This document shows, in pieces, positions 1 to 64,000 of a stretch of 64,000 nucleotides of DNA. The stretch spans positions 60,552-124,551 of the forward strand of contig CAXTYC010000007.1 of NCBI GenBank assembly GCA_964248365.1, in the 5' to 3' direction. This DNA is from an uncultured Chroococcidiopsis sp. (GTDB lineage: Bacteria > Cyanobacteriota > Cyanobacteriia > Cyanobacteriales > Chroococcidiopsidaceae). Under the pieces are notes generated by a model. That model was not told the origin of the DNA. It saw only the letters and a list, made by a program, of their open reading frames with translations, and did not search any database. The position numbers were made by a program, and so were the translations under genes. How positions within the stretch are numbered: position 1 is the stretch's first letter; each line of letters begins with the position of its first letter.

Positions 1-372
<372 letters not shown>

Positions 373-479
373 TTACGGGGCTTTGGGCAAGGTTGAAGTA
401 TGAAGTTAGAAGGATAAAGTGTAAAGTGTAGAAATTTCAGCCTTTAGCCCTTATCCTACCCCTTCGCTCCTCGCGCTCG

Positions 480-1361
480 CTACATCCTTTCATGGAGTTG
501 GGAATAGCTCAATACTGTATTTTGCAATAGCATGGCTACGGTCATTGGACCTATGCCGCCTGGAACTGGGGTGAGAAATTCTGCCACTTCTTGAACTGAC
601 TCAAAATCCACGTCCCCAACTAAACGGCTATTACCATTGCCATCCTCTACACGATTAATGCCGACATCTACTACAACAGCCCCCCTTTTGACCATTTCGG
701 CTGTGATCAGTTTTGTCCGACCTACGGCGGCGATGAGAATATCAGCTTGCCGAGTGATGGCTGGAAGGTTATGCGATCGGGAGTGGGCGATCGTCACTGT
801 GGCATCAGCCTCTAGTAACATCAAAGCTAGGGGCTTGCCTACTAAAATACTCCGACCAACGACAACCGCTTGTTTTCCCTTGGGATCAATCTGATATTCC
901 TGCAACAAACGCATTACTCCTGCTGGGGTACAACTGCGTAAACCTTTTTCCCCCCGCACAAGTCGCCCCAAATTAGCTGGGTGCAGTCCGTCAGCATCTT
1001 TGTCTGGATCGATTTGATGCAGTAAGCTAACGGCATCTAAGTGATCTGGTAAAGGCAGTTGAACAAGAATGCCGTCCACCCGTTGATCCTGATTTAGGGC
1101 AAGAATTGCTTGCTCTAATTCTGATTGACTGGTGTTGACTGGGAAATGCTGCCCAAAGGAGGCAATACCAACTTTATTACTTGCTCGTTCTTTATTACGT
1201 ACATAGGCAGCACTAGCAGGATTATCACCCACCATCAACACGGCTAAACCTGGTTTTCGTCCAATTTGCGGTTGTAATGCTTGAATGCGCTGTTGTAGTT
1301 CGATCTGAATTTTCTCAGCTAGTGCTTTACCATCCATTAATTGGGCAGTTTTTGTATTCAT
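480..1361 (-). CDS. folD: bifunctional methylene-THF dehydrogenase/cyclohydrolase
   Basis: [27 protein letters not shown] and [11 protein letters not shown] motifs. Confidence 0.97.
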
Positions 1362-1442
1362 TGCGGTTTGGGGAACTTTGCTAGAGTGTACCTGTCTTGG
1401 GCAATTGTTATTCTTAGGATCTAATAGTTTACGAAATTTAAG

Positions 1443-1919
1443 ATGTTTAACGTAGACCGAAGGGCTTGCCGCAGGCTACCGCAAAGGACGCAAAGGGCGC
1501 TAAGGAAACAGAGAGGATTTTATGAATTTTTTGGGATCGCTATAGGAGGGAAAATTTTTATTTTAGCTATTTATTCGTTTTTGGGAGTTGGGCTAGTTAG
1601 TTGTGGTGGTTTATCTCCGTATACGATGAATAGAATTGACTTGATAACGGGGGTTGATGTTGTTAATATTCGCAATCTTACACATGAGCAAAACACAGAA
1701 GCTACAGTTTATGTGCGAGGCAAAGTAATACGGCAAGTTCCTTTAGTTGATTGGCGAGTGTATCAACTGCAAGATACAACTGGTAGCATTTGGGTTTTAA
1801 GTAAAAAAACTAACTTAAGACCACAAGAGCAAGTTTTGATTAAAGGCAAGGTGCGCCACAAAAGTATTCCTATTGCAGGCAAGGATTTTGGGGAAGTTTA
1901 CGTAGAAGAGGAACAATAG
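1443..1919 (+). CDS. hypothetical OB-fold-like lipoprotein; true start probably downstream of 1443, because the N-terminus is translated repeat DNA
   Basis: LVSC lipobox-like segment and an OB-like VYVRGKV...[12 protein letters not shown] pattern. Confidence 0.6.
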
Positions 1920-1954
1920 CTAGAACAAATTTTAACTTGTTAATGCCCAAAATC

Positions 1955-2380
1955 ATGAGTAATCAAACTGTTGAAGTAGCGATCGCTATCCTCTACCGCG
2001 ACAACAAATTTCTCTTCCAACTTCGAGACGACATCCCTAACATTGTCTACCCTGGACACTGGGGACTATTTGGCGGTCATCTCGATCCTGGGGAAACTCC
2101 CGAAGTTGCCGTAAAACGAGAACTGTTAGAAGAAATCGGCTATACTATTGCGAGTATATCAAAGTTTGGCTGTTACAACGATATTAAGGTAGTTCGCCAT
2201 GTTTACCACGCACCCCTGACAGTCAAATTAAATCAGCTAATTCTGGCTGAAGGCTGGGATTTAGACTTATTAACATCTGAGCAAATTCGTCAAGGCAATT
2301 GTTATTCAGCTAAAGCCGATCAAGTGTTACCTCTAGTACCCGCTGCACAAAGAATTTTACTTGATTTCATCGGCAAATGA
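1955..2380 (+). CDS. NUDIX hydrolase
   Basis: Nudix box GGHLDPGETPEVAVKRELLEEIG. Confidence 0.92.
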   Translation: MSNQTVEVAIAILYRDNKFLFQLRDDIPNIVYPGHWGLFGGHLDPGETPEVAVKRELLEEIGYTIASISKFGCYNDIKVVRHVYHAPLTVKLNQLILAEGWDLDLLTSEQIRQGNCYSAKADQVLPLVPAAQRILLDFIGK

Positions 2381-2390
2381 AAACGACAAA

Positions 2391-3029
2391 ATGAACCTGC
2401 CTTTTTTTAATTTGAATGCTTTAGAACAAGAACTGAAAGAACTGCCTCACCTTCACAGAGTTGCTTTTGCAGCTGCTATTTGCGAAAGAATGCTGCCCAA
2501 CTACAACGCCTTTTCACGCATGGAAAATTGGGGCAACCCTTCTGTACCAAGAAAGGCACTTGATGAGATTTGGCATATTTTGCTAGGAGAACCAGCAAAT
2601 GTCACAAAACTTCACCAATTAAGACAAGAGTGCGGTTGCGAAGGTGTCTTTCCTGATTGCGATAAATTTTGCGATTCCTACTATCTTTTTGAAGCCCAAG
2701 AAACTCTTTTTGCTATCCGTGCTACCTTGCAAGCTTTTCTAGATTCAGACTTGCAAAATATCCTCTAGGTTGTTAAATGTGCTAGATTTAATACTATTGA
2801 ATCATTTATATATGCGAGAGACAAATCCTTTAAGGTGAGTCCACAAGAAGATGAATTAGAAGTGATTGCCCCCATGATCGCCAATCATCCATTAGCAGTG
2901 CGGGAATTGGCAAAAGAAAATGAAGATTTGCAAAGATTGAAAGAAGCGAAAACGCTGGATTGCGAATTGCTGAAATGGCTTCGCACTTCGTTCAATAATG
3001 ACGGAAAGAGTATAATAGACGCGATTTGA
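2391..3029 (+). pseudogene. DUF416/YjaG-like gene interrupted by one in-frame TAG (2766-2768)
   Basis: HRVAFAAAICERMLPNYNAF motif; ORFs 2361-2768 and 2835-3029 share a frame, which stays open after the TAG (L*VVKCARFNTIESF...). Confidence 0.8.
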
Positions 3030-3393
3030 TATCGTTATTAGTTACTAAGCTGAGCCAGGAAACGAGGGTTTAGAGGGCGCAAACAAAGCTGAGTTTTACA
3101 CTATTTTGTCAAAATTATGAAATAATCTAGTTATTTATTTAAAAATTCAGCAAAAAAAGATTAACTAGATGCGGATTTTAGTTCACTTAACATCTCACAA
3201 AAATATTCAAAAAATTATGTAGTAATGAAAATGCTCAAATTAGAGAAGCAAGCGCTTGAAGTTTATGAGAAATAAATAAACAAGATGCATTTGTTTATCT
3301 GAAGAAATTAAAAGCTGACATAATACTTGAAGTTTTGACAGAATACATTAATGATAATAGTTGAGCAGTTGAAATTAGTTTATAATTAATTAA

Positions 3394-4257
3394 ATGAGTT
3401 TTGAACCTGCTGCCAAGGCATGGCATAACGGCAAGATAGTTGAACGGGAACAAGCTGCACCATCGATCGCTAGCCACTCTCTGCACCTGGGTGTAGGTGT
3501 ATTTGATGGTATCATGGCGTATTGGAATGGCGATCGCTATTACATTCATCGTCTGGAAGCACATTTAGATCGCCTGCGTCATGGTGCTACAAAAATGGGG
3601 CTGCAATTTTCCTGGTCGAATCAAGATATAAAATCAGGTTTGTTGTCACTCCTAGATCAAATTCCCGCAACTAATTACTACATCCGACCAATTGTTTACC
3701 GTGCCGGAGCATATCTAACCTTTAACGATGAAATGCCTGTCGATATTACTATATTGGCAGTTACTATTGCCCGTGATGTAGACAAATCTCTTACTTGCCA
3801 CATTTCAAAATTTGAGCGTGTTTCTGGTCGTGCTATTCCAGTAACCTGGAAGATATGCGGCACATACGTTAACAGTTACTTAAGCCGTCGTGCGGCTGGG
3901 GCGGATGGATTTGATGATGCCATCTTGCTCGATCAAAAAGGTAGAATTACCGAAGCAACAGCCGCTAATATTTTTTTCCTACAAAAAGATACAGTTATTA
4001 CACCAGCACTGACTGAAAATATTTTTCCTGGCATCACCCGTTCTACACTGCTAGATATTGCCTCTGAGGTAGGAATTGAAGTGATTGAACGCGATATTTT
4101 CCCAGAAGAACTAAGAAATTTCGAGGGTGCTTTCTTAGCCGCCACCATGATGGAATTAAAGCCATTAGCAAGGATTGATAACTATCACTATGAGTCGTCA
4201 AACCATCCCTTATTTCGTTGCTTTTTGCATGAGTTTCGCCAGATTACCCACCAATAA
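3394..4257 (+). CDS. class IV PLP-dependent aminotransferase (IlvE/PabC-like)
   Basis: LHLGVGVFDG, K-I-C-G-T-Y, EATAANIF and PGITR motifs. Confidence 0.88.
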   Translation: MSFEPAAKAWHNGKIVEREQAAPSIASHSLHLGVGVFDGIMAYWNGDRYYIHRLEAHLDRLRHGATKMGLQFSWSNQDIKSGLLSLLDQIPATNYYIRPIVYRAGAYLTFNDEMPVDITILAVTIARDVDKSLTCHISKFERVSGRAIPVTWKICGTYVNSYLSRRAAGADGFDDAILLDQKGRITEATAANIFFLQKDTVITPALTENIFPGITRSTLLDIASEVGIEVIERDIFPEELRNFEGAFLAATMMELKPLARIDNYHYESSNHPLFRCFLHEFRQITHQ

Positions 4258-4379
4258 AATAATTCACAATTCGTAATTTGGAATTATTTTATAGCTCCCT
4301 CAGCTCCCTCAGCTTCCTTTTGCTCTCTTATCTGCGGTAAAGTCGTAAAAGACACAAGTGTATAACTGACTGGCTATCC

Positions 4380-7022
4380 ATGAAAGTTCCTCCTGCATCT
4401 ACTCCAGAAGAAACCCCGCTCAAAGCGCAACCTCACTGTGATACTCGAATAGTAGATCGCAGCAAGCTGAGTAAGATGTATCAGCACTATGTCGAGGTGA
4501 AAGATAAGTATCCTCATGCTTTACTGCTGTATCGCTGTGGAGATTTCTTTGAAACTTTTTTTGAAGATGCTGTAGTTGTAGCAAGAGAACTCGAACTCGT
4601 CCTTACCAGTAAGCACGGGGGCGAAGTTGGTAGGGTAGCAATGACAGGAGTGCCACATCATGCTTGGGAACGCTATACTACCCAACTGGTGGAAAAAGGG
4701 TATGCAGTTGTAATTTGCGATCAAGTAGAAGACGCGGCTGAGGCTGTTGGTTTGGTGCGGCGAGAGGTGACACGCATCCTTACTCCTGGTACTTTGCTGG
4801 AAGAGGGAATGCTCAAGTCAAGTCGTAATAATTATCTTGCAGCCGTAGTTATTGCAGGAAATCACTGGGGTTTAGCCTATACTGATATTTCGACGGGCGA
4901 ATTTCTCACTACGCAAGCTAGCGATTTAGAGCATCTGACACAAGAATTGATGCGTTTACAGCCTTCGGAGGTGCTTTTTCCCACCAATGCACCAGATTTG
5001 AGGGCGTTGCTGCGTCCAGGGGAAACATCGGAACATCTACCCCAATGTCTACCCCCATCATTTTGTTATGCCTTGCGATCGCAAATTCCTTTTTCCTCAG
5101 CCGAAGCTAGACAAAGATTATTACAAAGATTTAAAGTGCGAAGTCTTGAAGGTTTCGGCTGTGAAGATTTACCCCTAGCAGTAAGGGCAGCTGGGGGCTT
5201 ACTGGAGTATTTAGAAGAAACCCAAAAAGAAAACCCAGTTTCTCTTCAACACCTACGCACCTATACGATCACAGATTACCTCATTTTAGATTACCAAACA
5301 AGGCGCAATCTTGAAATTACCCAAACAGTCAGAGATGGCACTTTTCACGGTTCTCTTTTGTGGGCGGTGGATAAAACTAGTACCGCAATGGGTGGTAGGG
5401 CTTTGCGACGGTGGTTTTTACAACCGCTATTAGATATAAAAGGTATTCGAGCAAGACTTGATACTATTCAAGAACTGCTAGAAAACGGTTCCCTACGTCA
5501 AGATTTACGGCAACTACTACGCCAAATATATGACTTAGAAAGGCTAACTGGTAGGGCAGGTTCTGGAACGGCAAACGCTAGAGATTTAGTAGCTTTGGCT
5601 GATTCCTTGTTGAGATTACCCCAAATTGCGCGGTTGGTAGAAGAAGTGCGATCGCCTTATCTACGCGCTTTACAGAAAGTACCACCAATTTTAGAACAAC
5701 TAGGGCAAAAACTCCGCGAACATATTGTAGAATCGCCCCCAATTCACATAACAGAAGGAAATTTAATTCGTCCTGGTATAAATCCCCAATTAGATCAAAG
5801 GCGGCAGCTGTTAGAAGAAGATCTGCAATGGGTTGCTAATTTTGAAATCGATGAAAAGGCAAGGACGGGAATACCTACGCTCAAAGTAGGTCACAATGAT
5901 ACTTTTGGTTACTACATTAGTATTTCCCGCGCTAAAACCGATCAAGTTCCCACTAACTACATCCGCAAGCAAACTCTGAAGAATGAAGAGCGCTATTATA
6001 CTCCAGAGTTGAAGGAACGCGAAGCGCGTATCCTTACGGCACAGAAGGATTTGAATCAGCTAGAGTATGAGGTTTTCGCCGAGTTACGGCTGATGGTGGC
6101 ACAAGAGGCGGAATTAATTCGTAATATATCTCGTGCTGTGGCAGCTGCGGATGTGTTGTGTGGTTTTGCTGAGGTGGCGGTTTATCAGGGATATTGCCGA
6201 CCTGAAGTTGTGGAGGGGCGAGAGATTACGATTGTTGATGGGCGGCATCCTGTTGTTGAGCAGTCTTTGCCTGCTGGGTTTTTTGTGCCAAATTCGACCC
6301 AGTTGGGGAGGGAAGAAACGAACCGCCCAGACGCAAGCCTGGGGTTTAAACCCCAGGGAAACGCACAGAAGGAGGAGAAGCCGGATTTGATTATTTTGAC
6401 GGGACCTAATGCTAGTGGGAAGAGTTGTTATCTACGGCAGGTGGGGTTGATTCAGTTGATGGCTCAGGTGGGTAGTTTTGTGCCTGCGCGTGAGGCTAGG
6501 TTGCCAGTTTGCGATCGCATTTTCACCCGCGTGGGGGCGGTGGATGATTTGGCTACTGGTCAATCTACTTTTATGGTGGAAATGAATGAGACTGCTAATA
6601 TTCTCAATCATGCTAGTGCTAAATCTTTGGTGTTGTTGGATGAGATTGGTAGGGGAACGGCGACTTTTGATGGGCTTTCTATCGCTTGGGCTGTGGCAGA
6701 ATATCTAGCTACTGAAATTAAGGCACGAACGATTTTTGCTACTCATTACCACGAATTGAATGAATTGGCTTCGATTTTGTCTAATGTGGCTAATTATCAG
6801 GTGACGGTGAAGGAATTACCTGACCAAATTATTTTCTTGCACCAGGTTCAGCCTGGTGGTGCTGATAAGTCTTATGGTATTGAGGCGGGACGCTTGGCGG
6901 GTTTACCAGCTGTAGTAATTGCGCGGGCTAAGCAAGTTATGGGGCAAATCGAACAGCACAGCAAAATTGCCATCGGTTTACGTGAAAGCAACTTGACTGG
7001 GGGGCTAGAGGCTAGGGGCTAG
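4380..7022 (+). CDS. mutS: DNA mismatch repair protein MutS
   Basis: GDFFE motif, Walker [44 protein letters not shown]. Confidence 0.98.
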
Positions 7023-7126
7023 GGGCTAGAAGAGGACTTGGGGAGGGGGAAGACTTGGAGACAGGGGGAAGCTTAAAGTAATTCTCACCTTGTCCCCTTG
7101 TCCCCTTGTCCCCTGCTCTGTTTCCC

Positions 7127-7801
7127 CTACTTCCCCAAAATCAATATATTTCCCTGCTCGTCAACTACTCCAGCTTCTCCAACTCCATGCACCCAAATTT
7201 TGCCCAGTGCAATGGTTTTGCTGTAATGCTCGTGATGATGACCGTGAAATGCTGTTTTGACTCCCATTGCTTTGGCTAAAGCGTCAAGTTCTTTGAAGCC
7301 GTAGCGATGGCTGGATGGAGCTTCATGAGTTACCAGAATATCAGCTTGCTGTGAAGCGAGTGTTTTGTAATGCTGCCAGAATATACTCGCATGGTGTTTG
7401 CGGGGAATTCCACCACGCCAGCGTTCTCCTTTGCGACAATTGAATAAGAGATCTTTGGGACTACGGAATTTTGGCACAGCGGGGGGCATCCAGATTTTGG
7501 CTCGGAAAACTCCGCCCAGTCCAGCTACTCGCTTGCCATCAATTTCGACTACACGACCATGTAGATTGTGGTGGGCAAGTTTGGAATTGAATAGGTTATC
7601 ATACCACTGGTCTTGGTCAGCGTCATGGTTGCCGGGGATAAACCATACTTGAGTTTTGTCTAGTATGGCAGCCAGCTCTAAATCAAGCGATCGCTCTAGG
7701 TCATAATCTCCCAGCAAAACTACTGCCTTGGGAGAATATGTTTCTACCGCCTGAATAATCGCTCTGAAATCGCCGTGCGGATCTCCACCAAACAAAATCA
7801 T
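7127..7801 (-). CDS. calcineurin-like metallophosphoesterase
   Basis: GDPHG, LGD, GNHD, THEAP and HGHHH motifs. Confidence 0.9.
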   Translation of the reverse strand: MILFGGDPHGDFRAIIQAVETYSPKAVVLLGDYDLERSLDLELAAILDKTQVWFIPGNHDADQDQWYDNLFNSKLAHHNLHGRVVEIDGKRVAGLGGVFRAKIWMPPAVPKFRSPKDLLFNCRKGERWRGGIPRKHHASIFWQHYKTLASQQADILVTHEAPSSHRYGFKELDALAKAMGVKTAFHGHHHEHYSKTIALGKIWVHGVGEAGVVDEQGNILILGK

Positions 7802-7989
7802 GACGTTGACAATAAAACATCCTATTTATCAGGATCGTACTGTCCGCACTCAAGTCGGGAAATGTTACATTTCTAAATTATCTGCCCCCAGTTGGATTAC
7901 ACTTTGTTGCAGAATGCTAATGACAGCAAACATTGAATGGTAATTTCTATTTTTGGATAGCGCAGCAAAAAAAGGAGAACACTGTAGCA

Positions 7990-8244
7990 ATGCAATTAAA
8001 AATACTACCCAACGATATGGTACGGGAAGATTTGAGTGATTATGTTGCCCATCTTCAACTACATATGGCTCTGCAAGCTCGAAATCTCGTTCCCACCCTT
8101 ACCCAACAAGTAGTAGATAGCCGCGAACAGTTACTCCACCAAACCCAAGCAACTTTTGAAAAAATGGCTTCTCGCCAATCAATTTACCCCTACGGTCAGC
8201 AAAGATTATGTCCATTGTTGACAAAACTTAAAGTTTTTGCTTGA
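7990..8244 (+). CDS. small hypothetical protein
   Basis: AGGAG upstream of ATG 7990; followed by a terminator. Confidence 0.6.
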   Translation: MQLKILPNDMVREDLSDYVAHLQLHMALQARNLVPTLTQQVVDSREQLLHQTQATFEKMASRQSIYPYGQQRLCPLLTKLKVFA

Positions 8245-8264
8245 GAAATTTAAAATTTAAATTC

Positions 8265-8315
8265 AAAGACCTTGTGAGTTAAACAAAAATTGTCTAGCCA
8301 CAAGGTCTTTTTTTT
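8265..8315 (+). terminator. intrinsic terminator
   Basis: aaagaccttgtg...cacaaggtcttt stem followed by a T-run. Confidence 0.7.
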
Positions 8316-8554
8316 GAGGAGCAATGAGCAGGAGTGAGGAGCGAAGGAAAAGGTGAGAGTGGGAGAAATTATGAATTCCCTTGTCCCCTTGTCCCCTTGT
8401 CCTCTTGTCCTCTTAGCGCCTTTGCGTCTTTGCGTGACCAAAATCTAAAATCTGAAATTGGACAGACAACGGCATTTGCTATAAAACCGTTAATATAATG
8501 GCAGCGATCAACAATTGTTTGTTACTTCGCAGCTAAATAGTAGCCCGATGAACC

Positions 8555-9799
8555 ATGACTTCAGTGCTTCCCCAAAACTCCAGCGTTGTCATCCGACCAT
8601 TTCAAAACCGAGATCTGGAACAAATTGAACGACTCTATGCCGAGTCGTTCGAGGCGGAAAATTCAGTAGGAAATAGCGACCAAAAGCAGTTGCACTGGCT
8701 GCGTGGCTGGTACTGGCTGCTGAAGTTTTTCAGCGTCTTTCCCAACCCACTCCAGTACCGTTTCTGTGTCTACGTAGCAGAACAAAATCGGATGGTGCAG
8801 GGGATGATTAAAGTAGCGCCCTTCAACCGCACACGCAGTACTTGGAGGGTGGAAAAGGTTGCAGTTGATACCACCGTTCGCGCCCAAGGAATTGGCTCAC
8901 AACTTTTACGCCACTGTTTTGAAGCAATTGGGGAGGCTCGCACATGGTTGCTAGAAGTTGACGTTAATGACAAAGAAGCACTAGCTCTTTACCGCCAGAA
9001 TGGGTTTCAAACTCTAGCTCAGCTAACGTACTGGGAAATTAGACCAGAATTGCTTCAGGAATTGGCAATAGGCGAACCAGATCTGCCCAACCTTCTACCT
9101 GTAAGTAATGCCGATGCTCAACTTCTGTATCAGCTAGATACAGCATCTATGCCGCCCCTGGTGCGTCAAGTTTTTGACCGCAACGCAGATGATTTCAAAA
9201 CCAGCTTGTTAGGTGGGCTGCTCGAAGGCTTCAAGCAGTGGATGACCAAAACAGAGGTAGTAAGTGGATATGTGTTTGAACCCCAGCGCAAGGCTGCTAT
9301 AGGCTATTTTCAGGTGCGTGTGGATCGTCAGGGTAAACAACCCCATATGGCAACTTTGACAGTTCACCCAGCATATACCTGGCTGTATCCAGAGCTACTG
9401 TCCCAACTGGCGCGAATTAGCGGGGATTTTCCACCCCAATCTCTACGGCTGGCTTCGGCAGATTACCAACCAGAGCGGGAGGAGTATTTACAGCAAATTG
9501 GGGCAGATCGAATTGAACACACTCTGATGATGTCTCGTTCGGTTTGGCATAAGCTACGAGAATCTAAGTTGGTTTCCTTAGACGGGCTTCAATGGCCTGA
9601 AGTACTACAAGGTCTACAGCCTGCTCGCAAACCAGTTCCAGGCGGTATGTCTTGGGTAGAACGACGAGTGACTACGCCCCACTCCGTTCTTCACACCAGT
9701 TCATCTCATGAAAGTGCGGGGTATGTTAATAAATGCTCACCCGAAGCATTGCCACCATCGGAACCATCCCCACCGCAGTCAGAGAATGCTTGTGATTGA
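8555..9799 (+). CDS. tandem GNAT N-acetyltransferase
   Basis: RAQGIGSQLL acetyl-CoA motif, ALALYRQNGF, and a second GNAT-like half. Confidence 0.88.
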   Translation: MTSVLPQNSSVVIRPFQNRDLEQIERLYAESFEAENSVGNSDQKQLHWLRGWYWLLKFFSVFPNPLQYRFCVYVAEQNRMVQGMIKVAPFNRTRSTWRVEKVAVDTTVRAQGIGSQLLRHCFEAIGEARTWLLEVDVNDKEALALYRQNGFQTLAQLTYWEIRPELLQELAIGEPDLPNLLPVSNADAQLLYQLDTASMPPLVRQVFDRNADDFKTSLLGGLLEGFKQWMTKTEVVSGYVFEPQRKAAIGYFQVRVDRQGKQPHMATLTVHPAYTWLYPELLSQLARISGDFPPQSLRLASADYQPEREEYLQQIGADRIEHTLMMSRSVWHKLRESKLVSLDGLQWPEVLQGLQPARKPVPGGMSWVERRVTTPHSVLHTSSSHESAGYVNKCSPEALPPSEPSPPQSENACD

Positions 9800-10286
9800 A
9801 GACGAGCGATCGCACTTACAGCCAAAAAGTCAACCCCAGAGCCTAATTTCAGCCCTGGGTTTGGATATTGGTCGCAAACGCATCGGCGTAGCAGGCTGCG
9901 ATCGCACTGGTCTAATTGCCATTGGTCTAACCACCATCGAACGCAAATCTTTTGCCTCTGACATAGCACAATTTGAGCGCCTTGTCAAAGAGCGCTCAGT
10001 GCAAATCCTCGTCGTAGGTTTACCATATTCGATGGACGGAAGCATAGGTTTTCAAGCTAAACACGTACAAAAGTACGCTCAAAGGCTTGCCAAAGCTCTT
10101 AATTTGCCTTTGGTATATGTAGATGAGCGATTAACTTCCTTTCAAGCAGAACAAATGCTGCAAGCACAAAACCTTTCACCTTCTCGTAATAAAGGTTTGA
10201 TTGACCGCAAAGCAGCAGCACTGATTCTACAACAATGGTTAGATGAGCGCCGTCGATTAAATACAAGCACTTGGGCTAATAATTGA
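9786..10286 (+). CDS. ruvX: YqgF/RuvX pre-16S rRNA nuclease / resolvase-like
   Basis: LGLDIGRKRIGVA, VVGLP, DERLTS and IDRKAAALIL motifs; start uncertain. Confidence 0.93.
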   Translation: MLVIEDERSHLQPKSQPQSLISALGLDIGRKRIGVAGCDRTGLIAIGLTTIERKSFASDIAQFERLVKERSVQILVVGLPYSMDGSIGFQAKHVQKYAQRLAKALNLPLVYVDERLTSFQAEQMLQAQNLSPSRNKGLIDRKAAALILQQWLDERRRLNTSTWANN

Positions 10287-10430
10287 TAGCTACTACCAAC
10301 AGCGTGATATCCTGACTATCTAGACAGCACTTTATACCAGCTTTCCCGAAGGCTGGCATTTTGAGCAATTGCAAAACGTCGCGTGATTGACAAATTAACA
10401 GTAATTTGATCTCTTTTGGCTATACAGGCT

Positions 10431-11006
10431 ATGTTTTCATCTGCATCTTTTGAAGAAAATGAGAATTCCTCCGCAGGTTCGGTTACGCTGACGGATGAAG
10501 TAGGGCGCTCACTTGAGTGTTACGTCGAGCGATCGCTGTTTATAGAGGATCAAGAATACCTTCTACTCCTACCTGTTGACGCAGCAATTGAAATCTTCGC
10601 TTGGGAGAGTAATGGCGAAGACGAAGAAGCGATCCCAGTCGAAGACGACGCTACCATTGAGCAAATCTTTTCCACCGCCGAGGCTGTCTTAGCTGAGCAA
10701 AATCTGATCCTCAAGCGTACTGCTTTTGCCTTAACAGTTGCAGGCGAATTACCTGCGGTTGAAGACACAGAATTATTTACCCTGGAAATTGAAGATGAAT
10801 CAGACTCTTTAGAACCAGAGCAATTACAATTACTTGCCAGTTTTTACTACGAAGAGCAAGAATACTCAATCTACACTCCTCTCGATCCACTACTATTCTT
10901 TGCTCGGTTGAATAGCTCTGGTCAACCTGAGTTACTATCTCCAGAAGAGTTCCAAAAAGTACAGCCGCTATTAGCAGAGCAGCTGTTTGACGAACTCGAA
11001 GAATAG
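10431..11006 (+). CDS. acidic DUF3727/DUF1292-type protein
   Basis: Very acidic; YTPLDP motif; lies between ruvX and mltG. Confidence 0.75.
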   Translation: MFSSASFEENENSSAGSVTLTDEVGRSLECYVERSLFIEDQEYLLLLPVDAAIEIFAWESNGEDEEAIPVEDDATIEQIFSTAEAVLAEQNLILKRTAFALTVAGELPAVEDTELFTLEIEDESDSLEPEQLQLLASFYYEEQEYSIYTPLDPLLFFARLNSSGQPELLSPEEFQKVQPLLAEQLFDELEE

Positions 11007-11063
11007 CATAAACTACTGCCAAGAGCAAGTAGTTGTTGAAGGCAACTAGCATAAAAGTGGCGT

Positions 11064-12128
11064 GTGAAAGTTTTGAAGTTACGATTAATTTTGGGTCTGC
11101 TACCAGTAGCTCTAGGAATAGGTGCATTATCCGGCTGGAGTTGGTGGAGTCGAGAAAGTAGTCCAATTCAAAACGCAGCAACAGCAAATGCAACAGCAGT
11201 ACAAGTGCGCATTCCCCCAGGTACAGCATCTGGACAAATCGGACAAAAGCTAGAATCAGCTGGAGTAATTCGCTCCACCCAGGCTTGGGATTTATGGGCG
11301 CGATGGCTAAACTGGCAAGACCCCAACGGCGGATTTAAAGCGGGAACTTATCAACTATCCCCAAAAGAGCCTCTATCTGAAATAGCAGATAAAATTTGGC
11401 ACGGTCGAGTTATACAGCAAACCTTCACAATACCTGAAGGCTGGTCAAGGCGGCAAATGGCAGCTTACTTTGAAGCACAAGGATTTTTCTCGCAAAGCGA
11501 ATTCTTAGCAGCAACAAGCCAGATTCCCCGCCAAGAGTTTCCCTGGCTACCCGCTGATCTACCTCATCTGGAAGGATTTTTGTACCCAGATACTTACAAG
11601 ATAAATAGCGGTCGAATTACGCCCCAAGCCATCGTCGAGCAAATGCTCAATCAATTTCAGACCGTAGCACTACCAATTTATCAACAAGGTAAGAACTCGT
11701 CTAATCTTGACCTCAAGCAATGGGTGACTCTTGCTAGTATCGTCGAAAAAGAAGCAGTCGTACCTGGGGAGCGATCGCGTATTGCTGGAGTATTCACCTC
11801 TAGACTACGTAAGGGAGTACCACTGGGGAGCGATCCTACTGTAGAATATGCTCTCAATATCCGTCAGACAGTAGATCAGCCCTTAACTTATGCACAAGTA
11901 AACACGCCTTCTCCTTACAACACCTATCGGAACATTGGATTACCACCTACTCCCATCGCTAGCCCTGGTATAGCAAGTTTAAAAGCAGCACTCCATCCAG
12001 AAAATACTCCTTACCTCTATTTTGTAGCGCGATACGATGGCACTCATGTGTTTAGTCGCACCCTAGCCGAGCATAGTGCAGCCCAAGCAGCTATCCGCAA
12101 GCAAGTAGATTCCCAACCAAAAAACTAA
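11064..12128 (+). CDS. mltG: endolytic transglycosylase MltG
   Basis: TIPEG, LEGFLYPDTY, LASIVEKE, SPYNTY and GLPPTPIASPG motifs. Confidence 0.96.
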   Translation: MKVLKLRLILGLLPVALGIGALSGWSWWSRESSPIQNAATANATAVQVRIPPGTASGQIGQKLESAGVIRSTQAWDLWARWLNWQDPNGGFKAGTYQLSPKEPLSEIADKIWHGRVIQQTFTIPEGWSRRQMAAYFEAQGFFSQSEFLAATSQIPRQEFPWLPADLPHLEGFLYPDTYKINSGRITPQAIVEQMLNQFQTVALPIYQQGKNSSNLDLKQWVTLASIVEKEAVVPGERSRIAGVFTSRLRKGVPLGSDPTVEYALNIRQTVDQPLTYAQVNTPSPYNTYRNIGLPPTPIASPGIASLKAALHPENTPYLYFVARYDGTHVFSRTLAEHSAAQAAIRKQVDSQPKN

Positions 12129-12330
12129 AGGGGAAAGGGAAAAGGGAAAAGGGAAAAGGGAAAAGGGGTAAAAGATGATGAGAAGATGAGGAGAAGCGGG
12201 AGAAATTCTCCCCATACCCTCATCCCCCCATCTCCCCAGTCCCTCTGCCCCCCAGCTCCCTTTTGCTCCCTTTTGCTCCCTCTCCCCCTCTCCCCCTCTC
12301 CCCCTCTCCCCTTCTTCTAGCCACTAGCCA
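12128..12330. repeat. STRR tandem-repeat block, with a purine-rich half then a pyrimidine-rich half
   Basis: (GGGAAAA)n, (CTCCCCCT)n and (TAGCCAC)2. Confidence 0.85.
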
Positions 12331-12335
12331 CTTAT

Positions 12336-12875
12336 ATGCCTTGGAACGAACTGTTACAGCCTGACTTAATCCTAGAAGACACAGTTTTGAATCTTACAAC
12401 CGAGATTATTGAGCAATACCAACTTAAAGGACTAGTACTGGATGTTGATGAAACACTAGTTCCCATCAAAGCAACAGAAGCTTCGGCAGCACTGCAAGAA
12501 TGGGTAGAGCAAACCAGAAAAGTGGTAAAGCTATGGCTAGTGAGTAACAATCTCAGTGATACACGCATTGGCGGTATTGCTAAGTCCTTGAATCTACCTT
12601 ACATCCTTGGTGCAGTCAAACCTTCTCGACGCAAATTAAGACGGGCGGTGCAGCAAATGAATTTGCCAGTCGAGCAGGTAGCAATGGTTGGCGATCGCTT
12701 GTTTACTGATGTGCTTGCCGGAAATCGCTTAGGTATGTTTACTATCTTGGTTGAACCAATCGTCGATCCTGGTGAAGCTGTCCGCTCCTATCCTGTACGT
12801 AGCTTTGAAGTCTTGGTATCCCAGGTCTTGGGAGCCTCAATCACCCCCAAATCTACAAAAATTAACAAACACTAA
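12336..12875 (+). CDS. YqeG-family HAD IIIA phosphatase
   Basis: LDVDETLV, LVSNN, KP and MVGDRLFTD motifs. Confidence 0.92.
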   Translation: MPWNELLQPDLILEDTVLNLTTEIIEQYQLKGLVLDVDETLVPIKATEASAALQEWVEQTRKVVKLWLVSNNLSDTRIGGIAKSLNLPYILGAVKPSRRKLRRAVQQMNLPVEQVAMVGDRLFTDVLAGNRLGMFTILVEPIVDPGEAVRSYPVRSFEVLVSQVLGASITPKSTKINKH

Positions 12876-13195
12876 TAAATCTTCACATAAGTAAATATTA
12901 AGAAATAATTAAGCCAATATGTCTTTTGGTAGATTTATGAGAATATAATTGAAGTTAATAAAGGGTCCAGCCAATAAAGACCCAGCCATAAATCTCTACC
13001 TATAAATTTCTAAAGCGTCAGCCCTCAAACATAGAGGAACTGGCGCTTTATAATTGAGGGGCTAGGGGCGGTCGGCTAGGGGCTGGGGAGAGGGGGAGAT
13101 GAAAGAATTAAATATTCTGTCGTGGGTCGATCTTCGTGGGTCTCCTTTCCCCTTTTCCCCTTCCTAGCCCCTAGCCCCTAGCCCCTAGCCACTAG

Positions 13196-14308
13196 ATGAT
13201 GTCGCAAACGATTGTTGTCAAAATTGGTACTTCCAGTCTAACTGTGCCAGAAACAGGATTGCTGGCGCTCTCTACCATTGCTACTTTGGCGGAAACGTTA
13301 AGTCAGTTGCGTCGGCAAGGTGATCGAGTAATTTTGGTTTCTTCGGGAGCTGTAGGAGTAGGCTGCGCTCGTTTGGGACTAACCGAAAGACCCCGCGCGA
13401 TCGCACTCAAACAAGCAGTAGCAGCAGTCGGTCAGGGGCGCTTAATGCGTGTCTATGACGATCTATTTACTACCCTGCAACAGCCAATAGCCCAAGTCCT
13501 CCTTACTCGTAGTGACTTAGTGCGGCGCAGCCGTTATCTAAATGTCTCTAACACATTTGAAGCACTGCTGGAACTGGGAGTAATTCCCGTAGTGAATGAA
13601 AATGATACGGTAGCAGTCGAGGAATTAAAATTTGGAGACAATGACACCCTCTCAGCACTAGTTGCTAGTCTAGTAGAAGCAGATTGGCTGTTTTTGTTAA
13701 CTGATGTAGATCGGCTTTATTCAGCCGATCCGCGTTCTTTCCCTGATGCCCAACCAATTACTTTAGTCAAACATATTGAGCAATTAGCTCAATTGCAAAT
13801 ACAAACAGGCACTCAAGGTTCTGGGTGGGGAACTGGGGGCATGGTAACAAAAATTTCAGCCGCGCGAATTGCCATTGCTGCGGGTGTGCGTACAGTCATT
13901 ACTCAGGGAAGGTTCCCGCGCAATATTGAAAAAATTTTGCAGGGGGAACCTATAGGTACTCAGTTTGAACCCCAAACCCAACCTAACAACGCTCGTAAAC
14001 GCTGGATTGCCTATGGTTTAATTCCTGTTGGTAAGCTTTTCTTAGATGACGGAGCAGTTGCAGCAATTAGCGGGGCGGGTAAATCTTTGCTAGCAGCCGG
14101 AATTACTGCTGTTGAGGGAGATTTCGACGCTCAAGAGGCGGTACAGTTATGCGACAAAAACGGTGGGGAAGTTGCCAGAGGAATTGTCAACTATAGCAGC
14201 GCCCAACTGAAGCAGATTCGTGGACGACACTCTAGAGAAATATCTGCCATTTTGGGTTACGCTGGTGCAGAAACTGTTGTCCACCGTGATAATCTAGTTT
14301 TGATTTAA
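13196..14308 (+). CDS. proB: glutamate 5-kinase
   Basis: [32 protein letters not shown] motifs; C-terminal PUA domain. Confidence 0.97.
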
Positions 14309-14361
14309 TAATTTTTCTAATATTTTTCGCTCCTAGGCAGCAGCCCAGAAGCGAGAGTAAA

Positions 14362-15648
14362 TTATTGCGTGGCTCTAAAAGTATTAATTTGCTGGCGAAT
14401 AGAATCGGTCTTTGCTAGTAAATCGGTTTGTGCGATCGCACTTTGTTCTTTCGTAGCCATCCACTTGAGCTTAACCGTTTGATTTGCTGCTTCCTCATCT
14501 CCTAAAATTAGGCAAGCAACTGCCCCGCTACGATCTGCACGAGTAAATTGTTTTTTAAAGCCGCTACCACTAAGATCTAATTCAACGCTAAACCCAGCCA
14601 TCCGCAGCTTGTGAGCTAAAATCAGAGCTTGGGGTTCAGCCAAATCGCCTTTAGAAACCACGTAGAAATCTAACGTTGATAGAGGTGATGCTTTCAGCTT
14701 TTGTAGTAGTATAATCAGGCGTTCTAAACCAATTGCCCAGCCTACAGCAGGCGTATCCGAGCCACCCAACTGAGCTATTAAGTTATCATAGCGACCGCCA
14801 CCACAAACGGTTGCTTGCGCTCCCAAATCATCAGAGAGAATTTCAAAAGCTGTGTGGGTGTAGTAGTCTAAACCTCTTACTAATCTAGAATTAATCTGAT
14901 AGTTAATTCCCAGATCACTCAACAGTTTCTGTACCCGCTCAAAGTGTTGCTGAGAGTAAGAACCGAGATAATCTAATATACTGGGAGCATTTTGGGCAAT
15001 TTCTTGTGTGCGGTTGTCTTTACTATCTAGAATCCGTAGGGGATTACGACCCAAACGATCCTGGGAATCTGGATCTAATTCTTCTTTGTAAGGCGTAAAG
15101 TAATCAACCAAAGCTTGCCGATAATTCTGCCTATCTTCTAAATTTCCCACCGAGTTGATATCTAGGTACAGATTTTTCAGCCCTAGGGTTTGAAGTATAT
15201 CGGTAGCGATCGCAATTACCTCAACATCTGCTCGTGGATCGGGACTACCTATAACCTCTACGCCTAATTGGTGAAACTGCCGCTGTCGCCCTGCTTGAGG
15301 TCGTTCGTAGCGAAACATTGGTCCAGTGTACCACAAACGTTGTACACCGCCAGAGCTATCAAGACCATGTTCAATTAGCGATCGCACTACTCCTGCTGTA
15401 CCTTCAGGACGCAGGGTAATCGAGCGATCGCCCCGATCCATAAAAGTATACATTTCCTTTCCTACTACATCAGTAGCTTCCCCAATACCTCGCTCAAACA
15501 ATGCCGTTTGCTCAAAAATCGGGGTACGAATTTCCCGATATGTAGCTCTTGTCAAAATATCTCGCGCCGTTGCTTCTACCCATTGCCAATAGGCAACTTC
15601 ATCCGGCAGAATGTCCCGCGTTCCGCGTAATGCCTGAATTTCACCCAT
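14362..15648 (-). CDS. hisS: histidine--tRNA ligase
   Basis: [29 protein letters not shown] and GGGRYD motifs. Confidence 0.98.
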
Positions 15649-15709
15649 TAATTCTTAACGTAACTTTGCTCTTTCTCCCTGCTTTGCCCAAGAACCATTT
15701 ACTATTAGC

Positions 15710-15997
15710 CTAAGAATTAATTACCTCTAAAGCACCGTAAAGGTTCTGATAGTAAGCCAAAATTTGGTCTACTAACTCCCGACTCTCCAAGCCAGTTGTT
15801 GGAGCGTACCCAATCCACAATCCGCCAACCTGACTTTGATTGTAATCAAACTGCTGGGATGTTTGTGGGTATAAACCTGTTTCTACCCCATCGACTTGAC
15901 GTAGATGGGCGGAGATTTCCCTATACACTGCCAGAGGCAAACTAGGAAACCTAATTTCATACTTTAACTTACTATCTTGCCTTGTTTGCATTTTCAT
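15710..15997 (-). CDS. conserved hypothetical protein
   Basis: LPLAVYREISAHLRQV motif, recalled as typical of a small cyanobacterial family. Confidence 0.7.
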   Translation of the reverse strand: MKMQTRQDSKLKYEIRFPSLPLAVYREISAHLRQVDGVETGLYPQTSQQFDYNQSQVGGLWIGYAPTTGLESRELVDQILAYYQNLYGALEVINS

Positions 15998-16599
15998 TAT
16001 GGATTAAGTAGGTGCGATCGCATTTGTAATTTTCAGATCTTGCACTCCCTGTTCTTGAAACAGGCAAAATGCCTGTTCCACTAGAAACAGCTTTTAGCTT
16101 TTGTCAGATAGGAACCTCCAGCCTGCCCTCTTCAAGATGCAAAATGTAAGTAATTATTAACAGGCTCAAGGCAGTTAATTCCCTAAAAGAGTTAATACTG
16201 TGTTCCCCCCTTAAGAAGGGGGTTAGAGGGGATCGAGATCCTATTTTTAGTGCGTAACTCCTGATTAATTTACAATTCACATTCAATGTGAATTAGCATA
16301 ACTCGACGCAGGTAGTATTTAAAGACAATTTCGTTCCCAGGCTAAGCTTGGGAACGAGGAATAAGTCAGCTAATACACGGATTTACGATGCCCAGATTTT
16401 GGATTGATACTGTCGGCTTTTCAAATGGGGCTTGAGGATGCCCTGATTAACAATGCCCAGATTTGTGCCGATTGCAACCGATAGGGCATGAACCGATTAA
16501 CTCTAATAGACCTCTTGCACGAATGACCTGTAAGGGCGGGTTAAGACACTATCTCAAAATAGTTTAACTGCCAGTTGTATCAGCGCTACTGCGACGGCT

Positions 16600-17406
16600 T
16601 TACTGTCTAGCACGAAACGAAAAAACTGCGTCACCGATTTGGACAGGCGCGATTGTGGATGTTGATGCTGTACTCAATACTATCTCCCGCAGCCGATTCA
16701 TCTGCCCAGCAACAATCCTAAGATGCGGTCTTGGTAAAGTTGCCTCCTTTAGGAGCTTGTTCCAAAGTGTCTGAGAACCATTTGATTCTACGATGACTGT
16801 ATGAACACCTGTGATCTGATACCTGCCACCCCTTTGTGCTGTAAGTTTCTCACTTGCCTGTTTGCGAATCTGAGCGATGTCACAGTGGTAGTGACAGATC
16901 AAGCACATTGACTGCCCACCAGTGTGAGAGACTACTTTTCGCAACTGCTGTGATTTCAGCAGCAGATTTGACAACTGCGATATGGCTCTAGCCAACAGAT
17001 TATCAGCACCCAGCATTCCCAGTGTGTATGGAGCAGGCACAGGTGTGTCTAACAGACCTTCGAGCAAGGTTGTAGACCAACTCCATGAAATGCCATTATC
17101 AATAATTGAGGTTTGTAGCGGTAGAGTGTGGCGGATTCCAGCTTGTTGAAGCCAGGTTATTGTGTCCCAAATATTTAAGCAAGACTCAAAAGCAATTCCG
17201 TATAAGTAAGGGCAAGCAACTGGCTCAGTCCCAATTTTCAAGAACTCGACATCTAGATTACCGATGCGAATCAAGCCACTGGTAAAATCGCCATAGTCTC
17301 GCACAGGTCTTATAATTGGCACGTCGAGGGCAGCAGCAGCATATTCGAGATCCTTATGCGGGTAAGCAGATCTAACAATTACATGGTCAATCGCTACTAG
17401 GATCAT
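16600..17406 (-). CDS. VOC/glyoxalase-like domain protein
   Basis: N-terminal IDHVIV, a DVEFL strand and YGIAFE. Confidence 0.6.
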   Translation of the reverse strand: MILVAIDHVIVRSAYPHKDLEYAAAALDVPIIRPVRDYGDFTSGLIRIGNLDVEFLKIGTEPVACPYLYGIAFESCLNIWDTITWLQQAGIRHTLPLQTSIIDNGISWSWSTTLLEGLLDTPVPAPYTLGMLGADNLLARAISQLSNLLLKSQQLRKVVSHTGGQSMCLICHYHCDIAQIRKQASEKLTAQRGGRYQITGVHTVIVESNGSQTLWNKLLKEATLPRPHLRIVAGQMNRLREIVLSTASTSTIAPVQIGDAVFSFRARQ

Positions 17407-17574
17407 CGTTTATACCGCTATTATGAAAGACTTAGAGGCTATCTCAAAACTGCACAATCGATGATATCCCTCATTATCTCCCTTTTTAAGAGGGACTTAA
17501 AACTAGGGCAAGGGGGAGCTGACAAGGGCTAAAAGGGTGAAAAGATAGATTCTAAGTGAATATCTTTGATAAAT

Positions 17575-17616
17575 GTTGGGTAGGTAGGGAGCCGTGAAGC
17601 TTCTTACCTACCCGAC
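17575..17616. terminator. stem-loop downstream of the 17664-18965 gene
   Basis: gttgggtaggtagggagc / gcttcttacctacccgac inverted repeat. Confidence 0.5.
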
Positions 17617-17663
17617 ACAAGTCTAATCTAAAATCTAAAATCGGTAATCAAAAGATGAGCTAC

Positions 17664-18965
17664 TCAGCGGCGATTGAGAATTCGGGATATCATTTGTTGT
17701 CTATAAGTTCTTGCCTCGCTATTTGATTTGGCTGCGGCTGATGAGCCAGTCGAGTGCGATGAGGAGTGGAGTAATTGAAATATCAGTTTTTGCCTATGTA
17801 TTCTTGCCTGATTAGTTGATTGTTGGGCTGGCGATGGAGTACGAACTGCTGGTGGTGGAAAATCTGGCTCTTGCACAGCAGCTGTCGATTGTTTTGGTAA
17901 ATAATTGTTTGATTCTAGCTTTGGCGATGGAGTACGAACTGCTGGTGGTGGAAAATCTGGCTCTTGCACAGCAGCTGCCGATTGTTCTGGTAAATTATTG
18001 TTTGATTCTAGCTTTGGCAATGTTCCAGTGCTAGGTGGTGGTGGAAGATTAGGTAGTTGTTCTATTTTTGAGTTACTTTTAAGTCCTTTAGTTGGCGGCA
18101 GTTGAGGAACTGGAATGGCGGCGGTGGAAGAGTTTTGTAACAGACTGTTGAATTGCGCGCTAGACGATGGGCTACTGGTTTGCGACAGTGGGGAACTCAG
18201 GATAGCAGCTGTAGGTTTACCTGGTTTGTCTTTTTCTTCTGGCGCAGCTGGTTCATCGCCTACTGCTCTAGTAACTTCTATGCCGTTTTGCTCTAGAATT
18301 ACTACTGGCTCAGAGCCTGGAGACATTTCAATTCTTTTTACTAATACCTGACCATCCGACAGCCGTTGTCCCACAGTTACATATCGACTTGTCGCTTCAG
18401 TCGGTACTTTGACAATTGCTTGAAGTTCATTAGCGACTTCCACTACACCCACAACAGTAACGCCTTTTGCCAAATCTGGTTGTGGTGGTTGAATCGGTGC
18501 AGGAGGAGGCAATGGTGTTGGTTTTACAACAACCGGTTGCGGTTGCGGTGGTTTAATTGGAGGTTTAGGTATAGGAACAACTTTTGGCTTCGCAATAACT
18601 ACCTTCGGTATTGTGAACAGCCCAGCAAATGGGTCAGGGCGACCCTGTTGCACTTGTTTTGTCCGCTGGTTAGCGTTGGTTGGTGGGATTAATCCAGCAG
18701 CAGAGGAAAATCCAGGCGTGGGAGGATTTTGTGCCACTATTGTTGGCGTAGCTGGTTTTTGAGGAGTTTGAGGCGCAGACTTTTCAACTTTGTCAGTTGG
18801 TTTAACAGTAGGTTGAGCAGTAGGTTGAACAGTAGTACTAGAAGTATTTGAGTTGTTTTCTGCTCTACCTGATCCACATCCAGTTATTGTCAGAGCCAAC
18901 ATTCCTACAAAGGTGGTGGTGATTGAAAGTCGATGCATTGCCCGTTCCTTAACAGCTAGATTCAA
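17664..18965 (-). CDS. Pro-rich lipoprotein, PilP-like candidate
   Basis: Lipobox ITGC, disordered linker, RPDPF motif, and beta-rich core GVVEV..AIVKVP..SRYVTVGQRLSDGQVLVKRIE. Confidence 0.6.
   Translation of the reverse strand: MNLAVKERAMHRLSITTTFVGMLALTITGCGSGRAENNSNTSSTTVQPTAQPTVKPTDKVEKSAPQTPQKPATPTIVAQNPPTPGFSSAAGLIPPTNANQRTKQVQQGRPDPFAGLFTIPKVVIAKPKVVPIPKPPIKPPQPQPVVVKPTPLPPPAPIQPPQPDLAKGVTVVGVVEVANELQAIVKVPTEATSRYVTVGQRLSDGQVLVKRIEMSPGSEPVVILEQNGIEVTRAVGDEPAAPEEKDKPGKPTAAILSSPLSQTSSPSSSAQFNSLLQNSSTAAIPVPQLPPTKGLKSNSKIEQLPNLPPPPSTGTLPKLESNNNLPEQSAAAVQEPDFPPPAVRTPSPKLESNNYLPKQSTAAVQEPDFPPPAVRTPSPAQQSTNQARIHRQKLIFQLLHSSSHSTGSSAAAKSNSEARTYRQQMISRILNRR
17829..18018. repeat. 93-bp (31-aa) in-frame tandem duplication
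   Basis: ggcgatggagtacgaact... occurs at 17830 and 17923; peptide PKLESNN.LP.QS.AAVQEPDFPPPAVRTPS is present twice. Confidence 0.95.
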
Positions 18966-19131
18966 AATTAAACCAATGGAAACTTAATTATTAGACCTCT
19001 TGCAAAAGGTAACTTTTACAAGAGGTGGGAAAAGCTTAAAGGTTAAAAATATTTATACAATTCGTTCGCAAACCCTAGCTTTTTCCTTTTCCCCTTTGCC
19101 TTTAACCTTTTCCCAGCCCCAAGGACGTTGA

Positions 19132-19914
19132 TTATTCATCGTTGCCAACCATCAATTTTTTTAATGCTGTCAGCCCCTTTTTAACACAACGAGAAACAGT
19201 TACAACACTAATACCTAATCGTTCTGCCACTTCTTTTTGGGTCAAATCATAGAAAAATACGAACTCTAAAACCTCGTGAGTTCGCTGCTCTAGCTGCACC
19301 AGAGCTTGTTGTAAGCGCATTTGGTCTTCTTGAGACAGTTGAAAACTGCGATATTGATGGTCAGGAACCATTTCTCCTAAAGAAGTTGACCCATCTTCAT
19401 CATGCACGGGAGTATCCAAGCTTAGGGGAGAGCGATTAGCCCAGGCTAGTTTTATTTCCTGCCATTCGGCTACAGAAATTAAAAGCGCTGCTGCTACTTC
19501 AGTATCAGTTGGTTGACGGTTGTGCTTTGTACGCCATTCTTGGGTAAATCCCATTGCTTGTTGCTGTAAGGCAAGCCAGCGTCTAGGCATTCGCATCAGA
19601 ACACCTTTATCTCGCAGATAGTGTTGAATTTCGCCCCGAATGTAAGGAACGGCAAAAGAACTGAAGGCATGACCCTTAGACAGTTCAAACCGTTCAATGG
19701 CTCTAATTAAGCCCATACAACCTACTTGCAACAAATCATCATAGCCTTCGGTACATTGATTACTCCAGAAGTGTGCTTCTTTCCTAACCAATCCCATGTT
19801 AAGTGTTACCAGTTGATTACGTATTGCTGCCGAGCGAGTTTGTTCATAGTCTCGCAGCAGTTGAACACTCTCACGCTTCAACTCAGGATTAATTGAAGTA
19901 TAAGTCAAAACCAT
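19132..19914 (-). CDS. sigF: group 3 sigma factor of SigF/SigJ type (SigF by linkage to psbO)
   Basis: DDLLQVGCMGLIRAIERF, FAVPYIRGEIQHYLRD and HTH TQKEVAERLGISVVTVSR; directly downstream of psbO. Confidence 0.85.
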   Translation of the reverse strand: MVLTYTSINPELKRESVQLLRDYEQTRSAAIRNQLVTLNMGLVRKEAHFWSNQCTEGYDDLLQVGCMGLIRAIERFELSKGHAFSSFAVPYIRGEIQHYLRDKGVLMRMPRRWLALQQQAMGFTQEWRTKHNRQPTDTEVAAALLISVAEWQEIKLAWANRSPLSLDTPVHDEDGSTSLGEMVPDHQYRSFQLSQEDQMRLQQALVQLEQRTHEVLEFVFFYDLTQKEVAERLGISVVTVSRCVKKGLTALKKLMVGNDE

Positions 19915-20253
19915 AAATATTAGTTAGTAAGTGATATTACTGGAGCTACTAATGCGTGTCACGATTGCTTTGTATAGCATTATGAGACAAACAATCAAAG
20001 ATAGAAAAGGCGCTCAAACATTTATAAGAACATTACTAGCTATCAATGTAGTTATTTGTTTGATAGGATTTAAAAAGTCTCAATTGGTTTTTCTAGCTCT
20101 ACTAAAACTGATTTTTAACAACAATTAAGGGTATAAACTTTTCTACAATTACTGCTACCGAAATTCCACTGATCTTTGATTGTGGTAGCAATTTTTCTAC
20201 TGATAAACCCTTAAAATATAGCGGTTCTCGCCCCCTGTGAAGTACGGTTACTT

Positions 20254-20345
20254 TGGTAATGGGTAATGGGTAATGGGAAAGCTCGTCTTGGAGTGGGGGA
20301 ATACCAGTTCCCAGTTACCAACTACCAATTACCAATCACCAACCG
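20254..20345. repeat. STRR block, (GGTAATG)3 ... (TACCAAT-like)n
   Basis: Heptamer tandem repeats in inverted arrangement. Confidence 0.85.
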
Positions 20346-20396
20346 CCAGTTACCTTTTTCCGGCTTGCTCTGGATTAAGTATTTTTAATAGTGTGT

Positions 20397-20422
20397 AAAA
20401 AAAGGGGGCTAGATGCCCCCTG
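20397..20422 (-). terminator. psbO terminator
   Basis: Minus strand reads gggggcatctagccccc followed by T7. Confidence 0.75.
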
Positions 20423-20506
20423 GTATGGGTTTTAGGTTAGAGCCTTCAAGAAGCTAGACCTTAGCCCTAAAATTCGATTCTCCTGACAGTTGACAGTTAA
20501 CTGCTT

Positions 20507-21367
20507 TTAGGTTTGTGCCTGTGTTGGTTCAATCCGAGCATAAAATAGACCACGAAGCTTGACTTCCATAGCTTCTTTCGCTCCCATATCTGTATCAGAA
20601 GGCTGATCGCTCTCGAAAGTACCAGCAATTTCGCCTGTGCTGTTATCAACTTTAGCCACTCGGAGAGAAATTTTGCCTTTGCCAATTCCATGTTGCTTGG
20701 TATTAGCACGAGCAAGGTCTTCATCGTCGGCTTGACCTGGAAGCGCTACGGCATTGTCATAACCAGTGGTAACACCGCGTCCCTTGGGATCGAGGAAGTT
20801 AGCACTGCGATAGGATGGGACTCTAAAAGTACCTTCAAAGTCGGTGGAAGTGTTTATGCTAGTCAAACCTGGTTGGGTTTGGGCTTCTAAGCCTTTAACG
20901 GTAAACAGGAAAGGTACTCGCTCACCACCTGGTAATTGAACGGTAATAGCTTGGAAATCTAGACCATCTTGTTCCTTGAAGGTCAAGCTACCATCTGTGT
21001 TTACATCCAGTTTGCCTTGTACTTGGTCAATCGTGGAGGTGTAGCGAGTCAACAATTTACCAGCAATAAATTCTGCTTCTTGGCGTTTGTTGACTGGTTC
21101 TTCTTTAACAAAGAAAGTGGTTGGCTCTAAGCACATTTCAACCAATCTATAGGATTGATTTGAATCAATAGCGATCGAACCGCGAGTTGTTTCTCCCAAC
21201 TGCGGACATTTGTTAGCAAGACCAGTGCCTCTGATCTGTTCATAAGTCATTAAGTCCTTACCACCTCCAGCAGTGTTGGAACCGCCGTCACTGCAAGCAG
21301 TTAGAAACCCTATACACAAAGCTACAAGTGCAACAATTAATGCGCGATACCTCATGGTCAACCTCAA
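20507..21367 (-). CDS. psbO: photosystem II manganese-stabilizing protein (start probably MRYRA)
   Basis: GTGLANKCP, VQLPGGERVPFLFTVK, FLDPKGRG, GYDNAVALP and QPSDTDMG motifs. Confidence 0.98.
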   Translation of the reverse strand: MRLTMRYRALIVALVALCIGFLTACSDGGSNTAGGGKDLMTYEQIRGTGLANKCPQLGETTRGSIAIDSNQSYRLVEMCLEPTTFFVKEEPVNKRQEAEFIAGKLLTRYTSTIDQVQGKLDVNTDGSLTFKEQDGLDFQAITVQLPGGERVPFLFTVKGLEAQTQPGLTSINTSTDFEGTFRVPSYRSANFLDPKGRGVTTGYDNAVALPGQADDEDLARANTKQHGIGKGKISLRVAKVDNSTGEIAGTFESDQPSDTDMGAKEAMEVKLRGLFYARIEPTQAQT

Positions 21368-21975
21368 TTTTTAACTTCAGTATCTAACCAATAAAAATTC
21401 TGGCGATTGTAAATGAAAATCGGGCGAATATTGGCTTTCATTACCAAGAGTATAGTTTTTTGTTTGATAGACGAATACAAACAATTGCCTATATAGCAAC
21501 TCTAATGATGCATGAAATTTTACCTGGTGGCTGTTATAAGTCCATAGTACGAGTGTCAAGCGCCCAAGCAAGGCTAAGCGTTTATATTTTTGACTCTTGA
21601 TTAATAACTCTTAACTAATGACCACCACCACCAGTATTTCATGACTCAGATGAGATTGCTATAGTGCTGTGTTTGTAAGGTGTGAACCCCTACTAAACTT
21701 AAACACTTATCAACCCCTGGGACAAGCGCTCATATAGAATGATTCAACCGAGATCCCAATACAGAATTTTACACGGCGATGTCGCTTTTACAATGAGTTT
21801 TTAGCCCAAAAGCAGCGATCGCTCTTGCAGCGAAGTCTCTATTGTCCCCCAAGTCTTCCCTTATCCCTCAAATTGCCTCGCTTCTAGGTAATGGAGTTGG
21901 CGATCAAAATTAGGTAGAAATTCCGGTACATTGAAACTGACTAAACTTATAGACAGTTGTGGCGGGAATAGAGGC

Positions 21976-22347
21976 ATGAGTTTGCAGCCAGGACAATTAG
22001 AGTTCAAGTTACAAAGTATTGCCACTGCTGTCCGTGCTTTGGCTGGGAGTTATCAGCAAGACAGTCAAGCTATTTTGGCTTTACTACGGCAGTTAGAGCA
22101 GTTGCATCGAGAAATTCGGGATGGGATGTTTCAAGCGTCTTTACCCGATAACCGTCAAGCTCTGTATGCGTTACTAAAGGATATTGAAAGCGAGGGTGGA
22201 TGGCCTTACATTGAGCGAATGAAACTGCAATCCTTTTTAGGCTACTTACATTCACAGATAGAGGCAGAAGATGGCGATCGCCAAAGCCTTGAAACAACTG
22301 CCAGTGATGGCACTGTAGAATTGTCAGATGAGCGATCGCAAGCTTAG
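21976..22347 (+). CDS. conserved hypothetical protein
   Basis: LPDNRQALYALLKDIE..GGWPYIERM motif; GAGG before the ATG. Confidence 0.75.
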   Translation: MSLQPGQLEFKLQSIATAVRALAGSYQQDSQAILALLRQLEQLHREIRDGMFQASLPDNRQALYALLKDIESEGGWPYIERMKLQSFLGYLHSQIEAEDGDRQSLETTASDGTVELSDERSQA

Positions 22348-22520
22348 CAATTTGTGCTGGGTAACCGACACGGTGCGATCGCATCCTAAGTGTTTATTTT
22401 TAACGTTAATCTAGTGATATCTGGTAGTCTAGCTATTTTAGCTAATCGCGGGTATCTAATCGCGGGAAATGGGAAATTTTGATCGATACTGGAACAAGAA
22501 GCTTTAAGCAGAACACAGCG

Positions 22521-23990
22521 ATGGAAATTCGAGCAACTAATACGCCACTCGTAGACTGGGCTGGGGATGCTCTTGCCCTAGGTTTATTTGAAGATGCTGT
22601 AGAGTTAACAGGTGAGCTAGCTGGGCTGAATGAAAGGAGCGCTGGTGTTTTAAACGAAGTGATTGCTGATACAGAATTTAAGGGTAAAGAAGGCAGCAGT
22701 ACATTTACACGGGTAGGCGGTGGTAATGTCCGCAAAGTGATTTTGGTGGGATTGGGCAAACCTGATAGCTCGAAGTTAGACAACTGGCGACGAGCAGGGG
22801 CTATTGTGGCGCGGTTAGCCAAAAAGGAAAAATGCAAGACTTTGGGAATTAGTTTGCCCGTGTGGAATAACGATCCGGCTGCAACGGCTAGGGCAATTGC
22901 CGAAGGCGTGCAACTGGCTTTATTCCAAGACAATCGCTTTAAATCGGAACCAGAAGAAAAACCACCAGAGGTAGAACGAGTAGATTTGCTGGGATTGGGC
23001 GATCAAGATGAAGCGATCGCCCGTGCTAATCAAATCTGTTCTGGTGTAATATTGGCACGGGAACTAGTAGCAGCCCCCGCCAATGTGGTAAATTCAGTCA
23101 CTATGGCAAAGACTGCCGAAGAAATCGCCTCTCAATATGGTCTAGAAGCAAAAATTCTAGAGTGGAAAGAGTGTGAAGAATTGAAAATGGGAGCGTTTTT
23201 AGGCGTTGCCCAAGCTTCTGACTTACCACCTAAATTTATTCACCTAACTTATAGACCAGAAGGTACACCTAAACGAAAGGTGGCAATTATTGGTAAAGGC
23301 TTAACTTTTGATTCTGGCGGTTTAAACATCAAGGGTGCTGGTAGTGGCATTGAAATGATGAAGATCGATATGGGCGGTGCAGCAGCCACTTTGGGAGCTG
23401 CTAAAGCGATCGCTCAGCTCAAGCCAGATGTGGAAGTACATTTTATCAGTGCTGTGACCGAAAACATGATCAGCGGTCGGGCAATCCATCCTGGGGATAT
23501 TCTCAAAGCCTCTAACGATAAAACCATCGAAGTTAACAACACCGATGCGGAAGGACGCTTAACCTTGGCAGATGCCCTAGTGTATGCCGAAAAACTAGAG
23601 CTAGATGCGATCGTTGATTTAGCAACCCTTACGGGTGCTTGTGTAATCGCTTTGGGCGATGACATTGCTGGTTTGTTCTCTCCCGATGATGCACTAGCTG
23701 CCCAGCTAGAAAAAGCCGCATCTGCCGCAGGAGAGAAAATCTGGCGGATGCCAATGGAAGAAAAATACTTTGAAGGGCTAAAATCTGGTATTGCCGACAT
23801 GAAAAACACAGGTCCCCGTCCTGGTGGCTCCATCACAGCGGCTCTATTCCTCAAGCAGTTCGTCAACAAAACCCCTTGGGCGCACCTAGATGTTGCAGGT
23901 CCAGTCTGGACAGAAAAAGACAACCCCTATGGTTCAGGAGCGACTGGATTTGGTGTCCGTACACTGGTGAATTGGGTGCTGAGCGACTAA
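22521..23990 (+). CDS. pepA: M17 leucyl aminopeptidase
   Basis: [25 protein letters not shown] and DLATLTGA motifs. Confidence 0.97.
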
Positions 23991-24197
23991 TTAGAGGCGC
24001 TATAGCTAGAGGAAGCGCGGGGCTAGAGGCTAGAAAAAGGCAGAGGGGCAAGGGGGACTCGGAGTCCCCGGTTCCGAAGGAACTGGGGATAGGGGGGGAA
24101 GAGGGGGCTGGGGGGAAATCTATTGCAGTTCTCCCCCTTGCTCCCCTGCTCCCCTGCTCCCACAGCGCCCCACAGCGAACCCTGCTCCCCTTGTTCC

Positions 24198-24389
24198 TTA
24201 GCTCCCGTCTTTTGGTTTTTGTTCTCCTTCCATCGCCTGTTGAATTACTGGACTATCGAGCAGTTCTTTTGCCATGTCCATAAATTTCAGGCTGTCTGGA
24301 TGGACAGTCCGACGCTGCAACATTGGAATTTCTTCAGCATCAGAGGGATTGTTGTTGGGTATCGCTGGGCGATCTTCTTCTGAGTACAT
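24198..24389 (-). CDS. small hypothetical protein
   Basis: 63-aa ORF in an intergenic gap; no family recognised. Confidence 0.45.
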   Translation of the reverse strand: MYSEEDRPAIPNNNPSDAEEIPMLQRRTVHPDSLKFMDMAKELLDSPVIQQAMEGEQKPKDGS

Positions 24390-24512
24390 AATTCTGAGTT
24401 GAACTCGCCATTTACAGAATTGTATCGAGTTTTATCCTGAATCACATCTTGCTTCCAGGTAGAGTCAAAGGAGGGAGAACAGGGATACAGCAGTTCTGTG
24501 GGGGTAACTAAC

Positions 24513-25370
24513 TTACTTGCTTTCTAGTTCTGATAAAATTCTTGCTGCTTCTGCACAAAGTTCGGCATGACGTTGACCGTTACTAGCAAGTAAACCACCC
24601 CATTGATTTACATCTTCCTGGTTGTACATCAAAGGAGTACCATCAAAATGAGTGAACTTGCCCCCAGCTTCTGTTAAAATTAGCTCTGGAGCGGCTAAGT
24701 CCCAATCTTTAGGAGCAGATTTACCGGATAGGGAAATATAAATATCTGCCTGCTGTTCGACAATCGTGGCAATTTTGCAGCCGATACTACCAATGAATTT
24801 TTGATTTTTACAAGGTAGCTGCTGCAATAGCTGGTTAAATCTTTCATCTCGGTGAGAGCGGCTGACAACTAAGGTAAAGTCTTCAATTACATTGCGATTT
24901 GATACCTCTAAACGGGTGATTTTACCATCACGAGTTTCTACAAATGTCCCGCCGCCTAAAGTTGCATAATATAATTTTTCAGCTTCAGGATAAGCAACTA
25001 CTGCTACTACGGGGCGGCTGTTCTTAACTAGTGCAATGTGAATCGCATATTCTCCAGTTTTTTCAATAAAGTCTCGCGTTCCATCCAAGGGATCAATTAT
25101 CCATACCCAAGGTTGACTGTGCGAATATGCTTGACTTTTATAAGTTTCTTCACTGATATAGGCAAATTCTTGTTCGCCTAAGTTGGTTTGTAGTCTATCG
25201 AGTATGTAATGATTGACAGCTAGATCAGCGGATGTTACGGGATCGCCTTGTTTATCTTGAATTTCTAAGTTGGCGTTTTGAAACTGACTAGTATAGTAAG
25301 AACGTAGCAGGTAGGATGCTCCCCAGCCAACAGAACGGGCGATCGCCAGTAGATCTTCTAAAGATTGCAT
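24513..25370 (-). CDS. cysQ: 3'(2'),5'-bisphosphate nucleotidase CysQ / inositol monophosphatase family
   Basis: PVTSAD, SEE, WIIDPLDGTRDF, VSRSH and WDLAA motifs. Confidence 0.88.
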   Translation of the reverse strand: MQSLEDLLAIARSVGWGASYLLRSYYTSQFQNANLEIQDKQGDPVTSADLAVNHYILDRLQTNLGEQEFAYISEETYKSQAYSHSQPWVWIIDPLDGTRDFIEKTGEYAIHIALVKNSRPVVAVVAYPEAEKLYYATLGGGTFVETRDGKITRLEVSNRNVIEDFTLVVSRSHRDERFNQLLQQLPCKNQKFIGSIGCKIATIVEQQADIYISLSGKSAPKDWDLAAPELILTEAGGKFTHFDGTPLMYNQEDVNQWGGLLASNGQRHAELCAEAARILSELESK

Positions 25371-25405
25371 ATACTTCTCAAGTGTATAATTATTCTACGA
25401 ATTTA

Positions 25406-26293
25406 TTATGTATGCATCCATTGCCGTGTGCCAAAAAATTGACAAGCATAGGAAGCAATATTAGCGGATTTTGCTAGGGCATTGGTAAAATTGTCTTTGA
25501 GAATGTAATAACAAAAAGCACCGTGAAAAATATCACCAGCCCCTAAAGTATCAACCGAATTAATTTGTGGAACCTCTAAAGATTTGATCTTACCTTCACA
25601 AAGGAATTGAATTGGTTTTTCTCCTTGGGTAATGGCAATGTAAGGAATACTAAACTGGGAAAGATAGGTAAATACTTCATCTGTGGTGTGGCAATTGGGA
25701 GGATAGAAATTAGCTGAACAAATGGCGTAATCAACAAAAGGCAAAACTTTTTCAAACCCAGGCTTCCAACTCCCACCATCGATGACAACTGGAATATTAC
25801 TGGCTTTAGCAAGACGAGCGATCGCTTCTCCCACAGCCATTTGATGTCCATCAATCAGTACAATATCAACTGATTGCAAAAGATCAGCAAGAATTTGATC
25901 GGGTTCAACTTGGTTTTTAACTGCATTGATAGAAATTACAGCCCGTTCCCCCCCAGGTGAGACAATGATAGAAGAAATTGGCGGTGGTTGAATTTGTCCA
26001 GGTGCAAGATCGGCGATCGCTACTCCATAACTTTCTAAATCTGTTCGGATCAGCTGGGTAATAGGATCAGCACCCACTATACCCAACAGCGTAGCCTGAT
26101 TTCCCAGATGGCTGAAGGTGACAGCAGCATTAGTTGCGGGACCCCCAGCACAAACAATATAGTCAGAGGCGACAATTTTTTGGTTACTCTGAGGGGCGTA
26201 TTCTGCCAAGTAGACCATATCCAAGGTGACTAAACCAACGAACAACCCGTGTGGGGATTTTAGGTTTTGGATTTTGGGTTTTGGATTAAACAT
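25406..26293 (-). CDS. PfkB-family sugar kinase
   Basis: GGPATNAA and DTLGAGDIFHGAF motifs. Confidence 0.92.
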   Translation of the reverse strand: MFNPKPKIQNLKSPHGLFVGLVTLDMVYLAEYAPQSNQKIVASDYIVCAGGPATNAAVTFSHLGNQATLLGIVGADPITQLIRTDLESYGVAIADLAPGQIQPPPISSIIVSPGGERAVISINAVKNQVEPDQILADLLQSVDIVLIDGHQMAVGEAIARLAKASNIPVVIDGGSWKPGFEKVLPFVDYAICSANFYPPNCHTTDEVFTYLSQFSIPYIAITQGEKPIQFLCEGKIKSLEVPQINSVDTLGAGDIFHGAFCYYILKDNFTNALAKSANIASYACQFFGTRQWMHT

Positions 26294-26387
26294 TTGTCTT
26301 GTTGTCTTTATCCCCCTATCTTTTATATTCTGATTCCTTTACGGGGACACAGCTAAACCGCTACAACTGTTCACCTTCTTGATGAGA

Positions 26388-27269
26388 ATGACACAGCCAA
26401 AACCAGGAACACTTTATATAGTAGGGACACCCATTGGTAATCTGGAAGATATGACCTTCCGAGCAGTGCGGATTTTGCAATCAGTAGATCTAATTGCAGC
26501 AGAAGATACACGTCATACAGGAAAACTCCTACAACACTTTCAGATTACAGCACCGCAACTGAGTTATCACGATCACAATCGCAACAGCCGCATTGGTGAA
26601 TTATTAGAAAAGTTGCATCAAGGAAGTGCGATCGCTCTTGTTTCAGATGCGGGTATGCCAGGAATCTCCGATCCTGGGTATGAACTAGTTAAAGCCTGTA
26701 TAGAAGCTGGGATAACAGTAGTGCCAATTCCAGGCGCTAGTGCAGCAATTACCGCCTTGAGTGCATCTGGACTGGCGACAGATAGGTTTGTGTTTGAAGG
26801 GTTTTTACCAGCCAAAGGAAAAGAGCGAAAAGAGCGCCTAGAATTTCTCACCTCAGAAAAGCGCACCATAATTTTCTACGAAGCTCCCCATCGATTGCGC
26901 CAAACTTTAAAAGATTTAGGCGAGGTTTTGGGAACACAAAGGCAAATAGTGCTGGCTAGGGAATTAACTAAATTGTACGAGGAATTCTGGCGAGGCAATA
27001 TTGGAGAAGCGATCGCATTGTACGGACAAGGTAAAGCAATGCAACAACAGCAACGGGAACCCCAAGGAGAATATACCCTAGTAGTAGCGGGAACGCCCCC
27101 AGTCAAACCTCAATTATCAGAAGCAGAATTGAAATCTGAATTACACCAATTGATGGCTGCTGGAATTTCGCGATCCCAAGCTAGTCGTCAACTGGCAAAA
27201 GTAACTTCTGTCTCTCGTAGTCAACTTTATCAGTTAGCTCTGACTCTTCCCGCTATTGATAATTCTTAA
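26388..27269 (+). CDS. rsmI: 16S rRNA C1402 2'-O-methyltransferase
   Basis: GTPIGNLED, AAEDTR, VSDAGMPGISDPG and ARELTK motifs. Confidence 0.97.
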   Translation: MTQPKPGTLYIVGTPIGNLEDMTFRAVRILQSVDLIAAEDTRHTGKLLQHFQITAPQLSYHDHNRNSRIGELLEKLHQGSAIALVSDAGMPGISDPGYELVKACIEAGITVVPIPGASAAITALSASGLATDRFVFEGFLPAKGKERKERLEFLTSEKRTIIFYEAPHRLRQTLKDLGEVLGTQRQIVLARELTKLYEEFWRGNIGEAIALYGQGKAMQQQQREPQGEYTLVVAGTPPVKPQLSEAELKSELHQLMAAGISRSQASRQLAKVTSVSRSQLYQLALTLPAIDNS

Positions 27270-27419
27270 GATTGAGGAGACCCACGACAGAAGACAGAAG
27301 TATGAAGTCTGAAGTATAAAGTCTGAAGTGTGAATCAATTATCAATTGTTCATTGTTCATTGATAATTGATTCCCTCGTCCCTTTTACCTTTTCCCTTTT
27401 CCCTTTTCCCTTTCCCCTT

Positions 27420-28070
27420 CTATACCGCCGATTTACGGCTACCCCGCCGTAGCAAAAACCCAGTTCCGATCATGCCTATACCTACCAACGTTCCATTAGT
27501 GCTTGGTTCTGGCACTTTTTCTGATGCCTGAAAAGAGCCATTCACTACAGCTTGACCTATTATGGGAGCAGTTGGATCGGGGCTGAGTGTGTAGCTATCG
27601 GAAAGAGTCAGTGTTCCCGCAGCACCGTTGAATCTGCCCGTACCGCCAGTGATAGTTATAGTACCAAAAGCAGACGCTGTGAGGTTTTGTAAGTCAGATG
27701 AAGCAGTAGCGGTACTGGTTCCGATTAAACTATCATCGCCGCTGCCAAAAAACCTGTCAGTTAGAATTGGTAAGCCTTCTAAACCGAATGCTGCTGCGTC
27801 TGGGCCAGAGGTGGACACACCAGTAACGGGGTCAAGCTGAGCGTAGTTCATGCTTGTCAGGTTAGTTAAACTGTAGGGGGCATTATCACTCTTACCTATG
27901 ACATTTACAAGTGAGATACCAGGTGCGATTTCTTTAGAGGTGACTTCTAGGTTGTAGACTGCTTCAAACGGATAGGTAGTCTGCGCGATCGCCTTCACCC
28001 CACCTAATCCAAAGCCGATCAATGTCAGCGCTGCTGTAACAAACCCTACATTCTGTAAGCGAAGTTTCAT
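27420..28070 (-). CDS. PEP-CTERM sorting domain protein
   Basis: Signal peptide; C-terminal VPEPS, then a TM helix and basic tail RRGSRK. Confidence 0.9.
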   Translation of the reverse strand: MKLRLQNVGFVTAALTLIGFGLGGVKAIAQTTYPFEAVYNLEVTSKEIAPGISLVNVIGKSDNAPYSLTNLTSMNYAQLDPVTGVSTSGPDAAAFGLEGLPILTDRFFGSGDDSLIGTSTATASSDLQNLTASAFGTITITGGTGRFNGAAGTLTLSDSYTLSPDPTAPIIGQAVVNGSFQASEKVPEPSTNGTLVGIGMIGTGFLLRRGSRKSAV

Positions 28071-28448
28071 TTTCGTTCCTCTTAGTAGTAAGAAGTGCTA
28101 TTTTTGACAATTATTTTCTGGTAACTAAACCATAAATTGCCAAATGGCTATTTATTCTCGCTTCAGATTACCACGAAAGATTGCACCCACTTAGTAGCGA
28201 AGTATCATATCAATTCGTTACTCTACTTAGCCCAGACTTACAAAAGTCGTATTTTTACGCTTTGATAGTTTTTCAGGAATTCTTAATTATTTAACTTAAA
28301 TAGTTAAAATCCGTCTTGTTGTGAATTGAGCAAACAGTTGATTTTGTTCTGGCAGGAATTTAGGTAGAAACTACGAGGTGTCCTGCTAAAAACTAAGTCA
28401 AGCTAATTAGAGAAGTTAGGTGTGATCGCCACAATAAATTAAGTTAGT

Positions 28449-28769
28449 ATGACTAGAGTGCTAGGTATTATTTTAATCATTGCTGGAATTTACTTTCTAG
28501 GTCAAAATATAATCTTTGCTACTACTTACTACTTCAGTCTACCTGCTGTAGGTTCAGTTTTATCAATTATTGCTGGTATTATTGCTTTAGTATTTTTCCC
28601 AAGAGAAACTGGCAACTTGGGATGGATTTTTTTTGGCATCGGTATTGTACTAGTTTTCTTTAGCAGTGGAGTTATTTTAAAACCAACTAGCCTATGGAAC
28701 TTCTTAGTTTCGTTTACTGCTCTAGCTGTAGGTTATAAACTGCTAAATAGGAGTAGGTTTAGATTTTAG
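28449..28769 (+). CDS. small 4-TM membrane protein
   Basis: Four hydrophobic segments. Confidence 0.7.
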   Translation: MTRVLGIILIIAGIYFLGQNIIFATTYYFSLPAVGSVLSIIAGIIALVFFPRETGNLGWIFFGIGIVLVFFSSGVILKPTSLWNFLVSFTALAVGYKLLNRSRFRF

Positions 28770-28903
28770 GAAAGTAATTTCAATAGTAGCCCAGCAATGC
28801 CCACCATGCTACTGATAACTAGTTTTCAGACTTTCGTTACCAAGCCTTGACCTGGTAACGAGAAATAGGGATGCTCTGCATCCAACTACAGTCTACGATC
28901 TTG

Positions 28904-29725
28904 CTACTTAGATGGTTTCAAACTAGAGAACTCACAAATAGAATTAAATGAGCAATATCGGCAGTGATAACCTGGATTTGCTGGAAAAATTTTACTGAAT
29001 TTACTTGGATTTTCTAGATATTTTTTTACATCTTGCTGGTGTTTTTGAGCCACCGTTGCTAGCGTAGTTTCAATCGCGTCTAATTGATTAGAACTTACTT
29101 CAATCAGCGCTGATTTTTTACACTGTTCTAAATTATAAAATGAAGCTACTGCTTGATATTTGGGATAAAGATAACGAGCTGCTACTAAATAAACTAATGC
29201 TTGCCGACGATCAAAAGCAGATTTACCAGTTTTGAAATCTAAAATATGTAGTGTCCGGTCTGATTCGGTAAATACACAATCCATCGTGGCATATAGCCGA
29301 AAATGGTAATTCTGCTGTGCAATCAAAATTGGTCTAGGAAAACCTTCTTCACCACTAGTCAATTCAATAATCTGTTTTCCCTCTAAAAATGGATCTTTAT
29401 GATAGTTTTTCAGAATTTGTATCACTCGTTGCTGAATTTCAGCGGCTAATACGCCAAGTTTCAGCATCTTGGCGATTCTTTCTACGCCGTCTGGCTGAGT
29501 CAACAACTGGTGATGGTGATGAAATTCATAAACGCCTTTTTGGGCTAGTAAACCAATCCGCTGGGGAATGCTAGCATGAGCCAATAATGCCTTAACCGTT
29601 GGTTCTTTTTGCCGTGCTTTGATAAATCCCCGCTTCATTTGACAATGCCAGCGTTCTTGCCCCACTGCTGGGACAACTAAAGACCACAGGTGATAACTAG
29701 CAAAGGGTTGCCCAAAAATTGGCAT
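28904..29725 (-). CDS. PD-(D/E)XK nuclease, Cas4/AddB-like with a probable Fe-S staple
   Basis: MDCV...ILDFKTG, QALVY, an N-terminal Cys and C-terminal CRYCSFNSIC. Confidence 0.85.
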   Translation of the reverse strand: MPIFGQPFASYHLWSLVVPAVGQERWHCQMKRGFIKARQKEPTVKALLAHASIPQRIGLLAQKGVYEFHHHHQLLTQPDGVERIAKMLKLGVLAAEIQQRVIQILKNYHKDPFLEGKQIIELTSGEEGFPRPILIAQQNYHFRLYATMDCVFTESDRTLHILDFKTGKSAFDRRQALVYLVAARYLYPKYQAVASFYNLEQCKKSALIEVSSNQLDAIETTLATVAQKHQQDVKKYLENPSKFSKIFPANPGYHCRYCSFNSICEFSSLKPSK

Positions 29726-30316
29726 CGCTGTTGAACCAGTGAAAACGCAGGTCGAAGCAAGAAGCAGACTATACTATTAATGATGAAGAGAAAATGGCAA
29801 GATTGGCAAACTTATGAGTCTTGGTAGCAAAAGGGACAAAATCAATTTGACACTGATTGATAGCTGGGAATTATTGTCAATGAATTGACCATCCCCAAGC
29901 TTGGGATGATACAGGCGATCGCTTATTACTTAGAAACAGCCTGTACCAAAGACAGAATACCTATCTTCAAAGCTGAAAAGTCCGCCTTAGTTCTTGTACT
30001 GACACAAGCAGATTGGACTGTAAAAATTACGCCAGCCGGATTGCCCCACTCTAGTAATTAGTTACAATACCCCTTACCTAAATTGTGCTGGGGGATTAAT
30101 ATTCGCCACCAGCCCTAGTCCAGTTCTATACTGTAAAATTAAGTATATTCCACAACTTGTGCTAGTTCTGCCACTCCTTACATGACTGATACTATTGTGG
30201 CAAAAATTGCTGGAGCAGATGATAATCCACCTGGCAATAGCTTTTGATCCTATTAAAATATATGAAATTTAGCATTTAGCTAACAGCGCGCCAGCTAATT
30301 GCTAATCGCTATAAAT

Positions 30317-30583
30317 ATGAAAACTCTTGCTAATTTGCTTACGTTGATAGTTTTGGCAGCCTGGGTAGTGGCGATCGCTATCCTCTCCGTCCAAAACGCC
30401 ACCCCAGTATCTCTAAAATTTCTTTCCTTCCAGTCAATTCAACTGCCTGTGGGTTTAGTGTTAGCCTTTAGTGCGGGTTTAGGGATAATTGGTATAGCAC
30501 TAACCCAACCTTTATGGAGTCTAGGTAGTTCTGGGAATCAATCAGACAATGACCTAGATGATGATTTTTCCTTTGATGAATAA
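30317..30583 (+). CDS. LapA/DUF1049-family membrane protein
   Basis: ILSVQNATPVSLKFL...LPVGLVL with two TM helices. Confidence 0.85.
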   Translation: MKTLANLLTLIVLAAWVVAIAILSVQNATPVSLKFLSFQSIQLPVGLVLAFSAGLGIIGIALTQPLWSLGSSGNQSDNDLDDDFSFDE

Positions 30584-30771
30584 GAAAGGGGCTGGAGACT
30601 GGGGGCTAGGGACTAGGGGAACTAGAAGAAAGAAAAAGGTAAAAGGGAAAGGGGAAAAGGTAAAAGGGTAAAGAGGTATTGCGGTAAAGGAGACCCACGA
30701 CCCACGACAGAATATTTAATTCTTTCATCTCCCCTGAATGCCGCCAAAAGCCCCCCTGCTCCCCTGCTTCC

Positions 30772-31260
30772 CTAATGTGAGTCTTGTTGGTAGGTTTGAG
30801 CATAACGCCGTTCTGGATCGATGCCTTTAAATGTGGGTGGTAACCAAACTCGAACTACCAACAGTGCTGCTAGAACCATTAAAAAGGCACAAGCGGCTAA
30901 CATTTGGCTCCAAGGTACTTCCAACACTCCCCGTACAATCACTTCTCGTAGCACAGATACTATAGATACTTCTACCGCTACGCCAATAGATACCCGCTGT
31001 TCTTGCAAGTAAATAATCAGTAGTCGAAACAACTCGACCAAAATCAACAAAAATAGAATATCTGCCGTCACAGCGTGGAAGTTTACAGGAGGCAGCATCA
31101 GCAAGAATATTCCTCTTAGCTGGATCACCATGACGCAGAACAGACCGATACACAGAGAAACTACAATTAAATCTTGAATGGTTTCAAGGCTACGTATGAG
31201 CAAATTACGATTCAAGGTTTCATACCAGGGACTTAATGGGTTCTTCAAAGGCTGCTGCAT
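30772..31260 (-). CDS. PsiE-family membrane protein
   Basis: LFLLILVELFRLLIIYL..RVSI..VEVSIVSVLREVI pattern. Confidence 0.85.
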   Translation of the reverse strand: MQQPLKNPLSPWYETLNRNLLIRSLETIQDLIVVSLCIGLFCVMVIQLRGIFLLMLPPVNFHAVTADILFLLILVELFRLLIIYLQEQRVSIGVAVEVSIVSVLREVIVRGVLEVPWSQMLAACAFLMVLAALLVVRVWLPPTFKGIDPERRYAQTYQQDSH

Positions 31261-31497
31261 CTAAAACTTCTCCTGTCTGTGTCATTGGTTTTTCATTATG
31301 CTTAGAATACCTTATAGTAAAACTTTTTAACATCAAAATATATTATGCAAATAATCATTTCAACTCAAGAGTGTTTCCAACCGATTTGACAAACTTATAG
31401 ATTTTTGGGTTTTAAACAATGTAACCACCCTAAGACAGATTCTTTGCAAGGCGCTTCGATGATTTGATAAGAAAAAAGTTTTTTGAGGCTAAATTTT

Positions 31498-32094
31498 ATG
31501 AAAGCTCGATACCTAACTTTTATTGGTACGGCGATCGCTATAGCAATCAGCAATAGTGCTGTTGCCCAATCAAGTACCATACCTGGAGAAATCAAGCTTT
31601 CACAAGCACAAACTGGTTCCCCTCAAACTCCGGCTCAACCAAATTCCAGCCCCTCTACTAACACTGCTCCCGCACCAAGAGCAGTACCACCACAAACTCA
31701 ACAAGCTCCCCAGACTCAAGTAAGTCAAGCGGAACTGCAAAAGTTTGCTAACGCTGTCAAAAAGATACAGCCAATTCAACAGCAAGCTCAGACACAGGTA
31801 GCGCAAGTAATTAAGCAGCAAAACCTGAGCGAACAAAGGTTCGGGGAAATTTATCAATCTCAACGAAATCCTCAAGCACAGCCAACGGCAAAAGTTACCC
31901 CAGAAGAAAAGAAAAAATTTGAACAAGCCAGCGCTCAAATTCAGAAGATTCAAGAAACAACTCAGTCAAAAATGGAGCAAGCTGTTCGGGGCGAAGGGCT
32001 AGAAATACCGCAATTTAATAAGATTTTCCTAGCTATCAGACAAAACCCAGAACTTTTGCAAAAAGTGCAGCAAATGATTAAGACTTCAAGTTAA
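31498..32094 (+). CDS. DUF4168-type secreted Gln-rich protein
   Basis: Signal peptide; repeated VS.AELQKFA..V..I / GL....FN.I...P.L motif. Confidence 0.8.
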   Translation: MKARYLTFIGTAIAIAISNSAVAQSSTIPGEIKLSQAQTGSPQTPAQPNSSPSTNTAPAPRAVPPQTQQAPQTQVSQAELQKFANAVKKIQPIQQQAQTQVAQVIKQQNLSEQRFGEIYQSQRNPQAQPTAKVTPEEKKKFEQASAQIQKIQETTQSKMEQAVRGEGLEIPQFNKIFLAIRQNPELLQKVQQMIKTSS

Positions 32095-32249
32095 TTCAGG
32101 AGTCAGGAGTCAGAAGGCGAGAGGAACCAGAGGCGAGAGGAACTAGAGGAACTAGAGGAATCAGAAAAAGGGAAAAGGTAAAAGCTAATTTCCCCTTGTC
32201 CCCTTGTCCTTTCCTAGCCCCTAGCCCCTAGCCCCTAGCCCCTAGCCTC
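32095..32249. repeat. STRR block ending in about five TAGCCCC units
   Basis: tagcccc tandem array directly after the polA stop. Confidence 0.9.
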
Positions 32250-35213
32250 TCATTTAGTTTCCATCCAATTTTGCCCAGCACGTACATCAACTACTAGGGG
32301 TACACTTAGTTCTAGAGCTGATTCCATCAGTGAACTGATCTGAGGCTGAAGTTCCTGCCATTCATTGGGGGGAACTTCAAATACTAGTTCATCGTGAACT
32401 TGCAATAAAAGACGCGCTTGGTAAGAATGCAAAAGCTGGTGTAGTCTCGCCATCGCAATTTTAATAATATCGGCACTGGAACCTTGAATAGGCGCATTGG
32501 CAGCAGCTCGTAATAATCCTGCATCATTAGCAGACAAACCACGTAGGTTATCAAGATCGATTTCTTCTGGTTTGCAGTTTCTAAGCTGACGTAGGCGATC
32601 GCTGGTAAAATTGAAATAACGGCGACGACCTAAAATTGTTTCCACATATCCCCTTGCGATCGCTTCCTGTTGTATCCGCTGCAAATAAGCAAATATCTTG
32701 GGATATTGCAGGTTAAACCGCTCAATAAATACCTTACCTTCTGCCGCCTTCATCCCAGTTTCTCGCGCAAACCGCTGAGCGCCCATACCATAAATTACGC
32801 CAAAATTGATTACTTTCCCTAAACGGCGTTCCTCTGACGTTACAGTTTCCTTTTCAAACAGCAGCCGCGCCGTTACCGTGTGAATATCCTCATTGTTTCG
32901 ATAAGCCTCGACTAAGACGGGTTCTTGACACAAGTGCGCCAAAATTCGCAACTCAATTTGCGAATAATCAGCAGCTACCATTAGCCAACCAGATTCTGGA
33001 ATAAAAGCCTTACGAATCTGCCGACTAAAAGCTGTACGGATCGGAATATTCTGTAAATTCGGGTTAGAAGAAGACAAGCGCCCCGTAGATGTAGCAGCTT
33101 GGTTAAAATCTGTATGCACCCGCTGGGTATCTGGACGCACCAAGGCTGGTAATGCATCCACATAGGTAGACTTTAACTTAGATAGAGTACGATATTCTAA
33201 AATCGCATCAACTACCAAATGATCGCCTTGCAGCTTTTCCAAAGTTGCTGCGTCAGTAGAGTAACCAGTTTGGATTTTACGCGACTTTCGGCGGTCTAAC
33301 TTCAGCTTGTCAAACAGTAGTTCACCCAATTTCTTTGGGGAACCCAAATTAAATTTTTCCCCAGCTACTGCGTAAACTTGCTCTTCCAGTGCGGCTAAAT
33401 CCTTTTCTAGCTGTTTCGAGAATTCCCGCAGATAGTCAGAATCAATTCTGATTCCAGAGTATTCCATTTCAGCCAAGACTGGCTCTAGGGGTTGTTCCAC
33501 CTCTAGTAATAGCTTGTGCAAAGCTGGAACTTGATCTAACTGAGTTCGTAACTTCGACACCAAGCCAAACGTGACATAGACATCCATACCGCAGTAATCT
33601 GCCACACTGGGAATGTCTACATCTGCGATCGTTTTATCTTTGGGGACTAAATCTGTGTAACTTCTGGGAGTTAAACCGAGGTAACGCTGTGCCAGATCGC
33701 TTAGATTATGACTACTATCTGGATTTAGGATATAGCTAGCTAGCATCGTTTCAAAAACAACCCCAGCTAATTTAATTCCTTGAGTGCGTAGAACCAGACG
33801 ATCAAATTTGGCATTTTGTAGAGCTTTGGGATACTTATCGCTTTCCAGAATCGGACGCAGGGTATCTAAAACCGTAGCTAGATCAAGATTATCTCCCTTT
33901 GCGTGACGGATAGGTATATACGCCATATCTGTTGATTCGGAACCCCAGCAACAGCCAATACCTACTAAGAACGCATCTCGTGGCTCTAAATCTGTAGTTT
34001 CAGTATCCCAAGCAACAGGTGTAGCCAAGGATGTAAATTTTTGTAGACGCTTAACCAGCTCGTTTAATTTAGCCGCAGTATCAATAATCTGTGGTTTAAT
34101 TGGCGAAAGGATTTGTTTTTGACTAGCTTCAGTATCAGCAGCACTGAAAAACCAAAGATCATCATCTGATTGGTAATTGGTAGTTGGTAATTGGTAATTG
34201 TCTTCCTTATCTCCTGATTCCTGACTTCTGACTTCTGACTCCTCGTTAACACCTCCAAAACGCTGCTGGAGAGAGTTAACTTTGCCTAAGAAAGATTTGA
34301 ACTCTAGCTTTTCTAGGATTGGTTCTAGAACAGAACGATCAAAACCCTGGAGCTTACAATCTTCTAGATTAATTTCCAAAGGTACATCTAGCACTAGCTG
34401 AGCCAGATGACGGGAGTGATAGGCTGCTTCTTTACCCTCTTCCAGCTTTTTTTTAGTAGCTCCCTTAATTTGATCGAGCGAAGCATAAATGTTGTCCAGA
34501 TCATTGTAGGTACTAAGTAGCCCGACGGCTGTTTTTTCCCCAATTCCCTTGACTCCGGGGATATTATCAGAAGCATCTCCACATAGAGCTTTGTAGTCTA
34601 CTACTTGGGATGGTAAGACACCCAACTTTTCTTTAACCTGCTCTACTCCAAACTCGGTGGGACCCGTGCCACCGCGTTGGATAAATGTTGTACTAAGATA
34701 CAGAACGCCTATTTCTTTTTCTGGGTCGATCAATTGAAATAGATCGCGATCGCCCGTCAAAATCTTAACTTGATATCCAGCCGCACTCGCCTTTAAAGCC
34801 AGAGTTCCCAACACATCATCAGCTTCAAACCCTGGAGCCGTCACAATTTGTAAATTCAACCCCTCTAGCAACTCGTGCAGATTTTTCAAATCAGGAACAA
34901 AATCGGCTGGTGTCCCTGGACGATCTGCTTTATAGGTATCATCAGCTTCATGACGGAAAGTAGGTAAACCCAAATCAAAAGCAACAGCCATTGCTTCCGG
35001 CTGTTGGGTAGCCATTACTTCCAGCAGTGACTTCAAAAAGCCAAAACACACACTAGTAGGAATCCCACTCGTCGTCCGCAGTCCCCCATCTTTTCCTTTA
35101 GCAAAAGCAAAATATGAGCGAAAAGCCAAAGAGTGACCATCTACCAGAATAAACGTAGGACGAGTCATCGAGTCAGAAGTAGCCGCAGGATTAGAACTAG
35201 ATACTTGAATCAT
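32250..35213 (-). CDS. polA: DNA polymerase I
   Basis: LVDGHSLAFR, EADD, TGRLSSSNPNLQNIP, DYSQIELR, KVINFGVIYGM and QVHDEL motifs. Confidence 0.98.
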   Translation of the reverse strand: MIQVSSSNPAATSDSMTRPTFILVDGHSLAFRSYFAFAKGKDGGLRTTSGIPTSVCFGFLKSLLEVMATQQPEAMAVAFDLGLPTFRHEADDTYKADRPGTPADFVPDLKNLHELLEGLNLQIVTAPGFEADDVLGTLALKASAAGYQVKILTGDRDLFQLIDPEKEIGVLYLSTTFIQRGGTGPTEFGVEQVKEKLGVLPSQVVDYKALCGDASDNIPGVKGIGEKTAVGLLSTYNDLDNIYASLDQIKGATKKKLEEGKEAAYHSRHLAQLVLDVPLEINLEDCKLQGFDRSVLEPILEKLEFKSFLGKVNSLQQRFGGVNEESEVRSQESGDKEDNYQLPTTNYQSDDDLWFFSAADTEASQKQILSPIKPQIIDTAAKLNELVKRLQKFTSLATPVAWDTETTDLEPRDAFLVGIGCCWGSESTDMAYIPIRHAKGDNLDLATVLDTLRPILESDKYPKALQNAKFDRLVLRTQGIKLAGVVFETMLASYILNPDSSHNLSDLAQRYLGLTPRSYTDLVPKDKTIADVDIPSVADYCGMDVYVTFGLVSKLRTQLDQVPALHKLLLEVEQPLEPVLAEMEYSGIRIDSDYLREFSKQLEKDLAALEEQVYAVAGEKFNLGSPKKLGELLFDKLKLDRRKSRKIQTGYSTDAATLEKLQGDHLVVDAILEYRTLSKLKSTYVDALPALVRPDTQRVHTDFNQAATSTGRLSSSNPNLQNIPIRTAFSRQIRKAFIPESGWLMVAADYSQIELRILAHLCQEPVLVEAYRNNEDIHTVTARLLFEKETVTSEERRLGKVINFGVIYGMGAQRFARETGMKAAEGKVFIERFNLQYPKIFAYLQRIQQEAIARGYVETILGRRRYFNFTSDRLRQLRNCKPEEIDLDNLRGLSANDAGLLRAAANAPIQGSSADIIKIAMARLHQLLHSYQARLLLQVHDELVFEVPPNEWQELQPQISSLMESALELSVPLVVDVRAGQNWMETK

Positions 35214-35445
35214 AAAAATATTCTAGCTATTTGCCCCAATCAGCAGACCTTCAATTTACTCTTCCCTTAATATCCAAAATCCTGGCATCAAAACGCAAAG
35301 ACACAAACAAACTTTTGCGGCTTTGCACCGGACACTTTGCGTGGGCGGGGGAACCCCCGCACGCAAGTGTCCTCGTCTTTGCGCGACAAAAATCTAAAAT
35401 CTATAATTCCAACTGAGCTAACTTCAGCCAAGAGGAATCATTTAC

Positions 35446-35475
35446 TTGACAATTATTATTATTTAAAATTAATAT
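35446..35475 (+). promoter_or_regulatory. putative sigma70-type promoter of rplU-rpmA
   Basis: TTGACA (35446-35451), 18-nt spacer, TAATAT (35470-35475). Confidence 0.6.
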
Positions 35476-35588
35476 AGTAGATTGGCTATCTAATTCCTGC
35501 TCGGATCAGGTAGACCCATGAAAAAAGCTGGAATCGAACCCTTGAGGTGTAACCCAGCTACCTGTACGGCAAAACCAATCATCAACCC

Positions 35589-36002
35589 ATGACTTACGCA
35601 ATCATTGAAACTGGCGGCAAGCAATTTAGAGTCGAAGCGGGTCGCTTCTATGATATTGAACTACTACCTGTTGAACCTAACGAGACAGTCACCATCGAAA
35701 AAGTTTTGTTAGTGCAGCATAACGACGATGTAACCATCGGACAACCGTTTGTAGAAGGAGCGACGGTAGAAGGCACAGTAATGCGACACCTCAGAGGGCG
35801 CAAAGTGCTTGTTTACAAAATGAAACCCAAAAAGAAAACCCGCAAAAAGCGGGGGCATCGTCAAGAAATCACCAGGTTGATGATCAACTCGATTAACCTA
35901 AATGGTTCAGCGTTAACCTCCCAGACAGCTGCAACACAGCCAGAGGTAACTGAACCGCAAGCCGATACACCTGAAGAGACTGCATCAACTGCGTCAGAAT
36001 AA
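35589..36002 (+). CDS. rplU: 50S ribosomal protein L21
   Basis: [12 protein letters not shown] and KKRGHRQ motifs. Confidence 0.98.
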
Positions 36003-36064
36003 AGAATAGTTGAGATAATTCACGCTGTTCTATTCAAATCGCTAAAAGAACACAAGAGGAAACA

Positions 36065-36370
36065 ATGGCTCATAAAAAAGGAACTGGTAGTACTCGTAAC
36101 GGTCGTGACTCTAATGCCCAACGACTTGGCGTTAAACGCTATGGCGGTGAAGTTGTGCGGGCGGGTAATATTCTCGTGCGTCAGCGTGGCACTAAATTTC
36201 ATCCAGGCAATAATGTCGGTCGTGGTAGTGATGATACATTATTCGCCCTGATTGACGGTGTAGTGACATTTGAAAGAAAAGGCAAAACCAGGAAAAAGAT
36301 AAGTGTTTACGCAGCACCAACCGCAACTGAAACTTCATCTGAACAGACAACAGTTGCAGTTGCCTCTTAA
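36065..36370 (+). CDS. rpmA: 50S ribosomal protein L27
   Basis: [17 protein letters not shown]-terminus. Confidence 0.99.
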
Positions 36371-36390
36371 ATCTTGGGATTGATGTGTGG

Positions 36391-36425
36391 AAAAAGGCTA
36401 CTGCTATTTAGCAAGTAGCCTTTTT
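36391..36425 (+). terminator. rpmA intrinsic terminator (bidirectional shape)
   Basis: aaaaaggctact-gctatttagca-agtagccttttt. Confidence 0.85.
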
Positions 36426-36701
36426 AATTAATTCCTAATTCTCCCTTTTGCTCCCTCTGCCCTCTTAAAAGCTTCTAATAGCATTTGGTTTTATGGCTGC
36501 TACCAACGAATTGCTAAAACGCCTCTTGGTACTAAGGGTTTAAAGAACAAATTCTCAAAGGACAACGGATAAGTTGGTTAAGAGCGCCCCTAAGCATTTC
36601 CCAATCCGTCTTGAAAAGTTTGGCGCAAGCCAAACCGACACCTAAGCCAGCCAGCTCAACGCGCAAAGCGCGCTTGGTACTGGCTCAACTTTTCGCAAAA
36701 T

Positions 36702-37283
36702 CTAAAATCTAGAATGGTATAACGCTGTTTGCACTACTGCACCTAGCCCTAAACCTACTATAGAAGCGATCGCCAGCAACCAAAAGATTTGTTTGTTCTT
36801 CCACCTAGCTGTTTGAGTGTCTATCCTGACTAACATACTTACGGCTATCACAACGAAGATATGGGCAAATATATATAGCCAGGTAACGATGATGGCGGTT
36901 AAGAAAGCAAATATAACAGCAACGACAAAAGTTCTATTATCCGTTTTAAATAAGCTGATAAATTCGCTTCGCCTCTCTAACCACGAAGTTGATAAAGCCC
37001 GCGCTAGCAGCAAATCAGCAACCACAACCACTAGCCAAACTAATATTGTTGGGGAATTACTTGCAAAGCTAATCGGGACAGCCCAAAATGGACCAATTGC
37101 AGCAGATAATTGCCAGCCTAAGACACCATGCGTAAATAGCAGCAGGCTCAGGGAAACTAAGGGAATTTTTACGCGTTGCATAATAGAATGTTCCCTCAAG
37201 TCTACTTGAGCGTCAAGTATTGTTTGCCCAAGTAAGGTATCCTTAAAGTGGTTTTTGGAATATGTGCGATCGCACTCAAACAA
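36702..37283 (-). CDS. hypothetical membrane protein (start probably MQRVK)
   Basis: Multiple hydrophobic helices. Confidence 0.65.
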   Translation of the reverse strand: MFECDRTYSKNHFKDTLLGQTILDAQVDLREHSIMQRVKIPLVSLSLLLFTHGVLGWQLSAAIGPFWAVPISFASNSPTILVWLVVVVADLLLARALSTSWLERRSEFISLFKTDNRTFVVAVIFAFLTAIIVTWLYIFAHIFVVIAVSMLVRIDTQTARWKNKQIFWLLAIASIVGLGLGAVVQTALYHSRF

Positions 37284-37469
37284 ATTACTTGAATATATTT
37301 TCTAGCAAGTATTATTGCCTTCCCCACTATAAAGCTTATCTGCATAACTGCTAGTAGTAATAGTATCATCTCCAGCCTTGTTGTCAGGGTTCAAATCGTT
37401 TAGGCTTGACAAACAAGAGCAGATGTGTTATGGCTAAACAATAGCAGACTTTTAATTTATACACTAATG

Positions 37470-37822
37470 AGTTTCTGAGCATATCCAATAGTTTGGGGGC
37501 GGCTAAAGATGCAATCAACATCAACGTGCCAGCAGGAACCTACTATATTGGGGTTTATCACTATAATGGTGACACGAATTACGATCTATATTTATCTGCC
37601 ACAGATCCTAGTAAGACTTTTAACAGCAACTACCGTTATGGATTAGTTGATGCCGCTGCGTCTGTAGCATTTGTAACCGAAAAGACTAGTCGTTTTCCCA
37701 AAGTACCAGATTTGGGAAGAACAGGCTGGGGACTAGAATTGACACGCTATCTATTAAAGATACCATCTGCTAGAAACAAAAAGGATTTACGCTTGGCTAA
37801 CCGCGCGTCCGCTAACAACTAA
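37470..37822 (+). pseudogene. fragment of a PPC-domain/S8 peptidase-like gene
   Basis: AGTYYIGVY...TNYDLYLSAT (PPC-like), then FNSNYRYGLVDAAASV...FPKVPDLG..GWGL, resembling the segment before cyanobacterial S8 domains; no catalytic domain and no ATG start. Confidence 0.55.
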
Positions 37823-38584
37823 TTTACTCGCTCAATCTTAGTCTCAAAAGTTCCATTGCTGTGCAGCGTCAACAGTCTGAATCCTGGTTGAGTCTGAGCG
37901 ATCGCAAACTCTACACTTTTACAGTTTAAACTGCACACAAGTTGAAGGTGAGCCAAGATATTGTACCCCGCGCCGTTCGCCTTCAAATGCTTGATGAATA
38001 TAACCAAATACAACTAATTTAACTTGTGAATATCGCTCAATAACTGCAAAAAATTCGTCTGGATTTTGTAATTTTATCCGCTCCATCCAATCTGAATTAA
38101 TCGGGCAAGGTGGATGATGCAATGCAACGAGAGTCGGCTTATCAATAAGTTGCAACTGCTGCTCTAACCAGTCTAAACTTGCTTGAGATAATTGATTATG
38201 TACTTGTTTTGGTATCCAATAAGTCAGTAATAAGAAATGCCATGAACCTACGCTAAAAGACTTATCAGCCTCAATGGGTGGCTGATTTAATACTTGTTGC
38301 ATTAATGGCAAATCATCGTGATTTCCTGGTATCCAATCTGTAGGAATCTACAGGGGCGATAAGATATCTTTAAGCCGCTGATAGGATTCTTTGGTTTCAT
38401 CTTGAGAAATGTCACCAGTTAGTAGCAAGATATTTGGTAATGGTCGTAGCAAACTCAAATGTGCTACAACTGCTTGCAAAGAATCATGGGTACGCACACC
38501 TAGCATCTGTTGTTCATCTTTGGCAAACAGATGAGTATCTGTAATTTGAGCAACTAGTAAGGGGGATTTAAGCATAGAACTCAT
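37819..38584 (-). pseudogene. cpdA: 3',5'-cyclic-nucleotide phosphodiesterase CpdA/Icc pseudogene
   Basis: QITDTHLF, TGDISQD, WIPGNHD, HHPP and PSTCVQF..PGFR motifs; in-frame TAG at 38348-38350, a frameshift near 37920, and GHIH changed to GYIH. Confidence 0.85.
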
Positions 38585-39435
38585 TCAAATACTACTGTTT
38601 TATTGTGATAGATTAAGACTCGATTTTGTAAGTGCGATCGCACTGCTCTAGCTAGTACTACTCGTTCTAGATCTTTACCTTTACGAATTAGGTCATCAAC
38701 TTCGTCTCGGTGGCTAATTCGTACTACATCTTGCTCAATAATTGGTCCTGCATCTAGATCGGCTGTGACATAATGCGCGGTAGCACCAATAATTTTTACT
38801 CCCCGTTCATAAGCTTTGTGATATGGATTTGCACCTACAAATGCTGGGAGAAATGAGTGATGAATATTGATGATTTGAGGAAATTGGGCAATAAATTCTG
38901 GACTGACAATTTGCATATATTTCGCCAGTACTACTAAGTCTATGTTGTACTGTCGTAGCAATTCCAATTGTCTAGCTTCCCCTTCTTGTTTATTTTCCTT
39001 GTTGATGGGAATGTGGTGATAATCGATGCCAAATTGTTCTGCTACAACCTTTAAATCAGGATGGTTACTGATGATTAGCCCAATTTCTGCGTCAAATTCT
39101 CCCGCTTTCTTTCGCAAAATTAAGTCGAATAAACAATGTTCTTGCCGACTTACCCAGATGGCAATTCGCGGTATAGTGTCAGAAAAATGTAGTTTCCAGT
39201 CTGCTTGCAAAGGTTGAGCAACAGAGGCGAATGCTGGGGCAATTAATTCTCTGGGTAGATTGAATCCCTCTAGCTGCCATTCAATTCGAGTTAAAAACAA
39301 TCCAGCCGCAAAATCTGTATGCTGATCGGCATGAATAATATTACCACCATTAGCATAAATGAAGTTAGCAATTTTTGCTACCAGTCCTCGCTGATCTGGA
39401 CACGAAACTAACAGAATAGCTGTCTGTCTGTTCAT
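38581..39435 (-). CDS. purU: formyltetrahydrofolate deformylase
   Basis: ACT domain CPDQRGLVA; LAKYMQI, INIHHSFLPAF and GVKIIGATAH motifs. Confidence 0.97.
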   Translation of the reverse strand: MNRQTAILLVSCPDQRGLVAKIANFIYANGGNIIHADQHTDFAAGLFLTRIEWQLEGFNLPRELIAPAFASVAQPLQADWKLHFSDTIPRIAIWVSRQEHCLFDLILRKKAGEFDAEIGLIISNHPDLKVVAEQFGIDYHHIPINKENKQEGEARQLELLRQYNIDLVVLAKYMQIVSPEFIAQFPQIINIHHSFLPAFVGANPYHKAYERGVKIIGATAHYVTADLDAGPIIEQDVVRISHRDEVDDLIRKGKDLERVVLARAVRSHLQNRVLIYHNKTVVFE

Positions 39436-39877
39436 ATTCTTTACTTTTATTAATAAATAAAATTTGATAATTTAACAACTGTTAATTTATAAATAAATAA
39501 AATCATCTTGACTTTCAGCCTAAAGACTCCTAAACAAATAGTCCTCTTACACGAATATAGTAGGGTTTGTTACGGCTTCGCGCATAGCGCACCATGCAGT
39601 GAAGTTTTGAGTGCATTACGCTATCCAAGAGCGTACCCTACTAAGGTGCAACGCCAAATCCACATTAGTTTATCATGTTAGATTTTAGATGCTCAGGTAG
39701 TGTCTCTAAAATTGGGCAATCTGGGCTATTCAATTGTTGCAACCACGAATCAAAAGGGTGTCACATATAATTGCGCCTAGAAATAAACTTCATAATTGTA
39801 CATAGGTGAATCCCGTTTTCACAGGAACTTATAACTTTGTTGCAAAATTTACATTTAAGTATTGTCTAGATAAAAAA

Positions 39878-39893
39878 TGTATGTAACAATACA
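39878..39893. promoter_or_regulatory. NtcA-type binding site
   Basis: tGTA-tgtaacaa-TACa matches TGTA-N8-TACA exactly, in an AT-rich intergenic region. Confidence 0.5.
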
Positions 39894-40234
39894 TTAAATA
39901 TTAATAGATTACTCAGGAAAGGGAGAGCGATCGCCTCAGTGGAAAGTAGGCGCGGTAATGGCTACCGCGTTAATGCACAAATTATTTGCATAACTAGAAA
40001 CTTCGCAGGTAATCATTTATTGTTATGTTCGCGTTGCAACAGTATTTTTGTAAGCAGCGCGATCGCGCCAAGGGTGTTAATCCAAATTGTCAGAAGTCGA
40101 TAAATAACAGGGTGTTTTATATTACTTAGGTGCTTTGTCTTGTGCGATCGCGCCAAGCGCACAAGGCTAACGCATTGATCAAAGAAGCGATCGCTGTTAA
40201 ATGTATTTACACTTATTAACCTATTCGGAAAGAA

Positions 40235-40510
40235 ATGTTACTACAAATACTATTAATTTCTGCCGCAATGTTTTATGTAGTAATAGGCTCCTGCTTATTT
40301 AGCCAGTGGCTAGACATTATGGAGCGGGATGCCCAGATAAACTCACATATTTTACTTTCTAGAATACTTTTGGTCACAGCCACTATCTTATGGCCCATTG
40401 TAGTGCCGTTCGCTTATCTAGAATTGTTACCATCTCAAAGTAAAAAGGATATCAAGACACTAGCAGAGCAAATACACGAAAGCTTTGCCGCTGAAAGCGA
40501 GTCGGCATAG
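40235..40510 (+). CDS. small 2-TM hypothetical protein
   Basis: Two hydrophobic helices; ATILWPIVVPFAYLELL. Confidence 0.7.
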   Translation: MLLQILLISAAMFYVVIGSCLFSQWLDIMERDAQINSHILLSRILLVTATILWPIVVPFAYLELLPSQSKKDIKTLAEQIHESFAAESESA

Positions 40511-40520
40511 CAGGGAGTAG

Positions 40521-40584
40521 GTAGGGGCGGGTTTAAACAAGTTATCTGTTTGTTTACAAGTATGTCTAATAAACCCGCCCGTAC
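40521..40584. repeat. 64-bp REP-like palindromic element (GTAGGGGCGGGTTT...AAACCCGCCCGTAC)
   Basis: Terminal inverted repeat; equal-length copy at 55121-55184. Confidence 0.85.
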
Positions 40585-40630
40585 GGGAGTAGGGAAAAAG
40601 TAACCACCTACATTTCTTCTTTCTTTGCCT

Positions 40631-43048
40631 CTAGCGACGATTACCAGGATAAGTATTGATTCCTCCCCGATTGCGTTCTAGCATTTGACGCACATCAGGA
40701 CTAGGAGTGTAGTTATAACCCATCGAGGAAGAACGCTCAGAATCATCAAGAATCTGCGGCGTTAGCAACACAATGACCTCATTGCGCTGATTGGATCTAT
40801 TTGTCCTTCTAAAGAGCGACCCAATAATCGGAATATCTCCCAAAATAGGAATCTTAGTTATTGCAGTTCGGTCTGTGTCTTGAATAATCCCTGATAAAAT
40901 TAGAGTTTGATTGTCTCGTAGGCGAATTAACCCAGAATTAAGCGATCGCTCAGACACCAAAAATATTGTTTGCTGATTACCCCCACCAAGATTTACAGTC
41001 TGTGAAGATTGGGGCGCTCTCACAACCGGAGCTACTGATAAAGAGACAAAACCATTATCGTCAACCCGCTCAATCCTGACACCAAGGGTTAAACCTATAT
41101 TCTGCTTCTCAACTGTTAGGGTTTGTCTAGTACCACCCGTAGTATCAGTTATGTCATTTCTGACGTTTCCCACCACTTCCTGTGTCAAGTTGACATTTGC
41201 CTGCTGACCTTCCTGCACAAGTAAGGTAGGGTCGGTCAAAATTTTGGCATTACCGCTGATAACCTGAGCTTGTAACTGAGACAAAAAGCGTCTGGGATAT
41301 TGAAATAGAGTTGGCAACCCATATGTATTAGAAGTAGCGTCTGTAAGACCAGGTTGGAGAGGATTTAAGTTAGTGCCAAAGGGCGCACGAGGTCTTAATC
41401 CATTTGGAAAGTTTGGGTTAAGCGATGGTATAGGATTGCCATTATTAAAATTGCCAAAGGGAGCATTTGGCTGAGCATCCAAGAAAGGTGCTTGAGTTGT
41501 TCCTTGTGGAAAGCCTGGAGTTGTTATAGGTGGATTAAATCTACCTGTACGCACATCAGTACTAGAAGGTGGATTCACTCCACCAAAACTAAAAGTGGCA
41601 GCTCCTCCATCATTGGAAAAGAAGGTTCTACCAATGCCAAACGAGAAACTGGTGTTTATGTCTTCAGTCGCCAACAGGTTAACATCGACAATCTTGACAT
41701 TTATGGCAACTTGACGACGACGGGAATCAAGTTGAATCAGTTGAGCAGAAGCAACATCAATTTGCTTGGGACTACCAACCAAAGTGACAGAGTTGGTGCG
41801 CTCGTCGCCGATTACCTCTAAACCTCGTAGCAGTGGTGTAGAGTCTTGAAAGTCAATTCGCTGAGTTTCAATTCTCGTTTCTGTGCTGGTTTGAGTTTGT
41901 GTAGCTGGAGTTTGAGCGCCTCCCACAGGCACAGCCTGCACACTAGTAATAGTACGTTCGCGGCTGACGGCACTTTCTGCTCCCAATGCGACTAAAAAGT
42001 TCAGCGCTACTCCCACCGTCACCTGATTGAGTCGCAGGCTACGTGTAATTAAGTTGCGAGCCTCATTGGGCAACCTTGGACCTACGAAAATAGTGCGCTC
42101 TTCTCGGTATGCTTGCAAACCACTGACGCGAAGGACAGAATTAAAGACATCCTGAACGGACTCATCTTGAATATCCAGAGAAATTCTTGGTCCTTCATTA
42201 CCTGCGCCTGCATTTTGTTGATTTTGCTGCTGCTGCTGCTGCTGTCCACCGCCTGGCGCTGTGGCTGTTGTATAAGCTAGGTTCAAACCAGCGGCGCGGG
42301 CAAGCAGGGATAGCACTTCTCGCACTGGAGCATCGCGCAACACCAAGCGCGGCACTCGTTCGTTTGTTCCCAAATTAATTAGTGCGGGTGAGGTATCAGT
42401 ATTTGAAACGGCAATATCTCCTACAGGTGGCGCAACTGCTCTAGGTAAAGTAGGCGGAGCTGATGGTGCTGATTGTGCTGTTGTAGAGGGTGAGGTTGGC
42501 GCTCCATCAATCGTTACCTTGGGGTTGGGAACGAGAACATTGGGTCTTTGCGCTGTTCGTGTTTGACCTGGTTGAAATGTTGTTGCTCGTGGGGTAGTCC
42601 GTCGTGCAGATGTGGTGGGCTTTCCCGATGCTGGGCTAATACTAAGGGAAACTCCCCCAGCATTTCGCTGTTGTAATTGACCATTGGGAGCGCTGGTAGT
42701 ACCAGTAACAACCATGCGAACGCTGTTTGCATCGAGCTGGGTAACTACAACTGAATCAATCCCAGGAGCTGGCTTGTTTTGGCGGAAATTGTTTCCTTGC
42801 GGCAAGCTTAGCTGAGCATTGACAATGTCTGCAACTAAGGTATTACCTTGCTTGCTAGTAAAAACTTGGGGACGAGCATTCCCAGAAGTCCTTAAAACTA
42901 AATTTAAGCCACTATTTGTTTGATTTATTTGCACTGCTGTTACTTTGGCAGTTTGCGCCCAAACTGGTTGGGCTACCAACATCACAACTGCTACTGGGGC
43001 AAATAGTACGCCACTACCTTGAAGCTGTTTTGTCCGTTCTCTTTTCAC
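40631..43048 (-). CDS. pilQ: type IV pilus secretin with N-terminal AMIN domain
   Basis: AMIN-like N-terminus; LRDAPVREVL, DERTNS and KIPILGDIPIIGSLFR...EVIVLLTPQI motifs. Confidence 0.95.
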   Translation of the reverse strand: MKRERTKQLQGSGVLFAPVAVVMLVAQPVWAQTAKVTAVQINQTNSGLNLVLRTSGNARPQVFTSKQGNTLVADIVNAQLSLPQGNNFRQNKPAPGIDSVVVTQLDANSVRMVVTGTTSAPNGQLQQRNAGGVSLSISPASGKPTTSARRTTPRATTFQPGQTRTAQRPNVLVPNPKVTIDGAPTSPSTTAQSAPSAPPTLPRAVAPPVGDIAVSNTDTSPALINLGTNERVPRLVLRDAPVREVLSLLARAAGLNLAYTTATAPGGGQQQQQQQNQQNAGAGNEGPRISLDIQDESVQDVFNSVLRVSGLQAYREERTIFVGPRLPNEARNLITRSLRLNQVTVGVALNFLVALGAESAVSRERTITSVQAVPVGGAQTPATQTQTSTETRIETQRIDFQDSTPLLRGLEVIGDERTNSVTLVGSPKQIDVASAQLIQLDSRRRQVAINVKIVDVNLLATEDINTSFSFGIGRTFFSNDGGAATFSFGGVNPPSSTDVRTGRFNPPITTPGFPQGTTQAPFLDAQPNAPFGNFNNGNPIPSLNPNFPNGLRPRAPFGTNLNPLQPGLTDATSNTYGLPTLFQYPRRFLSQLQAQVISGNAKILTDPTLLVQEGQQANVNLTQEVVGNVRNDITDTTGGTRQTLTVEKQNIGLTLGVRIERVDDNGFVSLSVAPVVRAPQSSQTVNLGGGNQQTIFLVSERSLNSGLIRLRDNQTLILSGIIQDTDRTAITKIPILGDIPIIGSLFRRTNRSNQRNEVIVLLTPQILDDSERSSSMGYNYTPSPDVRQMLERNRGGINTYPGNRR

Positions 43049-43763
43049 TTTGAGTAAAGTTTAGTATTTTGCAATGCGCGGGTTTTCAATTCAAATTTGA
43101 AGGTATAAAACGGGAGTTGAATAAAAATTAAATACTGTCAACTCGCTTTTGTAAATCTTGTCCTTGGTTTTGTACAGAAATAGAATGAGTTCTAATATAT
43201 ACATCTCCATTCAAATATCTGTATTTACTTAGCTTGCTCTCAGCCGCGAAATGCACAAAAACAACTAAGTACGAGTCGGTCTATAATTGAGCCTCATATT
43301 TAGCTAAGCAATAAACAACTGTAAGTCCTGTTAATTAACAACCTAGACAATTTAGAGTAAGTGTAAATTTGCTTTGTAGGTTGTATAGCAGGGATTCGGA
43401 AATAGGGAGTAGAAAGTAGGTAAAAAGTCTTGCAACAATAAAACTTATAGTAAATTAACTTGTCCTCATCTATCTACTCGCTGCTGAAATATTTTTTTTA
43501 GTAATCTTATACCACAAAACTCCAGACAAAACCTAACTTTATTTCTGCTTTATATTCAAGCGAAATATCACTTAGAATTTGTTTAATTCATCTTTCTAAC
43601 ATCCTTAACCTCAGTAAATATACGGTACTCTATAACACGTTCAAAAGATTCGTGAAATACTGCACTATAACTGTCCTTTGTCAATAGTCATTTAACACTA
43701 GTAATTTGTAACTACATAGATGCTTAGGAACTCGCCGCCAAGCACAGGTAAAGGACAGCTGTA

Positions 43764-44504
43764 TTACTTTTTCTGTTGCTGTGCCTGTGCCGCTTGTGCC
43801 GCTTCTTGGGGGGAAACTGGCATCAGTGCTTGCAATTTGAAAGATGTAGAGATGGTTGGTAGTCCACCTACTGGTTTGTCTTTTTGATCAGGAGATGCTG
43901 CTGCCGTTGTCGATTGATAGTTTTTGACAATCAGCAAGGGTTGCAGGCGCTCAATATTACGCAGGATTGATTGTGTTTGTTCAAATGTGCCTTCAAATGT
44001 AATATCTACTGTTCGTTGTTTGAGCTTGCCGTTGACTTCAGAACCTAGAGAACTATCTGCAATCACTTCAGCTGATTGATTAGCTGGGACAAATTTCGTC
44101 AGCTTGGCGCTGGTATTGCTCCCAGTATTCGTTGACTGAACCAGCCGATTGAGATCCAGTAGCAAAGTATCTAAAGTTTGCTCGTTGGCAAACAAAGTTA
44201 AAACTTGTGTGTTTTGCTGTTTTGCCTGGGCTAAATCCGCTTGCACTTTCTCTCTTTGTTGCAAGCTGGCTGCTTTTTGCTCAACTAATGCTTGTTTCTG
44301 GTTTTGGCTGTCTCTCAGTTCCTGATACCGCTGCCAAGCAGGCATCACCAAACTAGTAAGCAGGTAAACAGCGCCAGCTAATCCTAAAACAGCAAGCCCT
44401 ATTCCGATGATTTGTGGTGTAAATGTAATCCCAAAGGCAGAAGGATATGTAGGTGCTGCTGCGGTATCTTCTTCAAAGGAAATAAATTCATCACTTAACG
44501 TCAT
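43764..44504 (-). CDS. pilO: type IV pilus alignment protein PilO
   Basis: TM helix plus coiled coil, FEGTFEQTQSILRNIERL; operon position. Confidence 0.9.
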   Translation of the reverse strand: MTLSDEFISFEEDTAAAPTYPSAFGITFTPQIIGIGLAVLGLAGAVYLLTSLVMPAWQRYQELRDSQNQKQALVEQKAASLQQREKVQADLAQAKQQNTQVLTLFANEQTLDTLLLDLNRLVQSTNTGSNTSAKLTKFVPANQSAEVIADSSLGSEVNGKLKQRTVDITFEGTFEQTQSILRNIERLQPLLIVKNYQSTTAAASPDQKDKPVGGLPTISTSFKLQALMPVSPQEAAQAAQAQQQKK

Positions 44505-45313
44505 GGTTGAATGACTCCTTTTTGTTGCAGTGTACGGATGCGAGTCACCAGTCCCAAAGTCCCCTTACGTTCCAACTCTCTTAGGATCTCAGAAGCGGGG
44601 ACATTACTCAATTTTGATTCTACGGTGTATTTGACGATTTGGGGCAGTTTAACTTTCACAGATGCGTTCGCTGAAGCTTGGAGGGGGTTGTCGGTTAATT
44701 CAGCTGTAACAATTTTGGTTTCTCCTGGCTGCAAGAAAGCAGACTGATTGAGAGTGAGTACAAAATCGTTTACGTCATTAAAAGATCGCGCCACTCCGGT
44801 AATTTGAATTCCTCCTGTCGCAATTGGGGTAGAAGGGACTGGTTGGGGCTTATTTGAAGAAGAGTTATTTGTAGAAGAGGCAGCTGCTGGCTGGGGTGCA
44901 GATGCTGTAATTTCCTTAACCGAGTCAATTTGCACTGTTTTGGGGATGCGATCGCGCAAATCTTGCAACATTGCCGACCAAGGTCGAATCTGGTTAAATA
45001 CTGTGGCTAATGCTTTGGTTTCTGACTGAACTTGACTTGTCTGTGCCTGAATTTTTTTAATTTCTTCCTCAGCTACTCCCAAGCGGCTTAACTGGGCATC
45101 TATTGACTGCACTTTAGTTTCTAGCTGGGCATTTTGGTTTTGCAAAATCAACCATCCAGATCCCACTAAAGCTGGCAAAATTACACCAACAGCAAGCCCT
45201 AGATAAATGCTCGTCTGACCACCAACACTTAAACCCGTCTTAGTATAACGGGTAAATTTCTCCTGCTTGCTTTCTACTCGATCTTTGAGAAAATTGACAT
45301 CTAAACTATACAT
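44501..45313 (-). CDS. pilN: type IV pilus alignment protein PilN
   Basis: MYSLDVNFLKDR, PWSAMLQDL and ITGVARSF motifs. Confidence 0.92.
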   Translation of the reverse strand: MYSLDVNFLKDRVESKQEKFTRYTKTGLSVGGQTSIYLGLAVGVILPALVGSGWLILQNQNAQLETKVQSIDAQLSRLGVAEEEIKKIQAQTSQVQSETKALATVFNQIRPWSAMLQDLRDRIPKTVQIDSVKEITASAPQPAAASSTNNSSSNKPQPVPSTPIATGGIQITGVARSFNDVNDFVLTLNQSAFLQPGETKIVTAELTDNPLQASANASVKVKLPQIVKYTVESKLSNVPASEILRELERKGTLGLVTRIRTLQQKGVIQP

Positions 45314-46424
45314 CGCCCCAAACCCCCCTTAGTCCTAAACCTAATACAGTTGCTAATCCTGGGCGTTGTGCGGTCGTAATTTTCTCCTCATCTACCTCCA
45401 GGGATAACGCCGCTACCGGATCGATTTGACTGGTCGGCACATTTAATCTTTGTTGAAAAAACTCATTTAGGTTTGTCAGCCCGCCTCCAGGTCCTGCCAA
45501 GAGAATCTGTGCCACATCCAAATTGTCGCTTTGGCTCAGATAAAATTCGACTGAGCGACGCAGTTCATCAGCTAGTTCTGTCAAAATTCTGATCACGGCT
45601 AAAGTCCCAGGATTTACGCCTGTTAAATCTAAGGAATCATCTTCATCGCTGTTAGCAGGAAGAGTTAATGACTGTAGCATCTGCGTATCTCTAGACCCTG
45701 GTAAATTCATACTTCGCAACAATGCATCTTGAAGATGATAAGTGCCGATGGGGACTGTACGCGAAAATTGTGGCACTCCATCTACAATAATGGCAATTTC
45801 AGTACTATCGAATTGAATATCAACTAAAACTACTGCTTCCTGCATTCCATAACTTCGCAGTTGCTCTCGAATTGTTCTGATCAAGGCAAAACTGTTAATT
45901 TCTATAACATCCACTTTTAATCCGGCTTGTTGAAAAGTATTTATATAGGTGTCAGTTACCTCTTTGCGAGTAGCAACCAGTAGCACCTGTACCTTCTCAA
46001 TTCCATCCTCATCTACAAAGTACCCCAATTTCTGATAATCGACATCAGCTTCTTCTCTAGGATATGGCAAGTACAAACCAGCTTCATGTTGAAGTACCAT
46101 CTCTCGTAACTCTTGATCGTTTAACTCCGCTGGCAAGGGAATCAGACGAATTAGGGATTCTCGCCCAGGTACAGCCGTAGCGACTCGCTGCGCTTTGATT
46201 TTGCTTTCGGCTAGTGCTTGTTTGATTAACTCTGCCAAGCCTGACGAATCGGCAATTAGACCATCTTGAAAAATGCCTTCAGGAACTGGTAATGAGGACA
46301 AGGCTGCTAGTTTAAATCCCTGCCCCTGTCTTTGCAGCTTGGCTATATTAATCTTCTCTGGAGCTAATTCGATGCCTACCCCAGTTTTGCGTTTTGCCAA
46401 TAAACTTTTGAAGCGGTTAATCAC
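45306..46424 (-). CDS. pilM: type IV pilus assembly protein PilM
   Basis: Actin-like fold: VGIEL, VLVDI, LAGPGGGL and LGLGLRG motifs. Confidence 0.95.
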   Translation of the reverse strand: MINRFKSLLAKRKTGVGIELAPEKINIAKLQRQGQGFKLAALSSLPVPEGIFQDGLIADSSGLAELIKQALAESKIKAQRVATAVPGRESLIRLIPLPAELNDQELREMVLQHEAGLYLPYPREEADVDYQKLGYFVDEDGIEKVQVLLVATRKEVTDTYINTFQQAGLKVDVIEINSFALIRTIREQLRSYGMQEAVVLVDIQFDSTEIAIIVDGVPQFSRTVPIGTYHLQDALLRSMNLPGSRDTQMLQSLTLPANSDEDDSLDLTGVNPGTLAVIRILTELADELRRSVEFYLSQSDNLDVAQILLAGPGGGLTNLNEFFQQRLNVPTSQIDPVAALSLEVDEEKITTAQRPGLATVLGLGLRGVWGDV

Positions 46425-46551
46425 AGTTTTACACAGTTTTACAAGTTGAATTGAGGGGAGATAATTAGACTAAGTGAGATATTTGTGCTAGGGTCAGCTA
46501 ATTTAACTTATAATCGCAAAGCTTGTTTAATGAATACATAAGTTGTAAAAA

Positions 46552-47880
46552 ATGTCAACAACACTACTTGGGAGCAGAATTAGAACACAGAAACTAGTAG
46601 TTTGTACTTTGTTAGGGTTGCTTATTAGCTGGATTGTTAGTTGTAGCCCCGTCAACGTCAGTAACCAAACATCGCAGTCCAACTCAGGTAGCAGGCAAAT
46701 TGAGTTTTGGACGATGCAACTACAACCGGAATTTACCGACTATTTCAACAGTGTAATTAAGTCATTTGAGAAAGAAAATCCTGGCGTAAAGGTAAGCTGG
46801 GTAGATGTGCCTTGGACGGCAATGGAGAGTAAAATTTTAACAGCTGTAGCGGCAAAAACTGCACCAGACATTGTTAATCTGAATCCTGATTTTGCCTCTG
46901 TGCTAGCAGCTCGTAATGCTTGGCTTGATTTAGATAATAAAGTACCGAATGAGGTGCGCTCAACCTATTTGCCGAATATTTGGAAAGCAAGCACACTTAA
47001 TGGTAAAAGTTTTGGAATTCCTTGGTATCTCACTACGAGATTAACAATTCATAATATAGACTTGTTAAAGCAGGCTGGGCTAAGTCAGCCACCAGCAACT
47101 TATGCCCAATTAGCTCAAGTGGCGAGGCAAGTTAAAGAAAAAACTGGTAAATACGCCTTTTTTACGACATTTGTGCCAGAGGATTCAGCGGAAGTACTCG
47201 AATCCTTTGTACAGATGGGAGCAACTTTAGTAGATGCTCAAGGGAAAGCAGCCTTTAACACCCCTCAAGGAAAAGCAGCATTTCAATATTGGGTAGACTT
47301 ATACAAAAATGGACTCTTACCCCAAGAAGTCTTAACCCAAGGACATCGACATGGAATAGAACTTTATCAAGCAGGAGAGATAGCCTTGCTGGGGACTGGG
47401 GGAGAATTTCTCAAGACAATTGCTACAAATGCCCCTGCGATCGCCAAAGTTTCCGCAATTGCACCCGAAATCACAGGCGAGACAGGCAAAAAAAACGTAG
47501 CCGTGATGAACCTGGTAATTCCCAAAGACACCGATCAACCAGACAACGCCCTAAAATTTGCCCTGTTCGTCACTAACAGCGAAAATCAGCTAGCCTTCGC
47601 CAAAGCTGCGAATGTACTCCCTTCTACTACCACTACACTCAATAACAGCTACTTCAATTCTCTCCCAGCCAATGCATCACAGCTAGATCGAGCGCGTATC
47701 GTCAGCGCCAACCAACTAAAACAGGCAGAAGTCTTAATTCCCGCCATGCAAGATATTAACATCTTGACAAGAGCAATTTATGAAAATCTCCAAGCAGCAA
47801 TGCTAGGTGAGAAAACAGTCGACGGGGCAATTGCTGATGCTGCAACAGCATGGGACGCTAAAGGAGGGGCTAGGGGCTAG
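46552..47880 (+). CDS. carbohydrate ABC transporter substrate-binding lipoprotein
   Basis: Lipobox IVSC; IEFWTMQL, APDIV and GIPWY motifs. Confidence 0.9.
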   Translation: MSTTLLGSRIRTQKLVVCTLLGLLISWIVSCSPVNVSNQTSQSNSGSRQIEFWTMQLQPEFTDYFNSVIKSFEKENPGVKVSWVDVPWTAMESKILTAVAAKTAPDIVNLNPDFASVLAARNAWLDLDNKVPNEVRSTYLPNIWKASTLNGKSFGIPWYLTTRLTIHNIDLLKQAGLSQPPATYAQLAQVARQVKEKTGKYAFFTTFVPEDSAEVLESFVQMGATLVDAQGKAAFNTPQGKAAFQYWVDLYKNGLLPQEVLTQGHRHGIELYQAGEIALLGTGGEFLKTIATNAPAIAKVSAIAPEITGETGKKNVAVMNLVIPKDTDQPDNALKFALFVTNSENQLAFAKAANVLPSTTTTLNNSYFNSLPANASQLDRARIVSANQLKQAEVLIPAMQDINILTRAIYENLQAAMLGEKTVDGAIADAATAWDAKGGARG

Positions 47881-47969
47881 AAGAGGGCAGGGGGGCGCAA
47901 GGAGCAAATTCAATCCAAAATCCAAAATCTATAGTCCCCAAAATTCCCTCGCCTCTCGCCTCTTACCTC

Positions 47970-49289
47970 TTACCTTTGCGTCCTTTGCGTCTTTGCGGTT
48001 CGTAAAAAATAACCTACTAGATACAGCGAACCACACAAAACTATTAAATCTTCAGATTCAAGAGTTGCCACAAGTGCTGAAAACAGATCGTCATAAATAT
48101 GACAAGCTGCTAACGGACAAACATTCTGAGCTAGATTTGCCAATTCTGCCGGATTGGCTGAACTATGATCCGGCACGGGTACTAAGTATAATCTGTCACC
48201 TGGTCGCAGGACGGCTTTAAAAATTTCGTCATGCTCTTTGGTAGAAAGCATCCCCATTACCCACTTGACAGATTTCACATTTAGTGTATCAACATAAGAG
48301 CGCAAAGCGATCGCAGCAGCCGGATTATGAGCGCCGTCAATCAATAGCCTGTGGTTTTGCCAGGTAGTCCACTGCAAACGCCCAGCCCATTTAGTTTTAG
48401 CCATTCCATTAACGATCGCCCCTGCGGAAATATCCCAGCCTTGCTGTTGCAAAATTTGCAAGGCAGCTATTGCGATCGCCGAATTACTCAACTGCATTTC
48501 GCCCAACAACGGCAAAGGATATTTGAAAGGATGAAGTTTGAAGGCTAAAGGCTGACCCGCCGTTGTCTGTGTGACGATGGGGCTGTCGGATAAACCCGCC
48601 CCTAGAAATTTTGCCCAGCCTGGCGCTACCTCTTGGGCTGGTTCAACCCATACAGCAGGACAACCAAGCTCGTTGATGCGCGATCGCACAACAGCTAGAG
48701 CCTCTGCTGGTAATTGTCCCACTACAGCCGGACATCCTGGTTTGAGAATACCAGCTTTCTCCCTGGCAATATCTGCTAAAGTAGGTCCTAGCTGCTGCCA
48801 GTGTTCCCGACTAATGGAAGTGATAATAGTAACAAGGGGGCGATCGCTAACATTAGTAGCATCCAAACGACCGCCTAATCCCACTTCTACTACAGCCACA
48901 TCCACACGAGATTGAGCGAAGTACAACATCGCCGCGGCTGTAATAACTTCAAACTGAGTAGGTGTATCTTCATCAGGACGAATGGCATTTTGAACTTGTA
49001 GCAATAACTGTTGCAGCGTATCAGTTGCAATTGGTTGCTCATTTAAGCAAATGCGTTCAGTCCAATCGACTAAATGGGGGGAAGTATAGCGCCCTACCCG
49101 ATAACCCGACTCGGTTAGAACCGAAGAAAGATAAGCACAAACCGAACCTTTACCATTTGTACCAGCTACATGAATAATTGGAACTTGGTGATGGGGATTA
49201 GCTAAAGAAGCCAATAGCTTTTGAATTCGGTCTAAACCGAGATGTACGCCAAAGCGTTGAAAGGGTTTGAGGATCGAGTCAATGTCCAC
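47970..49289 (-). CDS. folC: folylpolyglutamate synthase/dihydrofolate synthase
   Basis: HVAGTNGKGS, YTSPHL, EVGLGGRLDATN, DGAHN and CGSLYLVG motifs. Confidence 0.97.
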   Translation of the reverse strand: MDIDSILKPFQRFGVHLGLDRIQKLLASLANPHHQVPIIHVAGTNGKGSVCAYLSSVLTESGYRVGRYTSPHLVDWTERICLNEQPIATDTLQQLLLQVQNAIRPDEDTPTQFEVITAAAMLYFAQSRVDVAVVEVGLGGRLDATNVSDRPLVTIITSISREHWQQLGPTLADIAREKAGILKPGCPAVVGQLPAEALAVVRSRINELGCPAVWVEPAQEVAPGWAKFLGAGLSDSPIVTQTTAGQPLAFKLHPFKYPLPLLGEMQLSNSAIAIAALQILQQQGWDISAGAIVNGMAKTKWAGRLQWTTWQNHRLLIDGAHNPAAAIALRSYVDTLNVKSVKWVMGMLSTKEHDEIFKAVLRPGDRLYLVPVPDHSSANPAELANLAQNVCPLAACHIYDDLFSALVATLESEDLIVLCGSLYLVGYFLRTAKTQRTQR

Positions 49290-49573
49290 AATAGCTAATA
49301 GTTAGTAGTGAAAAGAAGTATAAAGTGTGAAGTATGAAGTATGAAGTATGAAGTATGTACGCAAAGCGTTGCCATAGGCTAGGAGTTGTGGAGTTGTGGA
49401 GACAGAATATTAATTCTTTCCCTTTTCCCTTTTCCCTTTAACCTTTCCCCTTTAACCTTATTGCCTTCATCCTTTCTCTCACCATTTAGTCATACTCTTT
49501 TAGGCAGATGAAATACCCTGTGAAGGTGAGTCAAGGTTATTTATTGGCAATCTACTTATTTGCGGGTAAATCT

Positions 49574-49807
49574 ATGCAAGCTAACGGACAAGATCGAGCA
49601 ATAAGCAATCTGGAGTATGATCTGCTCACAGTGTTGCAAAACAAGGCTGAAGCACTTAAAGCCTATGAAACTTATATTCAAGATGCACAGTCAATGGATT
49701 CTCAGCCCTGTGTGGAACTGTTCCAGAAGTTGAAGCAGCAAGATATGCAGCAGGCACAGGAAATCCGCCACCACCTGCAAGAAGTAATGCAAAAAGGCAA
49801 GATGTAA
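49574..49807 (+). CDS. small helical (half-ferritin-like) hypothetical protein
   Basis: YDLLTVLQNKAEALKAYETYIQDA...ELFQKL...H two-helix pattern. Confidence 0.7.
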   Translation: MQANGQDRAISNLEYDLLTVLQNKAEALKAYETYIQDAQSMDSQPCVELFQKLKQQDMQQAQEIRHHLQEVMQKGKM

Positions 49808-49942
49808 AGCGGCTAGCTATTAGCCGTTAGCTGTTAGCTGTTAGTTGTTCCTCTTTTGAGCTAGCTTTTGGGATCTTTAATAGATAATGTGTGAATTGTG
49901 TTTCTAAAAGCTCATGGCTAATAGCTAAAAGCTAATTGCTAA

Positions 49943-51019
49943 TTAGCTAAAGGCTTCAGACAGATAATCAGCAGCAGCTTCTACCACAACGATCGCTGTT
50001 TCATAATCCATTCTGGTTGGTCCTAGTACGCCCACGCTTCCCACTGGTACTGTACCTCGGCGATAGGTGGCAGAAATCAATGTACAGCAGCGGATTGGTT
50101 CTAAGGTATTTTCTGAGCCAATCCGAATCGATACTCGTCGCCCCGCTTTTGACTCTCCTTCTGGCTCTTCAAAAATCAAAGGTAATAACTGCTGCTGCTC
50201 TTCTTCCAGCAGGTGGATAATGGTTTGCACTTGCTGTAATTCAGAAAATTCTGGCTGACGTAACACTTCTGCCACACCCCGAATCATTAGTTGAGTCACG
50301 GCGGGTGTTTGAGTGCGACGAGATAAATCTGCTAGGACGGTTTTTAAGTAATCGCCATAGCGTTGAAATTCTTGGTCTAATTGAGTCCAATCAAGTGTAG
50401 CCAATTCCCCAAGCGATCGCCCCTGTAGCTGAGTGTTCAAAAAATTTGAGAGAATCTGCAACTCCCGTTCCACTACTTCCGGTTGTGGTGGTGTTTCCTC
50501 AGCCGAAAAAGGCAACTCCAGTAATGCCGATTGTGTCTCGTATGCATCTGTCACCACAATTAACATCACCCGTTCTGGCTCGATTGGTATGAGTTGCAAG
50601 TGTCTTAACCGAGCTGTGTTGTTGTGAGGCATGGTAATTAAGGTGATGCAGCCACTGACTGTTGCCAGAATTTGCGCTGCCCCCTGCAATAAGGCTTCTA
50701 GGCTCCAATCCTCCCATTTAAGTCGCTTTTGGAATAAATGCTCTACCTGTCGCCCCCAGATGTCAGAAGGTGTAATTAGCTGATCTACATAAATGCGATA
50801 GCCCCAATCCGAGGGTACACGTCCTGCTGATGTATGAGGTTGGTAGAGTAAACCAGCTTTTTCTAACACACCCATTGTATTACGAATTGTTGCTGGGCTA
50901 ACTTGGAGATTGTACTCCTCTACCAAAGCTTTTGAACCTACTGGCTCTGCGGTGGCGATGTAGTGGCGCACCGTTGCCCAAAGTATTTGCTGTTGCCGAT
51001 CAGTAAGCTGCACTTGCAT
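49943..51019 (-). CDS. hrcA: heat-inducible transcription repressor
   Basis: [23 protein letters not shown] and LGPTRMDY motifs. Confidence 0.97.
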
Positions 51020-51378
51020 AGCTAGTTTAAGCCGAGGAAATCTTATCGGATTTTAAAAACAGTGAATGTAATTTATAGAACTGTTAAGTTTTAGTTATTA
51101 AAGATAACAAATTAGTTACATCAGTTGAAAGCAGCCAAGGGATAGATCTAGGGTAAGCGCCTTGATGCTGTTACATCGGGTGATGGCGATCGCCCACTCA
51201 CTTCAGTGTAAACGACATGGCTATTACTTCTTTTGTTCCTAAAAGCTATCGCCATTAGCGCCATTGGCAATATATGTAGCCTTATTCAACTATACTATGT
51301 ACTTTCTCTTAATTTTACTATTTCTTTGGTAGTAAATATTACTAAATGAGTATCTAGGGGCAAGAGCGCCCCTAGCCC

Positions 51379-51723
51379 CTAATATCTAGAAATGGTTGGA
51401 TCGACCAGGATTGAGTAGGCATCGATGCCACCAACCACGTTTTTAACATTGGTAAAACCTTGACTGGTTAGCCACTGACACATTTGGGCAGAACGAATAC
51501 CGTGATGGCACATTACCAATGTTTCAGCATCAGTGTCAAAACGGGTATGGATTGAGTCACACCATTGGGCAAATTGACTTAAAGGCAGGATTTCAAAACC
51601 TTCAATAGAGGCGATCGCTACTTCTTCCGGTTCGCGCACATCCAGCAATTGCAGTTTGCCCACATCTTTCCTCAAGCGTTGGGCAAGTTCTTCTACACTG
51701 ATTTGGGCAATAGGTTGATTCAT
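51379..51723 (-). CDS. single-domain rhodanese
   Basis: LLDVREPEE, CHHGIRS and GGIDAY motifs. Confidence 0.93.
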   Translation of the reverse strand: MNQPIAQISVEELAQRLRKDVGKLQLLDVREPEEVAIASIEGFEILPLSQFAQWCDSIHTRFDTDAETLVMCHHGIRSAQMCQWLTSQGFTNVKNVVGGIDAYSILVDPTISRY

Positions 51724-52021
51724 ATTAGGAGGGGCTAGAGGAAGCGCGGGGCTAGGGGCTAGAGGCTAGAGGCTAGAGGAAGTCGTCAGGTGAGGAAGCC
51801 AGAATTCTCCCCTTTTCCCACTCTCCCTATCTCCCCAGCTCCCCCTGCCCCTTGCGCCCCCCTGCTCTCTTATGTGGGCGGGTTTTAAAAATTTCTTGTA
51901 TTGTAGGGTACTAGACTAGGTTTTAGCAGATATCTTCCTAAGCAGGAGGTTGGATAGTGGCTGGTTATCAATCCCGAATGCACTCAGGCTGGCTAGTCTA
52001 CTATAACCTTTGTAAACAATC

Positions 52022-53782
52022 ATGAATCGACGCTCATTCTTCTCTTCCTTGGCAGCTGGTGTAGTTGTGCTGTTGTTAATTGGCATCAGTGGGTATTTCT
52101 GGATAGCCTCTCAAAGTCCGCTTACCCTGCTGCCAGGTGGTAGCAAGGCTAACCCGCAAGCGGCTATTTTCGTATCGAAACAAGCACCAGTGATGGTTTC
52201 CCTGCTGGTGAATCCAGACAAATTGGAGTCGTTGGGGCAACTGGCAACTCGTTTGGGAGAACGAAAGCGATCGCGTGAACAACTTAACCAGCTAAAAACA
52301 CGCTTGCTGGCTAATACAGGTTTAGATTATCGGCGTGACATCCAACCTTGGTTGGGAGAGGAAATTACCCTAGCTGTTACTGGGGAGGATCTTGACCGCG
52401 ACGAAACCAATGGTAAGCACTCAGGGTATTTGATGGCGCTGACTACTAAAGATCCAGTAAAAAGCCGCGAGTTTTTGCAGCTATTGTTTTCTAAACGAGC
52501 GATCGCAGGTAGAGAATTAGTTTCAGAGCAATACAAAGGTGTTAACCTGATCTCTGACAGTGGGATTGTAGGGACGATATCTGATACATCGGCAAAACCA
52601 CAGCCCTTAAAATCGATTGGACAAACTGAAAACTATCTAGCTGGTAGCGTAGTGGGCGATCGCTTTGTGCTGTTTGCCAATCATCCCAAGGTATTACGCG
52701 AAGCAATCAATAATGTCCAAGCACCCGATCTCAACTTAACCAGTTCTAGTCAATACCAACAAGCACTAACTTTGTTGCCCTCCCAGGGGATTGGTATAGC
52801 TTTCCTAAATCTTGCCAGCGTGAGTGAGTGGCTTGGCAAGCAATCACAAATGCTAACTTATACCAGCCAAATCATTGGCTTGGAATTGAACCGCCAGGGA
52901 TTACTGGCACAAACAACATTTATAGCAGCACCAGATAAGGATTTAGCTCCTCCCCTTTCAACCCTGTCTCAACCTGTGCAGGCATTACAGTACATCCCAG
53001 TTAATACAGGTTTGTCGATTTCCGGTTTTGATTTAAGCAACTCCAAAAAAACTGATTTGAACCAACTATGGACACAAATCACAGCAGTGTTATCTGGTTC
53101 AGGTAATGACGCAATTTCTAAATTAGTCACTCAACCCCTAGCAACACTGCAAACGAGCTGGGGTATAGACTTGGCAAAAGATATTTTCAGTTGGGTAAAA
53201 GGAGAATATGCCTTGGGAATGCTTCCCCATGCTGACACTTCCGCTCCCGATTGGATTTTTGTAGCAGAAAAATCGGAGGGAGCAGAACAAGGAATAGCCC
53301 ATCTCAATGCGATCGCTCAAACCAAAGGACTAAGTATGACACCCCTATCTGTGGGAGAGCAAAAAATTTCTGCTTGGACACAGCTAATAACCGCTCCTAC
53401 AAACGACAAGGATGTAGATCGATCATTGCTCACGCTCAAGGCGAAAGTTGAGGGTGTACAGGCGAGTGTAGGAAACTACCAAATTTTTACCACTTCGGTC
53501 GAGGCAATGGATGCAGCTTTAAAAGCAGCCAAAAATAGTTCTATAGTTGATGACGCACAATTTCAACCAATTGTCAAGGTGATTCCCAAACCAAATCAAG
53601 GTTATGTGTATCTCGATTGGCAGCAAAGTCGGGAGGTATTAGAGCGCCAAGTGCCGATTCTCAAACTGTTGGAAGTGGCTGGAAAACCATTTTTTGACCG
53701 TGTGCGATCGCTAACAATTAGTAGTTACGGCAGCGAAACCCACGTACTCAAAGGCAGCATCTTTTTCCAACTCAAACCCTAA
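52022..53782 (+). CDS. DUF3352-type exported protein
   Basis: N-terminal anchor; DIQPWLGEEITLA and DIFSWVKGEYALG repeats. Confidence 0.8.
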   Translation: MNRRSFFSSLAAGVVVLLLIGISGYFWIASQSPLTLLPGGSKANPQAAIFVSKQAPVMVSLLVNPDKLESLGQLATRLGERKRSREQLNQLKTRLLANTGLDYRRDIQPWLGEEITLAVTGEDLDRDETNGKHSGYLMALTTKDPVKSREFLQLLFSKRAIAGRELVSEQYKGVNLISDSGIVGTISDTSAKPQPLKSIGQTENYLAGSVVGDRFVLFANHPKVLREAINNVQAPDLNLTSSSQYQQALTLLPSQGIGIAFLNLASVSEWLGKQSQMLTYTSQIIGLELNRQGLLAQTTFIAAPDKDLAPPLSTLSQPVQALQYIPVNTGLSISGFDLSNSKKTDLNQLWTQITAVLSGSGNDAISKLVTQPLATLQTSWGIDLAKDIFSWVKGEYALGMLPHADTSAPDWIFVAEKSEGAEQGIAHLNAIAQTKGLSMTPLSVGEQKISAWTQLITAPTNDKDVDRSLLTLKAKVEGVQASVGNYQIFTTSVEAMDAALKAAKNSSIVDDAQFQPIVKVIPKPNQGYVYLDWQQSREVLERQVPILKLLEVAGKPFFDRVRSLTISSYGSETHVLKGSIFFQLKP

Positions 53783-54225
53783 CTAGGGGCTGGGGGCTAG
53801 GGGAGCAGGGGAGATAAGGAGATGGGGCGAAATCTCCCTATCACCTCACCATCCCATACCCTCATCCTCTTCTTCCTCTAGCCTCTAGCCCCGCGCTTCC
53901 TCTAGCCCCTCATTCCCCAAAGCACCAAGAAAGCACCAGCACTAATACAGCCAAAATTAACCAACTGGGTAGGCTCAAGTTTCTAACAAATTCTAGGGGA
54001 GTCAATACAAACACTTGAGTTAGGAGCGTAGCTGTAAATAATAGGAAGACAATCAAGATAAATGACGGCATATAAAACTAGGGGCGACTCTTGAGGGGTG
54101 ACTCTTGAGGGGGAATCAGGGGCGAGGGGGAGAGTGGGTGAGGGGGAGAATCATTAATTACCTTTCCCCTTTTCCCTTTACCCTTTACCCTTTACCCTTT
54201 ACCCTACTCCCTGCTCCCACTCTCC
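53783..54225. repeat. STRR-rich intergenic region
   Basis: GGGGCTA/TAGCCCC arms, (TTTACCC)4 and duplicated gactcttgagggg. Confidence 0.85.
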
Positions 54226-54317
54226 TGGCTCTGTGCAATTCTAAAATCTATAGTTAGATGTCACACGAAGGCTAAGATAGAAAATGTTTATATTCTGCCC
54301 AGTGTGGGTAACAACTC

Positions 54318-55109
54318 ATGCTATCTACCTTGCTTGCTGACTTCAAAATCATTTTTGAGCGTGATCCAGCTGCCCGCAACTGGCTAGAGGTACTATTTTT
54401 CTACCCTGGTTTGCAAGCAATTGTATTCCATCGGGTAGCGCATTCACTTTATAGACTGCGTATTCCTGTCATCCCCCGTTTAATCTCCTTTGTTGCTCGA
54501 TTTTTGACCGGAATTGAGATCCACCCTGGTGCAGCAATTGGACGAGGTTTTTTTATTGATCACGGGATGGGGGTTGTGATCGGTGAAACAGCGATCATTG
54601 GAGATAACGTTTTGCTTTACCAAGGTGTAACCCTTGGCGGTACTGGGAAAGAATGCGGTAAGCGTCATCCTACCGTAGGGAACAATGTGGTCGTTGGCGC
54701 TGGGGCAAAAGTACTGGGTAATATTGAGGTTGGTAGTAATGTCCGAATTGGTGCTGGTTCGGTAGTTTTAAGGAATGTTCCTTCTAATTGCACAGTTGTA
54801 GGTGTACCAGGTCGGATTATATATCGTTCTGGGGCGCGGGTTGACCCTCTCGAACACGGTAGTTTGCCTGATTCAGAAGCACAAGTGATTCGCGCTTTAG
54901 TTGATAGAATTGAGTCTCTCGAACAACAACTAGAAAAATTGCAGCAACAACAGCCTGTATATCAAGCTGCTTTGTTAGAGGCTAACTCTAAGTTGTCAAA
55001 TTCTAAGTCGTTAGAGGTTAGCTCACCAGAAGCTAAAACTCATGTTGTCACTAGCTGTCAACTTAGAGATAAGACGATTCAGGAATTTTTGGATGGAGCA
55101 GGAATTTGA
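54318..55109 (+). CDS. cysE: serine O-acetyltransferase
   Basis: [21 protein letters not shown] and [12 protein letters not shown] motifs. Confidence 0.97.
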
Positions 55110-55120
55110 ATTAGGAGTCA

Positions 55121-55184
55121 GTAGGGGCGGGTTTGCTTAGGATATTTGTGGTTAATCTAATATGTCAGTAAAACCCGTCCGTAC
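55121..55184. repeat. 64-bp REP-like palindromic element
   Basis: gtaggggcgggttt...aaacccgtccgtac; same family as 40521-40584. Confidence 0.85.
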
Positions 55185-55199
55185 CCACGTCCAAAATTG

Positions 55200-55569
55200 C
55201 TGGAGTCAGGAAAAAGTTATAGTAAGCATCTAGTAATTTACTGACTTCTTCGAGTTGAGACATTAACCGTAGATTGTCATTAGGCTTACCATATCTAAGA
55301 TCTTTTGACAATATTAGGTAATAGCGACTTTCTTCAAGTGAGCCTTATGCGATATTCATAAACCGAGCTTTATCAGCTTTAGTTTTTTTCTTAAAGCCTT
55401 CTGCTATATTTGCAGGAATTGAAACAGCAGAGCGCGAGGTTGAGAAGTCAAGCCATAAATTTCGGTTTTTGGAATCTCCTCACTCAAAAGGTAAGTAGAC
55501 AAAACAAATTGATGTGCCTTTTGCCAAACAATCAAATCTTGAAAACATTTAGCTGGTGCATCTGTTCAT
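55200..55569 (-). pseudogene. four-helix-bundle (23S rRNA IVP / Avd-like) pseudogene, absent from the ORF track
   Basis: Reverse strand reads APAKCFQDLIVWQKAHQFV..EIYGLTSQ / RSAVSIPANIAEGF..FMNIA*GSLEESRYYLILSKDL; frameshifts near 55560 and 55436, TAA at 55345-55347. Confidence 0.88.
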
Positions 55570-55632
55570 TCTGACTCCTCACCTCCTCACCTCCACAACT
55601 CCTCGCCTCCACAACTCCTCACCTCCGCTGTC

Positions 55633-56247
55633 CTAGGGATTCACCCCTCGAATAGACCAAATTTGATCTATATCACCCCATTTATAAATCGTGCGGTTTT
55701 GAGGTTCGCCGTGCAATTCTAAATGATCTACTTGTACTGGTTTTAGTAGCAGCAAGCAAAAATTTGCTAGAGGTTCGCACGCATTGGGTAGAGGTGGATC
55801 AAATGCAGCAGCATCGGCTCTAGGTTTACCTGGATCAGCCCAAGCGAATTGTAAACGTGTTGCATCACTAAGATCTTGCCAAGCGGTTTGACGCGCTTGC
55901 TGTAAAACTGCATCAGGATAATTGGATGTTACCAATGTCAAACAACCCGCCAGCCGGAATTGTTCACGAGATGAGGGAAAATACCAACAAGCTTCTGCCC
56001 AAGGTTGATGTTCAATTTGTTCAGGTTTTTGACTGCGAGAATCGATCGCAAACTTTAGCACGTCGGTGTCAGCAAGAAACCCCCGAAAAACAAGTGTACG
56101 ATTAGCAGGGCGATTATCTGCTCTCACAGTTGCTAGTTGTAAATAACGAGCATAAGCAAGGCTACGATTGAGATCAATGGCACGAGCAAGGGGCGATCGC
56201 CAGGGAGCTAAGGACATCGTTATAATAATTTGTCTTGATATTGACAT
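55633..56247 (-). CDS. pyridoxamine 5'-phosphate oxidase-like FMN-binding protein (start probably MSLAPW)
   Basis: YLQLATV..PANRTLVFRGF, DSRSQK, EACWYF..REQFR and VDHLEL motifs. Confidence 0.9.
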   Translation of the reverse strand: MSISRQIIITMSLAPWRSPLARAIDLNRSLAYARYLQLATVRADNRPANRTLVFRGFLADTDVLKFAIDSRSQKPEQIEHQPWAEACWYFPSSREQFRLAGCLTLVTSNYPDAVLQQARQTAWQDLSDATRLQFAWADPGKPRADAAAFDPPLPNACEPLANFCLLLLKPVQVDHLELHGEPQNRTIYKWGDIDQIWSIRGVNP

Positions 56248-56408
56248 CTTTCCAATACTCCCATAGCCCCCCTTGATTGTCCCCTTTTTAAAGGGAGACA
56301 GAGGAAGCTACGCTACGCGCCAATTAACTCGGTTGGGGGGTTACGAAAAAGTTACGAAAAAGAGTCAGCCGTACCAAAAATCTACTATTCCAGCCTTAGA
56401 TCTCTCAT

Positions 56409-56558
56409 GCATTTTGGTGCGCGACGTTTCGGGTAAGAGTACTCTTACAGATGCGCTCGCTTGGCTTTTTTGAGAATATTTGCAATAAGCCAGTATCCCA
56501 AGCCAAGCGGGTTCGGCGGCAAGAGTATTCTTCCCGCCGACACCGCGCACCAAAATGC
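56409..56558. repeat. long imperfect inverted repeat (arms about 59 bp)
   Basis: gcattttggtgcgcg..aagagtactctt..cgcttggctt (56409-56467) pairs with aagccaagcg..aagagtattctt..cgcgcaccaaaatgc (56500-56558). Confidence 0.85.
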
Positions 56559-56628
56559 CTAGTCTGACCAATTTTGAGCAGGTTTCATGCAAGGGCTTCT
56601 GGTATTGCAAGTATTTAACAAAATAGTA

Positions 56629-57330
56629 TTAATTTTTGTTTCGCAGTAATTTATATTGCCGCAGAAGATGGAAATTTTCTGGTGTTAGAAAATTGCGTAA
56701 TTCCGTTACCTCATTGAGAAGATTAATTTCTTGGTCACATTCTGCTTGTAAAATTTCCAAATAGCGATCGCGCTGTACTCCAGGTGGAGCATTCCTCATC
56801 ATATGAATTGCCATATTTACTTTGGCAACACTATTACGCAAATTCTCAGAAAAATTTTGGAATATTTCTTCTCTATTTTCTACAAATTGTTGTAAATTAT
56901 GAAGTTTTTTTTCTAGGTTTTTATATTTTTGCTGTTCAATAATATAATTACGCATCGTCGATAATTGCCTTTCTAATCGAGCCGTGACTGCTCCTAACAA
57001 GTCATCTCTAGTAAATGGCTTAGTGATATAGTCATCTGCACCTAATACCATACCTTGACGCAAATCTAAATTACTAGCTTTTGCTGTAATAAAGATAAAG
57101 GGAGTAACAGCAGTAGTTAGGTTTTTTCGCAACTGGCTTAGTACTTCATAACCATTCAGGATAGGCATCATAACGTCGCAAAGAATCAAATCGGGTGACT
57201 TGTCCTGCGCCAGTTGCACCCCAATTTCACCATCTTCTGCGCCAAATACATCGAATTTCTCAGCAATAAGTATTTCGCAAATGATTTCCCGAACAGTTAG
57301 CTCATCCTCAATTACCAAAATCTTTGTCAT
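56629..57330 (-). CDS. response regulator (receiver domain plus coiled-coil/HisKA-like output)
   Basis: ILVIEDE, PDLILCDVMMP, FITA and GADDYITKPF motifs. Confidence 0.92.
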   Translation of the reverse strand: MTKILVIEDELTVREIICEILIAEKFDVFGAEDGEIGVQLAQDKSPDLILCDVMMPILNGYEVLSQLRKNLTTAVTPFIFITAKASNLDLRQGMVLGADDYITKPFTRDDLLGAVTARLERQLSTMRNYIIEQQKYKNLEKKLHNLQQFVENREEIFQNFSENLRNSVAKVNMAIHMMRNAPPGVQRDRYLEILQAECDQEINLLNEVTELRNFLTPENFHLLRQYKLLRNKN

Positions 57331-57527
57331 TTGTCTATCTATACGATGCCATAAACACGTTTTACCCCACTGATTTGTCACTTTTTTTAGCCATGCTAAA
57401 GTTCATGCAAATCCTAGAGGACTGGTTGCAGTTCTAGTGTTCCCACTTCTACCTAAGAAATCATCAAAAAATTAAGCAGTATGCCACCCATGCCCACCAA
57501 ATTATTGATGGTGGGCGAAGCCCCGTA

Positions 57528-59345
57528 TTACACCACAGCGGAGGGATGGGTGGCATACCAATTACCAATTCTCCCAATTGTGACTGTGAATGTTGTCCCT
57601 ACACCCACTTGACTATCGACGGTAATGTCACCACCGTGTAAATCAACAGCCTTTTTCACAATTGCTAACCCCAGCCCAGTACCAGCAATGTTGCTAACGT
57701 TACTAGCGCGGTAAAATGACTCAAACAGGTGCTGTCGGTCTTCTTGGGGAATACCAATGCCTTGATCTTGAATCTGGAAACTTGCTGTCTCATCTTGACA
57801 AATTAGTGCAAACCGAACCGTGCTACCGACAGGAGAATACTTAATCGCATTTGAAAGCAAATTGCCCAGGATGTGCCGAATCAGCTGTTCATCCATATAA
57901 ACGTTGGTACACTTACATTGCTCGGTAAAGACAAACTTGTGTTTAGTACCAGGAATATGTTCTAACTCTGCCACCAAAGTGCGACACAATTGAACCAAAT
58001 CGAGTTTTTTAGGTTCAAATTTTAATTTTCCTGCTTCTGCTTTACCCAACAGCAGCACATCCTCTAATAGCTGGATCATATGTTGGACATTAGCTTGAAT
58101 GCGATTGAAGTAAAGCAGTTTTTTATTATCTGTCCATGTGTGGCTGTAGTGTCTAAGTAATTCAGTAGAACCTAGGATCGCTGTCAATGGAGTGCGAAAT
58201 TCATGGGAAGTCATAGTAATAAAGCGAGATTTGAGTTCACTCAGTTCTTTTTCTCGCTCTAGAGCCTGACAAAGTTCTTCTTGTGCCTGCTTGCGTCTGG
58301 TAATGTCACGGCAGACACAAATCATTCCTCCATTTTTGAGCCATGTCAGAGAAACTTCAGAGGCAAATGTAGTGCCGTCCTTTCTTTTGGCAGTTGTCTC
58401 ACCTTGCCAGTAACCCTTATGCAAAAGCTGGGGAAAGACATTCTGTTCAAACCATTTGATTTCGTCTTGAGAGTAAAGCTGTTGCCATGTGAGTCCCAAC
58501 AGTTCACTGGTATCCCCATATCCAAATATATGGATATGAGCGCTGTTGAGATAAATGTACTCACCATTTTGATTGAGAATAGCAATACCATCATTTGCCG
58601 CTTCGATCGCAGCTAGCTGCTGCTGCAAAGCAACATTTGCCAGATGGCGCGAGCCAATTTCTCGCTGCAATTGTTCATTAGCAGTCTTTAATTGGGTAGT
58701 TCGTTTCTCAACCTTGATTTCTAGCTCTTGATTTACCTTGCGTAATGCCGCCTCTGCTTTTTGGCGCTCTTGCCGTTCAGTTTCGAGTGCCAGAACCAGT
58801 TCTGCATTACGGTTTTGCAATTGAACTTTTTCGGCTTGGAGTTGGCTAACTTGTTGCTGCAATAGCGCCGCCCTGTTTTGTTCTATGGATACAGATGGTT
58901 GAATGTGGCGAATACTATTTGGCATCATCATCTCCAGCAGTTGAGTGCGATCGCTCAAAATCGGTAAATGGGATCTGTACTGATGAAATGCTTTCACTAC
59001 ACTAAAAATATCCTGCAACTGTGATTTTCTCAAGCTAATCAAATGCCGTAACATCGCATCGGTAACTTTGACTGCCTTAAAATTTAACCCCAGTACTAAC
59101 TCGCTCAAATCCTGCTGGGTTAACAACTCAATTAGCTGCATTCCCTCCATCACCAAAACACAACTAGCTATTACCTCATTCATCCAACTTGAGGTTAACG
59201 ATTGATGATAGCTAGGCAGCCAGCTACTAGCCTGTACCTGCCCGATCAGATTAGATATGTCTTCCAGGGAAGTATCAGGTGTAACGCGCAGCAGGTGAGG
59301 GTAAATAGCTGTTTCTATGGCTAAGGAAGACAGCGGGTTTTGCAT
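57528..59345 (-). CDS. sensor histidine kinase (degenerate CBS-like region, coiled coil, PAS, HisKA, HATPase)
   Basis: SHEFRTPL, NLLSNAIKY, DQGIG and GTGLGL motifs; PAS segment DGIAIL..YLN..RKDG. Confidence 0.95.
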   Translation of the reverse strand: MQNPLSSLAIETAIYPHLLRVTPDTSLEDISNLIGQVQASSWLPSYHQSLTSSWMNEVIASCVLVMEGMQLIELLTQQDLSELVLGLNFKAVKVTDAMLRHLISLRKSQLQDIFSVVKAFHQYRSHLPILSDRTQLLEMMMPNSIRHIQPSVSIEQNRAALLQQQVSQLQAEKVQLQNRNAELVLALETERQERQKAEAALRKVNQELEIKVEKRTTQLKTANEQLQREIGSRHLANVALQQQLAAIEAANDGIAILNQNGEYIYLNSAHIHIFGYGDTSELLGLTWQQLYSQDEIKWFEQNVFPQLLHKGYWQGETTAKRKDGTTFASEVSLTWLKNGGMICVCRDITRRKQAQEELCQALEREKELSELKSRFITMTSHEFRTPLTAILGSTELLRHYSHTWTDNKKLLYFNRIQANVQHMIQLLEDVLLLGKAEAGKLKFEPKKLDLVQLCRTLVAELEHIPGTKHKFVFTEQCKCTNVYMDEQLIRHILGNLLSNAIKYSPVGSTVRFALICQDETASFQIQDQGIGIPQEDRQHLFESFYRASNVSNIAGTGLGLAIVKKAVDLHGGDITVDSQVGVGTTFTVTIGRIGNWYATHPSAVV

Positions 59346-60075
59346 GAGAGGACATTATTTGTTGTATTGATAGTACGAGAATGATCCTGTGAAGTAGGTA
59401 GACACTAATAAATTGACTTACTCGGCTTAGATCCCCCTTCAATTCTCCGCTTTTAAGGGGTAGTCCTAATGTTCCCTCTCCTTACCAAGGAGGGGTAGGG
59501 AGAGGTTAGGGGGGAATACCGCTCATTCCCAGGTTGATGAGGACTTGGAATTTGATTTTTTTACTTCGACACAGATCTTGCATCTGCGTTTGTTGCCCCA
59601 CGAAGAGCCTCATTTAAATATGAGTCGAGCTACTTATTACTTTATTAACAGATATTTTTATATTACTTTTATATCTTAATAAATCCTGTTTTATTTTATT
59701 ACTTATAATTCACTGAAATAATGATTGAGGTAATTACTTAAGTACTACTTACGTAAACACTTAGATGCCAACTACTTAATTCTACGAATTTTTAAAAACA
59801 GTGTAAACACGAATATATATTCTTTTTTTTTTTATTATCTTAAAAAAGTGAACTTCACGGTTAACACCATAACAGTTCGTACTCACTTATAGCTTTTGCA
59901 GTTATTTATGCTGTAGCTGAATTTCACCGTAGCTGCAAAAGCTATTAGTTATAAATAGCTAGGTAATAGCAATTTATCTAAAACTATTTATGACTAGTTA
60001 CTAGAGTTTTATCTGTTAATAAATTATCAACTCCACCGTTCGCTTGCTACTAAGCTATCCAGGGATAGTGCCATT

Positions 60076-62691
60076 ATGAAAAAATCTCGAAGAAATGGGC
60101 TTTATCGCCAACTTGTAGTAGCCACTCTGTTAATGGGTGGTGCGTTTAATTTAGCCGCACCTGTGTTAGCCGCAGGGACTGCTGCGGGAACGGGCATTAG
60201 CAACACAGCAACTGCTACCTACCAAGATCCCAATGACCCTAATAATACACCAATTTACGCTACCTCAAACACCGTCACGATTACGGTGGCAAAAGTGGCA
60301 GGTGTCACCGCGACTTCTAGTGGTATCTCAGAAGCTCCGAGTTCTGTTAATCCTAGTAATACTAACCAAGGCAACGGAACGATTAATACGGGGGATGTCG
60401 TCTACTTTGACTACACCATCACCAACGTCGGTAACGACAACACGCAATTCTTTATCCCAGGAGCACCTTCCCAAGTTCAGGGTGGTACCTTTGACCCCTC
60501 TACTGCTGCTGGACAGATTCAAATCGTTAGTGTTACCGATCCTAATGGCAATACTACAGCTACCGCCATTACCGTCCCAACGGCTGGATCTCTAACTGGA
60601 AGTATCACAGGTACAGGAATGCCCGCTAATGGTTCGTTTGCTGCTGGAGCAAGTGTGAAGGTTCGGGTGCCGATTAAGGTAACGGCAAATACATCTGGGG
60701 CACCGATTAAGGTTGTACTAGGTGACACTGGAGCTAACGATAACACTGCTGGCACTCAGAACCAGTCCTACGTCGCCAGTACCGTGACCGCTCCGTCAGG
60801 AGTTACGGGTTTTGGGAATTATGATATTTACACTCAAAAGGTTACTGGCAGCAACGATCCAGTTAACGGCGATTCCACGAACCACCGACAAGAAGCCAGC
60901 GTCAGTCAACAAATCTTCCTAGCTGCTACACCGAAAGCTTTTGCTACCATCCTCAACACTCAAACAAACTTCCAAGCAGGCACTGGTGCCACATCACCCG
61001 ATGGTACTCTCACTTACGGTTTGAGCTTGCGCGTGGAGAACAGCTCTCCTGACACTGGATTTATACCTGCCGACTTGCAAGGTACTGCCGTCAAGGTTGA
61101 TACGGGAACTGGTGTTCAGACTAAATCCAACATGATTTTGGTGTCTGACGTTGTTCCCACCAATACGACGCTGGTTACTAATAATGGTGTTGTAGCACCA
61201 TTAAATTGGACAGCGGTTTACAGCACCGACGATCCGGCAACCACTAATCCCCTGCAAGCAACTTGGTCAACAACCGCGCCTACTAATGCGACGACAATTA
61301 AACGCATCGGTTTTATTTACGATGCGACTACTACACCAATCGCTAAAGGCATAACCGTCAATAGTTTTTCCTTTAAAGTGACAACGAATGTAGCTAGTAA
61401 TGGTGGAACAGTTGCTAACCTAGCTCAGGTCTTTGGTCAAACCACAAACAATCCAGCCGATCCAAACATACCACTGGTTTACGATGAATCGGGCGACCAG
61501 AACCCAGACAACTATGACGGTTCTACACCTGCACCTGACAGCAATCTTAAGCCTAGTGACTTCAACACTAGCAGCGCTAATAACCCAGCGGAACGAGGCA
61601 TTGCCACTCCAGCTACCCAAGGAATTGACAATAACAATAACAACACGGGTGTGGGACCAGGTGGCGAGGATAACGTCTTCTCGCTTCCAGCAACAACCGC
61701 CACTATTCTAAACGGACCAAATGGCCAGCCTAGCGCAGTTGGACCGACAGGCAATAACGATGACTTCACTAACAAGTCAGTGCAAGTGCCAGCAGCTAAC
61801 TCCGCTCCAGGCAGCACCATCCCCAATCCAGGTGCAATTACCTTCACTAATACTGTCCAGAACCCCACTGGTACGGCTGTGAGCAATGTTTTGCTGCGTC
61901 CCAATAACATTGTGACTAACAAAACAGATTTGATTGATGGCACTAAAGTCACAATTAGCTTGGGAGCTAACAGCGGAACTTACAGTTACAGTCAAACCAG
62001 CGGTCAGTTTACGCTCTTAAGCGGTACACCTGTGTCGATCGCTTCTTTGCCAGCGAACACATCCTTGAATTACACGGTGTCAGTACAACTGCCTAACAAT
62101 ACACCATTGTCAACGGATATGAATACCACTACTAATAAGCTCTATGGTGGTTACTCAGTCCCGATTGTAGCTTTTACAGATAACAATGGTAACGGTGCTT
62201 ACGATCCTGGTACTGATGCAGGTAACATCACCATTGACCGCGTTTACACAGGTTACTTGAAGTTAACTAAGGAAGCGCGGATTCTTGATGGCAACGGCAA
62301 TCAAGTTGCACCTGCCCAAGCTAACACATACACCAATGACCCAACAGTGCTTAGTCCCGCTTCTGTTCCAGGTAACACCATCGAGTACCGAATTCGCTAC
62401 AAGAACATCTCTGAAGCAGCAAGCGGTACTGGCAACGTGGTCTTGAATGCTAGCAACACTGTGATTTCCGAAGATGGAACGCTTAGTCCAAACACTTGGT
62501 TTGGATTAACTGTAGATCCAGTCTTCCCAAATAACCCCAACGGATCGGCGCTAGCTACTGCTGGGACGATTACAGTCGGACCGCAAAACGGCGACATCCA
62601 GGTCTACAAAAATAACTTGGGTACAGTTACGCCTTCTGGCTCTACAGGAGCAGACAACGGTAACTTCATATTCCGGCGCCGGATTAAGTAG
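60076..62691 (+). CDS. large secreted Thr/Asn/Gly-rich multi-Ig (DUF11-like) protein
   Basis: Signal peptide ending VLA; GTAAGTGISNTATATY; GDVVYFDYTITNVG; C-terminal LKLTK..PGNTIEYRIRYKN. Confidence 0.8.
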   Translation: MKKSRRNGLYRQLVVATLLMGGAFNLAAPVLAAGTAAGTGISNTATATYQDPNDPNNTPIYATSNTVTITVAKVAGVTATSSGISEAPSSVNPSNTNQGNGTINTGDVVYFDYTITNVGNDNTQFFIPGAPSQVQGGTFDPSTAAGQIQIVSVTDPNGNTTATAITVPTAGSLTGSITGTGMPANGSFAAGASVKVRVPIKVTANTSGAPIKVVLGDTGANDNTAGTQNQSYVASTVTAPSGVTGFGNYDIYTQKVTGSNDPVNGDSTNHRQEASVSQQIFLAATPKAFATILNTQTNFQAGTGATSPDGTLTYGLSLRVENSSPDTGFIPADLQGTAVKVDTGTGVQTKSNMILVSDVVPTNTTLVTNNGVVAPLNWTAVYSTDDPATTNPLQATWSTTAPTNATTIKRIGFIYDATTTPIAKGITVNSFSFKVTTNVASNGGTVANLAQVFGQTTNNPADPNIPLVYDESGDQNPDNYDGSTPAPDSNLKPSDFNTSSANNPAERGIATPATQGIDNNNNNTGVGPGGEDNVFSLPATTATILNGPNGQPSAVGPTGNNDDFTNKSVQVPAANSAPGSTIPNPGAITFTNTVQNPTGTAVSNVLLRPNNIVTNKTDLIDGTKVTISLGANSGTYSYSQTSGQFTLLSGTPVSIASLPANTSLNYTVSVQLPNNTPLSTDMNTTTNKLYGGYSVPIVAFTDNNGNGAYDPGTDAGNITIDRVYTGYLKLTKEARILDGNGNQVAPAQANTYTNDPTVLSPASVPGNTIEYRIRYKNISEAASGTGNVVLNASNTVISEDGTLSPNTWFGLTVDPVFPNNPNGSALATAGTITVGPQNGDIQVYKNNLGTVTPSGSTGADNGNFIFRRRIK

Positions 62692-62874
62692 GTAACAAGG
62701 TAAGGCAATTGGCTATGGGTATTTAAACACTATACATCTACCATCCCCTAGCCTTTTTCCTTTGCCAACAATCTTTCGTTATCAGGTGTTTTACCTGGTG
62801 ACGAGAGATATATAAACAGGCTAAAACAGAACCGCAAAAGTTGAAATACCTGGAACGTCAAGAGGTTTTTGAAG

Positions 62875-63444
62875 ATGAAATGTTTTTCTATTGTTGGTGT
62901 TAGCGCGATCGCGCTTTTGAGTGCAAGCGCATTTATTGGTGCATCACCATCGGTCGCAAATGTTTGGCATACACCAACTGCGGAAGCGAGAAATGTCCAG
63001 CCTAAAGCCAAAATAGACTTGAGCTTAACAGCACAAAAGCAAATTGTACAAAAAGACGCTCAAGGCAAGCAAAAGATTACTTGGCAACCCTTGCAAGGAA
63101 GAGTCGCGGTTATGCCAGGAGATGTGATTCGCTACATGATAACTGGTGCAAATAACAGCGATCGCTCAGTAAACAATTTAGTTGTCACCCAACCAATTCC
63201 ACAGCGGACAGCGTATGTTTTAAATTCTGTCACTGTTAATCACCCTGGAGCAATCGTTACCTACAGCATCAATAACGGCAAGACTTTTGTAGAAAAACCG
63301 ATAATTCGAGTCAAGCTAGCTAACGGCAAAGTGGAAACTCAACCAGCACCAGCACAAATGTATACTCATGTTCGCTGGAAATTTGCACAACCAATTAACC
63401 CCAAAACTGCTGTAAATGCAGCTTACCTGGTAAGGGTGAAATAG
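62875..63444 (+). CDS. secreted single DUF11-like domain protein
   Basis: Signal peptide; LTAQK..PGDVIRYMITGAN..NLVVTQPIP..VRWKF. Confidence 0.8.
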   Translation: MKCFSIVGVSAIALLSASAFIGASPSVANVWHTPTAEARNVQPKAKIDLSLTAQKQIVQKDAQGKQKITWQPLQGRVAVMPGDVIRYMITGANNSDRSVNNLVVTQPIPQRTAYVLNSVTVNHPGAIVTYSINNGKTFVEKPIIRVKLANGKVETQPAPAQMYTHVRWKFAQPINPKTAVNAAYLVRVK

Positions 63445-63715
63445 CAAGCTTATGTTGGGCGATCGCGGCTGCATATTTATTGACGGCGATCGCCTTAAAC
63501 TTTACTCCTTAACTGTCAGCATTAGCAACTAGCTTTTCATATTGATCGCTTAGCAATCAGGAAAATTTCCTACTCTCGATTGCCAGGGAATTTTTATGTC
63601 TTAATGCCGGATTTATCTATTCCAAGCAATTTATTATTTTTGCCTGCAAAAGCATTATCAATCAACTTTTTCTCTTCCTACAACCCGTAGGTTAAAAAAG
63701 CCAAGTGAACCTCAA

Positions 63716-64000
63716 ATGCGTCGTCCTAATAGCTCAAAAACTCAACGGTTCCCACTCCTGAGTGCAGCAATTTTAGTCAGTAGTGTCTGGCAAAGCTTAA
63801 TACCTGTTCCAGCCGAAAGTGCCAGTTCAAATCCAATTATTAACCAAGCAACTTATTCATACAACACATCCGATTCAGACTCCCCTTCTGCAAACTTAAT
63901 TCAAGGAATTACTAGTAAAGTTGAATTTCAGGTTCAGGGTTTAGTAGATCCTCTGGGAAAAGTTACAGGCTGTGCTGGTGAGACTTTACCCGACTATACC
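63716..64000 (+). CDS. secreted protein, 5' part (runs off the right edge; not in ORF track)
   Basis: Frame open for 95 codons: MRRPNSSK..signal..SNPIINQATYSY..LVDPLGKVTGCAGETLPDY. Confidence 0.8.
   Translation, partial: MRRPNSSKTQRFPLLSAAILVSSVWQSLIPVPAESASSNPIINQATYSYNTSDSDSPSANLIQGITSKVEFQVQGLVDPLGKVTGCAGETLPDYT

Follow-up and report, generated by a model that had tools for sequence, protein, structure and literature searches.

Chaperone-usher pili (Fim, Pap, Csu) are assembled by donor complementation, with an acceptor-only tip, a donor-only terminator, a periplasmic helper and an outer-membrane barrel, the usher, which has 24 strands. In the type V pilus (Fim/Mfa), the subunit is made as a lipoprotein precursor and the donor strand is C-terminal. 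Donor-strand polymers outside the classical pathway are the TLP-1 pond fibrils (PMC11494351) and the Elr/WxL pilus (10.64898/2026.10.17.759780); isopeptide bonds are not mentioned in the available parts of these two sources, and Elr, which occurs only in Bacillota, is anchored by a sortase. Closer in chemistry is BsaA of C. perfringens, a TasA-family protein for which an N-terminal strand carrying Asn is reported to enter the neighbouring subunit and to form an autocatalytic bond there with Lys and Glu (N35-K74-E56), without a sortase (10.1101/2024.11.04.621531). BsaA has a TasA-type fold, a single donor strand, a SipW peptidase and a Gram-positive host. For the archaeal thread Saci_0406, head-to-tail donor strand complementation, an inter-chain bond and a putative donor-only cap are reported (PMC9715654); there, Asn57 is linked to the amine at the N-terminus of the subunit two places on (n+2), the subunit is small with a single domain, and there is no outer membrane.

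The isopeptide domain CLIPPER (DUF11, PF01345) has been solved as 9IFR, with nine strands, a K715-N806 bond and D748 (PMC12617251). The bonds in that paper lie within one chain in monomeric adhesins, and the word 'donor' is absent from its main text; DUF7925 is contained in its Table 1 with an internal triad, and all CnaA-like domains listed there use Asp. DUF11 domains in a row also form a surface filament, the grappling hook GhlA of Litorilinea, which is one 6,596-aa chain of 49 domains lacking a signal peptide and not a polymer of short subunits (PMC13319060).

The locus analysed here lies at the end of a stretch of 64,000 nt from an uncultured Chroococcidiopsis sp., called the window below. 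It carries three co-oriented ORFs, as the original prediction had claimed, and the operon does run past the window edge, where gene 3 is completed and gene 4 follows (Table 1). The fold and the Lys/acid/Asn layout are those of CLIPPER and DUF7925, with complete copies in D2 of gene 1 and in gene 3, whereas another copy is split between the two ends of gene 1. We favour, with moderate confidence, the explanation that a CLIPPER domain cut in two is what the operon uses to build a fibre on the cell surface. Once gene 1 subunits have been exported by Sec, the hairpin at the N-terminus of one would complete D4, the C-terminal domain, of the one before it, placing N43 beside K732, and E799 would catalyse a Lys-Asn isopeptide bond joining the chains. 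An acceptor-only, adhesin-like protein would start the chain at the tip, and donor-only gene 3 would end it and tether it to the barrel of gene 4, the proposed exit route of the fibre.

Table 1. Features of the operon. Positions refer to the window or, where prefixed G000:C7, to the contig.
Feature	Position	Strand	Description	Basis
Gene 1	60076..62691	+	871 aa, proposed shaft subunit: signal peptide, donor hairpin, D1-D3, D4	
Signal peptide, residues 1-32	60076..60171	+	Sec-type, presumed cleavage after VLA	hydropathy, charge, A32 conservation
Donor beta-hairpin, residues 33-72	60172..60291	+	N43 codon 60202-60204	conservation, covariation, fusions
D1, residues 72-284	60289..60927	+	Ig-like domain	structural match to 7wrk
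D2	60928..61689	+	DUF7925, complete CLIPPER-like domain	PF25546 match; structural match to 9ifr
D3, residues 539-724	61690..62247	+	Ig-like domain	structural matches
D4, residues 725-871	62248..62688	+	acceptor, CLIPPER-type, without last two strands; K732 codon 62269-62271, E799 codon 62470-62472	
Gene 2	62869..63444	+	191 aa, conserved Met at 62875; proposed reversible cap or chaperone	
Gene 3, start	63716..64000	+	507 aa in full (G000:C7:124267-125790), running beyond window end	
Gene 4	G000:C7:125787-130139		1450 aa, fully outside window; start overlaps gene 3 stop	

Gene 1 is present as a single copy in the genome and its product contains no Cys, which, together with the N-terminal position of the donor, sets it apart from type V pilins. 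The signal peptides proposed for all three ORFs were recognised by their basic N-termini, hydrophobic stretches and AxA-like sites, not by a dedicated predictor; A32 of gene 1 is found in 118 of 120 homologues. The AlphaFold2 model of gene 1 (pLDDT 90.6, pTM 0.72) is all-beta with multiple Ig domains. As a whole it yielded only generic multi-Ig matches in Foldseek (TM-score by query at most 0.15), and the gene 1 profile had 0 matches to PDB sequences at E up to 1. The ranges of D1 to D3 were taken from structural matches: D1 to 7wrk (Z 9.6 over model residues 40-252), D2 to 9ifr (Z 9.6, rmsd 2.7, 122 aligned), in addition to its sequence match to PF25546 (E 7e-56), and D3 from matches spanning model residues 507-695 (top Z 9.8). 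The internal K/D/N triad of D2 (294/358/448) is common among 129 full-length gene 1 representatives, distant homologues clustered at 50% (K in 108, D in 113, N in 113). In this gene 1 its Lys is lost, with N at 294, so internal triads are dispensable in places. Several homologues of 570-610 aa lack D2.

D4 ends before the Asn-bearing penultimate strand of a complete CLIPPER domain, and the N-terminal two-strand hairpin of gene 1 corresponds to the strands that D4 lacks. Since the protein begins with the two strands that its last domain lacks, gene 1 copies probably plug into each other head to tail. Among 138 representatives with an acceptor match, 100 stop no more than one residue from where the match ends; the remaining tails are mostly short or belong to fusion proteins. 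Pfam assigned 0 families, and thus no DUF11, to residues 725-871, D4 being too diverged, and the profile match of D4 to the DUF11 domain of gene 3 is weak (35%, E 4e-4). The C-terminal domains of Thermus, Pacificitalea and Deinococcus shafts, homologous to D4, exceed the DUF11 cut-off, match positions 2-92, 9-84 and 7-93 of 114, respectively, and then end. Judged by the weak gene 3 match, these shaft domains and the fusion proteins described below, D4 appears to be of the CLIPPER/DUF11 type, which agrees with the original prediction in substance if not in a direct Pfam call. The label CnaB-like had to be given up, because DUF11/CLIPPER is CnaA-like (PMC12617251).

The original prediction had named N43, K732, E799 and D800, all of which are present in gene 1, and had asked for their conservation. 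N43 and K732 are each found in 120/120 homologues and in 128/129 representatives. Position 799 is occupied by E in 119 and D in one of the 120, and by E in 120 and D in nine of the 129. D800 is conserved in only 97/120 and 95/129 and was rejected as the catalyst; it is E799 that aligns with D293 of the complete gene 3 domain. Of seven Lys-majority columns in the family, K732 alone is kept at 97% or more, whereas N43 is one of six such columns out of 55 for Asn, so Asn conservation by itself is unspecific. By eye, Asn, Lys and acid are also kept in the shafts of Thermus, Deinococcus and Pacificitalea. Non-cyanobacterial shafts have Asp as the acid, and most cyanobacterial ones Glu at 799.

How hairpin and D4 belong together is indicated by three natural fusion proteins, P0273, P0285 and P0294, in which an acceptor is followed after 0-3 residues by the hairpin and then by D1 and D2, giving the linear order D3-D4-hairpin-D1-D2. 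The link between donor and CLIPPER was taken from these proteins, because the short donor alone did not match complete CLIPPER profiles significantly (0.2-0.6%). Covariation was detected within the hairpin (S42-T66, T44-T66, A47-A62, Q50-I60) and between hairpin and D4, where Y49-G726 ranks eighth with z 7.4 (shuffled maximum 3.0-4.5) and A47-L728 has z 3.8. These two pairs give an antiparallel register with 43 opposite 732, K732 being on the first strand of D4 in the model; a strong pair, A47-A734 (z 6.1), falls outside this register. The donor of the original prediction would complete a strand-lacking domain as a two-strand hairpin and not as a single strand. Complex prediction with mature gene 1 and a second D4 gave a weak score of 0.50, the best control reaching 0.00, and no contacts or interface were given. 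Runs agreed in at least 88% of contacts, with a partner pLDDT of at least 85. The mark applied was reached by 116/157 solved complexes and 2/215 mismatches, with only 18 of the 157 and both mismatches at 0.60 or below; split halves of a solved fold may pass through likeness.

Covariation looks alike whether the paired residues sit in one chain or in two, and conservation is equally compatible with a hairpin that fills the D4 of its own chain. Four domains could curve into a ring, yielding a closed, perhaps self-cyclised monomer or a small ring, and the complex score is weak. We regard such closure as very unlikely, because shafts with three, four or more domains retain the same two ends, the fusion proteins show a linear junction, donor-only gene 3 and the acceptor-only proteins have no partner in their own chain, and no part of the monomer model is less confident than the hairpin (pLDDT 69-77). 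Pairing of hairpin and D4 between chains is very probable, and the role of gene 1 as a shaft with K732 facing N43, as originally proposed, is supported by conservation, fusions, covariation, synteny and the weak complex prediction. A search for shorter relatives with hairpin and acceptor only gave twelve candidate matches, mostly on short contigs.

If chains pair in this way, a covalent K732-N43 bond is likely. The same head-to-tail fibre could be held by hairpin complementation alone, with K, E and N being structural or reacting slowly or partly. The Glu found here would fit such a fibre, since Asp is the acid of every CnaA-like domain listed in Table 1 of PMC12617251, as would the loss of the D2 triad in this gene 1; N35A oligomers of BsaA, which lack the bond, are reported to be SDS-resistant unless heated (10.1101/2024.11.04.621531). 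It is nevertheless unlikely, since K732 is the sole Lys column at 97% or more, Asp is present in non-cyanobacterial shafts, and K732 is lost where an inter-chain link is unwanted or unneeded, namely in gene 2 and in two of the three fusion proteins, which carry T (K in 128/129 free subunits; the number of fusions is small).

Gene 2 specifies an acceptor-type fold which likewise ends before the last two strands and is devoid of the Lys and the acid. It matches TIGR01451 (E 3e-8), and its profile matches the gene 3 DUF11 domain at 95%, stopping at 103 of 141. The Lys position, residue 55, is A in 66 and V in 8 of 74 sequences, with Q108 in 74/74; over 81 gene 2 loci the Lys position is A in 64, G in 10 and V in 7, and the acid position Q in 80 and D in one. 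Gene 2 is flanked by gene 1 at 72/73, gene 3 at 77/78 and gene 4 at 63/64 loci with room for them. A plasmid search with gene 2 of Pacificitalea found no match besides itself. With a Lys- and acid-less acceptor fold, gene 2 might shield free hairpins reversibly, a role to which we give an even chance. A PapD-type chaperone was considered for gene 2 and rejected, gene 2 being DUF11-like.

Gene 3 consists of a donor hairpin, a complete CLIPPER domain and a C-terminal SdrD_B-like domain. The first strand of its hairpin is IINQATYSY (63836-63862), as originally noticed, and its donor matches that of gene 1 at 95.7%. A loose Asn-strand motif is present in 75/76 gene 3 proteins, compared to 275/1209 control ORFs; an apparent change of the N43 position to L in 10/76 came from misalignment of longer variants, in which the Asn strand is visible. 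The CLIPPER triad K259/D293/N364 is found in 76/76 at each residue, and K259 aligns with K715 of 9ifr. In the alphaproteobacterium Pacificitalea, gene 3 is fused to the barrel. A donor, no open acceptor and this barrel fusion suit gene 3 to a role as terminator or anchor at the base, and not as the minor or tip subunit first suggested.

In gene 4, two Ig domains are combined with a barrel predicted to lie in the outer membrane; the model of residues 311-1400 (pLDDT 76.5, pTM 0.61) has about 38 (36-40) long strands, and the barrel contains an inserted domain. The expected downstream barrel is thus present but is not of the usher family. Structural matches are generic barrels with no close solved relative: FimD scores Z 13.0 at rmsd 14.1, the same level as porins, and SlpA and the type IX translocon, among the top Foldseek rows, have query TM-scores of at most 0.23 at rmsd 25-37, suggesting that the likeness to SlpA and to SprA of the type IX translocon is only that of large barrels in general. 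Because the barrel has no close solved relative, we infer export through gene 4; outward export and the polarity proposed are quite likely.

The chain could also be short and defined, a periplasmic strut or envelope array from barrel to peptidoglycan and no long external pilus. About half of the fifth genes in relatives code for beta-helix or OmpA-type proteins, at many loci a beta-helix protein with an OmpA domain, and the gene 3 fusion stands ahead of the N-terminal domains of the barrel, which in such barrels are usually periplasmic; that export is inferred also counts here. We consider a strut distinctly unlikely. In 28/57 cases the fifth gene is acceptor-only (K in 27, D in 28), and these proteins resemble adhesins in that a large, variable N-terminal region precedes DUF11 and SdrD_B repeats. 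Moreover, about 38 strands and an inserted domain would suit a barrel that lets folded Ig domains through, and nothing in gene 1 limits chain length. For the exported fibre, the variable N-termini make adhesion, aggregation or biofilm attachment a likely function. The operon analysed here has no fifth gene; an acceptor-only adhesin-like gene is located on another contig of the genome (G000:C25:12596-15436) and could provide the tip. Acceptor-only genes are also contained within Thermus and Deinococcus operons, and in Thermus thermophilus HB8 the operon is on pTT27.

Compared with chaperone-usher pili, the operon would share the assembly logic. It differs in its larger barrel, its predicted covalent links and a proposed helper that is an acceptor fold, not a known strand donor; neither usher PF00577 (E. 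coli control positive) nor PapD-type chaperone PF00345 (controls positive) has a match in the 99.97% complete genome. The differences from BsaA are the CLIPPER fold, the two-strand donor, the four domains, the outer-membrane barrel and the disarmed acceptor. For genes 1-4 there is no TasA-family Pfam match, nor one among 50 structural rows listed, and remote likeness is possible; none of the four matches a peptidase. TLP-1 was rejected as the product, as no sequence link was found. Sortase independence is upheld, with no match to PF04203 in the genome (three controls positive), and LPxTG does not occur in the 60 C-terminal residues of any of genes 1-4. The proposed fibre is also distinct from the type IV pilus, as originally claimed, by the all-beta gene 1 model and the absence of a class III prepilin G-FxxxE-type motif from the first 45 residues of genes 1-4. 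Promoter and terminator scans at the operon were at or below chance.

No description of the operon was found in the literature searched, which covered few subscription papers, and PMC13297417 and PMC1274311 held nothing further on it. Within that literature the chemistry has precedent in BsaA and the archaeal thread, but no precedent was found for this choice of fold, for the helper or for the export barrel. Two reports predict 38 strands for three D. radiodurans barrels (PMC9388160) and list DR_0383, DR_1115 and DR_1185 as envelope-abundant proteins of an 'S-layer-like array' (PMC5382914); these may belong to the gene 1-4 system. We put forward tentatively, at somewhat less than even odds, that cyanobacteria, Deinococcota and Proteobacteria share an undescribed two-membrane pilus pathway combining enzyme-free covalent split-domain links, a disarmed inverse chaperone, a single-chain, tip-first exporter of about 38 strands that exceeds an usher in size, and a donor-only base lock. 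The inverse chaperone would be a disarmed acceptor that caps the donor hairpin rather than filling a groove. Older Thermus work on slpM could be an earlier description of the operon under another name. The tag all3289 presumably denotes a protein described as 1289 aa long and as having a possible outer-membrane anchor, with no established match to gene 4.

If the proposed explanation is true, an extra class of pilus, covalently linked without a sortase, would be added to the few of two-membrane bacteria, and the natural pair of hairpin and domain, with its orthogonal variants, would be a ready protein-ligation tool. The operon, widespread but unannotated, would then gain a function, as would a family of very large outer-membrane barrels that has lacked an explanation.

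The three open reading frames, the residues and the motifs named in the original prediction were all confirmed in position. Reading the contig past the end of the window yielded a complete gene 3 of 507 amino acids and the adjoining gene 4, directly after which another long co-oriented gene was not found in the downstream contig. All four products have basic N-termini and a run of hydrophobic residues. The window corresponds to G000:C7:60552-124551, and the closest named relatives are cyanobacterial. On the minus strand (window 56629-59345), two genes, presumably for a response regulator-like and a PAS histidine kinase-like protein judging from motifs, point away from the operon, from which an A+T-rich gap of 730 bases separates them; the Pacificitalea operon is likewise preceded by a response regulator. 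Genes further upstream (window 49943-56247) appear ordinary, and we take them to be HrcA-like, rhodanese-like, serine acetyltransferase-like and FMN-binding. Eight kb past the operon, a 500-amino-acid reading frame with a YADD motif (L001:18328-19830) presumably resembles a group II intron reverse transcriptase.

Features of the operon and of an unlinked gene (G000:C7 and G000:C25, contigs of the source genome; L088, a locus extract; residues refer to gene 1)
Feature	Position	Size	Remark
Gene 4	G000:C7:125787-130139	1450 aa	start overlaps gene 3 stop
Unlinked acceptor-only gene	G000:C25:12596-15436 (= L088:3597-6437)	946-aa ORF	sole such protein in genome
Gene 1 D1	residues 72-284		structural matches
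Gene 1 D2	residues 285-538		structural matches; DUF7925
Gene 1 D3	residues 539-724		structural matches
Gene 1 D4	C-terminal, after D3		structural matches

Beta structure makes up almost the whole AlphaFold2 model of gene 1 (120 sequences; pLDDT 90.6, pTM 0.72); across the first 40 mature residues pLDDT is 69-77. D2 aligns with 9ifr, a CLIPPER domain of known structure (Z 9.6, rmsd 2.7, 122 aligned). Its internal triad is found in many of the 129 representatives (K 108, D 113, N 113); in the source protein the lysine is replaced by N294 (window 60955-60957) and D358 and N448 are retained, and several homologues lack D2 wholly. For D4, no Pfam family was matched. A weak profile alignment to the DUF11 domain of gene 3 (35%, E 4e-4) places E799 on D293 and ends near position 106 of 141, and the shaft C-terminal domains of Thermus, Pacificitalea and Deinococcus cover positions 2-92, 9-84 and 7-93 of 114 DUF11 positions and then end. 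PMC12617251 describes 9IFR as a nine-strand domain with the lysine near its start and the asparagine near its end. Gene 1 has a split architecture, with a donor hairpin in front and an open acceptor domain, D4, behind.

In two homologue sets, N43 of the hairpin and K732 of D4 are each kept in 120/120 and 128/129 sequences, and an acid is present at 799 in every sequence (n=120; n=129). D800, named as an alternative acid, is kept in only 97/120 and 95/129. Three of 142 newly listed representatives examined (P0273, P0285 and P0294) contain D4, 0-3 residues, the hairpin and then D1, followed in two cases by D2. By their domain order these are natural circular permutations of gene 1, and the hairpin-D4 junction is therefore linear, head to tail. 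They are large proteins of 991-2069 amino acids, P0294 additionally carrying DUF4347, beta-helix and FG-GAP parts, and may be monomeric adhesins descended from, or ancestral to, the shaft. K732 is replaced by threonine in two of the three fusions, compared with lysine in 128/129 free subunits, which with three cases is suggestive only. Mean-field covariation (316 sequences, effective 195; maxima of five shuffles 3.0-4.5) recovered the pairs S42-T66, T44-T66, A47-A62 and Q50-I60 within the hairpin and two cross pairs, Y49-G726 (rank 8, z 7.4) and A47-L728 (z 3.8), which define a register with residue 43 opposite 732; A47-A734 (z 6.1) is off this register. Taken together, the sequence comparisons indicate that the hairpin is the part missing from D4. 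Covariation is blind to whether pairing occurs within or between chains, and self-closure of gene 1 is the rival to be weighed here.

Prediction of mature gene 1 with a second D4 gave weak support for pairing between chains, with a score of 0.50 against 0.00 for the best control; the runs had at least 88% of their contacts in common, and partner pLDDT was at least 85. The same mark was reached by 116/157 solved complexes and 2/215 mismatches, yet scores of 0.60 or lower account for only 18 of these 157 complexes and for both of the mismatches. The prediction returned no contacts and so does not locate D4, and the two halves of a solved fold may also pass because they are alike.

Gene 2 matches the DUF11 fold of gene 3 at 95% in profile comparison and likewise ends early. 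At the K732 position it has A, V or G (74 sequences; 81 loci), at the E799 position Q (74/74 sequences; 80/81 loci), and the acid is also missing from all three non-cyanobacterial copies. Gene 2 would take up the hairpin without reacting, as a reversible cap should. Alternatively, it might give one of its own long hairpins, as a classical chaperone does.

The gene 3 hairpin resembles that of gene 1 at 95.7% (profile comparison), its complete CLIPPER domain has K259, D293 and N364, each in 76/76, and its C-terminal end is SdrD_B-like; gene 3 is a donor only. Its proposed role as tip subunit has to be abandoned: in Pacificitalea the equivalents of genes 3 and 4 form one protein of 2032 amino acids, hairpin in front and barrel behind, which places gene 3 at the barrel. 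The model of gene 4 (residues 311-1400; pLDDT 76.5, pTM 0.61) contains a pair of Ig domains and, counted by hand in the listed secondary structure, about 36-40 long strands; a further domain is inserted near model residues 376-467. A beta-barrel, putatively the expected exporter, was predicted downstream; it is not an usher, and the structural search matched generic barrels only. Gene 4 feature look-alikes are unnamed clusters, most common in Pseudomonadota. The first 310 residues (L001:6288-7220) contain several imperfect repeats around YLASLP; homologues span approximately 1100-2200 amino acids, and this region varies greatly in length.

Through gene 2, 80 loci were collected. Counting loci with enough sequence, gene 1 is upstream in 72/73, gene 3 downstream in 77/78 and gene 4 present in 63/64; all misses come from one locus, where a gene 2 homologue (L009:9983-10561) lacks genes 1, 3 and 4 within 10 kb. 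DUF7925 occurs in 21/201 genomes of the phylum, all 21 with a strong gene 2 match nearby, and the gene set is also plasmid-borne in Thermus thermophilus HB8, Deinococcus ficus, Pacificitalea and Synechococcus NIES-970. Gene 4 is complete in 64 loci, and in 57 of them a large fifth gene follows. An acceptor-only domain closes 28 of these fifth genes (K in 27/28, D in 28/28), as it does those of Thermus and Deinococcus; motifs mark 15 as beta-helix or OmpA-type, seven others are mostly the same type by eye, and seven are cut off. The second class (e.g. L008:14935-16536, L016:16753-19038) combines a right-handed beta-helix with an Ig domain, in many cases together with an OmpA domain, possibly linking the barrel to peptidoglycan; the source operon is without it. 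The unlinked gene on contig C25, probably starting later than called, codes for a protein that has a large region at its N-terminus and one complete CLIPPER-like domain and ends in an acceptor-only domain. This protein is 56% identical over 596 columns to a fifth gene of Nostoc FACHB-110 and is a candidate tip adhesin. Four minus-strand genes precede the C25 gene, which from sequence we take to be SbcC, SbcD, HerA and NurA look-alikes.

The sequences show the split architecture, whereas we infer pairing between chains, the K732-N43 bond, export and function. The classes of protein fit a single chain, which would consist of an acceptor-only tip, repeated gene 1 and donor-only gene 3 at the barrel; the hairpin of an incoming subunit would enter the open groove at the chain base, the K732-N43 bond would form slowly after insertion, and gene 3 would stop growth. 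We hold this complete covalent-fibre model to be somewhat more probable than its rivals combined. A fibre held non-covalently is one of these, and the shaft glutamate speaks against the bond, since all CnaA-like domains listed in Table 1 of PMC12617251 use aspartate; a short or periplasmic polymer is another.

The system is like chaperone-usher pili in logic, and the genome search gave no usher, PapD or sortase match, in agreement with the sortase independence originally proposed. The type IV and type V traits looked for were not found either, and the system is thus set apart from chaperone-usher, sortase-assembled, type IV and type V pili. Its proposed chemistry is like that of BsaA (10.1101/2024.11.04.621531), whereas the CLIPPER fold is described in PMC12617251 only with bonds inside one chain and in gene 1 is split between the chain ends. 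A published account of the operon was not found in the literature searched; subscription papers or the supplement of PMC9388160 could hold one. For Deinococcus radiodurans, two papers report three barrels predicted with 38 strands (PMC9388160) and three envelope-abundant 'S-layer-like array' proteins (PMC5382914), which could be three copies of the gene 1-4 system. Genes 1-4 constitute a real, conserved and apparently undescribed system, probably for fibre assembly.
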